Source: an uncultured Sulfitobacter sp. (GTDB lineage Bacteria; Pseudomonadota; Alphaproteobacteria; Rhodobacterales; Rhodobacteraceae). From it: DNA of 64,000 nucleotides. Under the pieces are notes generated by a model that made no database searches, was not told the origin of the DNA, and was given only the letters and a program-made list of their open reading frames with translations. Both the position numbers and the translations under genes were made by a program. The stretch covers positions 3,644 to 67,643 of the forward strand of contig CAXBKL010000001.1 of assembly GCA_963976125.1 (NCBI GenBank), given 5' to 3'. Position 1 is the first letter of the stretch; every line of letters starts with the position of its first letter. This document shows positions 1-64,000 of the stretch, piece by piece.

Positions 1-710
1 TTTTTGGCAAATGGCGCGAACCGGGGATCACCGGCAACGAAGACGGCCACGGCGCGGTCAGTCCCGTTCAATGCGCGCAGTTCAGCGTTCCAATAGGGGT
101 TTTGCAGGAATCGGCAATCATAAATCATGTCGACCGATCGGGGCAGTCCGCGTTTGTAGGAAAACGACTGGACCGAAATCGTCAGGTGATGTTGTCCCGA
201 GGGCGCGAACCACTGTTCGATTTCAGCACGCAGTTGATGTACATTCAGGTCCGTCGTGTCGATCAGGACATCCGCACGGGTGCGAATCGGGCGCAAAAGC
301 TCTTGTTCCCGCCGGATGCCGTCGGCCGGGCGGCCCTTGGGGGCAAGCGGATGCCGGCGGCGGGTCTCAGAAAACCGGCGCAGCAGGGCGTCGGAGGCGC
401 AATCCAGATAGAGCAGTTCAGCGCGCACATCATCGCGCGCCGACAGTCGCAGGATCAGCTCCAGCACCCGGTCAGTGGCAAAATCACGGTTGCGCGCGTC
501 TATGCCCAACGCCAGCGACCGGTCAAATTTGGCATGATCCAGCAGCGCCGGCAGCAGACGGAGCGGCAGATTGTCTATGGTCTCGAAACCGGCATCCTCC
601 AACACATTCAGCGCAGACGACCGGCCCGCACCGGACGGCCCGGTGACAAGCACGATACGGCGTCGACCATCCAGGCCGGACGCCGGTGCACGGGTTGAAG
701 AAGCGTTCAT
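1..710 (-). CDS. rapZ: RNase adapter RapZ (YhbJ/YvcJ family P-loop protein), 3' end truncated by window edge
   Basis: Not in ORF track. Manual minus-strand translation from ATG 710: MNASSTRAPASGLDGRRRIVLVTGPSGAGRSSALNVLEDAGFETIDNLP...SFSYKRGLPRSVDMIYDCRFLQNPYW. ATGA overlap with the hprK stop. Confidence 0.9.
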   Translation of the reverse strand, partial: MNASSTRAPASGLDGRRRIVLVTGPSGAGRSSALNVLEDAGFETIDNLPLRLLPALLDHAKFDRSLALGIDARNRDFATDRVLELILRLSARDDVRAELLYLDCASDALLRRFSETRRRHPLAPKGRPADGIRREQELLRPIRTRADVLIDTTDLNVHQLRAEIEQWFAPSGQHHLTISVQSFSYKRGLPRSVDMIYDCRFLQNPYWNAELRALNGTDRAVAVFVAGDPRFAPFAK

Positions 711-1138
711 GACCCGGAACTTATGCCCTTGCCCAGATAAAGCAACAACGCGGCGGCGAAATGCGGGCTTGGGGCGTTATGCAGGCAAGGCAGCGTGACC
801 CCGAGCAGATCATAGTGATGCGGTTCCGGCAGCCGTTGGTGTTCAGCCCTTGAAAGGTCCACGACCAGATTCAGCGCAGTTGGGCCAGCGGCGTCCAGCT
901 TCAGGATGCCAACGCCACGCGCCTCGATCATTCCGGCGATGGTGCCCGGTACCGTGGCGATGACCCTTTGGCCCGATCGTTCCACCCGTGTGCGGTCATC
1001 GGCCACCAGCCGGGCCCCCAGGCTGATCAACTGGAGCGCAAGCGAGGATTTCCCGGATCCTGACGGCCCTAGGATCAACATTCCTTGCCCCGATAGGCTC
1101 ACCGTGGTGGCGTGGATAATTTCGCTGGGGTTGGTCAT
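707..1138 (-). CDS. hprK: HPr kinase/phosphorylase, short alphaproteobacterial type
   Basis: IHATTV...LILGPSGSGKSSLAL...LVADD, EARGVG motifs; conserved position downstream of chvG. Confidence 0.88.
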   Translation of the reverse strand: MTNPSEIIHATTVSLSGQGMLILGPSGSGKSSLALQLISLGARLVADDRTRVERSGQRVIATVPGTIAGMIEARGVGILKLDAAGPTALNLVVDLSRAEHQRLPEPHHYDLLGVTLPCLHNAPSPHFAAALLLYLGKGISSGS

Positions 1139-1165
1139 TCCGGGGGCCGCCGGGAGGGGCGCAGT

Positions 1166-2869
1166 TTATGTTGGCAGGCCGACGACAAAACGGGCACCCA
1201 GTGGGTCAGAGGTGATGTCGGCCTCTGTCGGGCGGATGTTCTCGGCCCAGATCACGCCGCCATGCGCCTCGACGATCTGTTTTGAAATCGCCAGGCCCAG
1301 TCCGGAATTATTACCGAAATGCTCGTCCGGGCGTTGTGAATAAAAGCGTTTGAATATCTTTGACAGCGCCTGTTCGGGGATACCGGGGCCAGTGTCTTCT
1401 ACCACGACCAAGACGCGGTTCTGGCGTTTACGTACCCAGACACGGATTGCATCCCCGTCCTCGCAGAAAGAGATAGCATTGGTTATCAGATTGACAAAAA
1501 CCTGCGCCAGCCGGGCTTCCAGCCCGTGAATGGTAATCGGTTGATTGGGCAGGTCAGTGATGAAATCAATGCCTTTGGATTTCGCATCTTCGCCCAGATA
1601 CTGACCCAGGTTGCCAACCATCTTGAGCAGGTCGAATTCTTCTTCTTCTTCCTTGACCAGTTCCGAATCAAGCCGCGACGCGTTTGATATATCGCTGACC
1701 AGCCGGTCGAGGCGGCGCACATCATGGTCGATCACATCCAACAGCTTTTCGCGCTGATCGTCGCGTTTGACCATGCGCAATGTACCAACAGCGGAGCGCA
1801 GGGAAGCCAGCGGGTTCTTGATTTCATGTGCCACATCTGCGGCAAATTGTTCGTTCCCGTCGATCCGGTTGTAAAGCGCGGAAACCATGCCACGCAGCGC
1901 GCCCGACAGCCTGCCGATTTCGTCGGGGCGTGCGGTAAGATCGGGGATGCGGATCGGGCCGGGGTTCACCTTGCGCGCGTCCTTGTCGCGGCCCAGCTCT
2001 GCGGCGGTGGCCAGATCAGAGAGAGGGTTTGCAATGGTCGATGCCAGTACGAGGCTCAGACCGATGGACACCAGCGTTGCAATCACAAACATCTGCAAAA
2101 CCCGTTCGCGTTCGCCGCGGACAAGGCTGTCGATCTCTCCTGCCACCGATGCGATGGCAACCACACCGACGGGCGTCGCCCCCTGCATGATCGGTGTCAG
2201 AACTGTGAACTGCGTGCCACCATCGGCATCCAATGTATTTTCTATCTGTGTGCCGCTCTCAAGGCTGCCTTGCACTAGCGACTTCAGCCGTTCCTCGATT
2301 GTGATTGCCGACGCGGGCTCCTGCTTGCTGCTGAACGGTATCGACACCTTCGTCCAGACCCAGCTCAATCCATCGGTAAGCCATGTCCGGCCTGCATTTT
2401 CCGGTGCCGCCGCAATGCTATCCAGGGCAAGGCTGCCTTTGGAGCGGGCAATCAGCGCACTGGTTGTGTCATAGACAAAAACATCAACGCCCCGTCGAAG
2501 GTCCAACCCTTCAAGCGTCATGGCCGCATCAACGCCATCGCCCGTGGCGAGGTTGACAGGTGCACCTGCGGGCAATTGGGCCTCGATCACGTCGGCGACC
2601 AGTTCCGCTTCGGAAACCAACGCCGCGGCACGTTGCACGGCAAGCGAATCGCGGGCGGAATTCAGATAGAGAATACCAGCAACCAGAACGTTCAACGCAA
2701 TCAGGTTAAAGGTGATGATCTTGCGGGTCAGAGGAGACGCCCGGAGCGAAAACAGGCCACGCCGTTCCCGGCGCGCACGGACCTCGTCCGTCCCGCTCTT
2801 GTCGGGCGCGACCCAGTCATCGCCAAAAACAACATCGTTGTCTTTTGGTGTTTGGCTCAGATCGCGCAC
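1166..2869 (-). CDS. chvG: Sensor histidine kinase ChvG/ExoS
   Basis: Two TM segments, HAMP, H-box ADVAHEIKNPL, N/G1/F/G2 boxes. GTG start at 2869 chosen from the AGAGGAG RBS. Confidence 0.92.
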   Translation of the reverse strand: MRDLSQTPKDNDVVFGDDWVAPDKSGTDEVRARRERRGLFSLRASPLTRKIITFNLIALNVLVAGILYLNSARDSLAVQRAAALVSEAELVADVIEAQLPAGAPVNLATGDGVDAAMTLEGLDLRRGVDVFVYDTTSALIARSKGSLALDSIAAAPENAGRTWLTDGLSWVWTKVSIPFSSKQEPASAITIEERLKSLVQGSLESGTQIENTLDADGGTQFTVLTPIMQGATPVGVVAIASVAGEIDSLVRGERERVLQMFVIATLVSIGLSLVLASTIANPLSDLATAAELGRDKDARKVNPGPIRIPDLTARPDEIGRLSGALRGMVSALYNRIDGNEQFAADVAHEIKNPLASLRSAVGTLRMVKRDDQREKLLDVIDHDVRRLDRLVSDISNASRLDSELVKEEEEEFDLLKMVGNLGQYLGEDAKSKGIDFITDLPNQPITIHGLEARLAQVFVNLITNAISFCEDGDAIRVWVRKRQNRVLVVVEDTGPGIPEQALSKIFKRFYSQRPDEHFGNNSGLGLAISKQIVEAHGGVIWAENIRPTEADITSDPLGARFVVGLPT

Positions 2870-2902
2870 AAAGCTCCTCTCGGCCAAGGCCATTTGCCCG
2901 GT

Positions 2903-3604
2903 TTACTCTTCGTTATAGCGATAGCCGATACCGTAGAGTGTCTCAATCGCGGAAAAATCATCGTCCGCGCTGCGCATCTTCTTGCGCAGACGTTTGATAT
3001 GGCTGTCGATGGTGCGATCATCCACATAGACCTGATCGTCATAGGCCACGTCCATCAACTGATCTCGCGATTTCACAAATCCGGGGCGCTGCGCGAGTGC
3101 CTGCAACAGCAGGAATTCCGTTACGGTCAACGAGACGTCCTTGCCCTTCCAGGCGACGGCGTGCCGCAGAGGATCCATGCGCAGATCGCCGCGCTCCATC
3201 ACCTTGGTTTCTTCGGTATCGCCGACTTCACCACTGTCCACCGCGTCCTGACGGCGCAGCAAGGCGCGAATACGCTCGACCAGAAGCCGCTGGCTAAAAG
3301 GTTTCTTGACGTAGTCGTCCGCGCCCATCCTTAGGCCGAGCACCTCGTCAATCTCGTCATCCTTGGAGGTGAGAAAGATCACCGGCATCGTCGTCTTCTG
3401 TCGAAGCCGCTGCAGCAAATCCATGCCATCCATGCGCGGCATCTTGATGTCAAGTACCGCCATATCAGGGAGTTTCTTATTGAAGGCGTCCAATGCGGCC
3501 TGACCGTCATTGTAGGTTTCCACTTCGAAACCTTCCGCTTCCAGAGTCATCGACACAGACGTCAGGATATTCCTGTCGTCGTCCACCAATGCAATTTTTG
3601 ACAT
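2903..3604 (-). CDS. chvI: OmpR-family response regulator ChvI
   Basis: IALVDDD...VLDIKMP...FLTSK...KPF receiver; winged helix [20 protein letters not shown]; upstream of chvG. Confidence 0.93.
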
Positions 3605-3976
3605 TGCCTGTTTCCTTCGTGCTGCTCAATTATCGTTTTTTGTATTTTGAACCATAGATCACCATTTTTTGCATTCGAATCAATCTCTAAGTGCGAATCA
3701 GCCCGTCGTCGGACCCTATTTCCGCCACAATTTGGTTAGGAATGGCTAAATTGCCGCACTTTCTTACCCTTCGGGGCGTGGGCCGTGACGCTCCTTTTGG
3801 CCCGTCGAACCCGCACAGGGCCAAAGTTTGCCATGATGGCGCTAACGACCATTGACCCGTCTGTTCAATTGCAAAACCATCGTGTTAAGAGGCGCTTTAT
3901 GACCCTAAAGGGTCGCGGGCGATCCGCCCGGTTCAGCCAGACCAGCACGGCACCGTGCGCCTACAGGAGAATTCAC

Positions 3977-5575
3977 ATGACATCTGGACGGGTAAACCCG
4001 CAGTTCCGCCTTGAAGATCAAAAGATCAACGGGTTGGGCAATGTCTATTACAACCTGATGGAACCTGCGCTGATCGAAACCGCGCTCAAGCGTAACGAGG
4101 GGGTGCTTGGCAACGGCGGCGCATTCCTTGTCACCACAGGCAAGTTCACCGGTCGGTCCCCAAAGGACAAGCATGTGGTACGTACCGACAGCGTAAACGA
4201 CACCATCTGGTGGGATAACAATGCCGAAATGTCCCCCGAAGGTTTTGATGCCCTTTATGACGACATGATCGAACACATGCAGGGCAAGGACTATTTTGTA
4301 CAAGACCTTGTCGGCGGCGCGGACCCACGCCACGCAATCAACGTGCGCATGGTGACGGAACTGGCCTGGCACGGGCTTTTCATCCGAACGATGCTGCGCC
4401 GCCCGGAGCGCACGGATCTGGATGATTTCATCGCTGACTTCACTGTCATCAACTGTCCCAGCTTCCAGGCCGACCCCAAGAAACACGATTGCCGTTCCGA
4501 AACCGTCATCGCGATGAACTTTGATCGCAAGATGATTCTGATTGGCGGCACGGAATACGCGGGCGAAAACAAGAAATCCGTTTTCACCCTCCTGAACTAC
4601 CTGCTGCCCGAAGAGGGCATCATGCCCATGCACTGCTCTGCCAATCACGCAACCGGGAACCCGGTCGATACTGCCGTGTTCTTTGGCCTGTCAGGGACCG
4701 GCAAGACAACCCTTTCCGCCGACCCGCAGCGTACGCTGATTGGTGACGACGAACATGGCTGGTCCAACAACGGCACCTTCAATTTTGAAGGGGGTTGCTA
4801 CGCCAAGACGATCAACCTCTCTTCCGAAGCCGAGCCGGAAATCTATGCAACCACGACCAAATTCGGCACCGTTATCGAGAACATGGTCTTTGACGAAGAA
4901 ACCAGGGAACTGGACTTCGAAGATGATTCACTCACCGCCAACATGCGCTGCGCCTACCCGCTGCACTATATCTCGAACGCCTCGACAAAGGCGCTTGGCG
5001 GGCATCCGAAGAACATCATCATGCTGACTTGTGATGCCTTTGGCGTACTGCCTCCCATCGCGCGGCTGACACCTGCCCAGGCGATGTATCACTTCCTGTC
5101 CGGCTTCACCTCAAAGGTGGCCGGCACAGAGCGGGGGGTAACAGAACCCGAACCGACATTTTCAACCTGTTTCGGCGCGCCGTTCATGCCGCGCCGCCCA
5201 GAGGTTTATGGCAATCTGCTGCGGGAGAAAATCGCCCAGCACGGCGCAACCTGCTGGTTGGTGAACACCGGGTGGACCGGTGGCGCATATGGCACCGGAT
5301 CCCGCATGCCGATCAAGGCAACCCGCGCATTGCTCACTGCCGCCCTGGAAGGCGCGCTTGGGTCAGTGGCCTATCGCAAGGATCCCAATTTCGGGTTTGA
5401 GGTGCCGGTTGCCGTAGAGGGCGTTCCAGACATCCTGCTGGACCCGCGCCGCACATGGGACAACCCCGAAGCCTACGACAGGCAAGCCGCCAAGCTGGTG
5501 GCAATGTTCTCGGACAACTTCGCCCAGTATTTGCCATTCATTGACGATGATGTGCGGGCCGCCGCAATCAGCTGA
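3977..5575 (+). CDS. pckA: Phosphoenolpyruvate carboxykinase (ATP)
   Basis: [31 protein letters not shown]. Start at ATG 3977 after a CAGGAG RBS. Confidence 0.96.
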
Positions 5576-5594
5576 GCCCGGCAGATCAAAACAG

Positions 5595-5634
5595 AGAAAG
5601 GGAGCCGCAACACACTGCGGCTCCCTTTCTTTTT
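5595..5634. terminator. Intrinsic terminator, probably bidirectional
   Basis: AGAAAGGGAGCCGCA-acacac-TGCGGCTCCCTTTCT followed by a T run, between convergent genes. Confidence 0.85.
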
Positions 5635-5652
5635 GGAAAAACCTTCGGTAGG

Positions 5653-6372
5653 TCAGGCGGCTTCTTCGACCAGATCCTCCACCGGAATGTCCAGCATGTA
5701 GCGGGCATCTTCCTGGCTGAGCCACGTCAGAAAAGCCTCGATGGGCTGTTCATGGCCATCAACCTGCCACTTCAGCGCGCCGGGTTCATTGTGCATATAC
5801 CCCATCCGTTCGGCGAACCCCTTGAAGGCCACTTTGCGCAACATGAACCCATAGATATAGTCCGGATCCCAGCGCCGCATCGCCTCAAGCAGTCCAGTGC
5901 GTGCCAGCACGGTCGAAAGGCCGACACCGCGATAGCACCCCTTTTCGGGCGGGGCCATCCACACCTCACCGTGATAGACGACATTGCCTGCAATCTGATG
6001 TGCGCCCGGTGTCGCCCGGAAGCGTGATCTGTTGATGTCCACACCCGGAAGCGGCGGTGGAAAGTCCCGGAACCGGGTGAGAAGATGCGCTGCCAACGTC
6101 TTTCCGCCCAAAGGAACTTTTTTCGCCGCTTGTGTGTGAATCAGGTCACCTTTGCCGTTTCTGCCGATCAGCCAGAACGAATCTCTGGGTCGCAAATTGT
6201 GTTTGGTGTGGTCAAACGGCACCCCCAGATTCTGCATTTTGCGTTCGCTGTGGATAATTTCACTGTATTGCTCGAAATCACTGCCAATGGTGATCTCGAT
6301 ACCGTGGGACCGCAAGATATTGCGACTGGTCGCAATAAACGGAGCGGCGTCCTGCGGGAACTGAATCGTCAT
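5653..6372 (-). CDS. Hypothetical protein, possible GNAT/acyltransferase-like fold
   Basis: 239 aa with AAGGA RBS. VYHGEVWM...YRGVGLSTVLAR...GFAERMGY resembles the GNAT motif A (RGxG) region. No family firmly recognised. Confidence 0.7.
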   Translation of the reverse strand: MTIQFPQDAAPFIATSRNILRSHGIEITIGSDFEQYSEIIHSERKMQNLGVPFDHTKHNLRPRDSFWLIGRNGKGDLIHTQAAKKVPLGGKTLAAHLLTRFRDFPPPLPGVDINRSRFRATPGAHQIAGNVVYHGEVWMAPPEKGCYRGVGLSTVLARTGLLEAMRRWDPDYIYGFMLRKVAFKGFAERMGYMHNEPGALKWQVDGHEQPIEAFLTWLSQEDARYMLDIPVEDLVEEAA

Positions 6373-6482
6373 TCGTACTGTCCTTACTACCTACCATGGC
6401 AAAAGGTTAATACAAACGCCGCCAAAAAGCCCGTGCTTTGGCCAAGTTATGCCCAAAAAATGTCACAATTGCGCCTAAACAC

Positions 6483-6497
6483 TTAAAAATGGGTTAA
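6483..6497. promoter_or_regulatory. CtrA-type box TTAA-N7-TTAA
   Basis: TTAA-AAATGGG-TTAA, about 110 nt upstream of the ATG at 6372; extra GGTTAA half-site at 6405-6410. Confidence 0.55.
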
Positions 6498-7441
6498 TCG
6501 GCATGGTTGAGAATGCTGCTTTCAAACCGCGCATCCTCTACTTTGAAGGGAATCGGTTCCACCGGATCAAGCGCCTCAAGCTCGGATGGGTCGAGCCCAG
6601 AGATGCGTACAGCGTCCACTGGCAGGACAAGTGACATCACCGCAGGAGAGCGATCGGGAAAGAACCCGCTGAGGATCAACCGTTGATATGCGACCGGCGC
6701 CAGGTCGTCTGTTCCCGACCGAGGCATCCTCGTGAACACATGATCCAGGCGGGCAGTTTGCGTCGCCTGCACCTCGTCAAACGACTGATAAATCAAATGT
6801 GAAAATTCCTCACCTGCGGGCATCTGGCTGATGGGTCTGCCAATGCTTGACCGGGCAAAATCCTGCCCAAACCAGTTCACGTAGACAGACTTCTGTCCGA
6901 ACTCGACACATATCCATCCCGCTTCCGCCTTGCGGTAAATGATCAAATAGGGGCGCACATGCGAAAAGGCCGGGCTTTCGATTTCGCCCGCCGCCATCGA
7001 CCAGGATCGAAATGTCTCTCGCAAGAGCACGGACGGGTCAGTCCAGATCAATCCAAGTGGCTGTTGCTCCTGATAAAAATCCCATGATCCAACTGTTGCC
7101 TTGAGATGCTGGAGGTGGCCGATTGAGCTAGATTGCCCGCGCAACCAGGTCGTTCCCCGCGCCAGAATATCCTTTGCATCCGGCAGCGCGTTTTCCCCCG
7201 CGACGGTCAGGTAATACCGGCGGTCGTCCACGTAGAACAACGGCACGCCCATCGCGTCTTCCAGGGTGGAGATATGGCGTCGTACGGTTTGGCGGGTGCT
7301 GCCCAGATCTTTTACCGCATGGCTCAGGTTAAGCGTTGCCGCCAGAGTGACAAACGAGCGGATCATCTCGAACAACAACCCCGGAGTCACATTTGTATTG
7401 GCAGGAAAGACTGCGGTCTTGAGGTCGATCGTCTTGTTCAT
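6494..7441 (-). CDS. LysR-type HTH fused to a non-LysR, PAS-like C-terminal domain
   Basis: N-terminal MIRSFVTLAATLNLSHAVKDLGSTRQTVRRHISTLEDAMGVPLF...LTVAG is an HTH_1 pattern; the C-terminus ends in YQRLIL...PAVMSLV, which is PAS_5-like. Start placed at ATG 7441. Confidence 0.75.
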   Translation of the reverse strand: MNKTIDLKTAVFPANTNVTPGLLFEMIRSFVTLAATLNLSHAVKDLGSTRQTVRRHISTLEDAMGVPLFYVDDRRYYLTVAGENALPDAKDILARGTTWLRGQSSSIGHLQHLKATVGSWDFYQEQQPLGLIWTDPSVLLRETFRSWSMAAGEIESPAFSHVRPYLIIYRKAEAGWICVEFGQKSVYVNWFGQDFARSSIGRPISQMPAGEEFSHLIYQSFDEVQATQTARLDHVFTRMPRSGTDDLAPVAYQRLILSGFFPDRSPAVMSLVLPVDAVRISGLDPSELEALDPVEPIPFKVEDARFESSILNHAD

Positions 7442-7482
7442 GTCATCTCTTTGATACACGTCTCGCCACCAATGCAACATTA

Positions 7483-7515
7483 ATCATACAGTAATAGTAA
7501 ATGGATCATACAGTA
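7483..7515. repeat. 11-bp direct repeat ATCATACAGTA x2, 22-bp period
   Basis: Copies at 7483-7493 and 7505-7515 in an AT-rich divergent promoter region. Confidence 0.8.
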
Positions 7516-7634
7516 GGGTAACAATTATCACCCATCAACGGTTCATTTACACGTCAAAAGTGAATATATGTAGATAATTGAACGAAAACGGGAATTTGAC
7601 GATCACTACCCTCACACCAACCAGGGGTAGGAAT

Positions 7635-7994
7635 ATGGCTCATCCGGTAGACACGCATGTGGGGCGCAAGCTCAAACAAATCCGTACGCTGCGTCGTTTG
7701 TCTCAGACAGACGTGGCGCGCAAACTCAATCTCTCTTTCCAGCAGATCCAGAAATACGAAATTGGGTCAAACCGGATTGCTGCCAGCCGTTTGTTTGAAT
7801 TGGCACAGATCCTGGATGTAGCGCCGAGCTACTTCTTCGAGGGATTGAACGACAATACCAACGTGCCTCCCAAGAACGACCCCGGCATGGAAATCGTATC
7901 AGCCCTTGCCTCGATCAAGGACGACGCGGTCAAGACCCGGATTGTTACCTTTATCCAGGACGTATCGGGCATGACAGTGGCCAAGCGCAGCTAG
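7635..7994 (+). CDS. XRE/HTH_3 regulator, PraR/PhrR-like
   Basis: MAHPVDTHVGRKLKQIR...SQ...LSFQQIQKYEIGSNRIAASRL is the family signature; AGGA RBS before ATG 7635. Confidence 0.85.
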   Translation: MAHPVDTHVGRKLKQIRTLRRLSQTDVARKLNLSFQQIQKYEIGSNRIAASRLFELAQILDVAPSYFFEGLNDNTNVPPKNDPGMEIVSALASIKDDAVKTRIVTFIQDVSGMTVAKRS

Positions 7995-8755
7995 AACACG
8001 GCCCGCCGGATCAGGTTCAATCCGGCGACAAGCAGAACCAGCAGCGTCGCGCGGCGGAACGCTGTCTGGTCAATCCGGTCCATCACCTTGCTGCCGATCC
8101 ACATACCAATGAGCGCCGGCCCTATCATCGCCACCGAAAACGGCAGGGTTTCTTCGCGCAGCACACCTGACCCGATGTGGGACGCAAACAAAAGCGCCGA
8201 ACCGCCGCCATAGATCACCCCCTGAATACGGATTTGATCATACTTGGGTGTGTTCAACGCCGTCAGGTAACTGACCGTTGGCGGGCCCCAGACGCCCGAG
8301 ATACCGGCCAGCACACCTGCGAATCCTCCCACAGCCGCTTCCAGCCCCCATGTCTTGTTTGAGATGTGGAACATATGGCCGGACAACTGCCACACAGCAA
8401 AGAACACGACGGGGATACCGATCACCAGTTGCATCGTCTGCTCGGGAATGACCCGCACAAATTGTGCCGCAACAACAAGTGTGGTTCCCCCGGCGGCAAG
8501 GAACACCCAGAACGTCTTGACGGTTTTCCACGCCTCCGCGTACCCCTGACGCAACGATTGCAGCACATTGCTGACAAGCGTCGGCAGAATCAGTCCCGCC
8601 AGTGCAAGGTCCGGCGCGATGAACGTCGTGAGGCCAGAGATCATGACCAACGGCATCGCAAACCCCACGACACCTTTGACGAATCCCGCACAAAACGCGA
8701 TGCCGAGGGCAACCGCAATCAAGGGCGGCGTAAGAAACGGGATAATCAGGTCCAT
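7991..8755 (-). CDS. Sulfite exporter TauE/SafE family membrane protein
   Basis: Multi-TM; AGFVKGVVGFAMP and GGFAGVLAGISGVWGPP repeats. Confidence 0.85.
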   Translation of the reverse strand: MDLIIPFLTPPLIAVALGIAFCAGFVKGVVGFAMPLVMISGLTTFIAPDLALAGLILPTLVSNVLQSLRQGYAEAWKTVKTFWVFLAAGGTTLVVAAQFVRVIPEQTMQLVIGIPVVFFAVWQLSGHMFHISNKTWGLEAAVGGFAGVLAGISGVWGPPTVSYLTALNTPKYDQIRIQGVIYGGGSALLFASHIGSGVLREETLPFSVAMIGPALIGMWIGSKVMDRIDQTAFRRATLLVLLVAGLNLIRRAVF

Positions 8756-8895
8756 AGCCCTACATAGCAGGATGGTCTTGGACTGCATTATCTAACGGTG
8801 GCGTAATTATCGAACAAAACGCCGCAGCAAAAAGTATCTTTGTTGTGCTGCACCTGCAAAAAGGCTATCCGCTGGCCAACGCTGAAAAGGGGATT

Positions 8896-10593
8896 ATGAC
8901 AATGGCACATGACGGTCAGGACGTGAAACAAATCCAGACATCTGTAATTCTGGACAACCTTCTGACGCTCACCGGGGCGGCGGTCGGGCCGGTTCAGGGC
9001 ATCCTTGAAAAAGCGACCGCCCGCGTGCGCGAAACCGTAAGCGCCAATGGCCGCGTCTCCGCCGATCTGATTGAGCGGCATCAAACCGCCGCACATGGCC
9101 TTGCCTGGCTGGCGACCTATGCGCAGGCTCTGGAGCAGATGCAGAAATGGGCCGTGGCTCTGCAGGCAGAGGGCAAATTCAACGAGACCGAACAACTGAT
9201 CCACCAGATTGCCTTTGGGGAATACCTTTGGCAGATCTACGGCGGCATTCAGATGAACCAAGGCGAGATATTGCGCCTGCAAGACCTTGGCCTGAGCCAG
9301 GACGATATGCGCGGGATGATGGATGATGCGGTCACAGCCCTGACCCAGGGCGGCAACACACAGGACGCCCGGACACGTCTGGTCCAACTGATGCAGGAGC
9401 ATTCGGCCAACATCAGCGTCGGTGCGACCGGCCTTGATGAAGAGCTGGAAATGATTCGCGAGCAGTTTCGGCGCTATGCCGTCGAAAAGGTGGAACCCTT
9501 TGCTCATGACTGGCATCTCAAGGATGAGCTGATCCCGATAGAGGTAATCAACGAGCTTGCGGAAATGGGGGTCTTTGGCCTGACCATCCCGGAGGAGTTT
9601 GGCGGCTTCGGCCTGTCCAAGGCGTCGATGTGCGTGGTGTCCGAGGAATTGTCCCGAGGCTATATCGGGGTTGGGTCATTGGGCACCCGATCCGAAATCG
9701 CGGCGGAATTGATCATCGCGGGCGGCACGGACGAACAGAAGGCCAAATGGCTGCCCCGGATCGCCAGTGCCGAAACATTGCCCACCGCCGTCTTCACCGA
9801 GCCGAACACAGGTTCGGACCTTGGATCGCTGCGCGCCCGCGCGGTCAAGGACGAGAATGGCGATTACAAGGTCACGGGAAACAAGACCTGGATCACCCAT
9901 GCCGCACGCACCCATGTGATGACGTTGCTGGCCCGCACCGACCCTGCAACGGACAATTACAAGGGACTGTCGATGTTCCTTGCGGAAAAGACACCCGGCG
10001 ATGACGCGGACCCCTTTCCCACCGACGGCATGACCGGAGGAGAAATCGAGGTGCTCGGCTATCGCGGCATGAAGGAATACGAGCTTGGCTTCGACAACTT
10101 CCATGTGAAAGGTGAGAACCTGTTGGGTGGAGAAGAGGGCAAAGGTTTCAAACAACTGATGGAAACCTTCGAATCCGCGCGCATTCAAACGGCGGCACGG
10201 GCCATTGGGGTTGCCCAATCCGCGCTGGACATATCCATGCAGTACGCCCAGGACCGCAAGCAATTTGGCAAAGCCCTGATAAACTTCCCACGGGTATCGT
10301 CAAAGCTGGCGATGATGGCGGTCGAAATCATGGTGGCGCGCCAGTTGACTTACTTCTCCGCGTTCGAGAAGGATGAGGGCCGCCGATGCGATGTCGAGGC
10401 CGGGATGGCAAAGCTCCTGGGCGCCCGTGTCGCCTGGGCGGCGGCGGACAATGGGTTGCAAATTCATGGCGGCAACGGGTTTGCCCTTGAGTACAAGATC
10501 AGCCGCGTATTGTGTGACGCACGCATCCTGAACATCTTTGAAGGTGCTGCGGAAATTCAGGCGCAGGTCATCGCCCGCCGCATTCTGGGTTAG
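8896..10593 (+). CDS. mcd: Acyl-CoA dehydrogenase, probably (2S)-methylsuccinyl-CoA dehydrogenase of the ethylmalonyl-CoA pathway
   Basis: ACAD motifs FTEPNTGSD, GNKTWIT, QIHGGNG, IFEGAAEIQ; long N-terminal extension starting MAHDGQD, as in Rhodobacteraceae Mcd. Start is 8896 or 8902. Confidence 0.8.
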   Translation: MTMAHDGQDVKQIQTSVILDNLLTLTGAAVGPVQGILEKATARVRETVSANGRVSADLIERHQTAAHGLAWLATYAQALEQMQKWAVALQAEGKFNETEQLIHQIAFGEYLWQIYGGIQMNQGEILRLQDLGLSQDDMRGMMDDAVTALTQGGNTQDARTRLVQLMQEHSANISVGATGLDEELEMIREQFRRYAVEKVEPFAHDWHLKDELIPIEVINELAEMGVFGLTIPEEFGGFGLSKASMCVVSEELSRGYIGVGSLGTRSEIAAELIIAGGTDEQKAKWLPRIASAETLPTAVFTEPNTGSDLGSLRARAVKDENGDYKVTGNKTWITHAARTHVMTLLARTDPATDNYKGLSMFLAEKTPGDDADPFPTDGMTGGEIEVLGYRGMKEYELGFDNFHVKGENLLGGEEGKGFKQLMETFESARIQTAARAIGVAQSALDISMQYAQDRKQFGKALINFPRVSSKLAMMAVEIMVARQLTYFSAFEKDEGRRCDVEAGMAKLLGARVAWAAADNGLQIHGGNGFALEYKISRVLCDARILNIFEGAAEIQAQVIARRILG

Positions 10594-10659
10594 ACCCATG
10601 ACGTGAGCACAAGGGAGGCATGACTTGCCTCCCCCATTAGCAGCACGTAGTCACTCTGA

Positions 10660-11187
10660 ATGCGCAGTACCCGCCTCACCCCAGAAATATGGCTTTCCGC
10701 CGGACTTGATGCCCTTGCCGCATCCGGGCCACAGGCGTTGGCGGCGGAACCCCTTGCGCGGGCGCTTGGGACCACCAAGGGGTCGTTCTATTGGCATTTC
10801 AAGGATGTGCCCGCCTTTCAGGATGCGGTTCTTTCCCGGTGGCGCGTGGACGCACTGGCCCATGTCATTGATTTGTTGCAACAGACCGGCGGCCCGGATC
10901 AGCGCCTGCGCCAGTTTGGCCGCGACATCGTTACCGATGGTGCCGAAGCAAGCGTGCGTGTCTGGGCCTTGACCGACAGCCGCGTTGCAGCGATTTGCGC
11001 GGAAGTCGACGCCGAGCGCCAGCAGTACCTGACCCGCATTCTGGGTCAGGTTGGCCTTGGGAATCCCGATTTTGCATTGGCCCTTCAGGCAACTTTGATC
11101 GGCCTGTCGCAACTTTCCCCTCGATCCACTGAGGATCAGATGGCACCGTTTGACACATTGGTAGATACCGTCCTTGCCCTTGCCTGA
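10660..11187 (+). CDS. TetR-family regulator
   Basis: LARALGTTKGSFYWHFKD HTH. Confidence 0.88.
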   Translation: MRSTRLTPEIWLSAGLDALAASGPQALAAEPLARALGTTKGSFYWHFKDVPAFQDAVLSRWRVDALAHVIDLLQQTGGPDQRLRQFGRDIVTDGAEASVRVWALTDSRVAAICAEVDAERQQYLTRILGQVGLGNPDFALALQATLIGLSQLSPRSTEDQMAPFDTLVDTVLALA

Positions 11188-11202
11188 GGTTGCCACCGTC
11201 CC

Positions 11203-11595
11203 ATGCTGACCCATCTTCTGTTTGCCGCCGCCATTATCCTGACCGCCTCACCGGCCGATGAAACGATCCGCTCTTATGGTGGTGGGGCCGGTACCTGGCA
11301 GGTTGTGGAAATGAACGGCACGCCTTTCACCGGCACGGCGACGTTGAGTTTCCCCAAGGCGGGGCAAATCGCGGGGCAAGCGCCGTGTAACCGCTATGTG
11401 GCGGAGATGATTGTACCCTACCCCTGGTTCGAGGTCGGCCCGATCGCGGCAACCCGCATGGCCTGCCCGGAGCTGGACCAGGAAGCGGTCTTTTTCAAGG
11501 CGCTCGAAGCTGCGACCTTGTCCGAGGTGCAGGGCGGCCTGCTGATCCTGTCTGACGACGCAGGTGATGTGCTCGTTTTCAAACCTGCCGAGTAA
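11203..11595 (+). CDS. META domain protein (HslJ-like), secreted
   Basis: Signal peptide; GQAPCNRY and IAATRMACP motifs. Confidence 0.85.
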
Positions 11596-12304
11596 ACGTA
11601 TCGACGAAACGCGCCCGCGCTTCCGGCAGGGGCCGGTCCCCAAGATCGGCGGCCAGATGTGCCTTGAGAAAATACCCTGTTGTCACAAATCCCTGTGCTA
11701 TTTCGGCATTTGATCCCTCCCCAACCCCCCGCAAGACATCCGGCAGCGGCAACAGCTTGTCCGCCCATTCGCCAGCACCCTGCGCGGAGACGGCCCTGCC
11801 CGACTTGGGCGAGACATAGATCAACCCTTCCTGCGCACCGGTAACGGCGCAGCTACCCAGATCAAGGGCATAGCCCATGTCCTCGAGAAGGGTCATTTCC
11901 CATTGCAGGTAGGCCAGCGGCCAGACATCGTGCTGGCCCAGCAGATCCAGCAATGAATGGGTGCGGTGATACAGGTTGGCATGCGGTTCACGCTCCGGCA
12001 GGCAAAAAGACAACAGCGCGGTGACAGCGTTCAGCCCAGCGAGGGTCATCCGGTCGGCCATCGCCGCCGCTGCGCGGCTGCGCAGGGGTTCAACCGTAAA
12101 GCTGCCGATGTGATCCTCCAGCCGCGCCCGCCATGCCACGTCCAATTGTGCGCCGGGTTGCAGGATGGGGGCAATCTTGCGGCTTGTCCCGCCCCGGACA
12201 ACGCCCAGATGCCGACCCTGATGCGGTGTGAACATTTCGATAATGGCAGAGGTTTCACCGTGGCGTCTGCTGCTCAGCAATATACCCTGATCGCGCCATT
12301 CCAT
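11579..12304 (-). CDS. recO: DNA repair protein RecO
   Basis: [10 protein letters not shown]...HGE...CAVTG...[10 protein letters not shown]; end of the rnc-era operon. Confidence 0.95.
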
Positions 12305-12633
12305 CAGGCCAACCCGTCCTCATCCAGCAAATGCCGACCCTGCCGGTCCTCGACCTCAATCACCCAAAGGTCCGGGTCAAAACCGCGCTGGCGGGAGACC
12401 GTTTCGTCCACGTCCTGTTCCGGGCCGTTTGCCAGTTCAACCCAACGACGGTGCCCGGTCATCAGATCGAACGAACGCTGGAACAGGACAGCAGATCCAT
12501 CAAGTGTCGCAAGTTTAACCATCACCGCCCCGCCGGTGTCATCCCCGTGGGCCACGACAAATGCGGGAATGTCCTGCAACCGCAGCCGCGTCAGGTAGGC
12601 GTCCACCCAAAAGCGTGCGGTCAGGCGTGCCAT
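12304..12633 (-). CDS. DUF1491 family protein
   Basis: RL...[10 protein letters not shown]...[17 protein letters not shown]; conserved between era and recO. Confidence 0.8.
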
Positions 12634-12715
12634 CTAAAGGGGTCCAGCGTTGTTGCAAGGTCGAATCCCGGCGTCCCGGCACAAGATCTGGTCCGGGGAT
12701 GTTCCAAGGGGACGT

Positions 12716-13624
12716 TCAGCTGTTTCCATCTTTGAAATCGAGCCCCATTTCCGAATAGCGTTCCGCCTCGTCCAGCCAGTTGGGCCGCACCTTGACCTGC
12801 AGGAACAAGTGAATGCGGCGACCCAGGAATTCTTCCAACTCCTCGCGCGCGGCCTTGCTGACCGCTTTGATCGTTTCGCCTTTGTTGCCCAACACGATGC
12901 CCTTGTGGCCATCGCGAACAACATAGATCAGCTGATCTATTCGAGCGGAGCCGTCTTTGCGTTCTTCCCAATTCTCCGTTTCGACCGTCAGCTGATAGGG
13001 CAATTCCTGATGCAAACGCAGCGTCAGTTTTTCCCGCGTCATTTCGGCGGCAATCATCCGCATCGGCAAGTCGGCGATCTGGTCCTCAGGATACAGCCAC
13101 GGCCCTTCGGGCAATTGTCCGGCCAGCCATTGGCGCAAGGCATCCACACCGTGCCCGCGTTCCGCCGAAATCATGAAAGTTTCGGCAAAGGGGTAGCGGT
13201 CGTTCAGGTCTTTCGACAGCCCCAACAGAACCGGCGCCTCGACCCTGTCAATCTTGTTGATGGCAAGCGCCACCTTGCGGCCCTCGCCAATTTCGGCAAG
13301 TCCCTCGAGTATCCGCTCCACACCTTCGCTGACACCGCGATGCGCCTCGATCATCAGAACCACGAGGTCGGCATCCGCCGCCCCCCCCCATGCGGCCGCG
13401 ACCATTGCGCGGTCCAACCTGCGGCGCGGCTGGAACAGGCCGGGTGTATCAACAAAGACGATCTGCGCGTCCCCTTCCATGGCGACGCCGCGAATGCGCG
13501 CGCGGGTGGTCTGAACCTTGTGGGTGACGATCGACACCTTTGCGCCAACCATCTTGTTCAGCAAGGAGGATTTCCCTGCGTTCGGCTCTCCAATCAGAGC
13601 CACAAATCCGGCACGGGTACTCAT
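12716..13624 (-). CDS. era: GTPase Era
   Basis: [20 protein letters not shown]; C-terminal KH domain. Confidence 0.97.
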
Positions 13625-14307
13625 GTCTCGTCCTCCAGTTGCGCCAACAGCATCGTTGCCGCGGCTTGCTCGGCTGCGCGCTTGGACGGTGCGGTAGCTA
13701 TTGCTTCTGCACCGTTTTCAAGCCGGGCTGTAATGGTGAATACCGGCGCATGGTCCGGGCCGCTCCGGGCTGTTTGTACATATTTTGGCGGCAATAGCTT
13801 GCGCGCCTGCGCCCATTCTTGAAGCGCAGTCTTGGCATCACGCGCATCGGCTTCAACCGCTTCAATCCGCGGACCCCACAACCGCAGGATCAACGCCTTT
13901 GCCGCCTCAAAACCACCATCAAGATAGACGGCGGCAATCACTGCTTCAATTGCATCACCCAGCAGGGCCTGCTTGCGCCGCCCCCCCGAAATCATCTCGG
14001 ACCGGCCCAGTTTGAGAACCGTGCCCAGATCAATCTCGCGGGCCACGTCGGCGCAGGTTTCCTTGCGCACCAGCGCGTTGAAGCGCGGGGCCAATTGCCC
14101 TTCGGTGGCCTTGGGATCAAGCGCCAGAAGCGCCTCGGCCATCACAAGACCAAGCACCCGGTCACCCAGAAACTCAAGCCGCTGATTATCGTCCCGGTTG
14201 GCCGAGGACATCGACGCGTGCGTGACTGCGCGACCCAGCAATTCAGGCTTGGCAAAACGGTGCCCGATACGCGCCTCAAAGGCTTTCAGATCGCCGCTCA
14301 GCTTCAT
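13621..14307 (-). CDS. rnc: Ribonuclease III
   Basis: [14 protein letters not shown], ds[12 protein letters not shown]...GPDHAP. Start at ATG 14307 overlaps the lepB stop. Confidence 0.97.
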
Positions 14308-15140
14308 TCGACAGCTTTGAAGAAACGGCCGCTGCGCCAGGTCCAGAAGAACAGCATGGAACGCCCGGCCGAGCTGAATACGATACGGTCTGCACGACCG
14401 ATCAGGTTCTCGTAGGGGACAAAACCCACGCCACCTGCCTGTTGCGCAAGACGGCTGTCTGCGGAATTGTCCCGATTGTCGCCCATGAAGAAATAATGCC
14501 CCTCGGGGACGGAATAGACGCCCGTTCGATCGGACTGCTGATTTGCGATATTCAGGATCGGATACGAGACGCCGTTTGGCAAAGTCTCGATCTGGCGGCC
14601 TTTTGAACATAGCCCGCCCTGTCCTACCGCGCCGTTTTCACACCGGGGGCGCATCCCTTGCGGACCCTGCGGTGCCATCACTTCTTCGAAGGGAGGAATG
14701 GTCTCAAGCTTGACCGGCTCCCCGTTGATATACAGAACCCCGGCCTTCATCTGGACCTTTTCGCCCGGCAGCCCGATCAGCCGCTTGATATAGTCACGCC
14801 CGGAAACCGGATGGCGGAACACCACCACGTCGCCGCGCTCCGGCTCTCCGCCCCAAAGTCGGGTGTTGTCGCCGTCAAACACGCCGCACACGTCCTTGGC
14901 GTCCACTTCGATGCCGAAACGGGGCAACATCAGGCTGGGACAGGAGGCATAGGAATAGCCATAGGCCATCTTGTTCACGAAAAGGAAATCACCGATCAGC
15001 AATGTCTCTTTCATGGAGCCCGAGGGGATCCAGAAGGGTTGAAAAAACAGGGTCCGAAACACGCCGGCGATCACCAACGCATAGACGATTGTCTTGATGG
15101 TTTCGACAAAGGCATTGCCGGATTTTTCCTTGTCAGCCAT
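14304..15140 (-). CDS. lepB: Signal peptidase I
   Basis: [23 protein letters not shown]. Confidence 0.97.
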
Positions 15141-15168
15141 TCGGCGTCCCTTTCATGGAGATTTGGGG

Positions 15169-15198
15169 TTACATGCGGGCGGTGGGCGGTACTGTCAA
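15169..15198 (-). promoter_or_regulatory. Putative sigma70 promoter of lepB-rnc-era
   Basis: TTGACA (15198-15193), 18 nt spacer, ATGTAA. Confidence 0.45.
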
Positions 15199-15318
15199 GG
15201 TAGCGGCAGGGTGTTGCACCCATCCGGTGCCCCCGATCATGCGTGCCAGGGCCGTCTTGTCGCCAAAGAGGCAACCAACTGCCCAAGCACCCTGCCCTCT
15301 GGCCTGGTGTTGCTGTTT

Positions 15319-15726
15319 TCACTCTTCGAGTATTGGCCGTGCCTCGATCAGGACAAAGGCCTGCGCCCAAGGGTGGTCGTCCGTCAGTGTCACATGAATG
15401 ATTGCCTCATGCCCGGACGGGGTCATTTCGGCCAGACGTTCAGCGGCCCACCCGGTGACCTCCATCACCGGCTGACCAGTGTGTAGATTGCTGACGGCCA
15501 TGTCCCGCCACGAGATGCCCATCCGCAGGCCGGTCCCAAGCGCCTTTGAGCAGGCCTCTTTCGCGGCCCATCGCTTTGCATAGGTGCCCGCCACATCCTT
15601 GCGCCGCTCCGCCTTGCGCTGCTCCACCTCGGTAAAGACACGATTGCGGAACCGGTCGCCAAACCGGTCCAGCGTCCGTTGAATGCGTTCGATATTCGCA
15701 AGGTCGGTGCCGATGCCGAGGATCAT
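15319..15726 (-). CDS. acpS: Holo-ACP synthase
   Basis: ILGIGTD...FT..E...[17 protein letters not shown]. Confidence 0.96.
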
Positions 15727-15816
15727 TTCAATCCACCCCCGGAAAAGGCGACGGTTGCGACCCGCCCCACAGGTGTTGGGCGGTCAATCATGTCGGTATT
15801 GGCATCGCGGGCCACA

Positions 15817-16254
15817 TCAATTCAACGGCACCGTTTTCAATGAGGCCAAATCAATACGCCAACGGGAAACCTGTGTCGGACAGCAGCGCGGCTCATTGGG
15901 GCCAAGAGTTGTTGTTGTCACATCGACACTGCTTTGACCAAATAATGCATCCCGTGGCATATGCCCCCATAGACCGTCGATCTGTCCGGTGAAGATCCAA
16001 TTGGACCCCTGTTTGACAAACGACCCAACGGCGATCCCCGTATTCCCCGCCGAGCCTGGGATATACTCATAGACCACGCCGATGGCGCGCTCTGCCGTGG
16101 TCGGATCAAGTGTATCAGGCAACCAGAACGACGCCTCTGCGGTTCCAGAGCTTGTAAGGTGACGATACAACAAAGCGTCCAGATTTCCCCAGCTCTGCGC
16201 CAAGGCAGGCAGCCCTGCGACCATCAGGCAGATTGCAGCAAGAATGGCTTTCAT
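15817..16254 (-). CDS. Hypothetical secreted protein
   Basis: Sec signal [19 protein letters not shown]; C-terminal [10 protein letters not shown]; ATGA-coupled to pdxJ. Confidence 0.75.
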
Positions 16255-17006
16255 TGGCGCGCCCCATCCATCAGACGGCGCATTTCCTTGATGGCGGGCT
16301 CCAATCCGAGGAAAATCGCCTCACCAATCAGAAAATGGCCGATGTTGAGTTCGCGCACCTCAGGGAAAGCCGCGACCGGGGACACGGTATCATAGGTCAG
16401 CCCATGCCCCGCATGCACTTCGAGACCCAGACTGTCGGCAAAGGTCGCCATGTCGCGCAGTTTGCCCAGTTCAACCTCTGCCTGTTCGGCACGCCCTTCG
16501 GCAAAGGCATCACAATAGGCACCGGTATGCAGTTCGATCACCTCGGCACCGATCCGGTTGGCGGCTTCGATCTGGCGCGGGTCCGCTGCGATGAATATCG
16601 ACACGCGGCTTCCTGCTTCGCGCAGCGGCGCAATGAAATGCGCCAGCTTGTTTTCTTCGCGGGCCACTTCCAATCCGCCCTCGGTGGTGCGCTCTTCGCG
16701 CTTTTCGGGGACAATACAGACCGCATGAGGTTTGTGCCGAAGGGCGATTTTCTGCATCTCGTCGGTGGCGGCCATTTCAAAGTTCAGGGGCACCGACAGG
16801 ACGTCCATCAACCCTTCGATGTCTGCGTCCGAGATATGCCGCCGATCCTCTCGCAGATGCGCGGTAATCCCATCGGCACCAGCCTCTTGCGCGATCCGGG
16901 CAGCGCGCAACGGATCAGGATAGGCGCCGCCGCGCGCATTGCGCACGGTTGCCACGTGATCAATGTTCACGCCCAGCCGCAGTTCAGGTTCTTCGCTCAC
17001 GTCCAT
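16251..17006 (-). CDS. pdxJ: Pyridoxine 5'-phosphate synthase
   Basis: [31 protein letters not shown]. True start may be GTG 17000. Confidence 0.97.
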
Positions 17007-17015
17007 TCCTCCGCA

Positions 17016-17678
17016 TCACTTCTCTTCCGCCTGTCGCTTTGCCTCCGCTTTGGCGGCGGCCTTGTGCTTGAGCGACTCGAATTTCGCTTTGATCATGCCC
17101 CGCCGGCGCTTTTGATAGGCCTTGAGCAGCGGCACCATCAGGTAATACGAAACAGTAGCGAAAATTATGCCCGGTAGGATTCCGCCGATCAGATAGGGAT
17201 AGAAAACCTCGCGCGAGAAAATGGCAAGGCCGGACCAATCGAAATCGGCCTTTGTGAAGATCGCAATGAAATTGTGCCAAAGGTCACTGCCCGCATTGCC
17301 AAACTTGCGGCTGAGCGCGCTCAGCTCTCCCTCGTCCAACTCTGTCCCCAGAATAAGATGCCCGGTCTTCAGGGACGACAGGGCAATAAAGACAAACGTC
17401 AGCGGGTTGCCAACAAAGGTCGCCATGAGGCTGGCGACGATATTGCCCTTCATCAGCTTGGCCAGAATGATGGCCAGAACAAAGTGCAGGCCAAAAAGCG
17501 GGGTAAACGTCACAAACACACCGGCCCAAATGCCGCGTGCGATGCGTTCGGGGCTGTCCGGCAGCCGCCGCATCCGATGTTTCACGTATTGAAACGCACG
17601 GGTCCATCCCCCGCGAGGCCAAAGAAATTCGGCCACCGCTTTCATCGTTGGTTTTGGATCACGGCGTTTGAAGATCAA
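17016..17678 (-). CDS. DUF2062 membrane protein
   Basis: RLPDSPERIARG...TPLFGLH...GNPLT; TTG start inferred. Confidence 0.8.
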   Translation of the reverse strand: MIFKRRDPKPTMKAVAEFLWPRGGWTRAFQYVKHRMRRLPDSPERIARGIWAGVFVTFTPLFGLHFVLAIILAKLMKGNIVASLMATFVGNPLTFVFIALSSLKTGHLILGTELDEGELSALSRKFGNAGSDLWHNFIAIFTKADFDWSGLAIFSREVFYPYLIGGILPGIIFATVSYYLMVPLLKAYQKRRRGMIKAKFESLKHKAAAKAEAKRQAEEK

Positions 17679-17697
17679 GATGTGCTTCCAGTTTCTG

Positions 17698-19869
17698 TCA
17701 TACCTCGGACGCCAGGGCGTCGGGTGCTGTTTCTGCGGTCCGCTGCGCCGTTTCATCCCTGTGTCTGCTGATCGCAGCGACGTCGCTTTCGGCCTCAAGG
17801 GTCGACATCAGGGAATGAAGATGCGCCACGTCCCTGAGTTCGACATGGATCAGGACACGGTAGAAATCCGATTTGCGTTCCAGGAACCTCAGGTCAGAGA
17901 TATTTGCGGAGGCCTCGCCAATCAAGGTGCAGATGCGCCCCAATACGCCCGCGCCGTTGCCGATCGTAAGGTCAAGGGTCGAATCATAGACCGTGGGATG
18001 ATTGCCCTCGTGCCAGCGCAGATCAAGCCAGCGGTCCGGCTGATCTTCGTATTGCGACAAACGCACGCAATCAATGGCGTGAACTGTCACACCTTTGCCG
18101 CGGTAGGTGATGCCGATGATGCGTTCACCGGGCAGCGGAGTACAGCAGGCCGCGCGATCAAATGACTGCCCCGGCTCCAGCCCTATGACCGCCCGCTTTA
18201 CATCGACATGTTCGCCGGGCTTGGGTGCCAGATCCGGATATACGGCCTGAACCACCTCGCGCCCTGTCAATTCCGAACTGCCCAGCCGCGCCAACAGGTC
18301 TTCCATCCCATTCAGGCGCATGTTCTTGCTGGCCGTACGCAAAGCCTTGTCCGTCGCCCGTTTGCCAACCTGGGAGAACGCCGAGCGGGCCAGCTCCCGA
18401 CCCAGTTTGACAAACCGGGCGCGGTCCACTTCGCGCAGCGACCGGCGAATGGCGGATTTCGCCTTGCCGGTGGTGGCAATATCAAGCCAGGTGGCCTGGG
18501 GCGTCTGGCCCTGGGCGCGGATGATCTCGATGGATTGGCCGTTCTTGACGCGGGTCCAAAGCGGCACGCGCATGCCGTCGATCTTGGCCCCAACGCAGGC
18601 GTTGCCGATCCGGGTGTGGATGGCATAGGCGAAATCTATTGGTGTGGCTCCGCGCGGCAATTTTACAACGTCGCCCTTGGGCGTGAAACAGAACACCTGG
18701 TCGGCGTACATCTCAAGCTTGACCGCCTCCAGAAAATCCTCGTGATTTTCTTCGGCGTCAAATTGTTCGGACAATTGTGCAATCCATCTGGCCGGGTCCA
18801 CCGCAAAGGGGTTTTCCGACCGGACGCCATCGCGGTAAGACCAATGAGCCGCCACGCCGGTTTCCGCCACGTCGTGCATTTGCCGCGTCCTGATCTGGAC
18901 CTCGACAATCTTGCCATCGCGCCCTGAAACCGTTGTGTGGATGGAACGGTATCCGTTCGACTTTGGCTGACTGATGTAATCCTTGAACCGCCCCGGCACA
19001 GCACGCCACCTGCGGTGGATCGCGCCCAGCGCCAGATAACAATCCTGATCGCTTTCGGTGATGACCCGAAAGCCGTAGATGTCGGAAAGCCTGTTAAAAC
19101 TGAGCGCTTTCTCCTGCATCTTGCGCCACACCGAATAGGGCTTTTTTGCCCGGCCATAGACTTCGGTTGTGATCGCGGCCTTGTCCAATTCAAACCGCAT
19201 GTCACCGGTGATCTTTTGAATCACGTCCCCCGTTTCACGCTGCAACGTGATGAACCGGCGGATGATGCTGGCACGGCCTTCGGGGTTCAGCACCTTGAAG
19301 GCAAGGTCTTCCAATTCCTCGCGCATCCATTGCATGCCCATCCGGCCTGCAAGGGGTGCAAAAATTTCCATTGTTTCGCGGGCCTTCTGGGCCTGCTTGT
19401 CAACGCGCATGGCCTTGATCGTGCGCATGTTGTGCAGCCGGTCGGCCAGCTTGACCAGGATGACGCGCATATCCTTGGACATGGCCATGAACAGCTTGCG
19501 AAAATTCTCGGCCTGTTTGGTCTCGGTTGAATTCAGCTGAAGATTGGTCAACTTGGTGACGCCGTCCACCAACTCGGCAACTTCGGCTCCAAACAGCCGG
19601 TCCACTTCGGTATAGGACGCTCGGGTATCTTCAATGGTGTCATGCAAAAGCGCCGTGATGATGGTCGCATCATCCAGCTGCTGTTCTGACAGGATCGCAG
19701 CCACCGCAACAGGATGCGAAAAATAGGGTTCCCCGGAATGGCGGGTCTGCCCTTCATGCATCCGTTGACCATAGTCAAAGGCTGTACGAAGCATATCTTC
19801 ATTGGTTTTTGGATTGTAGGCTCGAACAAGGCCTACAAGGTCATCGGCAGTGATGTCGGGGGTGTGCAT
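17698..19869 (-). CDS. spoT: Bifunctional (p)ppGpp synthetase/hydrolase Rsh
   Basis: HD domain (LLHDTIED, KLADRLHN), synthetase (EVQIRT), TGS and ACT domains. Confidence 0.96.
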   Translation of the reverse strand: MHTPDITADDLVGLVRAYNPKTNEDMLRTAFDYGQRMHEGQTRHSGEPYFSHPVAVAAILSEQQLDDATIITALLHDTIEDTRASYTEVDRLFGAEVAELVDGVTKLTNLQLNSTETKQAENFRKLFMAMSKDMRVILVKLADRLHNMRTIKAMRVDKQAQKARETMEIFAPLAGRMGMQWMREELEDLAFKVLNPEGRASIIRRFITLQRETGDVIQKITGDMRFELDKAAITTEVYGRAKKPYSVWRKMQEKALSFNRLSDIYGFRVITESDQDCYLALGAIHRRWRAVPGRFKDYISQPKSNGYRSIHTTVSGRDGKIVEVQIRTRQMHDVAETGVAAHWSYRDGVRSENPFAVDPARWIAQLSEQFDAEENHEDFLEAVKLEMYADQVFCFTPKGDVVKLPRGATPIDFAYAIHTRIGNACVGAKIDGMRVPLWTRVKNGQSIEIIRAQGQTPQATWLDIATTGKAKSAIRRSLREVDRARFVKLGRELARSAFSQVGKRATDKALRTASKNMRLNGMEDLLARLGSSELTGREVVQAVYPDLAPKPGEHVDVKRAVIGLEPGQSFDRAACCTPLPGERIIGITYRGKGVTVHAIDCVRLSQYEDQPDRWLDLRWHEGNHPTVYDSTLDLTIGNGAGVLGRICTLIGEASANISDLRFLERKSDFYRVLIHVELRDVAHLHSLMSTLEAESDVAAISRHRDETAQRTAETAPDALASEV

Positions 19870-19905
19870 GCCATCTGCCTCTTGCCCCTGGCAGGGCTAT
19901 GGGCC

Positions 19906-20259
19906 TTAGCCCTGGCCCTGAGCCGCCATCAACTGACGCAGCAACATTTCTTCGGACATGCTGTCTTCGTCCGGCTTGTCCTGCTCGGCACCCATCAAAA
20001 GCGCCATGGCGTCTTCTTCCGGCTCGTCAACCTCGATCTGATTCTGGTTGCTCTCGATAAGCCGCTCGCGCAGGTCATCTGCTGCCTGCGTTTCATCGGC
20101 AATTTCACGCAGCGAAACAACAGGATTCTTGTCGTTATCGCGGTCCACAGTGACGGGCGAGCCGGCAGAGATTTCGCGCGCACGATGTGCCGCCAGCATG
20201 ACAAGTTCGAACCGGTTGGGAACTTTGTCGACGCAATCTTCTACTGTGACGCGGGCCAT
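19906..20259 (-). CDS. rpoZ: RNA polymerase omega subunit
   Basis: [24 protein letters not shown]. Confidence 0.97.
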
Positions 20260-20331
20260 GGAATACTCCAGTCTGTGTGCAGGTCTGTCAAAGACGCCTA
20301 TCTAGGGCGCTTTGACGGGATTTACAAGCCG

Positions 20332-20943
20332 CTATTGCAGTGCCTGAACCTCGTCTTTTTGCGCCTGCGGCAAGGCATCCAGCAACTGCTGTACGCTGCG
20401 TCCCAGGATCGGATGCACCCAGTCCGGCGCGATGTCAGCCATCGGGACAAGAACAAATGCGCGGTCCTGCATTCTGGGGTGCGGCAGGATCAATTCGCCC
20501 GGCGTTTGGCCAATTTGCGCCTCAAGTGACAGATTGCGCCACCGGGCGTGGGTCGACAGGTCCGGCAGCACCAGATCACCATAGGCAATCAGGTCCAGAT
20601 CGAGCGTCCGCTGGCCCCAGCGCTGCACTCTTTCCCGCCCCATCTCCGCCTCTATGACGTGAAGGTTGCAAAGCGTTTCCGATGCGGTCCAGTCGGCAGA
20701 AAACCGCACTGCGGCGTTCACATAATCCGGTCCATTTCCAGCAGGGAACGCCGGGGTGTGGTAGAATGAGCTGGTGGCGCGAATCATGGCGCCTTGTTTT
20801 GCGAGTATCCCAAGGGCTGATTTGAGAGTTTGAAGCGGGCCGCCTGCCACTGACGTTAGGTTACCGCCAAGCGCAACCATAATGTGTTCAGGGGAGTTAG
20901 GTGGTTTTTGGCCGACTTGTCCGGGACCATGGTCTTGAAGCAT
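20332..20943 (-). CDS. folK: HPPK (2-amino-4-hydroxy-6-hydroxymethyldihydropteridine diphosphokinase)
   Basis: ALGGNL, YVNAA, RWGQRTLDLDL, PHPRMQDRAFVLVP. Start uncertain. Confidence 0.92.
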   Translation of the reverse strand: MLQDHGPGQVGQKPPNSPEHIMVALGGNLTSVAGGPLQTLKSALGILAKQGAMIRATSSFYHTPAFPAGNGPDYVNAAVRFSADWTASETLCNLHVIEAEMGRERVQRWGQRTLDLDLIAYGDLVLPDLSTHARWRNLSLEAQIGQTPGELILPHPRMQDRAFVLVPMADIAPDWVHPILGRSVQQLLDALPQAQKDEVQALQ

Positions 20944-21067
20944 GCTCAGAAATCCGTAGGTATGCGCTTTGGTGAAGCGACTGTTTAAAAGGCACCCGCC
21001 GACCAAGGATCGGCGCACCGCCACGCGGACATAATAATAAGGGCGGATACGCCTCAGAGGAAAGACA

Positions 21068-21613
21068 ATGTTTTACAAGGATGAGCGACTCGCGCTCTTC
21101 ATCGACGGCTCAAATCTCTATGCCGCGGCAAAGACCCTTGGGTTTGACATCGACTACAAACTGCTTCGGCAGGAGTTCATGCGTCGCGGCAAGCTGCTCC
21201 GCGCATTTTATTATACCGCTCTGCTGGAAAACGATGAGTATTCACCGATCCGCCCCTTGGTGGACTGGTTGAACTACAACGGTTTCACAATGGTGACAAA
21301 ACCGGCCAAGGAATACACCGACAGCATGGGCCGCCGCAAGGTCAAGGGCAACATGGACATCGAACTTGCCGTTGATGCGATGGAGTTGGCCCCGCATGTG
21401 GATCACATCGTGATCTTTTCCGGTGACGGCGATTTCCGCCCGCTGGTCGAAAGCCTGCAACGCAAGGGTGTGCGGGTCTCCGTTGTCTCGACTATCCGCA
21501 GTCAACCGCCGATGATCTCGGACGATCTGCGGCGTCAGGTTGATAACTTCATCGACCTTGAAGATTTGCGCGATGTCATTGGACGCCCGCCACGCGAAAC
21601 CGATCACGAATAA
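21068..21613 (+). CDS. NYN domain protein (LabA/DUF88)
   Basis: FIDGSNL, KGNMDIELAVD, SGDGDF. Confidence 0.9.
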   Translation: MFYKDERLALFIDGSNLYAAAKTLGFDIDYKLLRQEFMRRGKLLRAFYYTALLENDEYSPIRPLVDWLNYNGFTMVTKPAKEYTDSMGRRKVKGNMDIELAVDAMELAPHVDHIVIFSGDGDFRPLVESLQRKGVRVSVVSTIRSQPPMISDDLRRQVDNFIDLEDLRDVIGRPPRETDHE

Positions 21614-21837
21614 ACGCCATCGGTCGGGCCAGAGTGCATTCTCAGGGTCCGGCCAGGGCAGGCTTTCGGGGTTCGTCGACCAGTGCCGTGGCCCTGCTCA
21701 CCTTCCATCAAGGGCACCTTCCGATCTGAAGCCGCCTTTGCCCCACAACAATCATGTCGACTGCAATTGCGTCGCTCTGGCCACTGGACGATCACACTTG
21801 CAGTAATTAGGACGGATCCGAACCGTCGGAGTGTCCC

Positions 21838-22788
21838 ATGACCAATGCGCCCCTAACTCTTTACCTTGCCGCGCCGCGCGGGTTCTGTGCAGGCGTGGAC
21901 AGGGCCATCAAGATCGTCGAAATGGCGATCGAAAAATGGGGGGCGCCTGTCTATGTCCGCCACGAAATCGTCCATAACAAATTCGTGGTTGACGGGCTGC
22001 GGGATAAAGGCGCTGTTTTTGTCGAAGAGCTTGCCGAGTGCCCCGATGACCGCCCGGTCATTTTCTCCGCTCATGGTGTGCCCAAATCCGTCCCGAACGC
22101 CGCCGAGGCGCGCAATATGATCTTTGTTGACGCAACCTGCCCGCTGGTCAGCAAAGTCCACATCGAAGCGCAGCGCCATTCGGACGCGGGCCTGCAGATG
22201 ATTATGATCGGTCACGCAGGTCATCCTGAAACCGTCGGTACAATGGGGCAATTGCCCGAGGGCGAGGTTTTGCTGGTCGAAACCCCCGATGACGTCAGCA
22301 AGGTTGAGGTCCGCGACCCTGCCAAGCTGGCCTATGTGACCCAGACCACACTCAGCGTTGACGACACCGCAGAAATCGTGGCCGCGCTTCAGATCCGCTT
22401 CCCCGCCATTGTCGGCCCCCACAAGGAAGACATCTGCTATGCCACGACAAATCGGCAGGAAGCCGTCAAGGCGATAGCCCCGTTGTGCGATGCCATGCTT
22501 GTTGTCGGTGCACCCAATTCGTCCAATTCCCGGCGGCTGGTTGAAGTTGGCACACGCGCCGGATGTGGCTATGCGCAACTGGTCCAGCGCGCGACAGACA
22601 TTGACTGGCGCAGTCTCTCGGGCATCTCCAGCATCGGCATCACTGCGGGTGCCTCCGCGCCGGAGGTCTTGATCAACGAGGTCATCGACGCCTTCAAGGA
22701 TCGTTTTGATGTGACCGTCGAGGTGGTTGAAACCGCGCAGGAAAACGTGGAATTCAAAGTGCCCCGCGTGCTTCGTCAACCGGCCTGA
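21838..22788 (+). CDS. ispH: 4-hydroxy-3-methylbut-2-enyl diphosphate reductase
   Basis: [33 protein letters not shown]. Confidence 0.97.
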
Positions 22789-22968
22789 CCCGGACATACA
22801 AGAGGCCCGAACAGATGAACTCAGTCCTGTTTCCGCTGAACGCCCTGAATGTTGTTTCTGCGCGGGGGACTGGCACCGTTTTCACGCCGCGTTTGGCCAC
22901 CCTGCTGCACCGCGGGGCGCTGCCGGGTTGTCCGGCGCTTGAACGCGCCTGATACAAGGGACCTGAGC

Positions 22969-23427
22969 ATGTCGATCACCCGTATCCCTCCTGTCGCTCT
23001 TTTGCTCGGCCTTGCTGGTCTGATCCCCTTTGTCTGGGGTGCATTACTGGTTTTGGGCATCTGGGCGCCGGGGTCGTTTGAAGTGCCAAAAGTCCTGTCC
23101 GGCGACGGCCGCCTTGTCATGATCCGCTATGGCGGCATCATCCTGCCCTTCATGTCCGGTGTCCTGTGGGGGTTCGCCACCCGTGCCGAAGGCGCGCAGG
23201 CGGCGATGGGCTATGGGTTTTCGGTTGTGCCCGCCCTGTGGTGGTTCTTCATGCCGGGCGCGGGAGTAATCAGCGCGCTCATCAATCTTGCCACGGGATT
23301 TGCCGGACTTCTTTTGCTTGATTACATGTTCCAGCGCTGGCACCTCGCGCCCGCCTGGTGGCTGACCCTGCGCCTTCAGTTGACCATTGTGGTCCTGCTG
23401 TGCCTTGGGATAGGAATTTGGGCATGA
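22969..23427 (+). CDS. DUF3429 membrane protein
   Basis: GLAGLIPF...YGGIILPFMSGVLWGF; TM-rich. Confidence 0.8.
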   Translation: MSITRIPPVALLLGLAGLIPFVWGALLVLGIWAPGSFEVPKVLSGDGRLVMIRYGGIILPFMSGVLWGFATRAEGAQAAMGYGFSVVPALWWFFMPGAGVISALINLATGFAGLLLLDYMFQRWHLAPAWWLTLRLQLTIVVLLCLGIGIWA

Positions 23428-24017
23428 GTGACACCGAAACCCTGAAAATCTACGCCGCGAAGGCCGATGAATACGCGTCCCTGACCGAAAGCGCCGTGGT
23501 CTCGGACCCAAACCTCAAGGCATTTGTGCAAACCCTTGCCAGGGGTGGCCACGTTCTTGATCTGGGCTGTGGTCCGGGGGGAGCAGCCCATGTGATGGCC
23601 GACGCGGGCCTGCTTGTGACCGCCACGGATGCCGTGCCAGAAATGGTCGCACTGGCCGGCGCCCACCCGAATGTTACCGCACGCCTCGCGACCTTTGACG
23701 ACATCACCGGCACAGCCCTCTACGACGGCGTTTGGACCAACTTCAGTTTGCTGCATGCCCCACGGGCCGACATGCCCTGCCATCTCACGGCCATTCACCG
23801 GGCATTGAAACCGGGTGGATCCTTCCACATCGGGCTGAAAACAGGAACCGGGTCAAGCCGCGACCGCCTCGGTCGGCTCTACACCTATTATTCGGATGAT
23901 GAACTCAGCGCCCTGCTGGCGCAAGCAGGCTTCACCATCACCGGCCGCACCTTTGGCCGCGACCGGGGCCTGGATGGCACACCTGCTGACTGGATCGTGA
24001 TCCGCGCCCATGCCTGA
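23424..24017 (+). CDS. Class I SAM-dependent methyltransferase
   Basis: VLDLGCGPG motif I; start overlaps the upstream stop. Confidence 0.88.
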
Positions 24018-24462
24018 GCTGTTTGCCTACACCGATGGGGCCTGTTCCGGCAATCCCGGTCCGGGTGGATGGGGCGTCCTGATGCAGGCCAAACAGGGCG
24101 AAACCGTCTTGAAGGAACGCGAACTGAGGGGGGGCGAGCCTAAAACAACCAACAACCGCATGGAGTTACTGGCCGCCATCAACGCCCTGGAAGCGCTGGA
24201 ACGTTCAACCGAGATCACCATTGTGACAGACAGCAACTACGTCAAGAACGGCATCACCGGCTGGATCCACGGATGGAAAAAGAACGGTTGGAAAAACGCC
24301 GCGAAAAAGCCGGTGAAAAACGCCGAACTCTGGCAACGTCTCGATCTGGCCAATGCCCGCCACCAGGTGACTTGGGAATGGGTCAAGGGCCACGCCGGTC
24401 ACCCCGAAAACGAACGCGCCGATCAGCTTGCCCGCAATGGCATGGCCCCGTTCAAACCATGA
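24010..24462 (+). CDS. rnhA: Ribonuclease HI
   Basis: [40 protein letters not shown]. Confidence 0.97.
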
Positions 24463-25082
24463 CGTTGCTGGCGTTGCTGGACTATGGGTCGGTCCTGATC
24501 TTCGCGATCACCGGGGCGCTGGTAGCCAGCCGCGCCCAGCTTGACCTGGTCGGTTTTGGCTTCATCGCCTGCCTGACCGCCCTGGGTGGCGGCACCATCC
24601 GCGACCTGCTCCTGGATCGCAATCCGATCTTCTGGATTGCCAATCCGACCTATCTGGCCCTGGGCGCGGCGGCGGCGCTGGCGGTCTTTTTCACCGCGCA
24701 CCTGCTGGAAAGCCGCTACCGCACACTGATCTGGCTGGACAGCTTCGCCCTCGCTATCGCAGTTGCCGCAGGGGCTGGTGTCGCCCTTTCGCTGGATCAA
24801 TCCGCTGTCATCGTCATCCTGATGGGGATGATAACGGGCTGCATGGGCGGCCTGCTCCGTGACGTCGTGGTCGGAGAGGTGCCGCTGGTCCTCAAACAGG
24901 GAGAACTTTACGTGACCGCCGCCTTCGCCGGTGCCGCCTCTGCATCGCTTGCTGCATCATTCCTGTCCGATACCGCCCTTGCCCTGCTCTTGTGCGCCGC
25001 CGTCACATGGATCCTGCGCGCGGGCTCCCTCTTCTTTGGCTGGCATCTCCCCGTCTACAAAAGCACCCCACCCAAACCCTAA
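24459..25082 (+). CDS. TRIC cation channel / UPF0126 membrane protein
   Basis: FAITGAL...[12 protein letters not shown] and the repeat [11 protein letters not shown]. Confidence 0.87.
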
Positions 25083-25259
25083 GGCACTTCTCGAAATACC
25101 AGATGCTTGGGCGATCCCGCCACGCGCTGAACCCGATGACTCAGGTGATCTGGAATTTTCCACACATGCGGCCGACACCGATCCCGCGCTTCATCTTTCC
25201 CCTAAACTCCCGCCGGAGGCACGCCTTGCCCCTGGGCAAGGCCATAATAGAATCAATCC

Positions 25260-25496
25260 CTATCGCCGCCAATGGAACGGAACGATGATCAGGGCCCCGA
25301 TGGCTGAGACAATCGCATTCATGCCCGGACTGGAAAATCCGAACCCAAACATGATCCGCACAAAGTAGAACAAAAACGCGCCGCCAACACAGATGATGAT
25401 CGACTGCAATATCCCATTGTGGGTCCATCCGGTCTTTTCCGAGGCGTAGCCGATGATCCCGGCAATCACCACCGTACCGAACAACTGCAAGAACAT
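25260..25496 (-). CDS. GlsB/YeaQ/YmgE family small membrane protein
   Basis: 78 aa; IAGIIGY...IICVGGAF...IVSAIGALIIV. Confidence 0.65.
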   Translation of the reverse strand: MFLQLFGTVVIAGIIGYASEKTGWTHNGILQSIIICVGGAFLFYFVRIMFGFGFSSPGMNAIVSAIGALIIVPFHWRR

Positions 25497-25508
25497 CCGC
25501 CGCGCCTC

Positions 25509-26414
25509 CTACAAGATGGTCCCCGGCGCGATTTGTGCACCGCTTTGGAAAACACCAACATCCTGCGCAGCCTTGCCTGCCCGTTGCAAGCGGGTAAGCT
25601 GCACCGCGCCGGTGCCGCAGGCCACCCTCAGACCGGCATCCAGCACCGTGCCAGGCGCGCCGGACCCGGCCGCAATGCACGACCCCAGCACCTTGATCCG
25701 GGTGCCCTCCAGGTCAAACCATGCACCCGGATAGGGCGACAACCCGCGAATTTTCCGATCAACGTCAACCGCGGCCCGCGACCAGTCGATCCGCGCCTCT
25801 GACTTGTCTATTTTCGCCGCATAGGTCACGCCGCCGGTCGGTTGCTGCACCGCGTCCAACCTGTCCAGGTTGGACAGGGTCTCAACAATTGCCTGCGCGC
25901 CCAGCACGCTCAATGCGTCATGCAGGACTGCGGTGGTATCCTCCGGCCCGATGGGCACTCTTCGCCGTATCAGGACCGGACCGGTATCCAGACCTGCATC
26001 CATCTTCATGATGCATATGCCCGTTTCCGCATCCCCTGCCATGATGGCCCGGTGGATCGGCGCCGCGCCGCGCCAGCGCGGCAACAGACTTGCGTGAATA
26101 TTGAAACATCCGCGTAGCGGTGCGTCCAGGACAGCCTGCGGGAGGAGCAGGCCGTAGGCCACGACGACCGCCGCTTCGGCATTCAGCGCGGCAAATGCCT
26201 GTTGCGCTTGCTCAGTCTTGAGCGACACCGGATGCATCACCTTCAACCCCAACGCCTCGGCGCGGCGCTGAACCGGGCTGGGCCTGTCCTTTTTGCCCCG
26301 ACCCGCTGGTCTGGGCGGCTGGCAATAGACCGCAGCAATCTCGTGACCCGCGTCAACAAGCGCGTCCAGTGCAGGCACGGAAAAATCGGGGGTGCCCATA
26401 AAGACGATCCGCAT
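25509..26414 (-). CDS. fmt: Methionyl-tRNA formyltransferase
   Basis: [34 protein letters not shown]. Confidence 0.97.
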
Positions 26415-26417
26415 CCC

Positions 26418-26915
26418 CTACCCCTTCATCTTGCGCGCACGGCGCAATAGCATGTCGCGTTTGACCTTGCTGAGATTGTCGAAATACATCCGCCCTGCCA
26501 GATGATCGATCTGATGCTGAACGCTGGTCGCCTCCAGGCCGACAAACTCGCCCCGAGAAATCACGCCGTTCTCGTTCATGTACCGCACGCTGACCGCGCG
26601 CGGCCTGCTGATCCTGGCCGAAACCCCCGGCAGGTTGGGGCTGGCTTCCTCATGCTCCCGAAGGGTGCCCGAAACTTCGAGTATCTGAGGGTTGGCTAGG
26701 CGGATGCGCTTGCTGCGGTCGGTGCTAGCGTCAACAACAGCCAGTTGCAGCATCACGCCAATCTGCGGGGCGGCAAGGCCAACCCCTGGCATGGCATCCA
26801 TCGTTTCAATCATATCGTCCCAGATTTCCCGGATCTCATCCGTGATCTGTGTCACCTTTTCGCAGGGCCTGCGCAGGCGCTTGTCCGGCCATGGGATGAA
26901 GGGCCGCGCGGTCAT
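26418..26915 (-). CDS. Peptide deformylase-like protein with degenerate active site
   Basis: GVGLAAPQ intact, but EGCLS is EASPN and HEXXH is HQIDH. Confidence 0.85.
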   Translation of the reverse strand: MTARPFIPWPDKRLRRPCEKVTQITDEIREIWDDMIETMDAMPGVGLAAPQIGVMLQLAVVDASTDRSKRIRLANPQILEVSGTLREHEEASPNLPGVSARISRPRAVSVRYMNENGVISRGEFVGLEATSVQHQIDHLAGRMYFDNLSKVKRDMLLRRARKMKG

Positions 26916-27409
26916 TGTGCACCATACGCTGCAATCAGCGCCTCTCTGTCCGGCGCGCGGAGGTGATCCAGGACCACAACCCCGTCAAGGTGATCCAATT
27001 CGTGTTGAACGCAAGCGGCGGCAAAGCCGTCGAATGACTGCACAAAACGCCCGCCATTCACCCCGGTCCAGACCATTTGCACCTGCGCCGGGCGGCTGAT
27101 GTCAGTACTGACGCCGGGGATGCTCAGGCATCCTTCGGACTGGGTCACGCGCTCTTCGCTGACCTCCTGCAACATCGGATTGATACAGACAATCGGATCC
27201 GATTTACCTTCTTTCCAGCCGGCATCCATAACAAATATGCGTTTCATTACACCCACCTGCGGTGCCGCCAACCCGCGACCGGGGGCGTCATACATGGTAT
27301 CCAGCATGTCCTGGGTCAGGGTTTCAATTTCGGAGGTGATGTCAGCAATCGGTTCACAGGTCTGTGCAAGGCGCGGATCGGGCCATTTCAGGATGTGCAG
27401 GATGCTCAT
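26912..27409 (-). CDS. def: Peptide deformylase paralog 2
   Basis: GRGLAAPQ, EGCLS, QHELDH all intact. Confidence 0.93.
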   Translation of the reverse strand: MSILHILKWPDPRLAQTCEPIADITSEIETLTQDMLDTMYDAPGRGLAAPQVGVMKRIFVMDAGWKEGKSDPIVCINPMLQEVSEERVTQSEGCLSIPGVSTDISRPAQVQMVWTGVNGGRFVQSFDGFAAACVQHELDHLDGVVVLDHLRAPDREALIAAYGAQ

Positions 27410-27924
27410 CCCCGCGCCAGCTCGCGTTTCAGCTTGACCATCTTGCGGGTCATCATCTGGCGCTTGAGGGGTTTGAGGTAGTCGATAAAAAGTTTGCCGT
27501 TCAGATGGTCGATCTCATGCTGCACGCAAGTCGCCCAGAGCCCGTCGAAAGTTTCCTGCTGCGGTCTGCCATCCGGGTCCATCCAGGTCACATCGACGAT
27601 TTCCGGCCGGGTAACGTCCGCAAACAGATCGGGCAGTGACAAACAGCCCTCTTCATAAACGTTGGTTTCCTCCGAAGAGGCGATGACTTCGGGATTGAAC
27701 ATGACCAGCGGGCGCGGCGTATCGCCTTCCTTTTTGACACAGTCCAGCACGATCAGCCGGTCAAGGACGCCAACCTGCGGGGCCGCAAGGCCAATGCCCG
27801 GCGCATCATACATCGTGGCAAGCATATCATCCGACAAAGCCCGCAATTCATCCGTGATATCCTCAACGGGTTTGGCGGCCTTTTTCAGGCGTGGGTCGGG
27901 GTGCAAAAGGATCGTTCGTTTCAT
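27406..27924 (-). CDS. def: Peptide deformylase paralog 1
   Basis: GIGLAAPQ, EGCLS, QHEIDH all intact. Confidence 0.95.
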   Translation of the reverse strand: MKRTILLHPDPRLKKAAKPVEDITDELRALSDDMLATMYDAPGIGLAAPQVGVLDRLIVLDCVKKEGDTPRPLVMFNPEVIASSEETNVYEEGCLSLPDLFADVTRPEIVDVTWMDPDGRPQQETFDGLWATCVQHEIDHLNGKLFIDYLKPLKRQMMTRKMVKLKRELARG

Positions 27925-27960
27925 GTGACTGATTTAGGGGATGCCAGACCGCGCTGCAAG
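27925..27960 (-). promoter_or_regulatory. Putative promoter of the def-def-def-fmt operon, possibly leaderless
   Basis: CTTGCAG...CTAAAT, then 7 nt to the ATG; no SD sequence. Confidence 0.45.
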
Positions 27961-28284
27961 GCGGCTCACCGACTCACATGAACCGGTCCATTGCTGCATT
28001 TTCCGGAAATCGGTGTGGTTTGATGCCTGCGCGTCATCGCTCCTTTGGGTGCAGGCCGACCAGGGGGGCCGGATGCGGCAAGAACACGGGGTTGCAGCCC
28101 TGGCAGAAATTCCAACTGTTCCGGCCTGCATCTGATTGAAATACAACCAATATCGACCCCCGACCCGCCCCCGTTGGCAGAAACACTGCCCGTCTTTCAG
28201 GGCCGCAGGCAAGCGGCGGCGGCCAGCCCCTTGCAGTCGCGGACGATGTCGCTAGCTTGCGCGTCGACAAGAGGAGCCGCCCCT

Positions 28285-29454
28285 ATGAATTTCGACGAGG
28301 TTATTGACCGCCGTAACACCCATTGCGCCAAGTGGGACAAGATGGAAGCCATCTATGGGGTTCCCAGTGACACAGGCATCGCCATGTGGGTCGCAGACAT
28401 GGATTTTCGCCCTCCGCAGGTGGTGCAGGATGCGCTGCAAAAACAATTGGACCACGGTGTCTATGGCTATTTTGGGGATGAAAGCGATTACCTCGCCGCG
28501 ATCCAGTGGTGGATGAGCAACCGGCATGGGTGGCAAATCGAACCGGAATGGGTGTTCACAACTCACGGCCTGGTTAACGGCACGGCCATGTGTGTAGACG
28601 CGTTTACCGATCCCGGTGATGGCATTGTGCTCATGACGCCAGTTTACCACGCCTTTGCGAGAGTCATCAACGCAGCCGGTCGAAAGGTCGTGGAATGCCC
28701 GCTTGCCAACATCGCGGGCCGCTACGAATTGGACATCGAGGCTTGGGATGCGCAGATGACCGGGGCGGAAAAAATGCTGATCCTGTGCTCTCCGCACAAC
28801 CCCGGCGGCAGGGTCTGGAGCCGGGAAGAACTGCAAGCCATCGCTGACTTTGCAAAACGTCATGACCTTGTTCTGGTTTCGGATGAGATTCATCATGATC
28901 TGGTCATGCCCGGCCATCGCCATACCCCGATGGCGCTGATCGAAGGCATTGCTGATCGGTTGGTCATGATGACTGCCACCACAAAAACCTTCAACATTGC
29001 AGGCAGCCATTCAGGGAACGTGATTATCGCCGATCCTGACCTGCGGGCCCGTTTTAACCTGCGGATGATGGCATTGGGGATTTCGGCGAATTCCTTTGGC
29101 CTGTTCATGGCCACGGCGGCCTATTCACCACAGGGTGCGGCATGGGTGGATGAGCTGGTCGAATACCTCGACGGCAACCGCAAGATCTTTGATGAGGCGG
29201 TCAATGCGATACCTGGATTGGCGTCGATGAACCTCGAATCGACCTATTTGGCTTGGGTGGACTTTGCAGACACCGGGATGCCGATGGAGGAGTTCACCCG
29301 TCGGGTCGAAAAGGACGCCGGCATTGCGGTGAACCATGGCCTAACTTTCGGCAAAGGCGGCGGCAGCTTTCTGCGGTTCAATATCGCAACGCCGCGCGCA
29401 CGCGTCGAAGATGCCTGCACCCGGTTGGCAACGTCGTTCGGGGATCTTCAGTAG
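28285..29454 (+). CDS. PLP-dependent MalY/PatB cystathionine beta-lyase-like protein
   Basis: MWVADMDF, LCSPHNPGG, SDEIHHD, TKTFNIAG; GAGGAG RBS. Confidence 0.9.
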   Translation: MNFDEVIDRRNTHCAKWDKMEAIYGVPSDTGIAMWVADMDFRPPQVVQDALQKQLDHGVYGYFGDESDYLAAIQWWMSNRHGWQIEPEWVFTTHGLVNGTAMCVDAFTDPGDGIVLMTPVYHAFARVINAAGRKVVECPLANIAGRYELDIEAWDAQMTGAEKMLILCSPHNPGGRVWSREELQAIADFAKRHDLVLVSDEIHHDLVMPGHRHTPMALIEGIADRLVMMTATTKTFNIAGSHSGNVIIADPDLRARFNLRMMALGISANSFGLFMATAAYSPQGAAWVDELVEYLDGNRKIFDEAVNAIPGLASMNLESTYLAWVDFADTGMPMEEFTRRVEKDAGIAVNHGLTFGKGGGSFLRFNIATPRARVEDACTRLATSFGDLQ

Positions 29455-29505
29455 CGGCAGACGGAGACGCAAAACCCTGCCTGACAGTGCGGCAGGGTCA
29501 TCCGC

Positions 29506-29859
29506 CTATCGCGCGTCGGTAATCAGGGCCGCAGGAGCGCCGTCGGGGCGTTCAAAATCAAGCGCCGCCGCATGAACCACAGCCGTTGCCCGTTTGAATT
29601 CGTACTGCATCTGGCCTGCGTCCTCTTCGCTTTTCACGATCAGGCACTGGAAAAGGTGATTGGCCCCGTCATACAGATCGACAAGACCGCGCAATTTCGG
29701 CGCGTCTTCGGCAAGAATGGAAAAACCGGTTTTCCACATACGCAAGACCGGATGCACCCGGCCATCCACCTCAATCCGAAGCCGAGATGACTTGCGCAGG
29801 CTCTTGAGCCGGGCCGCATCCAGACCTTCCTGAATCTCTTTCGACAAAACAGCTTCCAT
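29506..29859 (-). CDS. Hypothetical protein
   Basis: 117 aa; GGGAGG RBS; typical codon usage; no family recognised. Confidence 0.75.
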   Translation of the reverse strand: MEAVLSKEIQEGLDAARLKSLRKSSRLRIEVDGRVHPVLRMWKTGFSILAEDAPKLRGLVDLYDGANHLFQCLIVKSEEDAGQMQYEFKRATAVVHAAALDFERPDGAPAALITDAR

Positions 29860-30034
29860 GACCCCTCCCAGAAAGATGCAACGTCATTGCTGACGAAATA
29901 AGAGGGATTATCAAGCCAGGAAATTGAAATTTTATTACTCTGTGCATCTCCGCACCACTGTTGCGCTGTAAGAGGTGTATCTCTGATGCAGCGGACCCAC
30001 TACATCTACCCCAAGCAAGGCAGGGGAGAGCGAT

Positions 30035-31009
30035 ATGGGCCTTTTGGTTGACGGGAAATGGCAGGACCAATGGTATGAGACCAAGAATTCAGGCGGGAAG
30101 TTTGAACGTTCTGCGGCCAAATTCCGCAATTGGATCACCGCAGATGGCAGCGCGGGACCATCCGGCACCGACGGTTTCAAGGCCGAATCAGGCCGCTACC
30201 ACCTCTATGTCAGTTATGCCTGTCCCTGGGCCCATCGCACCCTGATCTTTCGTGCGCTCAAGGAGCTGGCCCCGCATGTTGAAGTCTCTGTGGTGCATCC
30301 CGATATGCTGGGTGACGGCTGGACCTTCGAGACGGACGCACATGGTGCAACCGGCGATACGCTCTATGGAACCGCATTCGCCCGCGACATCTATACCAGA
30401 GCCGATCCGAATTTTACTGGTCGGGTGACTGTCCCGATCCTTTGGGACAAACACCGCGAAACGATCGTGTCCAACGAAAGCTCCGAAATCATCCGCATGT
30501 TCAACAGTGCATTCAATGACATCACCGGAAACGACGTCGATTTCTGGCCTGCAAACCTGCGCGACACCATCGCGCCCCTGAATGACCGCATCTATGACAC
30601 GCTCAATAACGGCGTTTACAAATCCGGTTTTGCCACCACCCAAAGCGCCTACGACGATGCGGTGGTGCCGCTTTTTGAAACGCTGGACTGGCTCGAAAGC
30701 ATGCTGTCGGAAAACCGTTACCTGACGGGGGACCACATCACCGAAGCCGACTGGCGGTTGTTCACTACCCTGGCGCGGTTTGATCTGGTTTATCACCTGC
30801 ATTTCAAATGCAACCGCAAGCGGATCGCGGACTATCCCAATCTGTGGGCCTATACCCGTGAGCTATACCAATGGCCCGGCGTGGCGGACACTGTGAACTT
30901 TGACCACATCGTGCGCCACTACCATTTCAGCCATGAAACCATAAACCCGCACCGGATCATCCCCATCAACCCGGTTCTGGATTTCGACGCCCCGCATGGG
31001 CGCGGTTAG
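30035..31009 (+). CDS. Glutathionyl-hydroquinone reductase (GST omega-like, YqjG)
   Basis: YVSYACPWAHR, RVTVPILWD, IVSNESSEI, NNGVYKSGFA. Confidence 0.93.
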   Translation: MGLLVDGKWQDQWYETKNSGGKFERSAAKFRNWITADGSAGPSGTDGFKAESGRYHLYVSYACPWAHRTLIFRALKELAPHVEVSVVHPDMLGDGWTFETDAHGATGDTLYGTAFARDIYTRADPNFTGRVTVPILWDKHRETIVSNESSEIIRMFNSAFNDITGNDVDFWPANLRDTIAPLNDRIYDTLNNGVYKSGFATTQSAYDDAVVPLFETLDWLESMLSENRYLTGDHITEADWRLFTTLARFDLVYHLHFKCNRKRIADYPNLWAYTRELYQWPGVADTVNFDHIVRHYHFSHETINPHRIIPINPVLDFDAPHGRG

Positions 31010-31368
31010 GGTCTGTTGCCATAATGCTCGACCATCGCCGCCAGGTCTTCCGGCGGCGTACCCGCGGGGACAAAGACACGTGCATTTGCCGCATGGGCAA
31101 AAATCGACCCATCCGAAAAGAAGCTTGATGAGCTGACAAATATCACCCGTGCAGCCGGATGCCGATAGTTGGCGTAATCCGCCACATTCAGCGCAGACCC
31201 TTCCGACAGGACGACATCAAGAATAATGATTTCAACGTCCCTGCTTGCCAGATGCCGAATTGCCGCATCCTGGTTTGCGGCAACCACAACGTCCATGCCC
31301 TGCCGGCTCAGATGGTTTTCCCACAGGCTGCCAAGCTCAGGGCGGCTTTCGACAATCAGCACACGCAT
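31006..31368 (-). CDS. Stand-alone atypical receiver domain protein
   Basis: MRVLIVES...IILDVVL...VIFVSS; AGGGAGG RBS. Confidence 0.85.
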   Translation of the reverse strand: MRVLIVESRPELGSLWENHLSRQGMDVVVAANQDAAIRHLASRDVEIIILDVVLSEGSALNVADYANYRHPAARVIFVSSSSFFSDGSIFAHAANARVFVPAGTPPEDLAAMVEHYGNRP

Positions 31369-31430
31369 GGGAACCTCCCTGATCTTTGGATGTGAAACAA
31401 CTGGCGCATACCTGTGGTGTGCCGAACTCA

Positions 31431-31445
31431 TTAACAAATCGTTAA
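31431..31445. promoter_or_regulatory. CtrA-type box TTAA-N7-TTAA
   Basis: TTAA-CAAATCG-TTAA, about 60 nt upstream of the receiver gene; another GTTAA at 31461-31465. Confidence 0.6.
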
Positions 31446-31571
31446 TGCCGCCGGGAAAGCGTTAATCATCGCGTCCAGGCTTGCAAGATCAGCAGGTTTC
31501 CGCTTTGACCCAATGGGGATCGGCAATTGACCGCCAACACCCGCGCCTTTGACATTGAAAGGAAACCTCGG

Positions 31572-32486
31572 ATGGGCAGTGGATTCGCATTGGCGCTCGC
31601 GATGGGGCTGGACGCGCTGCTGGGCGAGCCGAATTGGCTGTGGCGCCGCCTGCCACATCCTGCGGTCTTGATGGGGCGGATGATCGCGTGGTTTGATCGC
31701 CACCTCAACATCGGTACCGCGCGCCGGGCCAAGGGCATTGTTCTGGTGGCAATCCTGGTCCTGACGGGATTGCTTGCGGGGGCGGTCTTGAGCCTTTTCG
31801 GCCCCATCGTTGAAATCCTCATCGCGGCGGTGTTGCTGGCGCAAAAGTCGCTGGTGCAGCACGTCACTGCCGTCGCGGACGGCCTGCGCCTGTCGCTGCC
31901 CTCAGCCAGACAGGCGGTGTCGCGGATCGTCAGCCGGGACACCGTTGCGATGCAGAGCGATAACGTTGCCCGATCAGCCATCGAAAGTGCCGCCGAAAAC
32001 CTGAGCGACGGTGTCATCGCGCCCGCATTCTGGTTTCTGGTGGCCGGGCTTCCGGGGCTGCTGATCTACAAATTCATCAACACCGCAGACAGCATGATTG
32101 GCTATCGTACGGAAAAATACTTCAACTTCGGTTGGGCGGCAGCGCGGCTGGATGATCTGCTGAATTTCATTCCTGCCCGGTTGACCGCGCTGCTTGTCGC
32201 GGCGCCAAGCGGCGTATTGGGTCAATGGTCAGCAATTGCCGCAGACGCGCGGTTGCACCGCTCCCCCAATGCCGGGTGGCCAGAGGCGGCAACCGCCCGT
32301 GCCATTTATGTAGCCCTTGCCGGTCCGCGCGCATATGATGGGGTGATGCAGCCCTTTGCATGGGTCAATGCCACCGGGAAAAGGGATATTGGCCCTGTGG
32401 ACATCGACGCAGCCATCCGCGTCCTTTGGCGCGCATGGGCGCTGATGCTGGGCGGCACGATTTTGATCGGCCCGTTATTGAATTGA
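31572..32486 (+). CDS. cbiB: Adenosylcobinamide-phosphate synthase CbiB (CobD)
   Basis: [45 protein letters not shown]. Confidence 0.93.
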
Positions 32487-32494
32487 AGGATTGT

Positions 32495-33667
32495 ATGCGA
32501 CGTTATCTTTTTGCTGCCAGTTTGGTCCTGACCCCCTTTGGTGTCGCCGCCGACACCACATGCGGCGGTTCCTTTTCCACCTTTCTCGAGGGTCTCAAGG
32601 CAGAAGCCGTCGCCAATGGCACGGCCCCCAAGACCGCCGATGCCTTTTTGGCCAACATTCGCCAGGATCCGGCCGTCCTGCGGGCGGACCGCAAACAGGG
32701 CGTCTTTCAAATGCCCTTTGTCGATTTTTCGCGCCGTTTGATCTCGAATGATCGGATCAACAGGGGGCGGGCAAATGCCAAGAAATATGATGCCGTGTTT
32801 GATCGGGTCGAGGCCGCTTATGGGGTGGACCGCAGTGTGCTTTTGGCGTTCTGGGCATTCGAAACCGATTACGGGGCATTTCAGGGCGATTTCAACACCG
32901 CAAACGCGCTGGCAACGCTTGCCCACGATTGCCGCAGGCCAGAGCTTTTCCGGCCGCAGGTTCTGGCCGCGATGGAGCTGTTTGCAAAAGGTGAATTTGA
33001 CCCGATACGCACCACCGGTGCCTGGGCCGGTGAAATTGGCATGGTTCAGATGCTGCCGCGAGACATCCTCGAAAGCGGCGTTGATGGGGATGGAGATGGG
33101 CGTGTGTCCCTGAAAATCTCGGCGCCGGACGCGCTGATGTCGGGAGGCAGGATGCTGCAACATTTGGGCTGGCGGGCGGGCGAACCCTGGCTTGCCGAAA
33201 TTACGTTGCCAGCCAATTTTGACTGGTCCCAGACCGGTCTGCATGTCACGAAACCAGTTTCGGAATGGGTTGCATTGGGCGTGGCACCGCGCAACGAGCA
33301 CTTGGATGGCAACCTGTCCGCATCTGTGCTGCTGCCGCAGGGACACAAGGGGCCTGCCTTCATCGCCTACCCGAATTTCCGAGTCTATTTCGACTGGAAC
33401 CAAAGCTTTACCTATGTTTTGACAGCCGCCTATTTCGCAACCCGGCTGCAGGGTGCACAAGTATATGACGCTGGTGCGCCGGATCCCGGCCTTGCCGGTG
33501 ACCAGATGAAAGCCCTGCAGACCCGCCTGCAAAATCTGGGGCATGACGTGGGGGATGTGGATGGCATTTTGGGCGCGCGGACGCGATCCGCCGTCAGGAG
33601 CGAACAAATGCGGCTGGGCATGGTTGTTGATGGCTGGCCGACACCGGAATTGCTTTCGAAACTGTAA
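32495..33667 (+). CDS. Lytic murein transglycosylase (MltB/SLT_2) with C-terminal PG-binding domain
   Basis: AFWAFETDYG, GAWAGEIGMVQMLP, DGDGDG, DVDGILGARTR. Confidence 0.9.
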   Translation: MRRYLFAASLVLTPFGVAADTTCGGSFSTFLEGLKAEAVANGTAPKTADAFLANIRQDPAVLRADRKQGVFQMPFVDFSRRLISNDRINRGRANAKKYDAVFDRVEAAYGVDRSVLLAFWAFETDYGAFQGDFNTANALATLAHDCRRPELFRPQVLAAMELFAKGEFDPIRTTGAWAGEIGMVQMLPRDILESGVDGDGDGRVSLKISAPDALMSGGRMLQHLGWRAGEPWLAEITLPANFDWSQTGLHVTKPVSEWVALGVAPRNEHLDGNLSASVLLPQGHKGPAFIAYPNFRVYFDWNQSFTYVLTAAYFATRLQGAQVYDAGAPDPGLAGDQMKALQTRLQNLGHDVGDVDGILGARTRSAVRSEQMRLGMVVDGWPTPELLSKL

Positions 33668-33678
33668 AGGAGCCTTTG

Positions 33679-34074
33679 ATGGCACTGAATATCACCGCCG
33701 CGCAGATGGTCGCAAACGCACGTGCACGCATCGAAGAAATCGAGACCGTTGATGGCATCGAAATGATCAACGACCCCGCAGTACAGGTCGTCGATCTGCG
33801 CGACCCGCGCGAACGCACCAGAACCGGGGCCATCCCCGGCGCGTTCCATTGCCCGCGCGGCATGTTGGAATTCTGGGTCGATCCGGACAGCCCCTATTTC
33901 AAAGAGATTTTTGCCGAGGACAGAAAATTCGTCTTTCACTGTGCCTCCGGCTGGCGGTCTGCCCTGTCGGTGGCCACCCTTCAGGACATGGGTTTTCGGG
34001 CGGCACACCTGAAAGACGGATTTTCCGGCTGGGAAAAAGCGGGCGGTCCGATTGAAAAGGTCGAGCCCCGATAA
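33679..34074 (+). CDS. Rhodanese-like protein
   Basis: VDLRDPRE...IPGA, FHCASGWRS. Confidence 0.9.
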   Translation: MALNITAAQMVANARARIEEIETVDGIEMINDPAVQVVDLRDPRERTRTGAIPGAFHCPRGMLEFWVDPDSPYFKEIFAEDRKFVFHCASGWRSALSVATLQDMGFRAAHLKDGFSGWEKAGGPIEKVEPR

Positions 34075-34159
34075 GACGGGCAAATCAGGGTGCCGCGAGA
34101 CCAACCGCGGCCCTGCGCCGCTGCGCGGTCAAAGGTTCCCCGGACGTGTTGATATAGGG

Positions 34160-37100
34160 TCACGCAACCAGTGTTTCGGCCTTTTTGAGATCAACCGAGA
34201 CCAACTGACTGACCCCCTGCTCTGCCATGGTAACACCATAGAGCCGGTCCATCCGCGCCATGGTGACAGCGTGGTGCGTGATAATCAGGAAACGCGTGTC
34301 GGTCTGGCGGCACATCTCGTCCAGCAGATCGCAAAAGCGGGTCACATTTGCATCGTCCAGAGGCGCGTCCACCTCGTCCAGCACACAAATCGGCGCTGGA
34401 TTTGCCAGGAACACCGCAAAAATCAATGCCAATGCCGTCAGGGTCTGTTCCCCGCCGGAGAGCAGGCTGAGCGTGCTCAACTTCTTGCCGGGCGGCTGGC
34501 ACATGATCTCAAGCCCGGCCTCAAGAGGATCATCGGATTCAACCATCACAAGGTTCGCCTCACCGCCGCCAAACAGATGCCGGAACAAAAGCGAGAAGTT
34601 GATGTTCACCTGCTCAAAGGCGGTCAACAGGCGTTCACGCCCTTCCCTGTTAAGACTGGCGATACCTGAGCGTAGCGTCTTTATCGCTTCTTCCAGATCG
34701 GCCTTCTCGGCTGCCAGCGTGTCATGTTCCTCGCGGACGTCCCTGGCATCCTCTTCGGCCCTGAGATTGACCGCCCCAAGGGCATCTCGCTGACGCTTGA
34801 GCCGAGTTGCATCCGCTTCCAACACATCAACACCCGGCATTTGATCCGGATTGACGTCAAGCGAAGTCAGGAGCTGATTGGGGGTCTGGCGGCTGTCCTC
34901 ACCGATGCGCTCAGCGGCGGCGGCGACCGTTTCCCGGGCGGCTTCGGCACGGGCCTCCGATCTGGCACGGGCCTCTCGGGCTTCGGATGCCGCACGTTCG
35001 GTGTCGCGTTCGTGCTGTGTGGCCTCCCGCAAGGCACCCTCGGCGGTCGACAGGGTATCCGACGCGGCTGTGCGCCGGGCCTCTGCGTGGGTGATTTGCT
35101 TGTTGATCTCATCCCGCTTGGCCGCGATTTCCGCCGGGGCCGCGGCGGCCTCCTTCAGTTCTGCTTCGGAGGCCTGTTTACGGCCCTGCAATTCTTCGCT
35201 GCGCTTTTCTGCGGTCTCAAGCCTGTGCCGCCAGCCGCTGATTTCCTTGCCGACCTCCTGTGCGCGCCTGACCCGCGCTTCGCCTTCGCGGCGCAACTCG
35301 TCGTGACCCGACCGTCGCGACAGCATGGTGATACGCGCGGCCTCAACAGTCATGCGAATATCCTCAACGTCGCCCCTGGCCTGTTCGAGGTCTTCCAGGT
35401 TGGCTAAAGCCCGCTCTGCCTCCTGGACCTGCGCACGGGCCGCCATCGCCTCATCCTCGTGGCGTTTTACTGCCAACCCAAGACTTTCCAATCTGCCTTC
35501 GGCAAGGTTGCGGTCGGCTTCGGCCCGGCTGAGGGCGCGTCCGGCATCGGCAACCATCCGATCGGCGACACGCCGGGCATCGCGGGCCTGGCGATCCGCT
35601 TCGGTCTGGGCCGCCAGTGCCGCTGTCAGCGTCTCATGCGCAGCACGTGCCCCTTCGGCGCGCTGGCTGGCCTGTTCAAGGGCCTGCTTGAGAACCTCAA
35701 GCCGGTTCAATTGCTGCAAACGAAGCGCCGCCGCCGAGGGCGCGTCTTCGGCCCAGGCGCGATAGCCATCCCAACGCCACAGGTCACCCTCGACCGATAC
35801 AAGACGCTGACCGGGCAATAGCGCGGCCTGCAACTGCGCACCCTCGTCCACATCCACAAGCCCGATCTGGCCCATGCGGCGCGCCAGAACATCGGGTACC
35901 GACACATGCGCATCAAGCGGTGTCACCCCTGCCGGCAGGGGTTGTGCCACATCATAGCCCGGCAGAACCGCCCAACCGGACGGCCCGTCCGTGTCGACCT
36001 GCGGTGCGCGCAGATCATCGGCAAGTGCCGCTCCAAGCGCCTTTTCAAAACCATGCTCAACCTGCAACCGATCAAGGATCTGCCCACCTTCGGCGGTATC
36101 CCGTTCAACCAGCTTGGCCAATGCGCCCACCTCGGCGCGCAGGGCGTTCATCTCGCCTTCAGCCTCGGAACGTTCTGCACGCGCATCCGCTTCACGGGCT
36201 TGCCCCTGCGCGCGTGCTTCTTCGGCATTCATCAATGCGTCATCAGCCTGAGCCGCCGCCGTCACGGCTCGGGTTTCGGCGGCCCCGGCGGTTTCAAAAT
36301 CAACCGCAGCCTTTTTCAGCGCCTCGCCGCTCTGGGCAACGGCGCCACGGGCTTTCTCGGCCTCGGTCTCGGCCTTGGACTGGGTTTTCCTGCTGTCTTC
36401 CAGCAACCGCGCCGCCGACCCATGACGGGCAAAAAGCCGGGCGGTGTCTTCGGTTTTCTGGGTCAATTCGGCCTCGCGGGCTTGCAGAACGGCGGCCGCA
36501 TCCCGCGCCGCATCCGCAGCGGCGGCCAGCGAGTCTTCATGCCCGGCACCTGCGTCGGACAATGCCCTGGCTTCCCACTCAAGTCGGGCAATGGTGTCGC
36601 CTGCGTCCCGGTTCAATCCACCTTCGCGTTCAATATCATGGGCCAGTTGCGCGATGCGGTCGGCCAGGGTCTTGATGGCGCTCTGGGCCTGGGTTTCCTG
36701 ATCGACAAGTGTATCGCGCTGAACCGCGAGCCGTTGCAGCACCGCCGCTGCAATCGCCTCTTCTTCGCGCAAAGGCGGCAGCGCGTCTTCAGCGGTCTGC
36801 CGTTCCTTTGCCGCCTGCAAGGATTGCGCCTGTGCCTGCGCCGCCACATTGCCCTTTTCGCGCAAATCCTCGTCGGCCTCGGCGCGCGCGGTGTCCGCTT
36901 CGCGCCAACGGCGGTAGAGCAACAGACCCTCGGTCCGGCGCAGCTGTTCACCGATCTCGCGGTATCTGGCGGCCTGACGGGCCTGGCGGGCCAGCTGCGC
37001 AAGCTGGGCGGCCAGTTGTTCAATCACATCGTCAACCCGCGACAGATTGACCTCCGCCGCGTTCAACTTGAGTTCCGCTTCGTGCCGACGCTGATACAGC

Positions 37101-37615
37101 CCTGAAATCCCCGCCGCTTCTTCCAGAATGCGGCGGCGGTTTTTCGGTCTGGCATTGATCAGTTCGGAAATCTGACCCTGCCGCACAAGCGCAGGGCTGT
37201 GCGCCCCAGTGGAGGCATCCGCAAAAAGCATCTGGACATCACGCGCGCGCACCTCTTTTCCCGCCGCCTTGTAGGCGCTGCCGACGTCGCGGGTGATGCG
37301 GCGCACGATCTCAAGCGTATCGGTATCGTTAAATCCCGATGGGGCAAGTCGTTCGGAATTGTCGATGTGCAGGGAGACTTCGGCAAAGTTACGCGCGGGG
37401 CGGGTTGCGGCACCGGCGAAAATGACGTCTTCCATGCCGCCGCCGCGCATCGCGGTTGGACGGTTTTCGCCCATGACCCAGCGTAGTGCCTCAAGCAGAT
37501 TGGATTTGCCACAGCCGTTCGGACCGACAACACCCGTAAGACCATCCGAGATCATCAGGTCGGTGGGATCCACAAAGCTTTTGAAGCCCGTCAATCTGAG
37601 TTTGGAAAAACGCAA
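34160..37615 (-). CDS. smc: Chromosome partition protein Smc
   Basis: GPNGCGKSN, long coiled coil, LSGGEQ, LDEVDAPLD, IITH. A TTG start gives 1151 aa. Confidence 0.95.
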   Translation of the reverse strand: MRFSKLRLTGFKSFVDPTDLMISDGLTGVVGPNGCGKSNLLEALRWVMGENRPTAMRGGGMEDVIFAGAATRPARNFAEVSLHIDNSERLAPSGFNDTDTLEIVRRITRDVGSAYKAAGKEVRARDVQMLFADASTGAHSPALVRQGQISELINARPKNRRRILEEAAGISGLYQRRHEAELKLNAAEVNLSRVDDVIEQLAAQLAQLARQARQAARYREIGEQLRRTEGLLLYRRWREADTARAEADEDLREKGNVAAQAQAQSLQAAKERQTAEDALPPLREEEAIAAAVLQRLAVQRDTLVDQETQAQSAIKTLADRIAQLAHDIEREGGLNRDAGDTIARLEWEARALSDAGAGHEDSLAAAADAARDAAAVLQAREAELTQKTEDTARLFARHGSAARLLEDSRKTQSKAETEAEKARGAVAQSGEALKKAAVDFETAGAAETRAVTAAAQADDALMNAEEARAQGQAREADARAERSEAEGEMNALRAEVGALAKLVERDTAEGGQILDRLQVEHGFEKALGAALADDLRAPQVDTDGPSGWAVLPGYDVAQPLPAGVTPLDAHVSVPDVLARRMGQIGLVDVDEGAQLQAALLPGQRLVSVEGDLWRWDGYRAWAEDAPSAAALRLQQLNRLEVLKQALEQASQRAEGARAAHETLTAALAAQTEADRQARDARRVADRMVADAGRALSRAEADRNLAEGRLESLGLAVKRHEDEAMAARAQVQEAERALANLEDLEQARGDVEDIRMTVEAARITMLSRRSGHDELRREGEARVRRAQEVGKEISGWRHRLETAEKRSEELQGRKQASEAELKEAAAAPAEIAAKRDEINKQITHAEARRTAASDTLSTAEGALREATQHERDTERAASEAREARARSEARAEAARETVAAAAERIGEDSRQTPNQLLTSLDVNPDQMPGVDVLEADATRLKRQRDALGAVNLRAEEDARDVREEHDTLAAEKADLEEAIKTLRSGIASLNREGRERLLTAFEQVNINFSLLFRHLFGGGEANLVMVESDDPLEAGLEIMCQPPGKKLSTLSLLSGGEQTLTALALIFAVFLANPAPICVLDEVDAPLDDANVTRFCDLLDEMCRQTDTRFLIITHHAVTMARMDRLYGVTMAEQGVSQLVSVDLKKAETLVA

Positions 37616-37686
37616 GGCGCGGATGTCTCCGATGATTCTGCTCATGTCAAAAATGCGGGGCGCGATGGCCTCAAGTCAACATGCCA

Positions 37687-37733
37687 ACACAATGGAACGT
37701 GTTTGCAGGGGGTTTTTCCACAAGATATTGGGC
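37687..37733. promoter_or_regulatory. Candidate tandem NrdR boxes upstream of smc
   Basis: CCACAAGATATTGGGC (37718-37733) fits acaCwAtATaTwGtgt at all core positions; degenerate ACACAATGGAACGTGT lies 31 bp away. Confidence 0.4.
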
Positions 37734-37766
37734 CTTTTGGCCGTTTAGCACCCTGTCGCGGGGATT

Positions 37767-38078
37767 TTAGCGCGTCTTGGTGTTTTTCCCACAGTCGAGA
37801 ATGCCAGTGGCAAGCGCCTGATCTCCCCGCACCTCTTTCACACGGCACCCGCTGACCTGTGCCATTGCGATGCCCGCGCGTTCCCTGATCGGGCTGAAGC
37901 GCGGCGCATATTCGGAATTTATGCGGATCGCTTCCGCAAGTTTTCCTCTGACCCTGACGTCAAATGTGGACCCCTGGACCGTGACCCGCGTGGCATCAAG
38001 GCCGCGAAAATGTGGACCCGGCGTGTTGCAGGCGACAAGCAAGGGCCACAACGCCAGAATGGCATAAAGACGAAACAT
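37767..38078 (-). CDS. Hypothetical lipoprotein
   Basis: MFRLYAILALWPLLVAC lipobox. Confidence 0.7.
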   Translation of the reverse strand: MFRLYAILALWPLLVACNTPGPHFRGLDATRVTVQGSTFDVRVRGKLAEAIRINSEYAPRFSPIRERAGIAMAQVSGCRVKEVRGDQALATGILDCGKNTKTR

Positions 38079-38147
38079 CGCACGAGTTTCGCAGGACAAT
38101 GGTTAACAATTCCTTTCTACCATCCAGACCATTGCCGTATCCAATCG

Positions 38148-38168
38148 TTGGTCATATAAATTTACCAA
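38148..38168. promoter_or_regulatory. Palindrome TTGGT-N11-ACCAA, candidate GntR operator
   Basis: Immediately upstream of the GntR gene RBS. Confidence 0.45.
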
Positions 38169-38182
38169 TTCAAGGAGTTTTC

Positions 38183-38950
38183 ATGCCGTTCCAGCCCGTT
38201 ACTGCGGAAAAACTGTCCCACGCAGTGATCCGTCAAATCGAACAGTTGATCCTGCGCGGCATCTTGCGGCCCGGTGAGCGCCTTCCCTCCGAACGGGAAC
38301 TGGCCGAGCGGCTGGAGGTGTCCCGCCCGTCGCTGCGCGATGCCATAGCCCATTTGCAGAAAGCGGGTCTGCTGAGCGCAAAGCCGGGTGCGGGCGTCTA
38401 TGTGGGCGATGTCCTTGGCAGTGCGTTTTCACCTGCCCTGATTGAGCTTTTTGCGCGCCATGATGAGGCGGTTTTTGACTACCTCGCCTTTCGCCGCGAC
38501 ATGGAAGGCCTTGCGGCGGCACGGGCTGCCAAACTTGGCTCTGACACAGATTTGCAGGTGATCGAGACGCTGTTTGAAAAGATGGAAGCGGTTCACCAAA
38601 AGAAGAACGCCGAGGAAGAGGCGAGGCTGGACGCGCAATTCCACATGGCCATCGTCGAGGCGAGCCACAACGTCGTCATGCTGCATATGATGCGCTCGAT
38701 GTACGATCTGCTGCGCGGCGGGGTGTTCTACAATCGGCAAGTCATGTTCAAACAACGCACCAGCCGGGCGGCGCTGCTTGATCAGCACCGGGCCATAAAT
38801 GATGCAGTTCAGGCCCGCGATGCAGATGGCGCACGGGCCGCGGTCGAGGCCCATCTGGATTATGTCGAACGGTGCCTTTTCGATCACCGCAAGGCAGAGC
38901 GAAACGAGGCCATCGCACGCCAGCGGCTGGACCATGAACAACACAACTAG
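38183..38950 (+). CDS. GntR/FadR-family regulator (FCD domain)
   Basis: LRPGERLPSERELAERLEVSRPSLRDAI; LDAQFHMAIVEASHN. Confidence 0.93.
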   Translation: MPFQPVTAEKLSHAVIRQIEQLILRGILRPGERLPSERELAERLEVSRPSLRDAIAHLQKAGLLSAKPGAGVYVGDVLGSAFSPALIELFARHDEAVFDYLAFRRDMEGLAAARAAKLGSDTDLQVIETLFEKMEAVHQKKNAEEEARLDAQFHMAIVEASHNVVMLHMMRSMYDLLRGGVFYNRQVMFKQRTSRAALLDQHRAINDAVQARDADGARAAVEAHLDYVERCLFDHRKAERNEAIARQRLDHEQHN

Positions 38951-39036
38951 AATGGCATCCCGGTGGCGGCGACAAGGGGGACAGTACCGGGACGGTACAA
39001 TGTCTTTGAATTGAACCGGCGCCTGCCCTGCAACGC

Positions 39037-39063
39037 AAAAGCCCCGGATAATCCGGGGCCTTT
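39037..39063 (-). terminator. Intrinsic terminator of the atp F0 operon
   Basis: AAAAGCCCCGGA-taa-TCCGGGGCCTTT. Confidence 0.85.
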
Positions 39064-39087
39064 GTCAATCATCCAAGAGAACGACGA

Positions 39088-39648
39088 TCAGTGCAGTTTG
39101 GCCTCTACCTGACCAATGGCATCGTCGATCAATTTGTTCGCATCTGTTGCGGTCATCTGCTTGGCAATCACGTCTCGTGCCGCAGCAACGGCGATAGTAA
39201 CGGCCTGATCGCGAACGTCCTTCACTGCAGAGGCATGTGCAGATGCTATCTGCTCCTCGGCGGCGGCCAGTCGGCGCGTGACAGACTTCTCAAGATCGCC
39301 ACGTGCCTTGTCGGCGGCTGTGGCGGCCTCTTCTTTTGCGGCGGCCACAATGCGGTCGGCTTGTTCCTGCACTTCTTTCTGTTTGCGCTCGTAGCTGGCA
39401 AGCAGTGTCTGCGCTTCTTCGCGCAGGCGCCGGGCCTCATCCAACTCGGACTTGATGTCATCGGCGCGCTTGTCAAGCATGCCGCCGATCAGACCCGGAA
39501 CCTTGTAGTAGAACAAGATGCCGATAAAGACGATCAGGCCAAGCAGGACAACAAAGTCGCTGTTGCCCAGTGAAAAGAACGGGCCTTTTGCGGCAAATGC
39601 AGGCGTCGCAAACAAGACGCTCAGCGCGGCGGTCAGGGTCAAACGCAT
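39088..39648 (-). CDS. atpF: F0F1 ATP synthase subunit b
   Basis: N-terminal TM, LDKRADDIKSELDEARRLREEA; operon position. Confidence 0.93.
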   Translation of the reverse strand: MRLTLTAALSVLFATPAFAAKGPFFSLGNSDFVVLLGLIVFIGILFYYKVPGLIGGMLDKRADDIKSELDEARRLREEAQTLLASYERKQKEVQEQADRIVAAAKEEAATAADKARGDLEKSVTRRLAAAEEQIASAHASAVKDVRDQAVTIAVAAARDVIAKQMTATDANKLIDDAIGQVEAKLH

Positions 39649-39651
39649 GGC

Positions 39652-40179
39652 TTATCCTTTCATCCGTGCAGTGATGGCGGCGTTTACCGCCTTTGCATCT
39701 GCCTTGCCGCCCATGGCAGCAACGATCTCTTTCGCTGTATCCTTGGCGACCACTTCAACGTTCTCCAACGCGGATGCGCGGATTTCGCCGATGGCCTTTT
39801 CGGACTCAGCCGATTTCGCGGCAATCTCGGCATCTGCCTTGGCGATAGCCTTGTTGAGATCGGCCTGAATGTCGGCCTTGGCGTCCGCGACGATCTTTTG
39901 GGCCTCGGATCGCGCATCTGCAAGCGCCTTGTTATAGGCTTCTTCGGCCTCTGCGGCTTTTGCCTTGAGGTCTTCGGCCGCAGAAATATCATTGGTGATC
40001 GTGCCGGAACGCTCCGCCAGGACCGCGCCGATGCGTGGCAGGGCAACGCGTGACAGGATCAGGTAGATCGCGACAAGCGCGAGCACGAGCCAGAAGATCT
40101 GGTTTCCCCAAGTCGAGAAATCCAGCTGTGGCATGCCGGGGGCAGACACCACCTCTGCGCTATTTGTTTCAGTTGCCAT
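39652..40179 (-). CDS. F0F1 ATP synthase subunit b'
   Basis: [17 protein letters not shown]...[11 protein letters not shown]. Confidence 0.92.
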
Positions 40180-40262
40180 CTTGGCTTCTCCTTGGAAACG
40201 GGGGCCTGACAGCGGATAGGGGGGTACCCCTATCCGCACGCAAGGATGTCGTTACCGAGAGC

Positions 40263-40487
40263 TTATACAGCGAACATCAGCAGCAGCGCGACGAGGAAGG
40301 CAAAGATGCCCAGAGCCTCGGCAAACGCGATGCCGATGAAGAGTGTTGCCGTTTGCGAAGCAGCGGCAGATGGGTTGCGCAGTGCGCCTGCCAGGTAGTT
40401 GCCTGCAACGTTGCCAACCCCGATTGCGGCTGCGCCGGAACCGATTGCTGCCAGACCTGCGCCGATGTGTGCGAGTTCGCCTTCCAT
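40263..40487 (-). CDS. atpE: F0F1 ATP synthase subunit c
   Basis: GVGNVAG...LRNP...[11 protein letters not shown]. Confidence 0.97.
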
Positions 40488-40545
40488 GATATTCTCCTAT
40501 GCGTTGGAAGTTGAGTATTTGGACGGGTGTTAGATGTCGCCCGAA

Positions 40546-41304
40546 TTAGTGTGAGGGATGCAGCGCGTCCTTGAGGTACACGCATGTCAAAATGGTGAAA
40601 ACGTAGGCCTGAATGAAGGCCACAAGAACCTCCAGACCGAACATCGCCGTGATGCCCAGAACCGCCACCGGCGATACAATCGTGATCGTGGCAAAACCTG
40701 CGAACACCTTGATGACCGCGTGGCCCGCCATGACGTTACCCGCCAGACGAATGGAGTGGCTGACCGGGCGCACAAAATATGAGATCAGTTCGATCACCGC
40801 CAGAATGGGCCGAAGGGCCAGGGGCGCCGACGACACCCAGAACAAACCAAGGAAAGCCGTACCGTTTTTGACAAAGCCGACAACCGTTACTGTCAGGAAC
40901 ACCGCCATCGCCAGAACTACCGTCACCGCAAAATGTGATGTTGGGGTAAAGGACGCCGGAACCAGACCCAGGAAGTTGGCGGAAACAATGAACATGAACA
41001 GCGTCATGATGTAGGGGAAATACTTCACCCCTTCCTTGCCGCAGATGTCTTCGACCATCTTGTAGACAAAGCCATAAGCCAGCTCGGCCACCGATTGCAT
41101 CCGCGAGGGGATGACCGCGCGCTTGGAACTGCCCAGAACCAAAAGCAGGAAGGTTGCGACGACCGCAAGGAACATCCAGAAGGTTGCATTGGTTACCGTG
41201 TACCACGCCACTTCGGTTCCATCACCAAAGAACGGCTTGATGATGAATTGATCCATCGGGTGGAAGACAAGGCCGCCTTCGTCTTTTGCTGTTTCTGTCG
41301 CCAT
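40546..41304 (-). CDS. atpB: F0F1 ATP synthase subunit a
   Basis: [25 protein letters not shown]. Confidence 0.97.
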
Positions 41305-41305
41305 T

Positions 41306-41659
41306 TCAGGCTCCTTCGTTCTTGTCGGCCCCTTGGGGCGCATTTGCCGCGGCCTCTTCGGCCATCTTCTTATCCTGGATTTCCTGCGCAGAGCGGAGCA
41401 TCGTCTTTACCCCGGCCGCAAGACCCAGCATCGTAAACAGCACCATAAAGATGGGCAGCGTGCCAAGCAGCACATCAAGCCCGTATCCGATGCCGAAACC
41501 GATCCCAAGACCGGCTACAAGTTCAATCACCATTCGCCAGGCAAGCTGTGCCTGAGAATAATGTTCATCCGCGCGGGGTTTCGGCGCACTGCGCGCCTTG
41601 GCGGCTTTGATCCGGGCCTCTAGCTGCTCTAGCTGCTGCTGTTGGTCGGGGTCAGTCAC
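41306..41659 (-). CDS. atpI: ATP synthase protein I (AtpZ/AtpI)
   Basis: [23 protein letters not shown]; first gene of the operon. Confidence 0.9.
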
Positions 41660-41831
41660 GCCATATTTCCCATCCGATGACTTGCCCGTTTGCTACTGGT
41701 GCGGCCGATCAGAGTCAACTGGAACCGAAATTCCATTAATGCATTGTTTTATATATATATTTTTCAAATCAATCGTGACGCTCCAACACCGAAACCCCTG
41801 TTGTTTGCGCAATCAGTGGGGGATTGTTTAT

Positions 41832-41847
41832 TCAACCAATTGGTTGA
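41832..41847. promoter_or_regulatory. Perfect palindrome TCAACCAATTGGTTGA, candidate ArsR operator
   Basis: 31 nt upstream of the ArsR ATG. Confidence 0.6.
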
Positions 41848-41878
41848 CGATTGACCAACTTCGGCGCAAAGCGATGGC

Positions 41879-42214
41879 ATGACCGATCAACTTGATACCG
41901 TGTTTGCCGCCCTCAGCGACCCGACCCGGCGCGCCATTCTGACGATGCTGTTGGAGGACGACATGGCCGTCACGGACGTGGCTGAGCCATTTGAGATGTC
42001 GCTGGCCGCGATTTCAAAGCACCTTACCGTGCTCAGCATGGCGGGGCTGATTTCACAGGAAAAACGTGGCCGGGTGAAATGGTGCAAGCTGGAACCCGAC
42101 GCGCTGCGGGGGGCGTCCACCTGGATGCAGGGGTTTGGACAGTTCGAGCCCGTCAATCTCGACGCCTTTGAACGGTTCCTGGCGCGCGAGCACCTGGATG
42201 AGGATCGACCTTAG
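41879..42214 (+). CDS. ArsR/SmtB-family regulator
   Basis: FAALSDPTRRAIL...SLAAISKHLTVL..AGLI..EKRGR. Confidence 0.92.
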   Translation: MTDQLDTVFAALSDPTRRAILTMLLEDDMAVTDVAEPFEMSLAAISKHLTVLSMAGLISQEKRGRVKWCKLEPDALRGASTWMQGFGQFEPVNLDAFERFLAREHLDEDRP

Positions 42215-42309
42215 GGCACGCCACAGTACGCAGCAAAAACCATGCTACTCGTTCAACGGGTCGGAAGCCCATTGCCAACGACAACAGGCCAATGCAGCGG
42301 TGAAGGCGG

Positions 42310-42384
42310 TCAGATCATGCCGGCGATACGCAATGCAGCAAGTACGATGACAGCAATTCCGACAAGATAGACAATGCGACGCAT
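42310..42384 (-). CDS. Small membrane protein, 24 aa (not in ORF track)
   Basis: MRRIVYLVGIAVIVLAALRIAGMI*; GGAAGGG RBS upstream; single TM with basic flanks. Confidence 0.6.
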   Translation of the reverse strand: MRRIVYLVGIAVIVLAALRIAGMI

Positions 42385-42428
42385 GAGATAGCCCTTCCAA
42401 TTCAGGTCTGCGAAAGGCGTTCCCATCG

Positions 42429-43337
42429 TCAAGTTCGGTCAGGAACGACCACCGCAACGGTATCGTCGCGCAAAAGCAGGGCCAAAGCAAGAATTGTCAG
42501 CCCGACCCCGCCCAGCACCAGAACCGCAGGAGGCGCGTTGCCAAGCGCGACCTCCCAGACGATGACCCAGCTTGGCGTCAGATAGGTATAGGCCATGACC
42601 TTGGCCGACGGCAGGCGCAGCGCTGCAAACTGAAGAAGGATCACGGTGACAGCAGTCGCAAAGAACGCCGTATAAAAAAGCGTAATCCAGACCATTGTTG
42701 GCAAGGCACTCCAGTCCGTTGCCATGATGTCCGGCCAGGCGTAGACGCCCAAAAGGATCGCGCCCGCAAAAACAGTTCCAAAGGTCGATGTGACGGCACT
42801 TTCGCCCTTGTTCAGGCGGCGCACCATAGGGGTATAGATCGCGTGCGAGATGCAGCCGATGAAATAGATCGCCTCGCCGCGGCCCACGTCAAATGCCAGC
42901 ACAGCCCCCAGATCACCGCGAAAGATAACCCAAAGCGCGCCCACTCCGCCAATTGCCAGCGCCAAGGCCATGCGCGGTGTCACGATTTGGCGCAAGATGA
43001 CGTAGGCAAAACCGGCGGCCATCAGCGGCACCAGCGTAAAGACCGCCGCCGCACTGATCGGCGGTGCCGTCCGCAACCCTTCGAACATCAAAACAAAATA
43101 CAGCCCAAAAAGCCCGCCCAGAACCGCATAGCGCCACGGGGCATCGAAATTCCTGGCCGCCAGGCCACCGCGCTGCCACGCCAGCACGCCGACAAAAACC
43201 GACGCCAGACCGAACCGCGCCGCCGTAAAGGCCGTTGGCGCAATATCATTGGCCATCATCGAGCCAAGCGAAAAAGAACCTGCCACCAATGCGGAAAAGG
43301 CAAGCATCGCCAGATGCCCCTGCGTGCCTGGGCTCAC
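42429..43337 (-). CDS. DMT/EamA transporter
   Basis: About 10 TM segments in two EamA-like repeats; GTG start overlaps the LysR stop. Confidence 0.88.
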   Translation of the reverse strand: MSPGTQGHLAMLAFSALVAGSFSLGSMMANDIAPTAFTAARFGLASVFVGVLAWQRGGLAARNFDAPWRYAVLGGLFGLYFVLMFEGLRTAPPISAAAVFTLVPLMAAGFAYVILRQIVTPRMALALAIGGVGALWVIFRGDLGAVLAFDVGRGEAIYFIGCISHAIYTPMVRRLNKGESAVTSTFGTVFAGAILLGVYAWPDIMATDWSALPTMVWITLFYTAFFATAVTVILLQFAALRLPSAKVMAYTYLTPSWVIVWEVALGNAPPAVLVLGGVGLTILALALLLRDDTVAVVVPDRT

Positions 43338-44212
43338 AAAAATGCCTCGGCCGCATGAGCCTTGAGAAATTGAAGCAACGTCTGAACCTTTGTTGTCCGG
43401 TGCAGATCTACGTGGGTCACCAGCCACAGGGCCGATGACCATTCAGGGCGCGGCGCGTACACCTCGATCAGATCCGGGTGGGCGCGGCCCTGAACCGCCG
43501 CCAGAAACCCGATCCCGGCCCCCGCAACCGTGGCCGCAACACAGGCCCGTTCATCGGAACACCGGAACATCACCGATGATGGCGGTACATTCTGACGTAA
43601 CCAAACGTAGTGTGGTGCCCGGCTGCCTTCCTGCTCAGGTCCGACAAATCTGTGTTTCGCATGGTCATCAGGGCCTTCTGGCATGCCGTAGGCTTCAACA
43701 TAAGTCCGGCTGGCGTAGGCCGCGACCGGCACCTTGCAAAACGGTTGCACAACATTGTCGGGTTGTTCCGATGAGGCACCCGCACGGATCGCCACATGCG
43801 CTTCTGCGTATTCGAGCCGGAACAATCGATCGCCGGTCACGTATCTGACCGTCACGTCCCTGTGCTGCTCCTGAAATGCCGCCAACAGCGGCGTCACCTG
43901 ACCAGACAGCGATGTCAGGGAGGTTACAACAAGATCACCGGACACCTCCGCGCCCCGCCCCTTGATCCGTCCGGCAAGCTGGTTGAACTGATCTTCGGTG
44001 GCCTGCGCCACCCGCAACAGATCCTCACCGGATTCGGTTGCCGTATAGCCACGCGCGTGGCGCTGAAACAGCTTGACGCCCAGCCGCCCCTCAAGCGCGT
44101 CTATGTGACGGATGACAGTCGCATGATGCACGCCCAGCACGTCGGCCGCGCCGCTGACCGTGCCCATTCGCGCTACCTGGTAGGCTGTTTTGATTTCGTC
44201 CCAATTTTCCAT
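43334..44212 (-). CDS. LysR-family regulator
   Basis: MENWDEIKTAYQVARMGTVSGAADVLGVHHATVIRHIDALE; full substrate-binding domain. Confidence 0.92.
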   Translation of the reverse strand: MENWDEIKTAYQVARMGTVSGAADVLGVHHATVIRHIDALEGRLGVKLFQRHARGYTATESGEDLLRVAQATEDQFNQLAGRIKGRGAEVSGDLVVTSLTSLSGQVTPLLAAFQEQHRDVTVRYVTGDRLFRLEYAEAHVAIRAGASSEQPDNVVQPFCKVPVAAYASRTYVEAYGMPEGPDDHAKHRFVGPEQEGSRAPHYVWLRQNVPPSSVMFRCSDERACVAATVAGAGIGFLAAVQGRAHPDLIEVYAPRPEWSSALWLVTHVDLHRTTKVQTLLQFLKAHAAEAFL

Positions 44213-44479
44213 CGCGGCATTCATGCGCCCATTGTGCGTAACTGAACAGTCTTTCCGTCATACAAGGGCCAAGCCTCGTCAAGTGCAAGAGCCAAATCGG
44301 CGTCACACCGGGTGCGTCAGGCCTGCCGGACCCGGTGTGACCTCACTCTTGGCCATTTGTCAGTGCCGCCCCAAAATCGCGGCGCGAAACCGCAAGCTGG
44401 TTGCCAGTGAGTTCTGGGGCGCAGCCCCTGCGCGAAAAAGACATTTCCAACTGAGACACCACCTCCCGGCTGGCAACGC

Positions 44480-44699
44480 TTGACTCGTGCCGCCCCACCG
44501 CCTAAACGCTCCCAAACCCCGGAAGCCATGCCTTCCGGTCCCTTTGCCGTTTGGCAGGGATCGCCCTCAGTCAGCGCAATGCGCCCACTGGGGCGAACGT
44601 CGTTTGTTCCGCATGCGGTGGGGCAGGCAATTGTGCATTCTGGTGGGTGTTCCTACATTGGAACGATCCCGCAACCGAACCGAGAAAGGGGCTTGCCCC
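44480..44699 (+). promoter_or_regulatory. ffh promoter and structured 5' leader, probably containing the alphaproteobacterial ffh RNA motif
   Basis: TTGACT-N17-TAAACG; hairpins at 44519-44538, 44539-44560 and 44643-44672 (GTGGGT-GTTCC-tacatt-GGAAC-GAT-CCCGC). Confidence 0.5.
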
Positions 44700-46193
44700 A
44701 TGTTTGAAAACCTCAGCGAACGCCTCTCTGGTGTCTTTGATCGCCTGACCAAACAGGGTGCCCTGTCAGAAGACGACGTTAAGACCGCGCTGCGCGAAGT
44801 ACGTGTTGCGCTGCTGGAGGCGGACGTATCTTTGCCGGTGGCGCGCGATTTCGTCAAAGCGGTGCAGGACAAGGCCACCGGACAAGCGGTCACAAAATCC
44901 GTCACCCCCGGTCAGCAGGTCGTCAAGATCGTGCATGACGCGCTGATCGACGTGCTCAGGGGCGAAGGCGAGCCGGGCACGCTCAAGGTCGACAATCCAC
45001 CTGCTCCGATCCTGATGGTCGGGTTGCAGGGCGGCGGCAAGACAACAACAACCGCCAAGCTGGCCAAGCGGCTCAAGGAGCGGGACGGCAAGCGCGTGCT
45101 GATGGCCTCGCTCGACGTGAACCGCCCGGCCGCCATGGAACAGCTGGCAATCCTTGGTACCCAGATCGGTGTCGATACCCTGCCGATCGTCAAGGGCGAA
45201 GACCCCGTTGCCATCGCCAGGCGTGCCAAGACGCAGGCGGGCCTTGGCGGCTATGACGTCTTTATGCTCGATACAGCGGGCCGTCTGTCCATCGACGAAG
45301 AGTTGATGGCCCAGGTCGAGGCGGTGCGCGATGTCGCTACACCCCGTGAAACGCTTCTTGTTGTTGATGGCCTGACCGGCCAGGACGCTGTGCATACGGC
45401 CGAAAACTTTGACGAACGCATCGGCATCTCCGGCGTTGTCCTCACTCGGATGGACGGCGACGGACGCGGCGGCGCGGCCCTGTCGATGCGCGCAGTGACC
45501 GGCAAGCCAATCAAGTTTGTGGGCCTTGGCGAAAAGATGGACGCGCTTGAGACGTTCGAGCCTGAGCGCATTGCGGGCCGTATCCTTGGCATGGGTGACA
45601 TTGTTGCGCTTGTGGAAAAGGCGCAGGAAACCATCGAGGCCGAACAGGCCGAGCGCATGATGAGGCGCATGGCCAAGGGTCAGTTCAACATGAATGACCT
45701 CAAGATGCAGCTTGAACAGATGATCCAGATGGGCGGCATGCAGGGCATGATGGGCATGATGCCCGGCATGGGCAAAATGGCCAAACAGGTCGAGGACGCC
45801 GGGCTGGACGACAAGATTCTCAAACAGCAGATCGCGCTCATTCAGTCGATGACCAAGAAAGAACGTGCAAACCCCCAATTGCTGCAGGCCTCCCGCAAAA
45901 AACGTATTGCCAAGGGTGCCGGCATGGAGGTTTCCGACCTTAACAAGCTGATGAAAATGCACCGTCAGATGTCCGACATGATGAAAAAGATGGGCAAGAT
46001 GGGCAAAGGCGGCATGCTCAAACAGGCCATGAAAGGTATGTTTGGCAAGGGCGGCATGCCTGCGGACATGGCCGCTGGCATGGATCCCAAGGCACTGGAG
46101 GCCGCGGCCAAGCAGATGGGTGGCAAGATGCCCGGCATGGGCGGCGGCATGGGCCTGCCCCCCGGCCTGAGCGGGTTTGGCAAGAAGAAATGA
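44700..46193 (+). CDS. ffh: Signal recognition particle protein Ffh
   Basis: MFENLSERL, GLQGGGKTTT, DTAGR, TRMDGD; Met-rich M domain. Confidence 0.97.
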   Translation: MFENLSERLSGVFDRLTKQGALSEDDVKTALREVRVALLEADVSLPVARDFVKAVQDKATGQAVTKSVTPGQQVVKIVHDALIDVLRGEGEPGTLKVDNPPAPILMVGLQGGGKTTTTAKLAKRLKERDGKRVLMASLDVNRPAAMEQLAILGTQIGVDTLPIVKGEDPVAIARRAKTQAGLGGYDVFMLDTAGRLSIDEELMAQVEAVRDVATPRETLLVVDGLTGQDAVHTAENFDERIGISGVVLTRMDGDGRGGAALSMRAVTGKPIKFVGLGEKMDALETFEPERIAGRILGMGDIVALVEKAQETIEAEQAERMMRRMAKGQFNMNDLKMQLEQMIQMGGMQGMMGMMPGMGKMAKQVEDAGLDDKILKQQIALIQSMTKKERANPQLLQASRKKRIAKGAGMEVSDLNKLMKMHRQMSDMMKKMGKMGKGGMLKQAMKGMFGKGGMPADMAAGMDPKALEAAAKQMGGKMPGMGGGMGLPPGLSGFGKKK

Positions 46194-46519
46194 ACCCCAT
46201 GACCTTCACCACGCCGCATTTGGAAACCAATCGGTTGATCCTGCGCACTCAGGGTCCGCAGGACGCGGCGGCGCGCGCCTGCATTCATCATGCCTGGGGC
46301 GTGCCGGGGTGGGACACCCACGTCAGCTACATCTCGCTTGGCGATAAACCGTCTGTTCAACTGTCCGAACGCCCAGGGGCGATGCGTGATCCTGATACGA
46401 TGCAGATCAAGGCCGATGATCCCTGCCAAGCATATCTCCACCCTCAGGGGGGCGGCATGATGTTCGCAAGACCCCGTGGTGAATCCGCTCACTTCAATCC
46501 CACTCAGGAGGCCGCATGA
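46190..46519 (+). pseudogene. RimJ/RimL-type GNAT acetyltransferase remnant with an in-frame internal deletion
   Basis: N-terminal TPHLETNRLILR..PQD is joined directly to a degenerate C-terminal AARA...GWDTHVSYI...SVQLSERPGA; the central GNAT core is absent. Confidence 0.65.
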
Positions 46520-46812
46520 CCGATGCCGTCACCCGCGCCGCTGAGGTGCTCAAAGACCACCGTTCTTCCATCGACCGGCTCGATGCCATCCTCGTCTACA
46601 CACTGGGCGAGCGGTTCAAACACACACAGGCTGTGGGGAAACTCAAAGCCGAACACGACCTTCCCCCGTCCGATCCCAACCGCGAAGCGGATCAGATCGC
46701 GCGGCTAGAAGATTTGGCAACTCGGGCCGATCTGGACCCGGAATTCGCCAAGAAGTTTCTCAACTTCATCATCGCTGAAGTCATTCAGCATCATAAACGT
46801 CACCAATCGTAA
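46516..46812 (+). CDS. Chorismate mutase (AroQ, CM_2)
   Basis: RSSIDRLDAILVYTLGERF...VGKLKAEHDLPPSDPNRE. Confidence 0.9.
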   Translation: MTDAVTRAAEVLKDHRSSIDRLDAILVYTLGERFKHTQAVGKLKAEHDLPPSDPNREADQIARLEDLATRADLDPEFAKKFLNFIIAEVIQHHKRHQS

Positions 46813-46854
46813 AATCGGGGCATCGCCCCACACAAACCCAAAGGACACTACACC

Positions 46855-47244
46855 ATGGCTATGAAAATTCGTCTCGCCCGCGGCGGCTCCAAAAAACGCC
46901 CTTTCTACCGGATCGTCGCAGCAGACAGCCGTATGCCACGCGACGGCCGCTTTATCGAGAAACTGGGCACCTATAATCCCTTGCTGCCAAAAGACAGCGA
47001 AGAGCGCGTGAAAATGGACGTCGAGAAAGTCCAGGAATGGATGGCAAAGGGCGCACAACCTACTGACCGTGTACGCCGCATGTTGGAAGCCGCTGGCGCA
47101 TTGCCCAAGACCGAGCGCAGCAACCCCAACAAGGGCACACCGGGCAAGAAAGCCCAGGAGCGCGTGCAAGAGAAGGCCGACAAGGCAGCAGCCGCAGCCG
47201 AAGCCGCCGCAGCACCAGCAGAAGAAGCGCCCGCGGAAGAATAA
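46855..47244 (+). CDS. rpsP: 30S ribosomal protein S16
   Basis: [39 protein letters not shown]. Confidence 0.98.
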
Positions 47245-47434
47245 GAAAAGCAGCGGTCCGACATGTCCATTCCTGAATGGCTCCATGTGTCGGGCCGCTC
47301 ATCCTGACGCGGTGGCAGTGCAACAGCGGCTGGTGGTTTTTCCATCTCAGGATGGGCCAGCACGACCCCCCCGTGCCCGAACCAGAAACCAAGGGCCGGG
47401 AGACCCGAACACCCGCCCTGCCTATTGAAAGCTG

Positions 47435-47587
47435 ATGATGCTGCGCCTTGTAATCCTGCTGATCGTCCTGCTGATCGGATTTTCCGGTGGTATCTGGTAT
47501 GATCGTTATCAAATGCGCGTTGAATGCGCCAATGGCGAAGGCGAATGGACCGGCACCATTTGTGTGAATTCGGAGTTACTTCAGTGA
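47435..47587 (+). CDS. Small membrane-anchored protein, 50 aa (not in ORF track)
   Basis: [50 protein letters not shown]; TM plus a Cys pair. Confidence 0.7.
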
Positions 47588-47597
47588 GCGATTTGAA

Positions 47598-48119
47598 ATG
47601 GACGATCTGATCTGTGTTGGTGCCATTGCCGGTTCTTTTGGGGTGCGCGGGGAGCTGCGGATAAAAAGCTATTGCGCGGTGCCCGAAGACATCGAACACT
47701 ACGGCCCGCTGATGTCCGAAGATGGAAAACGTCAATTCAACCTGGCAATTCTGCGCCCGATCAAGAACGGGTTTGCCGCGCGCATCCCCGAGGTCGCCAC
47801 CAAAGAAGATGCCGACGCGCTGCGCGGTGTCGCGCTTTTTGCGCACAGAGATCAACTGCCCTCGTTGCCGGATGATGAATTCTATCACGCCGACCTGATC
47901 GGGTTGGCGGTCTATGACACCGGCGGCGTGTTGTTGGGCCGGGTCAAGACGGTCCAGAACCATGGCGCGGATGACCTCTTGGAATTGCAGTTCGACGGCT
48001 CCTCCGCCACCACATTCCTGCCCTTCACCAAGGCCGCCGTGCCGACGGTCGATTTATCGGCGGGCCGGATCGTCGCCGACCCGCCGATTGGCATCCTGCC
48101 AGAGCGTGACGAAACCTGA
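47598..48119 (+). CDS. rimM: Ribosome maturation factor RimM
   Basis: [35 protein letters not shown]. Confidence 0.96.
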
Positions 48120-48907
48120 TGCCACGCCGGATCATCATCCACGCAGGCTTTCACAAGACCGGTACCTCCTCCCTTCAGGCCTGTCTGCGCGAAAACCGGG
48201 TGGCGATGAAAAAGCAGGTCGCGCTGCGCCTGCGCTGGCATATGAAAGATCTGGTGGCGGCAACGCGTGGCTATTCCACCTGGCGGGATCCCCTGACACT
48301 AATGAAGGTGCAGCATCGGTTCGAGACCTTGCTGAATGACCTTCCCGGCATGCCGCGCCGCTCGCTGATAATTTCGGCCGAGGAACTGGCCGGGCATTTA
48401 CCCGGGCGCGGTGATCTGGCTGATTATTCGGCGGCACCGGTCTTGCTCTACGCTTTTTGGGAAATCGCAAAAGAGCGGTTTCCTGAGGCGGAAATCCTGC
48501 TCTACCTGTCCACCCGCGCCGCTGATCCCTGGCTCCGGTCTGCCTATTGGGAACATGTCAAGGCTTCCAACATGACGATGGATTTTGATGCGTTCCACAA
48601 GGCATATCACGGCGCCGCCGACCTGAACGCCATGGTGGCCGAAATCGCCAGCAGGGTGCCAGCGCCGGTACATCACTGTGCATTGGAAGCGTGTCAGGAC
48701 CGCCCGCTGGGCCCCGCGCAACCCTTGCTGGACCTGTGCGACCTGCCGATGGATGTGCAGGTAGAATTGATCCGCCCGCCCAGGCAGAACGCCGGTCTGG
48801 GCGATGACGTTCTTGATGCCCTGTTGCAGGTCAACCGCACCCAGGACGATCCGGACCTGCGCAAAGCCGCCAAGGCGGCGATCCTGTCTGAGGCACGGGG
48901 CGCATGA
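48119..48907 (+). CDS. Hypothetical protein, sulfotransferase-superfamily-like
   Basis: IIIHAGFHKTGTSSLQ resembles a 5'-phosphosulfate-binding loop; IISAEEL; stop/start overlaps on both sides. Confidence 0.65.
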   Translation: MPRRIIIHAGFHKTGTSSLQACLRENRVAMKKQVALRLRWHMKDLVAATRGYSTWRDPLTLMKVQHRFETLLNDLPGMPRRSLIISAEELAGHLPGRGDLADYSAAPVLLYAFWEIAKERFPEAEILLYLSTRAADPWLRSAYWEHVKASNMTMDFDAFHKAYHGAADLNAMVAEIASRVPAPVHHCALEACQDRPLGPAQPLLDLCDLPMDVQVELIRPPRQNAGLGDDVLDALLQVNRTQDDPDLRKAAKAAILSEARGA

Positions 48908-49692
48908 AACCCACCCGGTCGCATGCGCGCCAATCGGTTCAGGCCAGCCTGAAACCCCGCGAATTGATGCAGGACAAGCCGAATTATGCCGATGTCTGGC
49001 AGGCCCGCGTGGTCACGCTGTTTCCCGAGCTTTTCCCCGGAGTGCTGGGGGCCAGCCTGACCGGCAAGGCGTTGCAGGACGGGCGCTGGCAATTGCACAC
49101 CCATGACCTGCGCCGTTTCGGCATCGGCAAGCACCGCAATGTCGATGACACCCCTGCGGGGGGCGGCGCGGGAATGGTGATGCGCGCCGATGTTGTCGGG
49201 CCTGCGATCGAAGCTGCACAGGCACATGCGCGGGGGCGCTGGCCGATTCTGTACATGTCGCCGCGTGGGCGGCGGTTTGATCAGGCGATGGCGCGTGATC
49301 TGGCGGAATGCGCGGGCGTCACCATGCTGTGCGGGCGGTTTGAAGGCGTCGACGAACGGGTGATCGAACATTATGGTATCACCGAAGTCTCGCTGGGCGA
49401 TTTTGTCATGACCGGCGGGGAATTGGCGGCGCAGGCCATGATCGACGCCATTGTGCGCCTTTTGCCCGGCGTATTGGGCAATGCCGAAAGCACGGTTGAG
49501 GAAAGCCATTCAGACGGGCTGCTGGAACATCCGCAATACACCCGCCCCGCGATCTGGCAAGGGCGCGAGATACCGGACGTCCTTATGTCGGGCAATCACA
49601 AGAAGATTGCCGATTGGCGGCGCAAAATGTCGGTTGATCTTACAAAATCCCGTCGCCCCGACCTGATCAAGGATCGTCAGGACGACGGGTAG
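48904..49692 (+). CDS. trmD: tRNA (guanine-N1)-methyltransferase
   Basis: VDDTPAGGGAGMV, CGRFEGVDER, SLGDFVMTGGE, LLEHPQYTRP. Confidence 0.97.
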   Translation: MKPTRSHARQSVQASLKPRELMQDKPNYADVWQARVVTLFPELFPGVLGASLTGKALQDGRWQLHTHDLRRFGIGKHRNVDDTPAGGGAGMVMRADVVGPAIEAAQAHARGRWPILYMSPRGRRFDQAMARDLAECAGVTMLCGRFEGVDERVIEHYGITEVSLGDFVMTGGELAAQAMIDAIVRLLPGVLGNAESTVEESHSDGLLEHPQYTRPAIWQGREIPDVLMSGNHKKIADWRRKMSVDLTKSRRPDLIKDRQDDG

Positions 49693-49767
49693 CGCACGTC
49701 CTCACAAAAACCGTTCCGGGAGGGAAGCGGCAATGATGAAGATGTGCCCATCACAGAGACTTTTGGT

Positions 49768-50019
49768 CTATACGGTTTCTGCCTTGGATTTGAGATAGGC
49801 GTAAATCTCGTCCTTGAGTACCATGCGTTGCTTGCGCATATCGACCATGTGATCGTCGCTTGTCGGTTCAATGTTCGTTTCGGCCCGATGCAACGCCCGG
49901 TTCAGCGTGTGATAGTCATCCGCCAACTTTTCGAAATGGCCGTCGGTCTGACGCAGTGTCGCCATTTGTTCGACCAACTCGGGAAATTCTTCTGACAATT
50001 CATGGGGTACGTGAGACAT
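49768..50019 (-). CDS. DUF465/YdcH family protein
   Basis: HELSEEFP...HFEKLADDYH..N...RKQRMVLKDEI. Confidence 0.85.
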   Translation of the reverse strand: MSHVPHELSEEFPELVEQMATLRQTDGHFEKLADDYHTLNRALHRAETNIEPTSDDHMVDMRKQRMVLKDEIYAYLKSKAETV

Positions 50020-50046
50020 AGGGATACTTTTCCTGTTTGCTATTTC

Positions 50047-50937
50047 TTAGGATTTTCTGGCTTTGGGATGCAAAGATGAGGCAAGGACATGATCTGTCTG
50101 CCGCAGTAATGTTTCTGCCTGATGATAGATCAATGGATCAGGAGGTGTGGCGACCGACAAATCTTTGTCGGGGTAATCAAGCTGAGACAGGAAATGCCGC
50201 ATACAGGTCAGGCGCGCGCGTTTCTTGTCATTTGACCGGATCACTGTCCAAGGTGCATCCGCCGTGTCGGTGTAAAAGAACATCGCTTCCTTGGCTTCGG
50301 TATAGTCATCCCACTTATCAAGGCTTGCCCGGTCCACAGGTGACAGTTTCCACCGCTTCAGCGGGTCGGTTTCACGCGATTCAAACCGGCGCTTCTGTTC
50401 CTCTTGCGTGACCGAGAACCAGTATTTGAACAACTTGATCCCTGACCGGACCAACATGCGTTCAAATTCCGGCGTCTGGCGCATGAATTCGAGATACTCA
50501 CCGGGTTCACAAAAATTCATGACCCGTTCCACCCCGGCGCGGTTGTACCAGGAGCGGTCATAAAGGACGATTTCGCCCGCCGTGGGCAGATGTTTGATAT
50601 AGCGCTGGAAAAACCACTGGCCGCGCTCTTCTTCGGTTGGCTTGTTCAATGCGACCACGCGCGCCTCGCGCGGGTTGAGATGTTCGGTAAACCGTTTGAT
50701 GGTGCCGCCCTTGCCCGCCGCATCCCGGCCCTCGAACAACAGCACAAATTTCTGACCGGTCTCGTGCACCCAATGCTGCACCTTGAGCAACTCGACCTGA
50801 AGCGCAGACTTTTCCTCTTCATAGGTCTTGCGGTCCAGCTTCTCGGCATAGGGGTATTTGCCTTCTTCAAAACCAAGGATTTCCGCCTTGCGTACGTCTT
50901 GCAGCTTTCCGTTGTCACTTTGATTTTCAACTGGCAT
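50047..50937 (-). CDS. ppk2: Polyphosphate kinase 2
   Basis: FEGRDAAGKGGTIKR, DRSWYNRAGVERVM, SNDKKRAR. Confidence 0.95.
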   Translation of the reverse strand: MPVENQSDNGKLQDVRKAEILGFEEGKYPYAEKLDRKTYEEEKSALQVELLKVQHWVHETGQKFVLLFEGRDAAGKGGTIKRFTEHLNPREARVVALNKPTEEERGQWFFQRYIKHLPTAGEIVLYDRSWYNRAGVERVMNFCEPGEYLEFMRQTPEFERMLVRSGIKLFKYWFSVTQEEQKRRFESRETDPLKRWKLSPVDRASLDKWDDYTEAKEAMFFYTDTADAPWTVIRSNDKKRARLTCMRHFLSQLDYPDKDLSVATPPDPLIYHQAETLLRQTDHVLASSLHPKARKS

Positions 50938-51004
50938 GGGGCATCCTCAGGTTTGGGCTTTTCTGTACCGTCACGGACAATGTCACCACCGCAATCTGCC
51001 TGCA

Positions 51005-51018
51005 TTGACTTGGATCAA
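51005..51018. promoter_or_regulatory. FNR/FnrL-type box upstream of ppk2
   Basis: TTGAC-ttgg-ATCAA (TTGAT-ccaa-GTCAA on the ppk2 strand); CATTGT -10-like element at class II spacing. Confidence 0.55.
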
Positions 51019-51168
51019 ACTGGTTGTTGAAATTGCGGTTTCCGGGGCGAAAAGGGGACCGGATCAACGCCCTTGATACCCCGGCCCATTCCTCCTATAC
51101 CCCGGCCATTCGGAATCGCTTTGCTGCGGTTGCGGTGCTTTGCTTGTGCATTGCAAAAACAAGGAATG

Positions 51169-51265
51169 ATGATGCTACCTTCGGTGGGCTGTTGCGACAG
51201 ACCCGGCAGACAGACTGAAGCTCTTGGATCGCGCAACAATCTTCGTGGCACACCACGAGCATCAT
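51169..51265 (+). ncRNA. Candidate structured leader of rplS-rpmE (multi-stem junction)
   Basis: ATGATGC/GCATCAT closing stem next to the AGGAG RBS; internal stems TGTTGCG/CGCAACA and TCGTGG/CCACGA. Confidence 0.35.
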
Positions 51266-51279
51266 AGGAGAAGCGTCAG

Positions 51280-51654
51280 ATGAACCTGATCGCACAAATC
51301 GAGGCGGAACAAATCGCCGAACTGGGGAAGGAAATCCCAGACTTCCGGGCGGGTGATACCATCCGCGTCGGCTTTAAAGTGACCGAAGGTACCCGTACCC
51401 GTGTCCAGAACTACGAAGGCGTTTGCATCGCGCGTAACAACGGCAAAGGCATTGCCGGGTCGTTCACCGTGCGCAAAATCAGCTTTGGTGAAGGCGTTGA
51501 GCGCGTATTCCCGCTGCACTCCACCAACATCGACAGCATCACAGTGGTCCGTCGTGGCCGTGTGCGTCGTGCCAAGCTGTATTACCTGCGCTCGCGCCGT
51601 GGTAAATCCGCACGCATCGTTGAGAATTCCAACTACAAGCCGAAAAAAGCGTAA
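51280..51654 (+). CDS. rplS: 50S ribosomal protein L19
   Basis: [38 protein letters not shown]. Confidence 0.98.
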
Positions 51655-51665
51655 GGGGCGGACCG

Positions 51666-51887
51666 ATGAAAGCCGATACACATCCCGAATATCACACGAT
51701 CAACGTCAAGATGACCGACGGCACGATTGTGGAAATGAAATCAACATGGGGCAAAGAGGGCGACCAGCTGTCGCTTGACATCGACCCTTCCGTGCACCCT
51801 GCATGGACCGGCGGCACCAGCCGCCTGATGGACACCGGTGGCCGCGTGTCCAAGTTCAAGAACAAGTACGCAGGTCTGTCCCTGTAA
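51666..51887 (+). CDS. rpmE: 50S ribosomal protein L31 (Cys-free type)
   Basis: [10 protein letters not shown]...[14 protein letters not shown]...GRVSKF; no CxxC motifs. Confidence 0.97.
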
Positions 51888-51910
51888 GGGGTTTCAGATT
51901 GCTGAATTCA

Positions 51911-51943
51911 GAAAGGCGCGGCCCCGGGGGCCGCGCCTTTCTT
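51911..51943 (+). terminator. Intrinsic terminator after rpmE
   Basis: GAAAGGCGCGGCC...GGCCGCGCCTTTCTT. Confidence 0.85.
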
Positions 51944-52191
51944 GTTGGGGAATGGCCGCTGAAGGGGGCAACGCCACCAATTCCGGCGGCAAAAAGAGAC
52001 ATGAAGCGCAAGAACCGCCGCAAAACAGGCGGTCGAGAGATGTTTGATCCAGCGCCTGTGTGGCATCCCTTACTGCCTTGTTGGATACGGAAAATAGTGC
52101 GAGGGTTTGAGCCTGGATCAAACTGACCCAGCACCGGGTGGCGAAAAAGGACAGTTTAGAAGTTATTTGGAATCTACCTGGGAGTATTGGG

Positions 52192-53403
52192 ATGAAGACC
52201 ACAATTGGAGATGACGGCTTACCTTTTTTGCCATTGGAAGAATATCTTCAACTGTCTTTGCAGGAAATTGACGCCCTGCGACGGGAAGTGCCGGTCCTAC
52301 GAACCACATCAAACCGTGTGTCGATACTGCGCGATCACGATGTTCGCGCCTTGATGTCTCATCCCGGCCTCGTACAGATTCCCGGACCGGAGTTTTGCGA
52401 TTTTGTCGGGATACCACCGGGGCGATGCCGGACATTTCTCGAGACATTCATGCTGATGACAAATGGGGAGGATCACAAGCATCGCCGTGGGGCTTTTGCC
52501 CGCGTGTTTGCGCATCCCGTTCTACGCCAGAAACGCGATCAGGTGCGTGTCGTTGCAGATCGTGTGATTGCCGATTTGCCCCGCGGTGCCCCGTTTGATT
52601 TCCTGGCGCTATGTGCCTCGCGCCTGCCTGCGGAAATGATCGCAGAAGTTCTGGGCCTGAATACAGAGGACAGCGGCTGGTTTGCTCAGCACGTTTATTC
52701 TCTCAGCAAATGTCTGATGCTTCCATTTGTCGGGTCCGAGGACATTGATGAAATCGAAGTCTCAGCTGACGCTCTATATGAGTTTGTTGCAGCGACCTTG
52801 GAGGATCGCAGAACAGCGCCACAAGATGATATGATTTCGATGCTGGTGACGGACGAAAGTGACCGTGCGCTAGAGAGCGAAGAGCTTATCTATCAGATCA
52901 TGGGCCTTATCCTCGGAGGCAGCGATACCACGCGGTCGGGTTTCAACATGATCGTTGCGCGGCTGTTGTCAGACCGGAGCCTTTGGGACGAAGTTAAGGC
53001 GGATCGTCGCCTTATCCCCAATGCGATCAATGAGGCACTTCGGTTGGAGCCACCTGTTGCAGGAGTTGCGCGCTATAGCGTTGGGCCGATCGACGTTGCG
53101 GGGGTAACACTTGCTGCGGGGCAGTTGGTTGGGTTGGCGACGATGTCCGCCATGCGCGACGAGACACTGATCACTGACCCGGAGGTATTCGATTTGCACC
53201 GCGAGGATCAGCCACTTCCGCATGTCGTATTCGGCGCGGGGGCGCATCGGTGCCTTGGCGAAATGCTCGCGCGGTTGGAAATGGAAGAAGGGCTTTCGGC
53301 CCTTTTGGATAGCGCACCGGACATAGAACTGATTGAAGCGCCGGAAATGGTTGGTGTCCTTGGTCTCCGAAAATCGACGCCAATGATTGCGCGCATTCCC
53401 TGA
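52192..53403 (+). CDS. Cytochrome P450
   Basis: I-helix LGGSDTT, K-helix EALR, heme ligand FGAGAHRCLG; GGGAG RBS before ATG 52192. Confidence 0.93.
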   Translation: MKTTIGDDGLPFLPLEEYLQLSLQEIDALRREVPVLRTTSNRVSILRDHDVRALMSHPGLVQIPGPEFCDFVGIPPGRCRTFLETFMLMTNGEDHKHRRGAFARVFAHPVLRQKRDQVRVVADRVIADLPRGAPFDFLALCASRLPAEMIAEVLGLNTEDSGWFAQHVYSLSKCLMLPFVGSEDIDEIEVSADALYEFVAATLEDRRTAPQDDMISMLVTDESDRALESEELIYQIMGLILGGSDTTRSGFNMIVARLLSDRSLWDEVKADRRLIPNAINEALRLEPPVAGVARYSVGPIDVAGVTLAAGQLVGLATMSAMRDETLITDPEVFDLHREDQPLPHVVFGAGAHRCLGEMLARLEMEEGLSALLDSAPDIELIEAPEMVGVLGLRKSTPMIARIP

Positions 53404-53754
53404 ACAAACCTGTTTGCAAGCTGCGCTACGGTACCTGGATTGGGCAGCGATCTGAATGCGTCAGCAAGGTTGAATCCCCAGATGTTTGGCCGGAAACGCC
53501 AGTGCCGAGGTTTTCCGTTCTGCAACGCCACGGCTCTTGCATGAGTACCTGATACGCAGGGCATCATTTACCGCGACAAAGTCTACGATTTCAAACAGCG
53601 TCAAGCGATTCAGGTCTTTGCGAAGGTGTTGTGGCAACCCAAACCAGACATTCGTCCCGTCCCCCCCTCACCCCCACTTCCCAAACCCGCAAACCCCACA
53701 TATAGTGTGCCCAACAATAACCTGCACAAATCGCAGGAGGCAGAAGGGCAGCTT

Positions 53755-54564
53755 ATGGCGCATATCATTGTTGTCGGAAACGAAAAGGGCGGCGCGGGTA
53801 AATCCACGGTTTCCATGCACTTGGCCACCGCTCTGGCGCGGATGGGGAAAAGCATCAGTGTGCTGGATCTGGACCTGCGCCAGCGCACGCTGGGGCGCTA
53901 CATCGAAAACCGCACGTCCTTCCTCAAGAAGGCCGGACTTGATCTGCCAAGCCCGACCCTTTGCATGCTGCCCGAAGTGGCAGCCGAAGATCTGCGGCCT
54001 GGTGAAAACGTCTACGATCACCGCCTGAGCGTCGCGGTGGCCTCAATGGAGCAGGAAAACGATTTCATCCTGATCGACTGCCCCGGTTCGCATACCCGCC
54101 TGAGCCAGGTGGCGCATTCGCTTGCCGATACGCTGGTCACCCCCCTGAACGACAGCTTTGTCGATTTTGACCTTTTGGCACACACCGACAGTACGGGCGA
54201 AAAAATCACCGGGCCTTCCGTCTATTCCGAGATGGTCTGGAGCGCGCGGCAGCTGCGGGCCAAGGCGGGGTTGCAACCGATTGACTGGGTTGTGGTGCGC
54301 AACCGGATGGGGGCGCAACGCATGGTCAACAAGGAAAAGATGGAACGCGCCATTCAGAACCTGTCCAAGCGCATCGGTTTTCGCATTGCCCCCGGTTTCA
54401 ATGAACGGGTGATTTTCCGCGAGCTGTTTCCACGCGGGCTGACCCTGCTTGATCTCAAGGACATTGGCGTCAAACAGCTCAATATCTCAAACGTCGCCGC
54501 GCGTCAGGAACTGCGTGATCTGATAAAGGCGCTGAAATTGCCGGGCGTGACAGCCGATTTCTAG
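53755..54564 (+). CDS. mipZ: Division-plane positioning ATPase MipZ
   Basis: IIVVGNEKGGAGKST, LDLDLRQ, IDCPG, TPLNDSFVDFD, ERVIFRELFPRGLT. Confidence 0.9.
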   Translation: MAHIIVVGNEKGGAGKSTVSMHLATALARMGKSISVLDLDLRQRTLGRYIENRTSFLKKAGLDLPSPTLCMLPEVAAEDLRPGENVYDHRLSVAVASMEQENDFILIDCPGSHTRLSQVAHSLADTLVTPLNDSFVDFDLLAHTDSTGEKITGPSVYSEMVWSARQLRAKAGLQPIDWVVVRNRMGAQRMVNKEKMERAIQNLSKRIGFRIAPGFNERVIFRELFPRGLTLLDLKDIGVKQLNISNVAARQELRDLIKALKLPGVTADF

Positions 54565-54573
54565 CGGCTGCTG

Positions 54574-55437
54574 CTACGCCTTACGGCGCAGCAGCACGAG
54601 GTTTGATACAAACAGCGCACCGATCACGATGCCGCCACCAAGCAGCGCATATGGCCCCGGATTTTCACCCACAACCACCCAGGCCAGAAGCGGGGCCAGA
54701 ACCGATTCAAGCAAGACCAGCAAACCGACCTCTGCAGACGTAATGAAGCGCGGCCCAATGGCAAGCAGGACCGAACTGAACAAGATCACGCCGGCATGCG
54801 CCATGACAAGCGGCACCTCTGAGGCTGGCATCGAAAACGGGTCCGCTATTGGTGCAATCGCAAGTGCGGCAAAAAAATACCCCATCGCCACCCCCGGCAC
54901 CATTGATGTGGCACGGGCGTGGCGCGCAGCGGTCAGCGCGGCCGCAAAAAGAGCCGAAACGCCCAGCGCCAGCAAATCACCAGCCAGACTGGCGTTCTCC
55001 GTTTCGCCCGATCCATAGGCAATAAAGGCCAGTCCGGGCAAAACGGCGGCAACCGTCAAAAGCGTTCGCATGCTGAACGGTTCGGCCAGGAAAATGCGGC
55101 TGAACACCGCCGCAAACACAGGAAGTGACGCGATAATGAACACGACATTCGCAACCGACGTCAGGCCCACGGCGAGAATGAACATAACGCCGCTGCTGCC
55201 CACACCGATCATGTAGATCAGACCGTGCTTTCCAGTCCGAAACACCGCCCGAAACGGCTCCAGCCCGGCCGTGAACAGATACCAAAGCCCGGTAAGTCCG
55301 CCTGCCAGAAACAGCCGCCAGAACGCAATGGTCCAGGTATCCGCATCGATCAGGCGTACAAATAGGGAATCGGGGACGACAAAAAGCACCCCGAAAAATG
55401 TAATCAACAAACCTTTGGTCTGATCGCTCATCCGCAA
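54574..55437 (-). CDS. DMT/EamA transporter
   Basis: About 10 TM segments; ITSAEVGLLVLLESVLAPL. Confidence 0.88.
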   Translation of the reverse strand: MRMSDQTKGLLITFFGVLFVVPDSLFVRLIDADTWTIAFWRLFLAGGLTGLWYLFTAGLEPFRAVFRTGKHGLIYMIGVGSSGVMFILAVGLTSVANVVFIIASLPVFAAVFSRIFLAEPFSMRTLLTVAAVLPGLAFIAYGSGETENASLAGDLLALGVSALFAAALTAARHARATSMVPGVAMGYFFAALAIAPIADPFSMPASEVPLVMAHAGVILFSSVLLAIGPRFITSAEVGLLVLLESVLAPLLAWVVVGENPGPYALLGGGIVIGALFVSNLVLLRRKA

Positions 55438-55457
55438 TCGGTGCGCGCTTTTTTCGG

Positions 55458-55907
55458 CTAAGTAAAGCTGTCTGGTCGGGTCGCGGCCAGTTTGACAAGC
55501 GCCCGTCTCAAAACGGTGGTTTCTTGCGGTGAGAATGCCGCAAGCAGCTGCGCCTCGTATTGCTCTGCTGTCTGGCGCAGATCCTTGTAGGCCTTCACGC
55601 CTTTGGAGGTCAGCGACAGATGTTCAACCCGTCTGTCCGCGCCGTCACGTACCCGCGCAACAAACCGGCGCTCTGCCAAGCGGTGTACTGCGCGGCTGAT
55701 CTTGGTCTTGTGCAGATTGGCGCGCTCACCGATCTCGCTCGCGGTCATGCTGCCGTACAGGCCCAGATGGAACAACACCCGCCATTCGGTCCGCAACATG
55801 CCGTATCTGCCTTTATAGACATTCTGAAACGCCAGCGAACTGGCCTCAGATGCCTGATTGAGCATGTAGGGAAGGAAAGATTCGAGAGCAAAACCGGTTT
55901 TTGACAT
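55458..55907 (-). CDS. MarR-family regulator
   Basis: EWRVLFHL...KTKISRAV..L...DRRVEHLSLT..G. Confidence 0.92.
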   Translation of the reverse strand: MSKTGFALESFLPYMLNQASEASSLAFQNVYKGRYGMLRTEWRVLFHLGLYGSMTASEIGERANLHKTKISRAVHRLAERRFVARVRDGADRRVEHLSLTSKGVKAYKDLRQTAEQYEAQLLAAFSPQETTVLRRALVKLAATRPDSFT

Positions 55908-56011
55908 GGGATCATCGCTTGTTAGTTACAATTACGACTATTACACAGGGCCGAACCGGTGAGAAGCGGTAGGTACCGTCGGCCGAAATGAATGCCAAAG
56001 AAGGAAACAGC

Positions 56012-57265
56012 ATGACATTGATGACCTCTTGGGTAGAAAGCGCCAACACTGGCGAGACTGATTTCCCGCTGAATAATCTGCCCTATGGCGTGTTTTCCAT
56101 TGGCGACAGTGAACCGCGCTGTGGCGTCGCCATCGGTGATCGTATCCTCGATGTTGCGGCACTGGAAGAGACCGGTCTGCTGTCCCTCGCGGTAGAGCCG
56201 GTCTTTGATGTGCCTTATTGGAACGATGTCATGGAACTGGGCCCGGAGGCCTGGGCCGCCTTGCGCGCGCGCCTGACATCGTTGCTGACGCAGGGCAGCA
56301 GTGAAAAATCCGCTGTTGAACCCCATCTTGTCCCGGCAGCCCAGGCAGAGATGCACCTGCCCATTGTTGTCCTGGAATACACCGATTTCTATGCAGGGCG
56401 GCATCACGCAACCAATGTCGGCACAATGTTTCGGGGTGCAGAAAACGCGCTCCCTCCGAATTGGCTGCATATGCCAATCGGCTATAACGGGCGGGCCTCG
56501 ACAGTTGTTGTATCAGGGACAGATATTCGGCGTCCCAACGGTCAGCTGAAAGCGCCGGATGCGGACATGCCGACGTTCGGCCCCTGCAGGCGGCTTGATA
56601 TTGAACTGGAAATGGGTGCGATTGTTGGCGGTTCGACCGAAATGAGCCAACCGATTACCGTTGCCGAAGCCGACGCATTGATATTCGGCTACGTCCTGCT
56701 GAATGACTGGTCCGCGCGCGACATCCAGACTTGGGAATACCAACCGCTTGGACCGTTTCAGGGCAAGGCATTTGCCACGTCGATCAGCCCCTGGATCGTC
56801 ACCCGCGAAGCCCTGGAACCTTTCCGCACATCAACGCCTGAGCGCGAGAAGGAGCTGCTGCCCTATCTCAAGGAACCGGGGCCGATGTTGTATGACATTG
56901 ACCTGTCCGTCCTGATCGAACCAGAGAACGGCACCGCCGAGACCATCGCGCAGACCAACTACAAAGAGATGTATTTTTCCGCGGCTCAGCAGCTCACCCA
57001 TCATGCCTCCAGCGGCTGCGCAATGAATGCCGGTGATCTGCTGGGTTCCGGCACCATTTCCGGCCCGGAAAAGAGCCAGCGGGGCAGCCTGCTCGAATTG
57101 AGCTGGGGCGGCAAGGAACCGATCACCCTGAACGATGGGAGCACGAGAAGCTTTCTTCAGGACGGCGACAAGATAACGCTCCAGGGCCATGCCAATGGCG
57201 ATGGTTACCGGGTCGGTTTTGGCACATGCGCGGGCCAAATTCTGCCGGCCATCGAGTTCCCCTGA
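56012..57265 (+). CDS. fahA: Fumarylacetoacetase
   Basis: FPLNNLPYGVFS, YTDFYAGRHHA, LDIELE, NDWSARDIQ.WEY.PLGPF; GAAGGA RBS. Confidence 0.94.
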   Translation: MTLMTSWVESANTGETDFPLNNLPYGVFSIGDSEPRCGVAIGDRILDVAALEETGLLSLAVEPVFDVPYWNDVMELGPEAWAALRARLTSLLTQGSSEKSAVEPHLVPAAQAEMHLPIVVLEYTDFYAGRHHATNVGTMFRGAENALPPNWLHMPIGYNGRASTVVVSGTDIRRPNGQLKAPDADMPTFGPCRRLDIELEMGAIVGGSTEMSQPITVAEADALIFGYVLLNDWSARDIQTWEYQPLGPFQGKAFATSISPWIVTREALEPFRTSTPEREKELLPYLKEPGPMLYDIDLSVLIEPENGTAETIAQTNYKEMYFSAAQQLTHHASSGCAMNAGDLLGSGTISGPEKSQRGSLLELSWGGKEPITLNDGSTRSFLQDGDKITLQGHANGDGYRVGFGTCAGQILPAIEFP

Positions 57266-57899
57266 CGGATTAGAACCCGCCGCGATTATCGGCCCGATCA
57301 CGCACAACAGGCGGGGCCATTGCTGGAACGCGGCGCGGCACGGTATCGGGCTGATGTGAACAGAAAACCGGCGGGTGGCAGATCCGGCGGACCTAAACGG
57401 AATGGCCATGGTTCCACTGTTGCTGCACTTGCGAAAGATTCGGTTTTTGGCGGTATTGAGCAAAAAGACCTCACTTGGCTGCGGTTTCGTGTAGATTTTG
57501 GGGGGGGTTGCAACAGCTTTGACGACCTGCCCGTCAAATTCCCCGCCTCAGCAGGCATTGTGACGTTCAATCGAAATGTTTGCCAAAAAACGACATGCGT
57601 CGCTGCGCATGCGGCGCTCCTGTAGATTTGTGCCGCAAAATTCACGAAATCCCCCCGCTCTGCAATCCCCAAAGGCCCAGCCAGCCGCCCCAATCGCGCG
57701 ACCAGGGCGCTCCGCAATCGCTATGGAAATCAACAAGATCGTGTGATGGGCTTGACGTGGGCGCCCCGTCTATCAGAGTATCTTTGTGCACCCATCAGGG
57801 TCACCAATGAAAAACAGATTAACTGTATCACCGGAGACCGGAACTGGTCCCGCCCCGCATAGGCCCCTTAGGCTGTTTGCGACAACAGAGAGGAAGAAC

Positions 57900-59567
57900 A
57901 TGAGTTATTTCACACGTACCGGCAAGCCATTGCCGCAGAGCATCCTGGACTCTGCCGAGGCCGCCAAGAAAGACCCGGTCAACCGCCGCGAGTTTCTGGC
58001 ACTGGCAAGCGCATTTGGTGCAACCGCTGCGACCGCCTATTCGATGATCGGCATGGCGACACCTGCCAAGGCTGCCGGTCACACCGAGGGTGGCACCGTA
58101 CGCATGCAGATGGAAGTGCGCGCCATGAAGGATCCGCGCACCTATGACTGGTCGCAGATTGCAAACTTCTCCCGTGGTTGGCTTGAGTATCTCGCCATCT
58201 GGGAAAACGACGGCACATTCACACCCGGCTTGCTGGAAAGCTGGGAAATCAATGATGACGCAACCGTCTACACACTGAATGTCCGCAAGGGCGTCAAGTG
58301 GAACAACGGTGACGATTTCACAGCCGAAGACGTTGCGCGCAACATCACGGGCTGGTGTGACAAGTCGCTTGAAGGCAACTCCATGGCGGGCCGTTTTGCG
58401 TCCCTGATTGATGAAGCCACCGGTCAGGCCCTTGATGGTGCCGTAGAGGTTGTGGACAGCCACACCGTCAAGCTGAACGTGCCGGTGTCCGACATCACCC
58501 TGATCCCCGGTATGGCAGATTACCCTGCGGCGATCGTGCACAGCTCGCATGACGCGGGCAAGATGATTGATAACCCGATCGGCACCGGCCCATACCTGCC
58601 TGAAAGCCTTGAAGTTGGCGTCAAGGCGGTTCTGGTCAAGAACCCGGATCACACGTGGTGGGGCACGGACGTCTATGGCGGCCCCTACATCGACCGTCTG
58701 GAATACATCGACTACGGTACTGATCCCTCCGCGTGGATCGCAGCCGCCGAAGCAGAAGAAGTGGATGCGTTCTATTCCATGGAAGGTGAATACATCGACA
58801 TCATGTCCACGCTGGACGGTTGGGTCGAAAACTCCATCGCAACTGCGGCGACAATTGTCATCCGTCCGAACCAGCTGGCCGAAGTTGACGGCATGAAGCC
58901 TTATGCGGACAAGCGTGTACGCCAGGCAATTGGCATGGCCGTTGACAACTCGGTCCTGTTGGAATTGGGCTATGCGGGTCGCGGCATTGTGGCGGAAAAC
59001 CACCACGTTGGCCCAATGCACCCCGAGTATGCTGAATTGCCACCGCGCAAGATTGATCCGGCAGCCGCCAAGGCCCTCATGGAAGAAGCCGGCATGGCCG
59101 ACTTCGAGCATGAGCTGATGTCGATTGACGACGCATGGCGCAAGGACACCACCGATGCGGTGGCGGCCCAGCTGCGCGATGCAGGCATCAAGGTCAAGCG
59201 GACCATTCTGCCCGGTTCTACCTTCTGGAATGACTGGGCGAAGTATCCGTTCAGCTCGACCAACTGGAATGCGCGCCCGCTGGGTGTTCAGATCTGGGCA
59301 CTGGCATACCGCACGGGCGAGGCGTGGAACGAGTTTGGTTGGGCAAATCCTGAGTTTGACGCCCTGCTTGCCGAAGCTCTGGCCGTTGCGGACGTTGAAA
59401 AGCGCCGCGCGCTGATGGCCAAAGGCGAAGCAATGATCCAGGAGGAAGGTGTCACAATCCAGCCTTACTGGCGTTCCCTCTACAACCACACCAAAGAGGG
59501 TCTGGTTGGCGCAGGACACCACATTGGATTTGAATACCATCCCGCACGGATGGCCTGGACTGCTTAA
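57900..59567 (+). CDS. ABC transporter substrate-binding protein, family 5 (Dpp/Opp-like), Tat-exported
   Basis: NRREFLALAS Tat motif; LRKGVKW-type and IGTGPY SBP_bac_5 patterns. Confidence 0.9.
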   Translation: MSYFTRTGKPLPQSILDSAEAAKKDPVNRREFLALASAFGATAATAYSMIGMATPAKAAGHTEGGTVRMQMEVRAMKDPRTYDWSQIANFSRGWLEYLAIWENDGTFTPGLLESWEINDDATVYTLNVRKGVKWNNGDDFTAEDVARNITGWCDKSLEGNSMAGRFASLIDEATGQALDGAVEVVDSHTVKLNVPVSDITLIPGMADYPAAIVHSSHDAGKMIDNPIGTGPYLPESLEVGVKAVLVKNPDHTWWGTDVYGGPYIDRLEYIDYGTDPSAWIAAAEAEEVDAFYSMEGEYIDIMSTLDGWVENSIATAATIVIRPNQLAEVDGMKPYADKRVRQAIGMAVDNSVLLELGYAGRGIVAENHHVGPMHPEYAELPPRKIDPAAAKALMEEAGMADFEHELMSIDDAWRKDTTDAVAAQLRDAGIKVKRTILPGSTFWNDWAKYPFSSTNWNARPLGVQIWALAYRTGEAWNEFGWANPEFDALLAEALAVADVEKRRALMAKGEAMIQEEGVTIQPYWRSLYNHTKEGLVGAGHHIGFEYHPARMAWTA

Positions 59568-59589
59568 ACCCCGGACCAGATCAACGTCA

Positions 59590-59619
59590 GGGGGCCGCGC
59601 CGTGCGTGGCCCCCTTTTT
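59590..59619. terminator. Intrinsic terminator after the SBP gene
   Basis: GGGGGCCGCGC-cgt-GCGTGGCCCCC-TTTTT. Confidence 0.8.
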
Positions 59620-60117
59620 CTATGGCCCGGTCAGTTCGCCAATCCGGTCTGGTGGAAAGTGCACCGCCTGCGCCAGCACTTTTGGTACCTCCTCTGTCAG
59701 AGGGTAGCCATCAAGCACCTTGTGGATGCTGGAATTCATCGCCGCAACAAGGGCAGAATCCTGCATTTCATGACGCCTTACCTTGGCAAACCATGCTTCT
59801 TCCAGAATGAGATCCTCAATCAACGGATCAATCACCGCGCCGCCCCCGCCGGGGTAGCGGTAATACCCAACGCCGCCGATTTTTCCCATGCGCCCCTCCG
59901 CCACCATGCGCGGCAGGATCGGCACAGCGCGTGCCGGGTTCCGGGCCAGCACGGCATCCAGCCCCAACAAATCCTGTGCCTCGCATGGCCCCACATCGTA
60001 GCCCCAGGCCACCAGCGCCTCGTCCAGCTCCCACGGGTTGGTGTGATGAAACATCAGGTGCTCTGCGGTTTCCCAGAACCCGTTTTGCACCGCCTCAAGC
60101 AAGGAAGTTTGCGTCAC
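59620..60117 (-). CDS. Stand-alone 3-hydroxyacyl-CoA dehydrogenase C-terminal-domain-like protein
   Basis: PWELDEAL..WGYDVGP...DLLGLD...MVAEGRMGKIGGVGYYRY; no GxGxxG NAD-binding domain. Confidence 0.7.
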   Translation of the reverse strand: MTQTSLLEAVQNGFWETAEHLMFHHTNPWELDEALVAWGYDVGPCEAQDLLGLDAVLARNPARAVPILPRMVAEGRMGKIGGVGYYRYPGGGGAVIDPLIEDLILEEAWFAKVRRHEMQDSALVAAMNSSIHKVLDGYPLTEEVPKVLAQAVHFPPDRIGELTGP

Positions 60118-61010
60118 TTGCCCGGCCCAAGGAAACGGCGGTTCGCAATCACCGCCAACAAATCATTCAGCGAAGAATTTGCAGGTCGGTTTGACGTATT
60201 AACCTGCGCGGATGCGCGCCCATAAAGCGGCTCGCGCGCAAGCAGCAGTTCTTTCAGATGGGCCATCGCTTGCGGGTTGCCCTCCATCGGGCGCAGATCG
60301 CCTTGCGCGCGCACCCGCTGCATATGTTCGGCGGGGCTGGTTCTGACCCAGACGGTGTGGAAACGTTCAAGGAGACGGGCAAAGGTTGTGGGTTCCGCAA
60401 CGATCCCGCCCGCCACTGCCAGGATCATCCGGTCATGGGCCGCGCTGATCCGGTCCAGCGCCTCGGCTTCCATCTTGCGATAGCCACTTTCCCCATAAAA
60501 CGCCATGATTTCCGGCAAGGGCATGCCTGCACCACGTTCGATGTCATCGTTCAATTCGACAAACGGAATGTTCAGCGCCTCACCAGCCAATTGGCCCAAA
60601 GTTGATTTCCCCGCACCGCGCAACCCAATCAGGCAAATGCGACCCGCGCGCAGAACGCCGGGGTTTTGCGGTGCCAGCAAGGTGCACACCTGATCCTGCA
60701 CAGCACCGGGTGCCTCGCGGTAAAGCGATGCAACCCGTTGGACATCGTGGTCAACGGCGTTTTCTTCTGCCAACAGCGCCTCAATCCGCAAATCAAGCGC
60801 CTGCGCCACCCGTTGCAGCAACAGCACCGAAATATTGCCCGCGCCGGCCTCCAACTGGGCCAGATAGCGCGGCGAAACGCCAGAGCGTTCCGACAACACG
60901 CGGCGGGGCATACCGCGCAGCTTGCGGGCCTCTGCCACCCGCGCGGCCAGCCGCGCGATCAACCGCGCCCCTGCGCCATCATCCTGCTGCGGGTCGGGCA
61001 TCAAGCTCAT
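60114..61010 (-). CDS. boxR: BoxR/BzdR-type regulator (XRE HTH plus shikimate-kinase-like domain)
   Basis: HTH SERSGVSPRYLAQLEAGAGNIS; IGLRGAGKSTLG; next to boxAB. Confidence 0.88.
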   Translation of the reverse strand: MSLMPDPQQDDGAGARLIARLAARVAEARKLRGMPRRVLSERSGVSPRYLAQLEAGAGNISVLLLQRVAQALDLRIEALLAEENAVDHDVQRVASLYREAPGAVQDQVCTLLAPQNPGVLRAGRICLIGLRGAGKSTLGQLAGEALNIPFVELNDDIERGAGMPLPEIMAFYGESGYRKMEAEALDRISAAHDRMILAVAGGIVAEPTTFARLLERFHTVWVRTSPAEHMQRVRAQGDLRPMEGNPQAMAHLKELLLAREPLYGRASAQVNTSNRPANSSLNDLLAVIANRRFLGPGK

Positions 61011-61053
61011 CTCAGATCACCTTCCAACCCAAATATGCCAGGCAATAGCCTCA

Positions 61054-61476
61054 TCACTCAACCACCAGTTTCGCCTCGATCACAGTGCGCAATCTGTCAG
61101 GTACGGGCTGGCTCTTGAACTGATCGGCCACGGTAAAGACGCATGTGAACATGCCCTGAAAACACAGCACGTCGTCCTGATATCCCTTTACCTGGAATGT
61201 GATTGATTTATTCCCCAAGCGCACCGGAGAGGTTTCGCACAAGAGCGGGTGGCGCGGGGTGACGGGATGGCGAAAATCCATCTCAAGGCGAACAAAGGGG
61301 GTGCCGACATTGTGGTCCAGCTCCATCTGGAACCAGCCGTCGCCGTCAAAATGCGCCTCCCACCAGGCATTGATCGCGTCGAGGGCAAAGTAGGGCAGCC
61401 GCGCCGTATAGGCGATCTTTGCCGGATCACAATCCGCCCAGGTCACATTGACGCTATGCACAAAGAGCGCGGACAT
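61054..61476 (-). CDS. Hotdog-fold acyl-CoA thioesterase (4HBT-like)
   Basis: VTWADCDPAKIAY, PFVRLEMDFRHPV; in the box cluster. Confidence 0.85.
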   Translation of the reverse strand: MSALFVHSVNVTWADCDPAKIAYTARLPYFALDAINAWWEAHFDGDGWFQMELDHNVGTPFVRLEMDFRHPVTPRHPLLCETSPVRLGNKSITFQVKGYQDDVLCFQGMFTCVFTVADQFKSQPVPDRLRTVIEAKLVVE

Positions 61477-61478
61477 CC

Positions 61479-62648
61479 TCAATAGGTCTCCACGTGATAG
61501 CGGCCATCCTCGCGCATCACGTCGCGCAGGGCGGTCCACTGCTCCCCGATGCTTTCAGCAATAGAAGTCATGGCGCGCTCGACGCCTTCCTCCATCCCCC
61601 GCAAACCACAGATGTAGATGTGCAGCTTGTCGTCCCCAAGCAGGTCGGCAATTGCTTCTTCCTCGGCAACCATACGGTCCTGTACGTATTCCTTGCCCGC
61701 GTCCGGCAGGCGGCTGAACACCAGATGTTGTTTCAACAGCTTTTCCGGCACCTTCTTGAGCGGGCCAAAATACGGCAGGCTTTCGGGATTACGCGCGCCA
61801 AAGAACATTGTCATGCCCCCCGTTGCCCCGGACCGCTGGCGCTGCATGGTAAAGGCCCGCATCGGCGCCGACCCGGTGCCCGTGCAGATCAGCAACAGAT
61901 GCGCATCCGGTGTGCTCGGCATCAGGAACGTCGCGCCAAACGGGCCTGTCACCTCCACCTGTGCGCCCTGTTCGAGATCACAAAGATAGTTGGAGGCAAG
62001 ACCCTTGTTTTCCCGCTTCACGGTCAGCGAAATGTTGTGAAACCCCGGCCGCTCCCCGTCACGGGGGCTTGAGACGGAATAGAGCCGCGGCAGATGCGCA
62101 TTGCCCTGCGCATCGGTGCCGGGCGGGATAATGCCCACGGACTGCCCTTCCAGTACCGGAAACGGCAAGGCGCCGGGATCAAGGATGATGTGGCGCACGT
62201 CATGGTCAGGATCATCCGTCAGGCGGTAGTTGCCCTGTACCGTCATCCTTGCCGGCTTGCCAAGGGTGTACATGTTCACTGTGGGCTTGGCCGCTGCCGC
62301 AGGGGCCCTGGCCCTGCCACCCGCCCCCTTGTGCGCCTCTGCCAACAGGGCCGCGATGGGGTCATCCGCCGGGTCGCTCGCCGCAACCTCAATATCTTCC
62401 TGCACGGGGAGTTCATCAAATTCGTACTGTTCATCAAGGGTATAGGGCGCCGCTACAACCCGCCATTCGTCGATGGACCCCGTAGGGCACACCGGGATGC
62501 AATCCATGCAGAAATTGCAGATGTCGGCGTTCACCACGACATTATTGTCGTCATGTTCGATCGCACCAATGGGACAGGTGTTTTCGCAGGTGTAACACCG
62601 GATGCAGATTTCCGGGTCGATCAGATGTTGTTTGACGGGCTGGGTCAT
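61479..62648 (-). CDS. boxA: Benzoyl-CoA 2,3-epoxidase reductase subunit BoxA
   Basis: Two 4Fe-4S motifs (CIRCYTCENTCP, CNFCMDCIPVCP); FNR-like RLYSVSS, CTGTGSAP, YICGL, VETY. Confidence 0.94.
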   Translation of the reverse strand: MTQPVKQHLIDPEICIRCYTCENTCPIGAIEHDDNNVVVNADICNFCMDCIPVCPTGSIDEWRVVAAPYTLDEQYEFDELPVQEDIEVAASDPADDPIAALLAEAHKGAGGRARAPAAAAKPTVNMYTLGKPARMTVQGNYRLTDDPDHDVRHIILDPGALPFPVLEGQSVGIIPPGTDAQGNAHLPRLYSVSSPRDGERPGFHNISLTVKRENKGLASNYLCDLEQGAQVEVTGPFGATFLMPSTPDAHLLLICTGTGSAPMRAFTMQRQRSGATGGMTMFFGARNPESLPYFGPLKKVPEKLLKQHLVFSRLPDAGKEYVQDRMVAEEEAIADLLGDDKLHIYICGLRGMEEGVERAMTSIAESIGEQWTALRDVMREDGRYHVETY

Positions 62649-62666
62649 TGCGGGTCTCCGGTGGGG

Positions 62667-62723
62667 GGCGTGGGGTAGACCCCCAACCCTACATGGGTTC
62701 GTAGGGGGGAAGTCTACCCCGCC
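62667..62723. repeat. Inverted pair of GTAG-type REP-like units
   Basis: Minus-strand GTAG-GGTTGGGG-GTCTA-CCCCACG and plus-strand GTAG-GGGGG-AAGTCTA-CCCCGCC, separated by 8 nt. Confidence 0.55.
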
Positions 62724-62730
62724 AACGTGC

Positions 62731-64000
62731 TCACGCCATATGCAGCTTCACATATTCATAATCACCCGGCTTGTTATCAATCCCGACCTTGGGTGGCGCA
62801 ATCCAGGACGCGTATTTGCCCGCCTCGAAACAGGGCACCATCAGCGATTGAATGAAATCCCCATCCGCCTTGGTCGGCAACCATTTGTGGGCCTGATTTT
62901 GCCAGTCCTCCACTGACATGATGTTGCCATCGGGATCGACGGCCACCGATGAAAACACGCCAATCTGGCGGTGGAACCCCTCATGAGGCAGCTTCAGTTC
63001 AAATTCGACCCCGGATTTGGCTATCAGCTTGTTCCAGCGGCCCACGCCGCCCGCTGCATCCCGCACGTAGTCATCGCGCAGGCGCATGTTGATCGCCGTG
63101 AGGGCCGGGACGTCCTGCGTGAGGATATTGCCCTCAACAATCGACGTTACCGCATAGGTATCTTCCGTCAACTTGTGGTCATCGTCGATCCGGTGTTCCA
63201 TGTAGCGGCCCTTGATACCCGCGTTGAAGGCATTGGCGGCGTTGGTCGACACTTCCTGCCCAAACAGGTCAAGCGACAGGGTGTAATGCAGGTTCAGCTT
63301 TTTCTGGATTGTAGGCAGGTCGATGACGCCGAGATCGCGGATCTTGTTGATGTCAAAAGGATCGGTGATGCCCGCCTTGTTCATCGCTTCGACCGTCGCT
63401 TGAATCGTGCGCCCGACGCCGGTTTCCCCAACAAACATATGGTGCGCCTCTTCGGTCAACATGAAGCGGCAGGTGCGTGACAGCGGGTCAAAGCCCGATT
63501 GTGCGAGCGATTCCAGCTGCATCTTGCCGTCCCGGTCGGTGAAGTAGGTGAACATGAAGAACGACAGCCAGTCCGGTGTCTCTTCGTTGAACGCGCCCAA
63601 CATGCGCGGCGCGTCTTCGTCCCCGGACGAGCGGACCAGCATATCATTGGCTTCCTCACGCCCATCGCGGCCAAAGTATTTTTGCAGCAAATACACCATC
63701 GCCCAGAGGTGACGCCCCTCTTCGACGTTCACCTGAAACAGGTTGCGCATGTCATACAGGGACGGTGCGGTCAGACCCAGAAACCGCTGTTGTTCGACTG
63801 ACCCCGGTTCGGTGTCCCCCTGGATCACGATCAACCGCTTGAGCATGTTGCGATATTCGCCCGGCACTTCCTGCCAGGCAGGTTCGCCCAGATGCTCACC
63901 CATGGCGATCTTGCGATCCTCGACTGCGGGGGCCAGCAGAACACCCCAACGGTATTCGGGCATTTTCACATAATCGAATTTGGCCCAGCCTTTTGGGTCC
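62731..64000 (-). CDS. boxB: Benzoyl-CoA 2,3-epoxidase di-iron subunit BoxB, 5' end outside window
   Basis: QGDTEPGSVEQQ, VEEGRHLWAM, EEAHHMFVG; frame stays open to the window edge. Confidence 0.94.
   Translation of the reverse strand, partial: DPKGWAKFDYVKMPEYRWGVLLAPAVEDRKIAMGEHLGEPAWQEVPGEYRNMLKRLIVIQGDTEPGSVEQQRFLGLTAPSLYDMRNLFQVNVEEGRHLWAMVYLLQKYFGRDGREEANDMLVRSSGDEDAPRMLGAFNEETPDWLSFFMFTYFTDRDGKMQLESLAQSGFDPLSRTCRFMLTEEAHHMFVGETGVGRTIQATVEAMNKAGITDPFDINKIRDLGVIDLPTIQKKLNLHYTLSLDLFGQEVSTNAANAFNAGIKGRYMEHRIDDDHKLTEDTYAVTSIVEGNILTQDVPALTAINMRLRDDYVRDAAGGVGRWNKLIAKSGVEFELKLPHEGFHRQIGVFSSVAVDPDGNIMSVEDWQNQAHKWLPTKADGDFIQSLMVPCFEAGKYASWIAPPKVGIDNKPGDYEYVKLHMA

Follow-up and report, generated by a model that had tools for sequence, protein, structure and literature searches.

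A predicted GNAT-fold protein of an unnamed alphaproteobacterial family, encoded beside a sensor-like regulator: a putative small-molecule acylation unit

The window analyzed here, a stretch of 64,000 nucleotides from an uncultured Sulfitobacter sp., contains a gene for a 239-aa protein (X), which is preceded on the same strand by the gene for a 315-aa partner protein (Y) and, beyond that, by a divergently oriented gene for an XRE-family regulator (Table 1). Since X has 138 full-length homologues of approximately 238 aa (47 to 95% identity) without frameshifts, we judge from these sequences that its ORF is a real gene, a chance ORF being excluded. The intrinsic terminator is strong; it is a palindrome that starts 23 nt past the X stop codon and is set back-to-back against the pckA end (position 5575). 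Alignment of six orthologous Y-X intergenic regions revealed a conserved block, TTGTATTAACC, at positions 6405 to 6415, with a -10-like TATTAA at 6407 to 6412, and ACGGG was also conserved in this region. A consensus sigma-70 scan of positions 5500 to 7700 found no promoter, and no -35 match occurs upstream of X, so that the conserved block may be an activator-dependent promoter of X. Besides, fragments of transcripts covering X were present in three metatranscriptomes, on short contigs for which an origin from DNA is possible, and one metatranscriptome fragment ends at position 6395, inside the Y-X intergenic region. The X gene carries a conserved upstream block and a terminator of its own. 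In the divergent intergenic region between Y and the XRE gene, the element ATG-nn-TGAT recurs and is, like a palindrome of sequence CAATTG, strongly conserved among five orthologous regions; both are candidate operators.

Table 1. Positions of the features at the X-Y locus, numbered from the first letter of the window
Feature	Position	Strand	Description or basis
X, 239-aa protein with predicted GNAT fold	5653..6372	minus	ATG-to-stop ORF; founding member, in the window, of an unmodelled family
VYHGEVWMAPPEKGCYRGVGLSTVLARTGLLEAMRRW, X residues 132-168	5869..5979	minus	β4 - loop - motif A - α3; coordinates, conservation
YHGEVW, β4 of X	5959-5976	minus	coordinates
RGVG, X residues 148-151 (R148-G149-V150-G151)	5920-5931	minus	motif A; coordinates, conservation, Naa30 alignment
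GFAERMGY, X residues 185-192	5797-5820	minus	α4 end and β6 start (GNAT motif-B region); conservation, model
Shine-Dalgarno sequence of X, AAGGA	6381-6385	minus	8 nt upstream of ATG
Intrinsic terminator of X	5595..5630	minus	16-bp stem with 9 GC pairs, then T-run
Y-X intergenic region	6373..6493	minus	alignment of 6 orthologous regions
Y, 315-aa partner protein	6494..7441	minus	ORF open up to 7480; LysR-type HTH and C-terminal domain
XRE-Y divergent intergenic region	7442..7634		alignment of 5 orthologous regions
XRE-family HTH_3 regulator, 119 aa	7635..7994	plus	listed ORF from 7578; orthologues begin at internal Met

The preliminary description of this DNA regarded X as an orphan. On the contrary, a profile search with the X family matched at least 929 clusters (50% identity) at E ≤ 1e-3, and X belongs to a large, unnamed, alphaproteobacterial family. 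No Pfam GNAT model matched X even at E ≤ 10, and searches with X against Pfam and NCBIfam, as well as by phmmer against PDB sequences, brought no meaningful match. Likewise, none of the Pfam and NCBIfam models could be assigned to 119 diverse relatives, and no Pfam GNAT model passed its threshold; weak contacts appeared only in the E-value listing, with one of the 119 touching Acetyltransf_1 (E = 0.0013) and another Acetyltransf_7 (E = 0.008). X therefore falls outside the curated GNAT sequence models (Pfam Acetyltransf_1/7/10 and related). A literature search yielded no paper on the X family or the X-Y module and no biochemical data for any member. The N-terminal extensions carried by a few members are of low complexity or of no recognized kind.

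Conservation showed that the motif is no chance resemblance. Nine residues of X (R148, G149, G151, K184, G185, R189, G191, H194, and P197) were invariant in 51 homologues, and the R-G-x-G segment does not vary within the Roseobacter subfamily. Among 119 representatives of the whole family, which extend down to approximately 22% identity, R148 was kept in 84%, G185 in 97%, G191 in 94%, and Y192 in 84%. In the same set, the residues of β4 were highly conserved (Y133, 95%; H134, 85%; G135, 99%; E/D136, 91%; W138, 94%), and we regard them as candidate catalytic residues. The signature of the family over these representatives comprises F53, W67, Q81-A82, Y-H-G-E/D-x-W, W168-x-P-D, and W202.

We modeled X with AlphaFold2 (pLDDT 87.3, pTM 0.86) and compared the model with the PDB using Foldseek, which returned 163 matches at E ≤ 1e-3. 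The best 50 of these 163 were all GNAT acyltransferases, and the GNAT matches had a probability of 1.00 over 200 to 250 aligned columns at approximately 10% sequence identity, with modest TM-scores to solved GNATs (0.36 to 0.62 overall; 0.36 to 0.47 when normalized to the query). Enzymes acting on small amines (SpeG, AAC(6')-Im, PaiA, and PA3270) were found among the best 50, and protein N-terminal acetyltransferases (NatD/Naa40, Naa60, Naa30, and RimJ) were found among the best matches from Foldseek or profile searches. In a viral structure library (BFVD), X again resembled GNATs, and a phage LuxI was placed at rank 10 with a query-normalized TM-score of 0.35. Judged from the model and these matches, X has the mixed α/β fold of GNATs, a fold whose central sheet is split between β4 and β5 in a V-shaped cleft, and its R148-G149-x-G151-x-S fits motif A (R/Q-x-x-G-x-G/A), which binds the pyrophosphate of CoA, at the β4-α3 junction. 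Besides, a narrower family profile aligned YRGvG of X in register with YRGQG (within YRGQGIA) of Naa30 (E = 0.001). This match disappeared when a broader X-family profile was searched against the PDB; the sequence-level evidence for GNAT membership is thus marginal, and the case that X is a GNAT-fold protein rests on the predicted fold.

The segment in which the preliminary description had seen the β4-RGxG-α3 and F/Y-x-x-x-G-F/Y patterns of GNATs proved to be a genuine β4, motif-A, α3, and α4 region, both in the fold comparison and in the alignment with Naa30, and the predicted GNAT fold and the conservation of RGxG among homologues agree with this reading. Its long N-terminal region of no recognizable family, on the other hand, turned out to be no separate domain; in the model and the Foldseek matches, this region corresponds to the N-terminal half of the GNAT fold (α-β-α-β-β), and a helix and a strand are inserted between β3 and β4. 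The β4-α3 loop is long and was modeled with lower confidence (pLDDT 64 for residues 141 to 150). The position of the usual α4 tyrosine general acid is apparently occupied by Phe-186, as judged from the Naa30 alignment.

Y is a regulator whose residues 25 to 83 form a LysR-type winged HTH (PF00126, E = 6e-11), followed by a linker helix. In Foldseek searches with full-length Y, the DNA-binding domain dominated, and the DNA-binding domains of LysR-type transcriptional regulators (LTTRs) were matched over 74 to 88 columns of the full-length proteins; the match of a Y profile to LTTRs in the PDB was likewise confined to residues 17 to 114. The C-terminal domain of approximately 190 aa belongs to no known family. 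Because the LysR effector domain is lacking (none of 22 Y proteins matched PF03466, even with a limit of E ≤ 10), annotation of Y as a "LysR family" protein is misleading. A relationship to Pfam PAS_5 was also considered, but no PAS family matched the 22 proteins at E ≤ 10. A profile of the C-terminal domain by itself found nothing significant among PDB sequences, the best matches being an anti-CRISPR protein (E = 0.59) and a GAF-containing protein (E = 2.2). The predicted topology of the domain is PAS/GAF-like; with no PAS or PDB sequence match, this label derives solely from the predicted order of secondary-structure elements, which suggests that the domain may be a sensor.

X abuts Y in all 58 loci first examined, which come from different bacterial orders (Rhodobacterales and several families labelled Rhodospirillales) and from different chromosomal sites, and the pair also occurs on plasmids of Roseibium and Azospirillum. 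An HMM of the Y C-terminal domain matched only the X-abutting ORF in 55 of the 58 loci, and in 38 of the 58 the gene next to Y encodes an XRE regulator; the XRE protein of the window shares 38 to 40% identity with orthologues in Pelagibius, Magnetovibrio, and locus L010. The adjacency of X and Y is strict, and the DNA-binding solution is variable. In proteins of approximately 300 aa, what precedes the C-terminal domain is, depending on the locus, a LysR-type HTH or an N terminus unrelated to it, and the domain is present twice in L010. In type-B loci, Y has no HTH, an XRE gene lies upstream, and X and Y are convergent with 3' overlaps of 18 to 150 bp.

Other neighbors vary with lineage. In roseobacters, the module occupies one syntenic site beside pckA and is vertically inherited across genera. 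One subclade has an MFS_1 transporter gene directly downstream of X (13 loci), metagenome-assembled genome OFTM364 contains two divergent modules (L017 and L032), and X is duplicated in tandem in Tateyamaria. X homologues on rhizobial symbiosis plasmids occur without Y and XRE, and in their vicinity lies ectB or a gene for an ATP-grasp ligase or a C45 enzyme; in Rhizobium bangladeshense, the homologue lies beside ectB, a position held in ectoine-type pathways by the GNAT EctA. This ectB/ATP-grasp context is that of distant homologues (27 to 29% identity), a group separate from the gene of the window.

Since X is found almost always beside its own sensor-like regulator, its probable role is to acylate a small molecule within a private regulatory circuit. 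We propose that X, as a member of a new, unmodelled GNAT subfamily, would catalyze the acyl-CoA-dependent N-acylation of a small-molecule amine that probably resembles an amino acid or a polyamine, and that the novel C-terminal domain of Y would sense the substrate or the product of X. A Y protein of the type in the window would then control transcription directly through its fused LysR-type HTH, and a Y protein without HTH would do so jointly with the neighboring XRE repressor-type protein. That X is a competent acyl-CoA-dependent small-molecule N-acyltransferase and forms a two-gene unit with a ligand-sensing transcriptional regulator is, in our estimation, a proposition with about an even chance of being right. 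The MFS_1 gene downstream of X and the ectB, ATP-grasp, and C45 genes near the rhizobial homologues are indications of small-molecule chemistry. As for the direction of sensing, it is possible but doubtful that Y senses the substrate of X, which would give inducible modification or export; sensing of the product, which would give an autoinducer-like loop, appears rather unlikely.

The same loci might be read as a quorum-sensing-like circuit, which we consider unlikely. X would make an N-acyl signal, either diffusible or exported, Y would be the receptor and transcription factor, with its PAS/GAF-like domain in the role of the autoinducer-binding domain of LuxR, and the XRE protein would be an RsaL-like brake, as in lasR-rsaL-lasI. 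The preliminary description had mentioned a possible acyl-signal synthase, a role with which so strict an association between X and a sensor-like regulator would be in keeping. Indeed, the GNAT fold is common to X, LuxI-type synthases, and N-acyl-amino-acid synthases, the pairing is one-to-one and without catabolic partners, and the module is self-contained, at unrelated chromosomal sites as well as on plasmids. The two modules of OFTM364, the tandem X genes of Tateyamaria, the MFS exporter in the 13 loci, and a third gene encoding a small HTH regulator also agree with such a circuit, as do the type-B loci, which resemble the convergent, overlapping pairs of the esaI/esaR type. However, a module for modification and efflux that is induced by its substrate would account for all these context features just as well. 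Furthermore, X has neither homology nor special structural closeness to LuxI, and the CoA-type motif R-x-x-G-x-G suggests the chemistry of an acyl-CoA N-acetyltransferase and not the LuxI-like use of acyl-ACP and SAM. The Roseobacter module, moreover, is vertical and stays at one site, whereas quorum-sensing loci are typically patchy. It is distinctly unlikely that X-Y(-XRE) represents an unrecognized family of cell-cell or host-microbe signalling systems in marine and plant-associated Alphaproteobacteria, i.e., an analogue of LuxI/LuxR/RsaL built from largely different parts. Such a system would comprise a new GNAT synthase, an N-acyl product, MFS export in some lineages, and a new ligand domain on a LysR HTH or with an XRE partner.

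We consider it improbable that X is a protein acyltransferase that modifies Y, XRE, another protein, or an N terminus and thereby tunes the regulator posttranslationally. An enzyme-substrate pair would also give strict X-Y adjacency, and NatD/Naa40, Naa60, Naa30, and RimJ are among the best matches of X, but its TM-scores to these Nat enzymes are no better than those to SpeG and AAC(6'). The MFS genes, together with the ectB, ATP-grasp, and C45 genes near the Y-less rhizobial homologues, suggest small-molecule chemistry instead, and a search for fusion proteins found none in which X is joined to Y, XRE, or other domains.

It is very improbable that X is a noncatalytic GNAT-fold ligand binder or that its donor is an aminoacyl-tRNA, as in enzymes of the Fem/L-F-transferase type, or an acyl-ACP. 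Such a role would agree with the lack of a canonical Pfam GNAT model for the family, with the replacement of the α4 tyrosine by phenylalanine in the Naa30 alignment, and with the long, low-confidence β4-α3 loop, but the pyrophosphate-binding R-G-x-G is strongly constrained, and no Fem, Aat, or LuxI-type structure was among the best 50 of the 163 PDB matches. A purely ligand-binding role in particular is disfavored, as judged from conservation, because the CoA-type motif and the β4 residues H134 and E/D136 are retained. Finally, the idea that X is a GNAT toxin of a type II toxin-antitoxin system or a defense system gained no support, since neither X nor Y had a PADLOC match, X is approximately 70 aa longer than toxins of the TacT/AtaT type, and the location next to pckA is shared by synteny and inherited vertically across Roseobacter genera.

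Phytoplankton have key partners in the Roseobacter group and related marine alphaproteobacteria, and small acylated molecules carry much of this interaction. Here, a protein family that previously had no representative in Pfam, NCBIfam, or the PDB has been defined, given a predicted fold and a probable cofactor, and tied, through Y, to an equally undescribed sensor-like domain, which results in a concrete two- or three-gene unit. Should X make a signal, this unit would be a new signalling system; should it instead yield a metabolite that is detoxified or exported, the unit would be a new inducible module for resistance or metabolite handling.

X shares the fold, motif A, and the "G-F/Y" region of α4/β6 with GNAT acetyltransferases (SpeG, AAC(6')-Im, PaiA, PA3270, Naa30, Naa40/NatD, Naa60, and RimJ), but is longer than these by approximately 60 to 70 residues, owing to an N-terminal helix, a long loop at residues 43 to 63, two C-terminal helices, and the β3-β4 insertion. 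LuxI-type AHL synthases have a GNAT-like fold and are strictly paired with a regulator consisting of a ligand domain plus HTH, as X is with Y, and some LuxI/LuxR loci and the lasR-rsaL-lasI layout resemble X-Y loci in having convergent overlapping pairs and a small extra HTH regulator. Nevertheless, X carries a CoA-type motif, no match to Autoind_synth (PF00765), the family with a conserved N-terminal Arg/Phe/Trp/Asp/Glu cluster, was found in X or its 119 relatives, no LuxI-family structure was among the best 50 of the 163 PDB matches, and the phage LuxI structure ranked no better than generic acetyltransferases. The earlier statement that X is not a canonical AHL synthase, made because the LuxI arginine/acidic motifs were not evident, therefore stands, and of the comparison with LuxI, FeeM, and other GNATs that accompanied it, the general GNAT relationship held, whereas a specific link to LuxI or FeeM did not. 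Y differs from LuxR in having a LysR-type HTH or none, with no GerE/LuxR HTH, and a putative ligand domain that matches no family, the autoinducer-binding one included. With LysR-type regulators, Y shares the N-terminal PF00126 HTH and the long linker helix, and its DNA-binding domain superposes on those of OxyR, CbnR, and CcmR at an rmsd of 1 to 2 Å; the approximately 190-aa C-terminal domain, however, takes the place of the periplasmic-binding-protein-like effector domain. In the X family, no match to NCBIfam EctA was found, and PF13444 (Acetyltransf_5; N-acyl amino acid synthase/OlsB-like) matched neither X nor its 119 relatives. In genomic position, the homologue of R. bangladeshense is like EctA of ectB-ectA-type operons, and we infer for X a chemistry akin to that of EctA and of the N-acyl amino acid synthases FeeM/NasY, in which an amine resembling an amino acid would be N-acylated.

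The open reading frame of X, a 239-aa protein, lay exactly where the preliminary description had placed it, and all of the motif strings quoted there were found in its translation. The ATG is preceded, at a distance of 8 nt, by an AAGGA ribosome-binding site, and the G+C content of the gene (0.567) is near the window mean (0.587). An AlphaFold2 model of X, based on a 51-sequence alignment (mean pLDDT, 87.3; pTM, 0.86), consists of alpha(9-21), beta(25-29), alpha(32-42), a long loop, beta(64-70), and beta(76-85), followed by alpha(92-102), beta(110-117), a short alpha, beta(130-138), and alpha(151-167), and then by beta(171-177), alpha(178-189), beta(193-203), beta(210-218), and two C-terminal helices (residue numbers are those of the model, one below the protein numbering). 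This predicted order is the GNAT order with a helix and a strand inserted before beta4. The long N-terminal region, previously left unplaced, is the N-terminal half of the same GNAT fold with insertions, and not a separate domain.

Foldseek comparison of the model with the PDB gave 163 matches at E ≤ 1e-3, the best 50 of which were all GNAT acyltransferases (among them NatD/Naa40, Naa60, AAC(6')-Im, SpeG, RimJ, PaiA, PA3270, YncA, and Ard1), over 200 to 250 aligned columns with TM scores of only 0.36 to 0.47 (query-normalised) and 0.42 to 0.62 (target-normalised). The BFVD library gave the same picture, again with GNATs. Besides, a profile of the Roseobacter subfamily of X matched the GNAT Naa30 (7l1k; E = 0.001) at positions 91 to 194, with yrGvGlst aligned to YRGQGIAT; this match was gone when the broader family profile was used against the PDB. 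R148, G149, G151, K184, G185, R189, G191, H194, and P197 were invariant in 51 homologues, and the earlier GNAT motif call stands, both in the predicted structure and in the conservation of R-G-x-G. The family signature, drawn from 119 representatives with identities as low as about 22%, comprises F53, W67, Q81-A82, and G129, Y133-H134-G135-E/D136-x-W138 and R148-G149 in beta4 and motif A, and then R158, W168-x-P170-D171, G185, G191-Y192, and W202.

The label "orphan" does not hold for X. Among 5.8 billion proteins, a word-indexed search identified 138 homologues (47 to 95% identity; nearly all 238 to 243 aa) from Sulfitobacter, Tateyamaria, Ascidiaceihabitans, Roseobacter, Marimonas, and marine metagenomes, all of which were unnamed or "hypothetical" and none of which carried a precomputed Pfam domain. 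When 1.84 billion cluster representatives were searched exhaustively with an HMMER profile, 929, 422, and 81 clusters matched at E ≤ 1e-3, 1e-10, and 1e-30, respectively, most matches being full-length and in proteins of 220 to 270 aa. No Pfam or NCBIfam family was reached by any of the 119 diverse representatives, with one isolated weak match each to Acetyltransf_1 and Acetyltransf_7. X belongs to a large family outside every curated model, and a literature search found no publication describing it. In Tateyamaria, two tandem X genes follow a single Y gene. In another locus (L057, 5835-6548), X is broken into four frame-shifted pieces, probably through decay or sequencing errors.

Coordinates of X, its partner Y, the regulator gene XRE, and related features (L numbers denote compared loci)
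Feature	Locus	Position	Strand	Remark
X	window	5653-6372	-	ATG start, 239 aa
VYHGEVWM...RRW in X	window	5869-5979		residues 132-168; as quoted earlier
RGVG in X	window	5920-5931		residues 148-151
GFAERMGY in X	window	5797-5820		residues 185-192
Terminator after X stop	window	5630..5595		16-bp stem, T-tailed; back-to-back with pckA end
pckA	window	3785-5575	+	downstream of X, convergent; GTG start, 596 aa
chvI	window	2903-3604	-	beyond pckA
chvG	window	1166-2893	-	beyond chvI
HPr-kinase-like gene	window	707-1138	-	beyond chvG
Y	window	6494-7441	-	annotated "LysR family"; upstream of X, co-directional
XRE/HTH_3 gene	window	7635-7994	+	119 aa, divergent from Y
TauE/SafE-family membrane protein	window	7991-8788	-	
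242-aa ORF	window	8788-9516	-	base 8788 common to it and TauE/SafE gene
Tandem X paralogues	L004 (Tateyamaria sp. ANG-S1)	5139-5855; 6001-6717		238 aa each, behind one Y; likewise L005
Y variant, 460 aa	L010	7736-9118	-	one LysR HTH, then two C-domain copies
X-Y 3' overlap, 59 bp	L006 (Pelagibius)	7671-7729		genes called independently
Other X-Y 3' overlaps	L011-L017, L019-L023, L032, L038, L045, L046, L054, L056			
Distant X homologue	L062 (pNGR234a)	227072-229202		plasmid
Distant X homologue	L067 (Rhizobium bangladeshense p3)			plasmid
Distant X homologue	L064 (Bradyrhizobium p53363)			plasmid

Window 707-5575 is the classic alphaproteobacterial hprK-chvG-chvI/pckA locus. The listed pckA ORF exceeds its 532-aa orthologues by 64 codons, and thus its true start is probably near 3977. 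The gene order around X-Y-XRE is kept across Roseobacter-group genera, and the trio occurs at unrelated sites in other orders (beside gyrB-recF-dnaN in Pelagibius) and was found too in Magnetovibrio and an unclassified contig, the XRE proteins of these three being 38 to 40% identical to that of the window over their full length. We fetched 47 species-level genome loci, all from Alphaproteobacteria (Kiloniellaceae, Rhodospirillaceae, Rhodovibrionaceae, Magnetovibrio, Thalassospiraceae, and several Rhodobacterales), and HMM-scanned them together with the earlier loci (n = 58). X was detected in all 58, a Y homologue adjoined it in all 58 (iterated model), and XRE adjoined Y in 38; clustering of all flanking ORFs gave no further universal partner. 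An HMM built from the Roseobacter Y C-terminal domain alone identified exactly one ORF per locus, always beside X, in 55 of the 58 loci, and matched no ordinary flanking LysR gene. The pairing of X with Y is strict, and a second HTH protein is recurrently associated with the pair.

Two arrangements were found. In type A, which includes the window locus, XRE is divergent from Y, and X follows Y on the same strand, with a gap of 3 to 160 bp in most loci. In type B, XRE and Y are paired on one strand, with X convergent to them, and the 3' ends of X and Y overlap by 18 to 150 bp, which implies overlapping antisense transcripts. Kiloniellaceae/Pelagibius species have modules of type A or type B, and one Rhodospirillales MAG (OFTM364) holds two divergent modules (L017 and L032). 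The TauE gene adjoins XRE only in Sulfitobacter-like loci and lies outside the conserved module; the 242-aa ORF next to it had no Pfam or NCBIfam match.

The Y of type A loci is a transcription factor, with a winged HTH (PF00126) and a linker helix like that of LTTRs. Its PDB profile matches end at about residue 114, Foldseek aligned only 74 to 88 columns with full-length LTTR structures, and no LysR_substrate domain was matched even at E ≤ 10. The public label "LysR family transcriptional regulator" is therefore misleading, since the LysR HTH is present and the effector domain is absent. In an alignment of 22 Y proteins, type-B Y had no HTH at all, and an unrelated N-terminal region (G-x-W-W-v-D-D-x-G-x-W) preceded the same C-terminal domain, with the motifs F-x-QQH, hh-VYR, IG-x-x-S, RLDH, and P-x-x-V-x-YQRLL-x(4-6)-DG-x-P. 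Because this domain is common to both forms, it is the invariant partner of X, DNA binding being fused to it or supplied by a neighbouring gene. Its predicted element order (beta-beta, four helices, beta-beta-beta; residues 167-274) resembles that of a PAS/GAF sensor. No PAS or other family match was obtained in this domain, and a domain-only profile gave nothing significant against PDB sequences; these C-terminal 190 or so residues are an undescribed domain family, occurring without an HTH too. In a Magnetovibrio MAG (L009, the same as L018; 3245-4173), Y is split over two overlapping frames, probably owing to decay or sequencing errors.

By footprinting, TTGTATTAACC at 6405-6415 in the Y-X spacer was invariant in six orthologous spacers, with a -10-like TATTAA inside it, a conserved ACGGG about 20 nt upstream, and no -35 consensus in the spacer. 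The divergent XRE-Y spacer (7442-7634) is conserved more strongly than the Y-X spacer, and above many coding stretches; its CAATTG palindrome and its ATG-nn-TGAT repeats, spaced by about two helical turns, are candidate operators. Short contigs of three metatranscriptomes matched X with 95 to 100% identity (5710-5909, 6118-6325, and 6239-6395), one of which stops 23 nt before the ATG (at 6395) and continues as adapter sequence; Y, XRE, and the pckA end were unmatched by them. This hints weakly at transcription of X from its own promoter, and the contigs may be DNA carry-over.

Transporter or small-molecule enzyme genes are lineage-specific neighbours of X. Thirteen loci forming one subclade (Thalassococcus, Boseongicola, Silicimonas, Aestuariicoccus, and others) have an MFS_1 transporter gene directly 3' of X; it overlaps the X stop codon by 4 bp in L049 and is separated from X by a short gap in the other loci, and most of the 13 are without a detectable XRE gene. 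A tblastn search for X on 72,556 plasmids gave 25 records. Homologues on rhizobial symbiosis plasmids (24 to 30% identity) lie within IS-flanked islets, one near nif genes; they adjoin an ATP-grasp ("biotin carboxylase family") enzyme in pNGR234a and R. bangladeshense, the latter with ectB upstream, and a C45-family enzyme in Bradyrhizobium. Neither Y nor XRE was found in the three rhizobial loci scanned (L062 to L064). Such islets may encode a small-metabolite pathway of symbiotic plasmids that has gone unrecognised. In Roseibium and Azospirillum, the plasmid copies of X converge with a Y gene (E = 1.8e-10 and 8.8e-12, respectively, with the C-domain HMM), and the Roseibium module has an XRE gene too.

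We infer that X would use acyl-CoA to acylate a small-molecule amine, that the Y domain would bind the substrate or product of X, and that Y and/or XRE would then set transcription of the module; we give this general model roughly even chances. Within it, substrate sensing by Y, with inducible modification and export, may be slightly likelier than product sensing, which would make an autoinducer-like loop, both being tentative. That X instead acylates a protein, Y or XRE, is improbable and ranks below the general model. X keeps a CoA-type P-loop motif, with a His and an acidic residue conserved on beta4, and a non-catalytic or non-CoA role is the least credible reading, again below the general model. 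The X-Y-XRE module is of moderate interest now, and would be of high interest if the signalling reading, in which X may be the acyl-signal synthase suggested earlier, were true.

Compared with known systems, X has the structural and motif features of the GNAT N-acyltransferase superfamily and falls into no described family within it. Family tests rejected membership in the FeeM/OlsB, EctA, and TA-toxin families, and sequence-family and structure comparisons rejected LuxI; the sole LuxI-type BFVD entry, from Roseobacter phage RDJL Phi 2, stood at rank 10 with a TMq of 0.35, in agreement with the earlier view that X is not a canonical AHL synthase. Y is only half an LTTR, and the three-gene logic of X-Y-XRE is like that of LuxI/LuxR/RsaL in outline only. 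X is a new GNAT subfamily within a new, widely conserved enzyme-sensor-regulator module.
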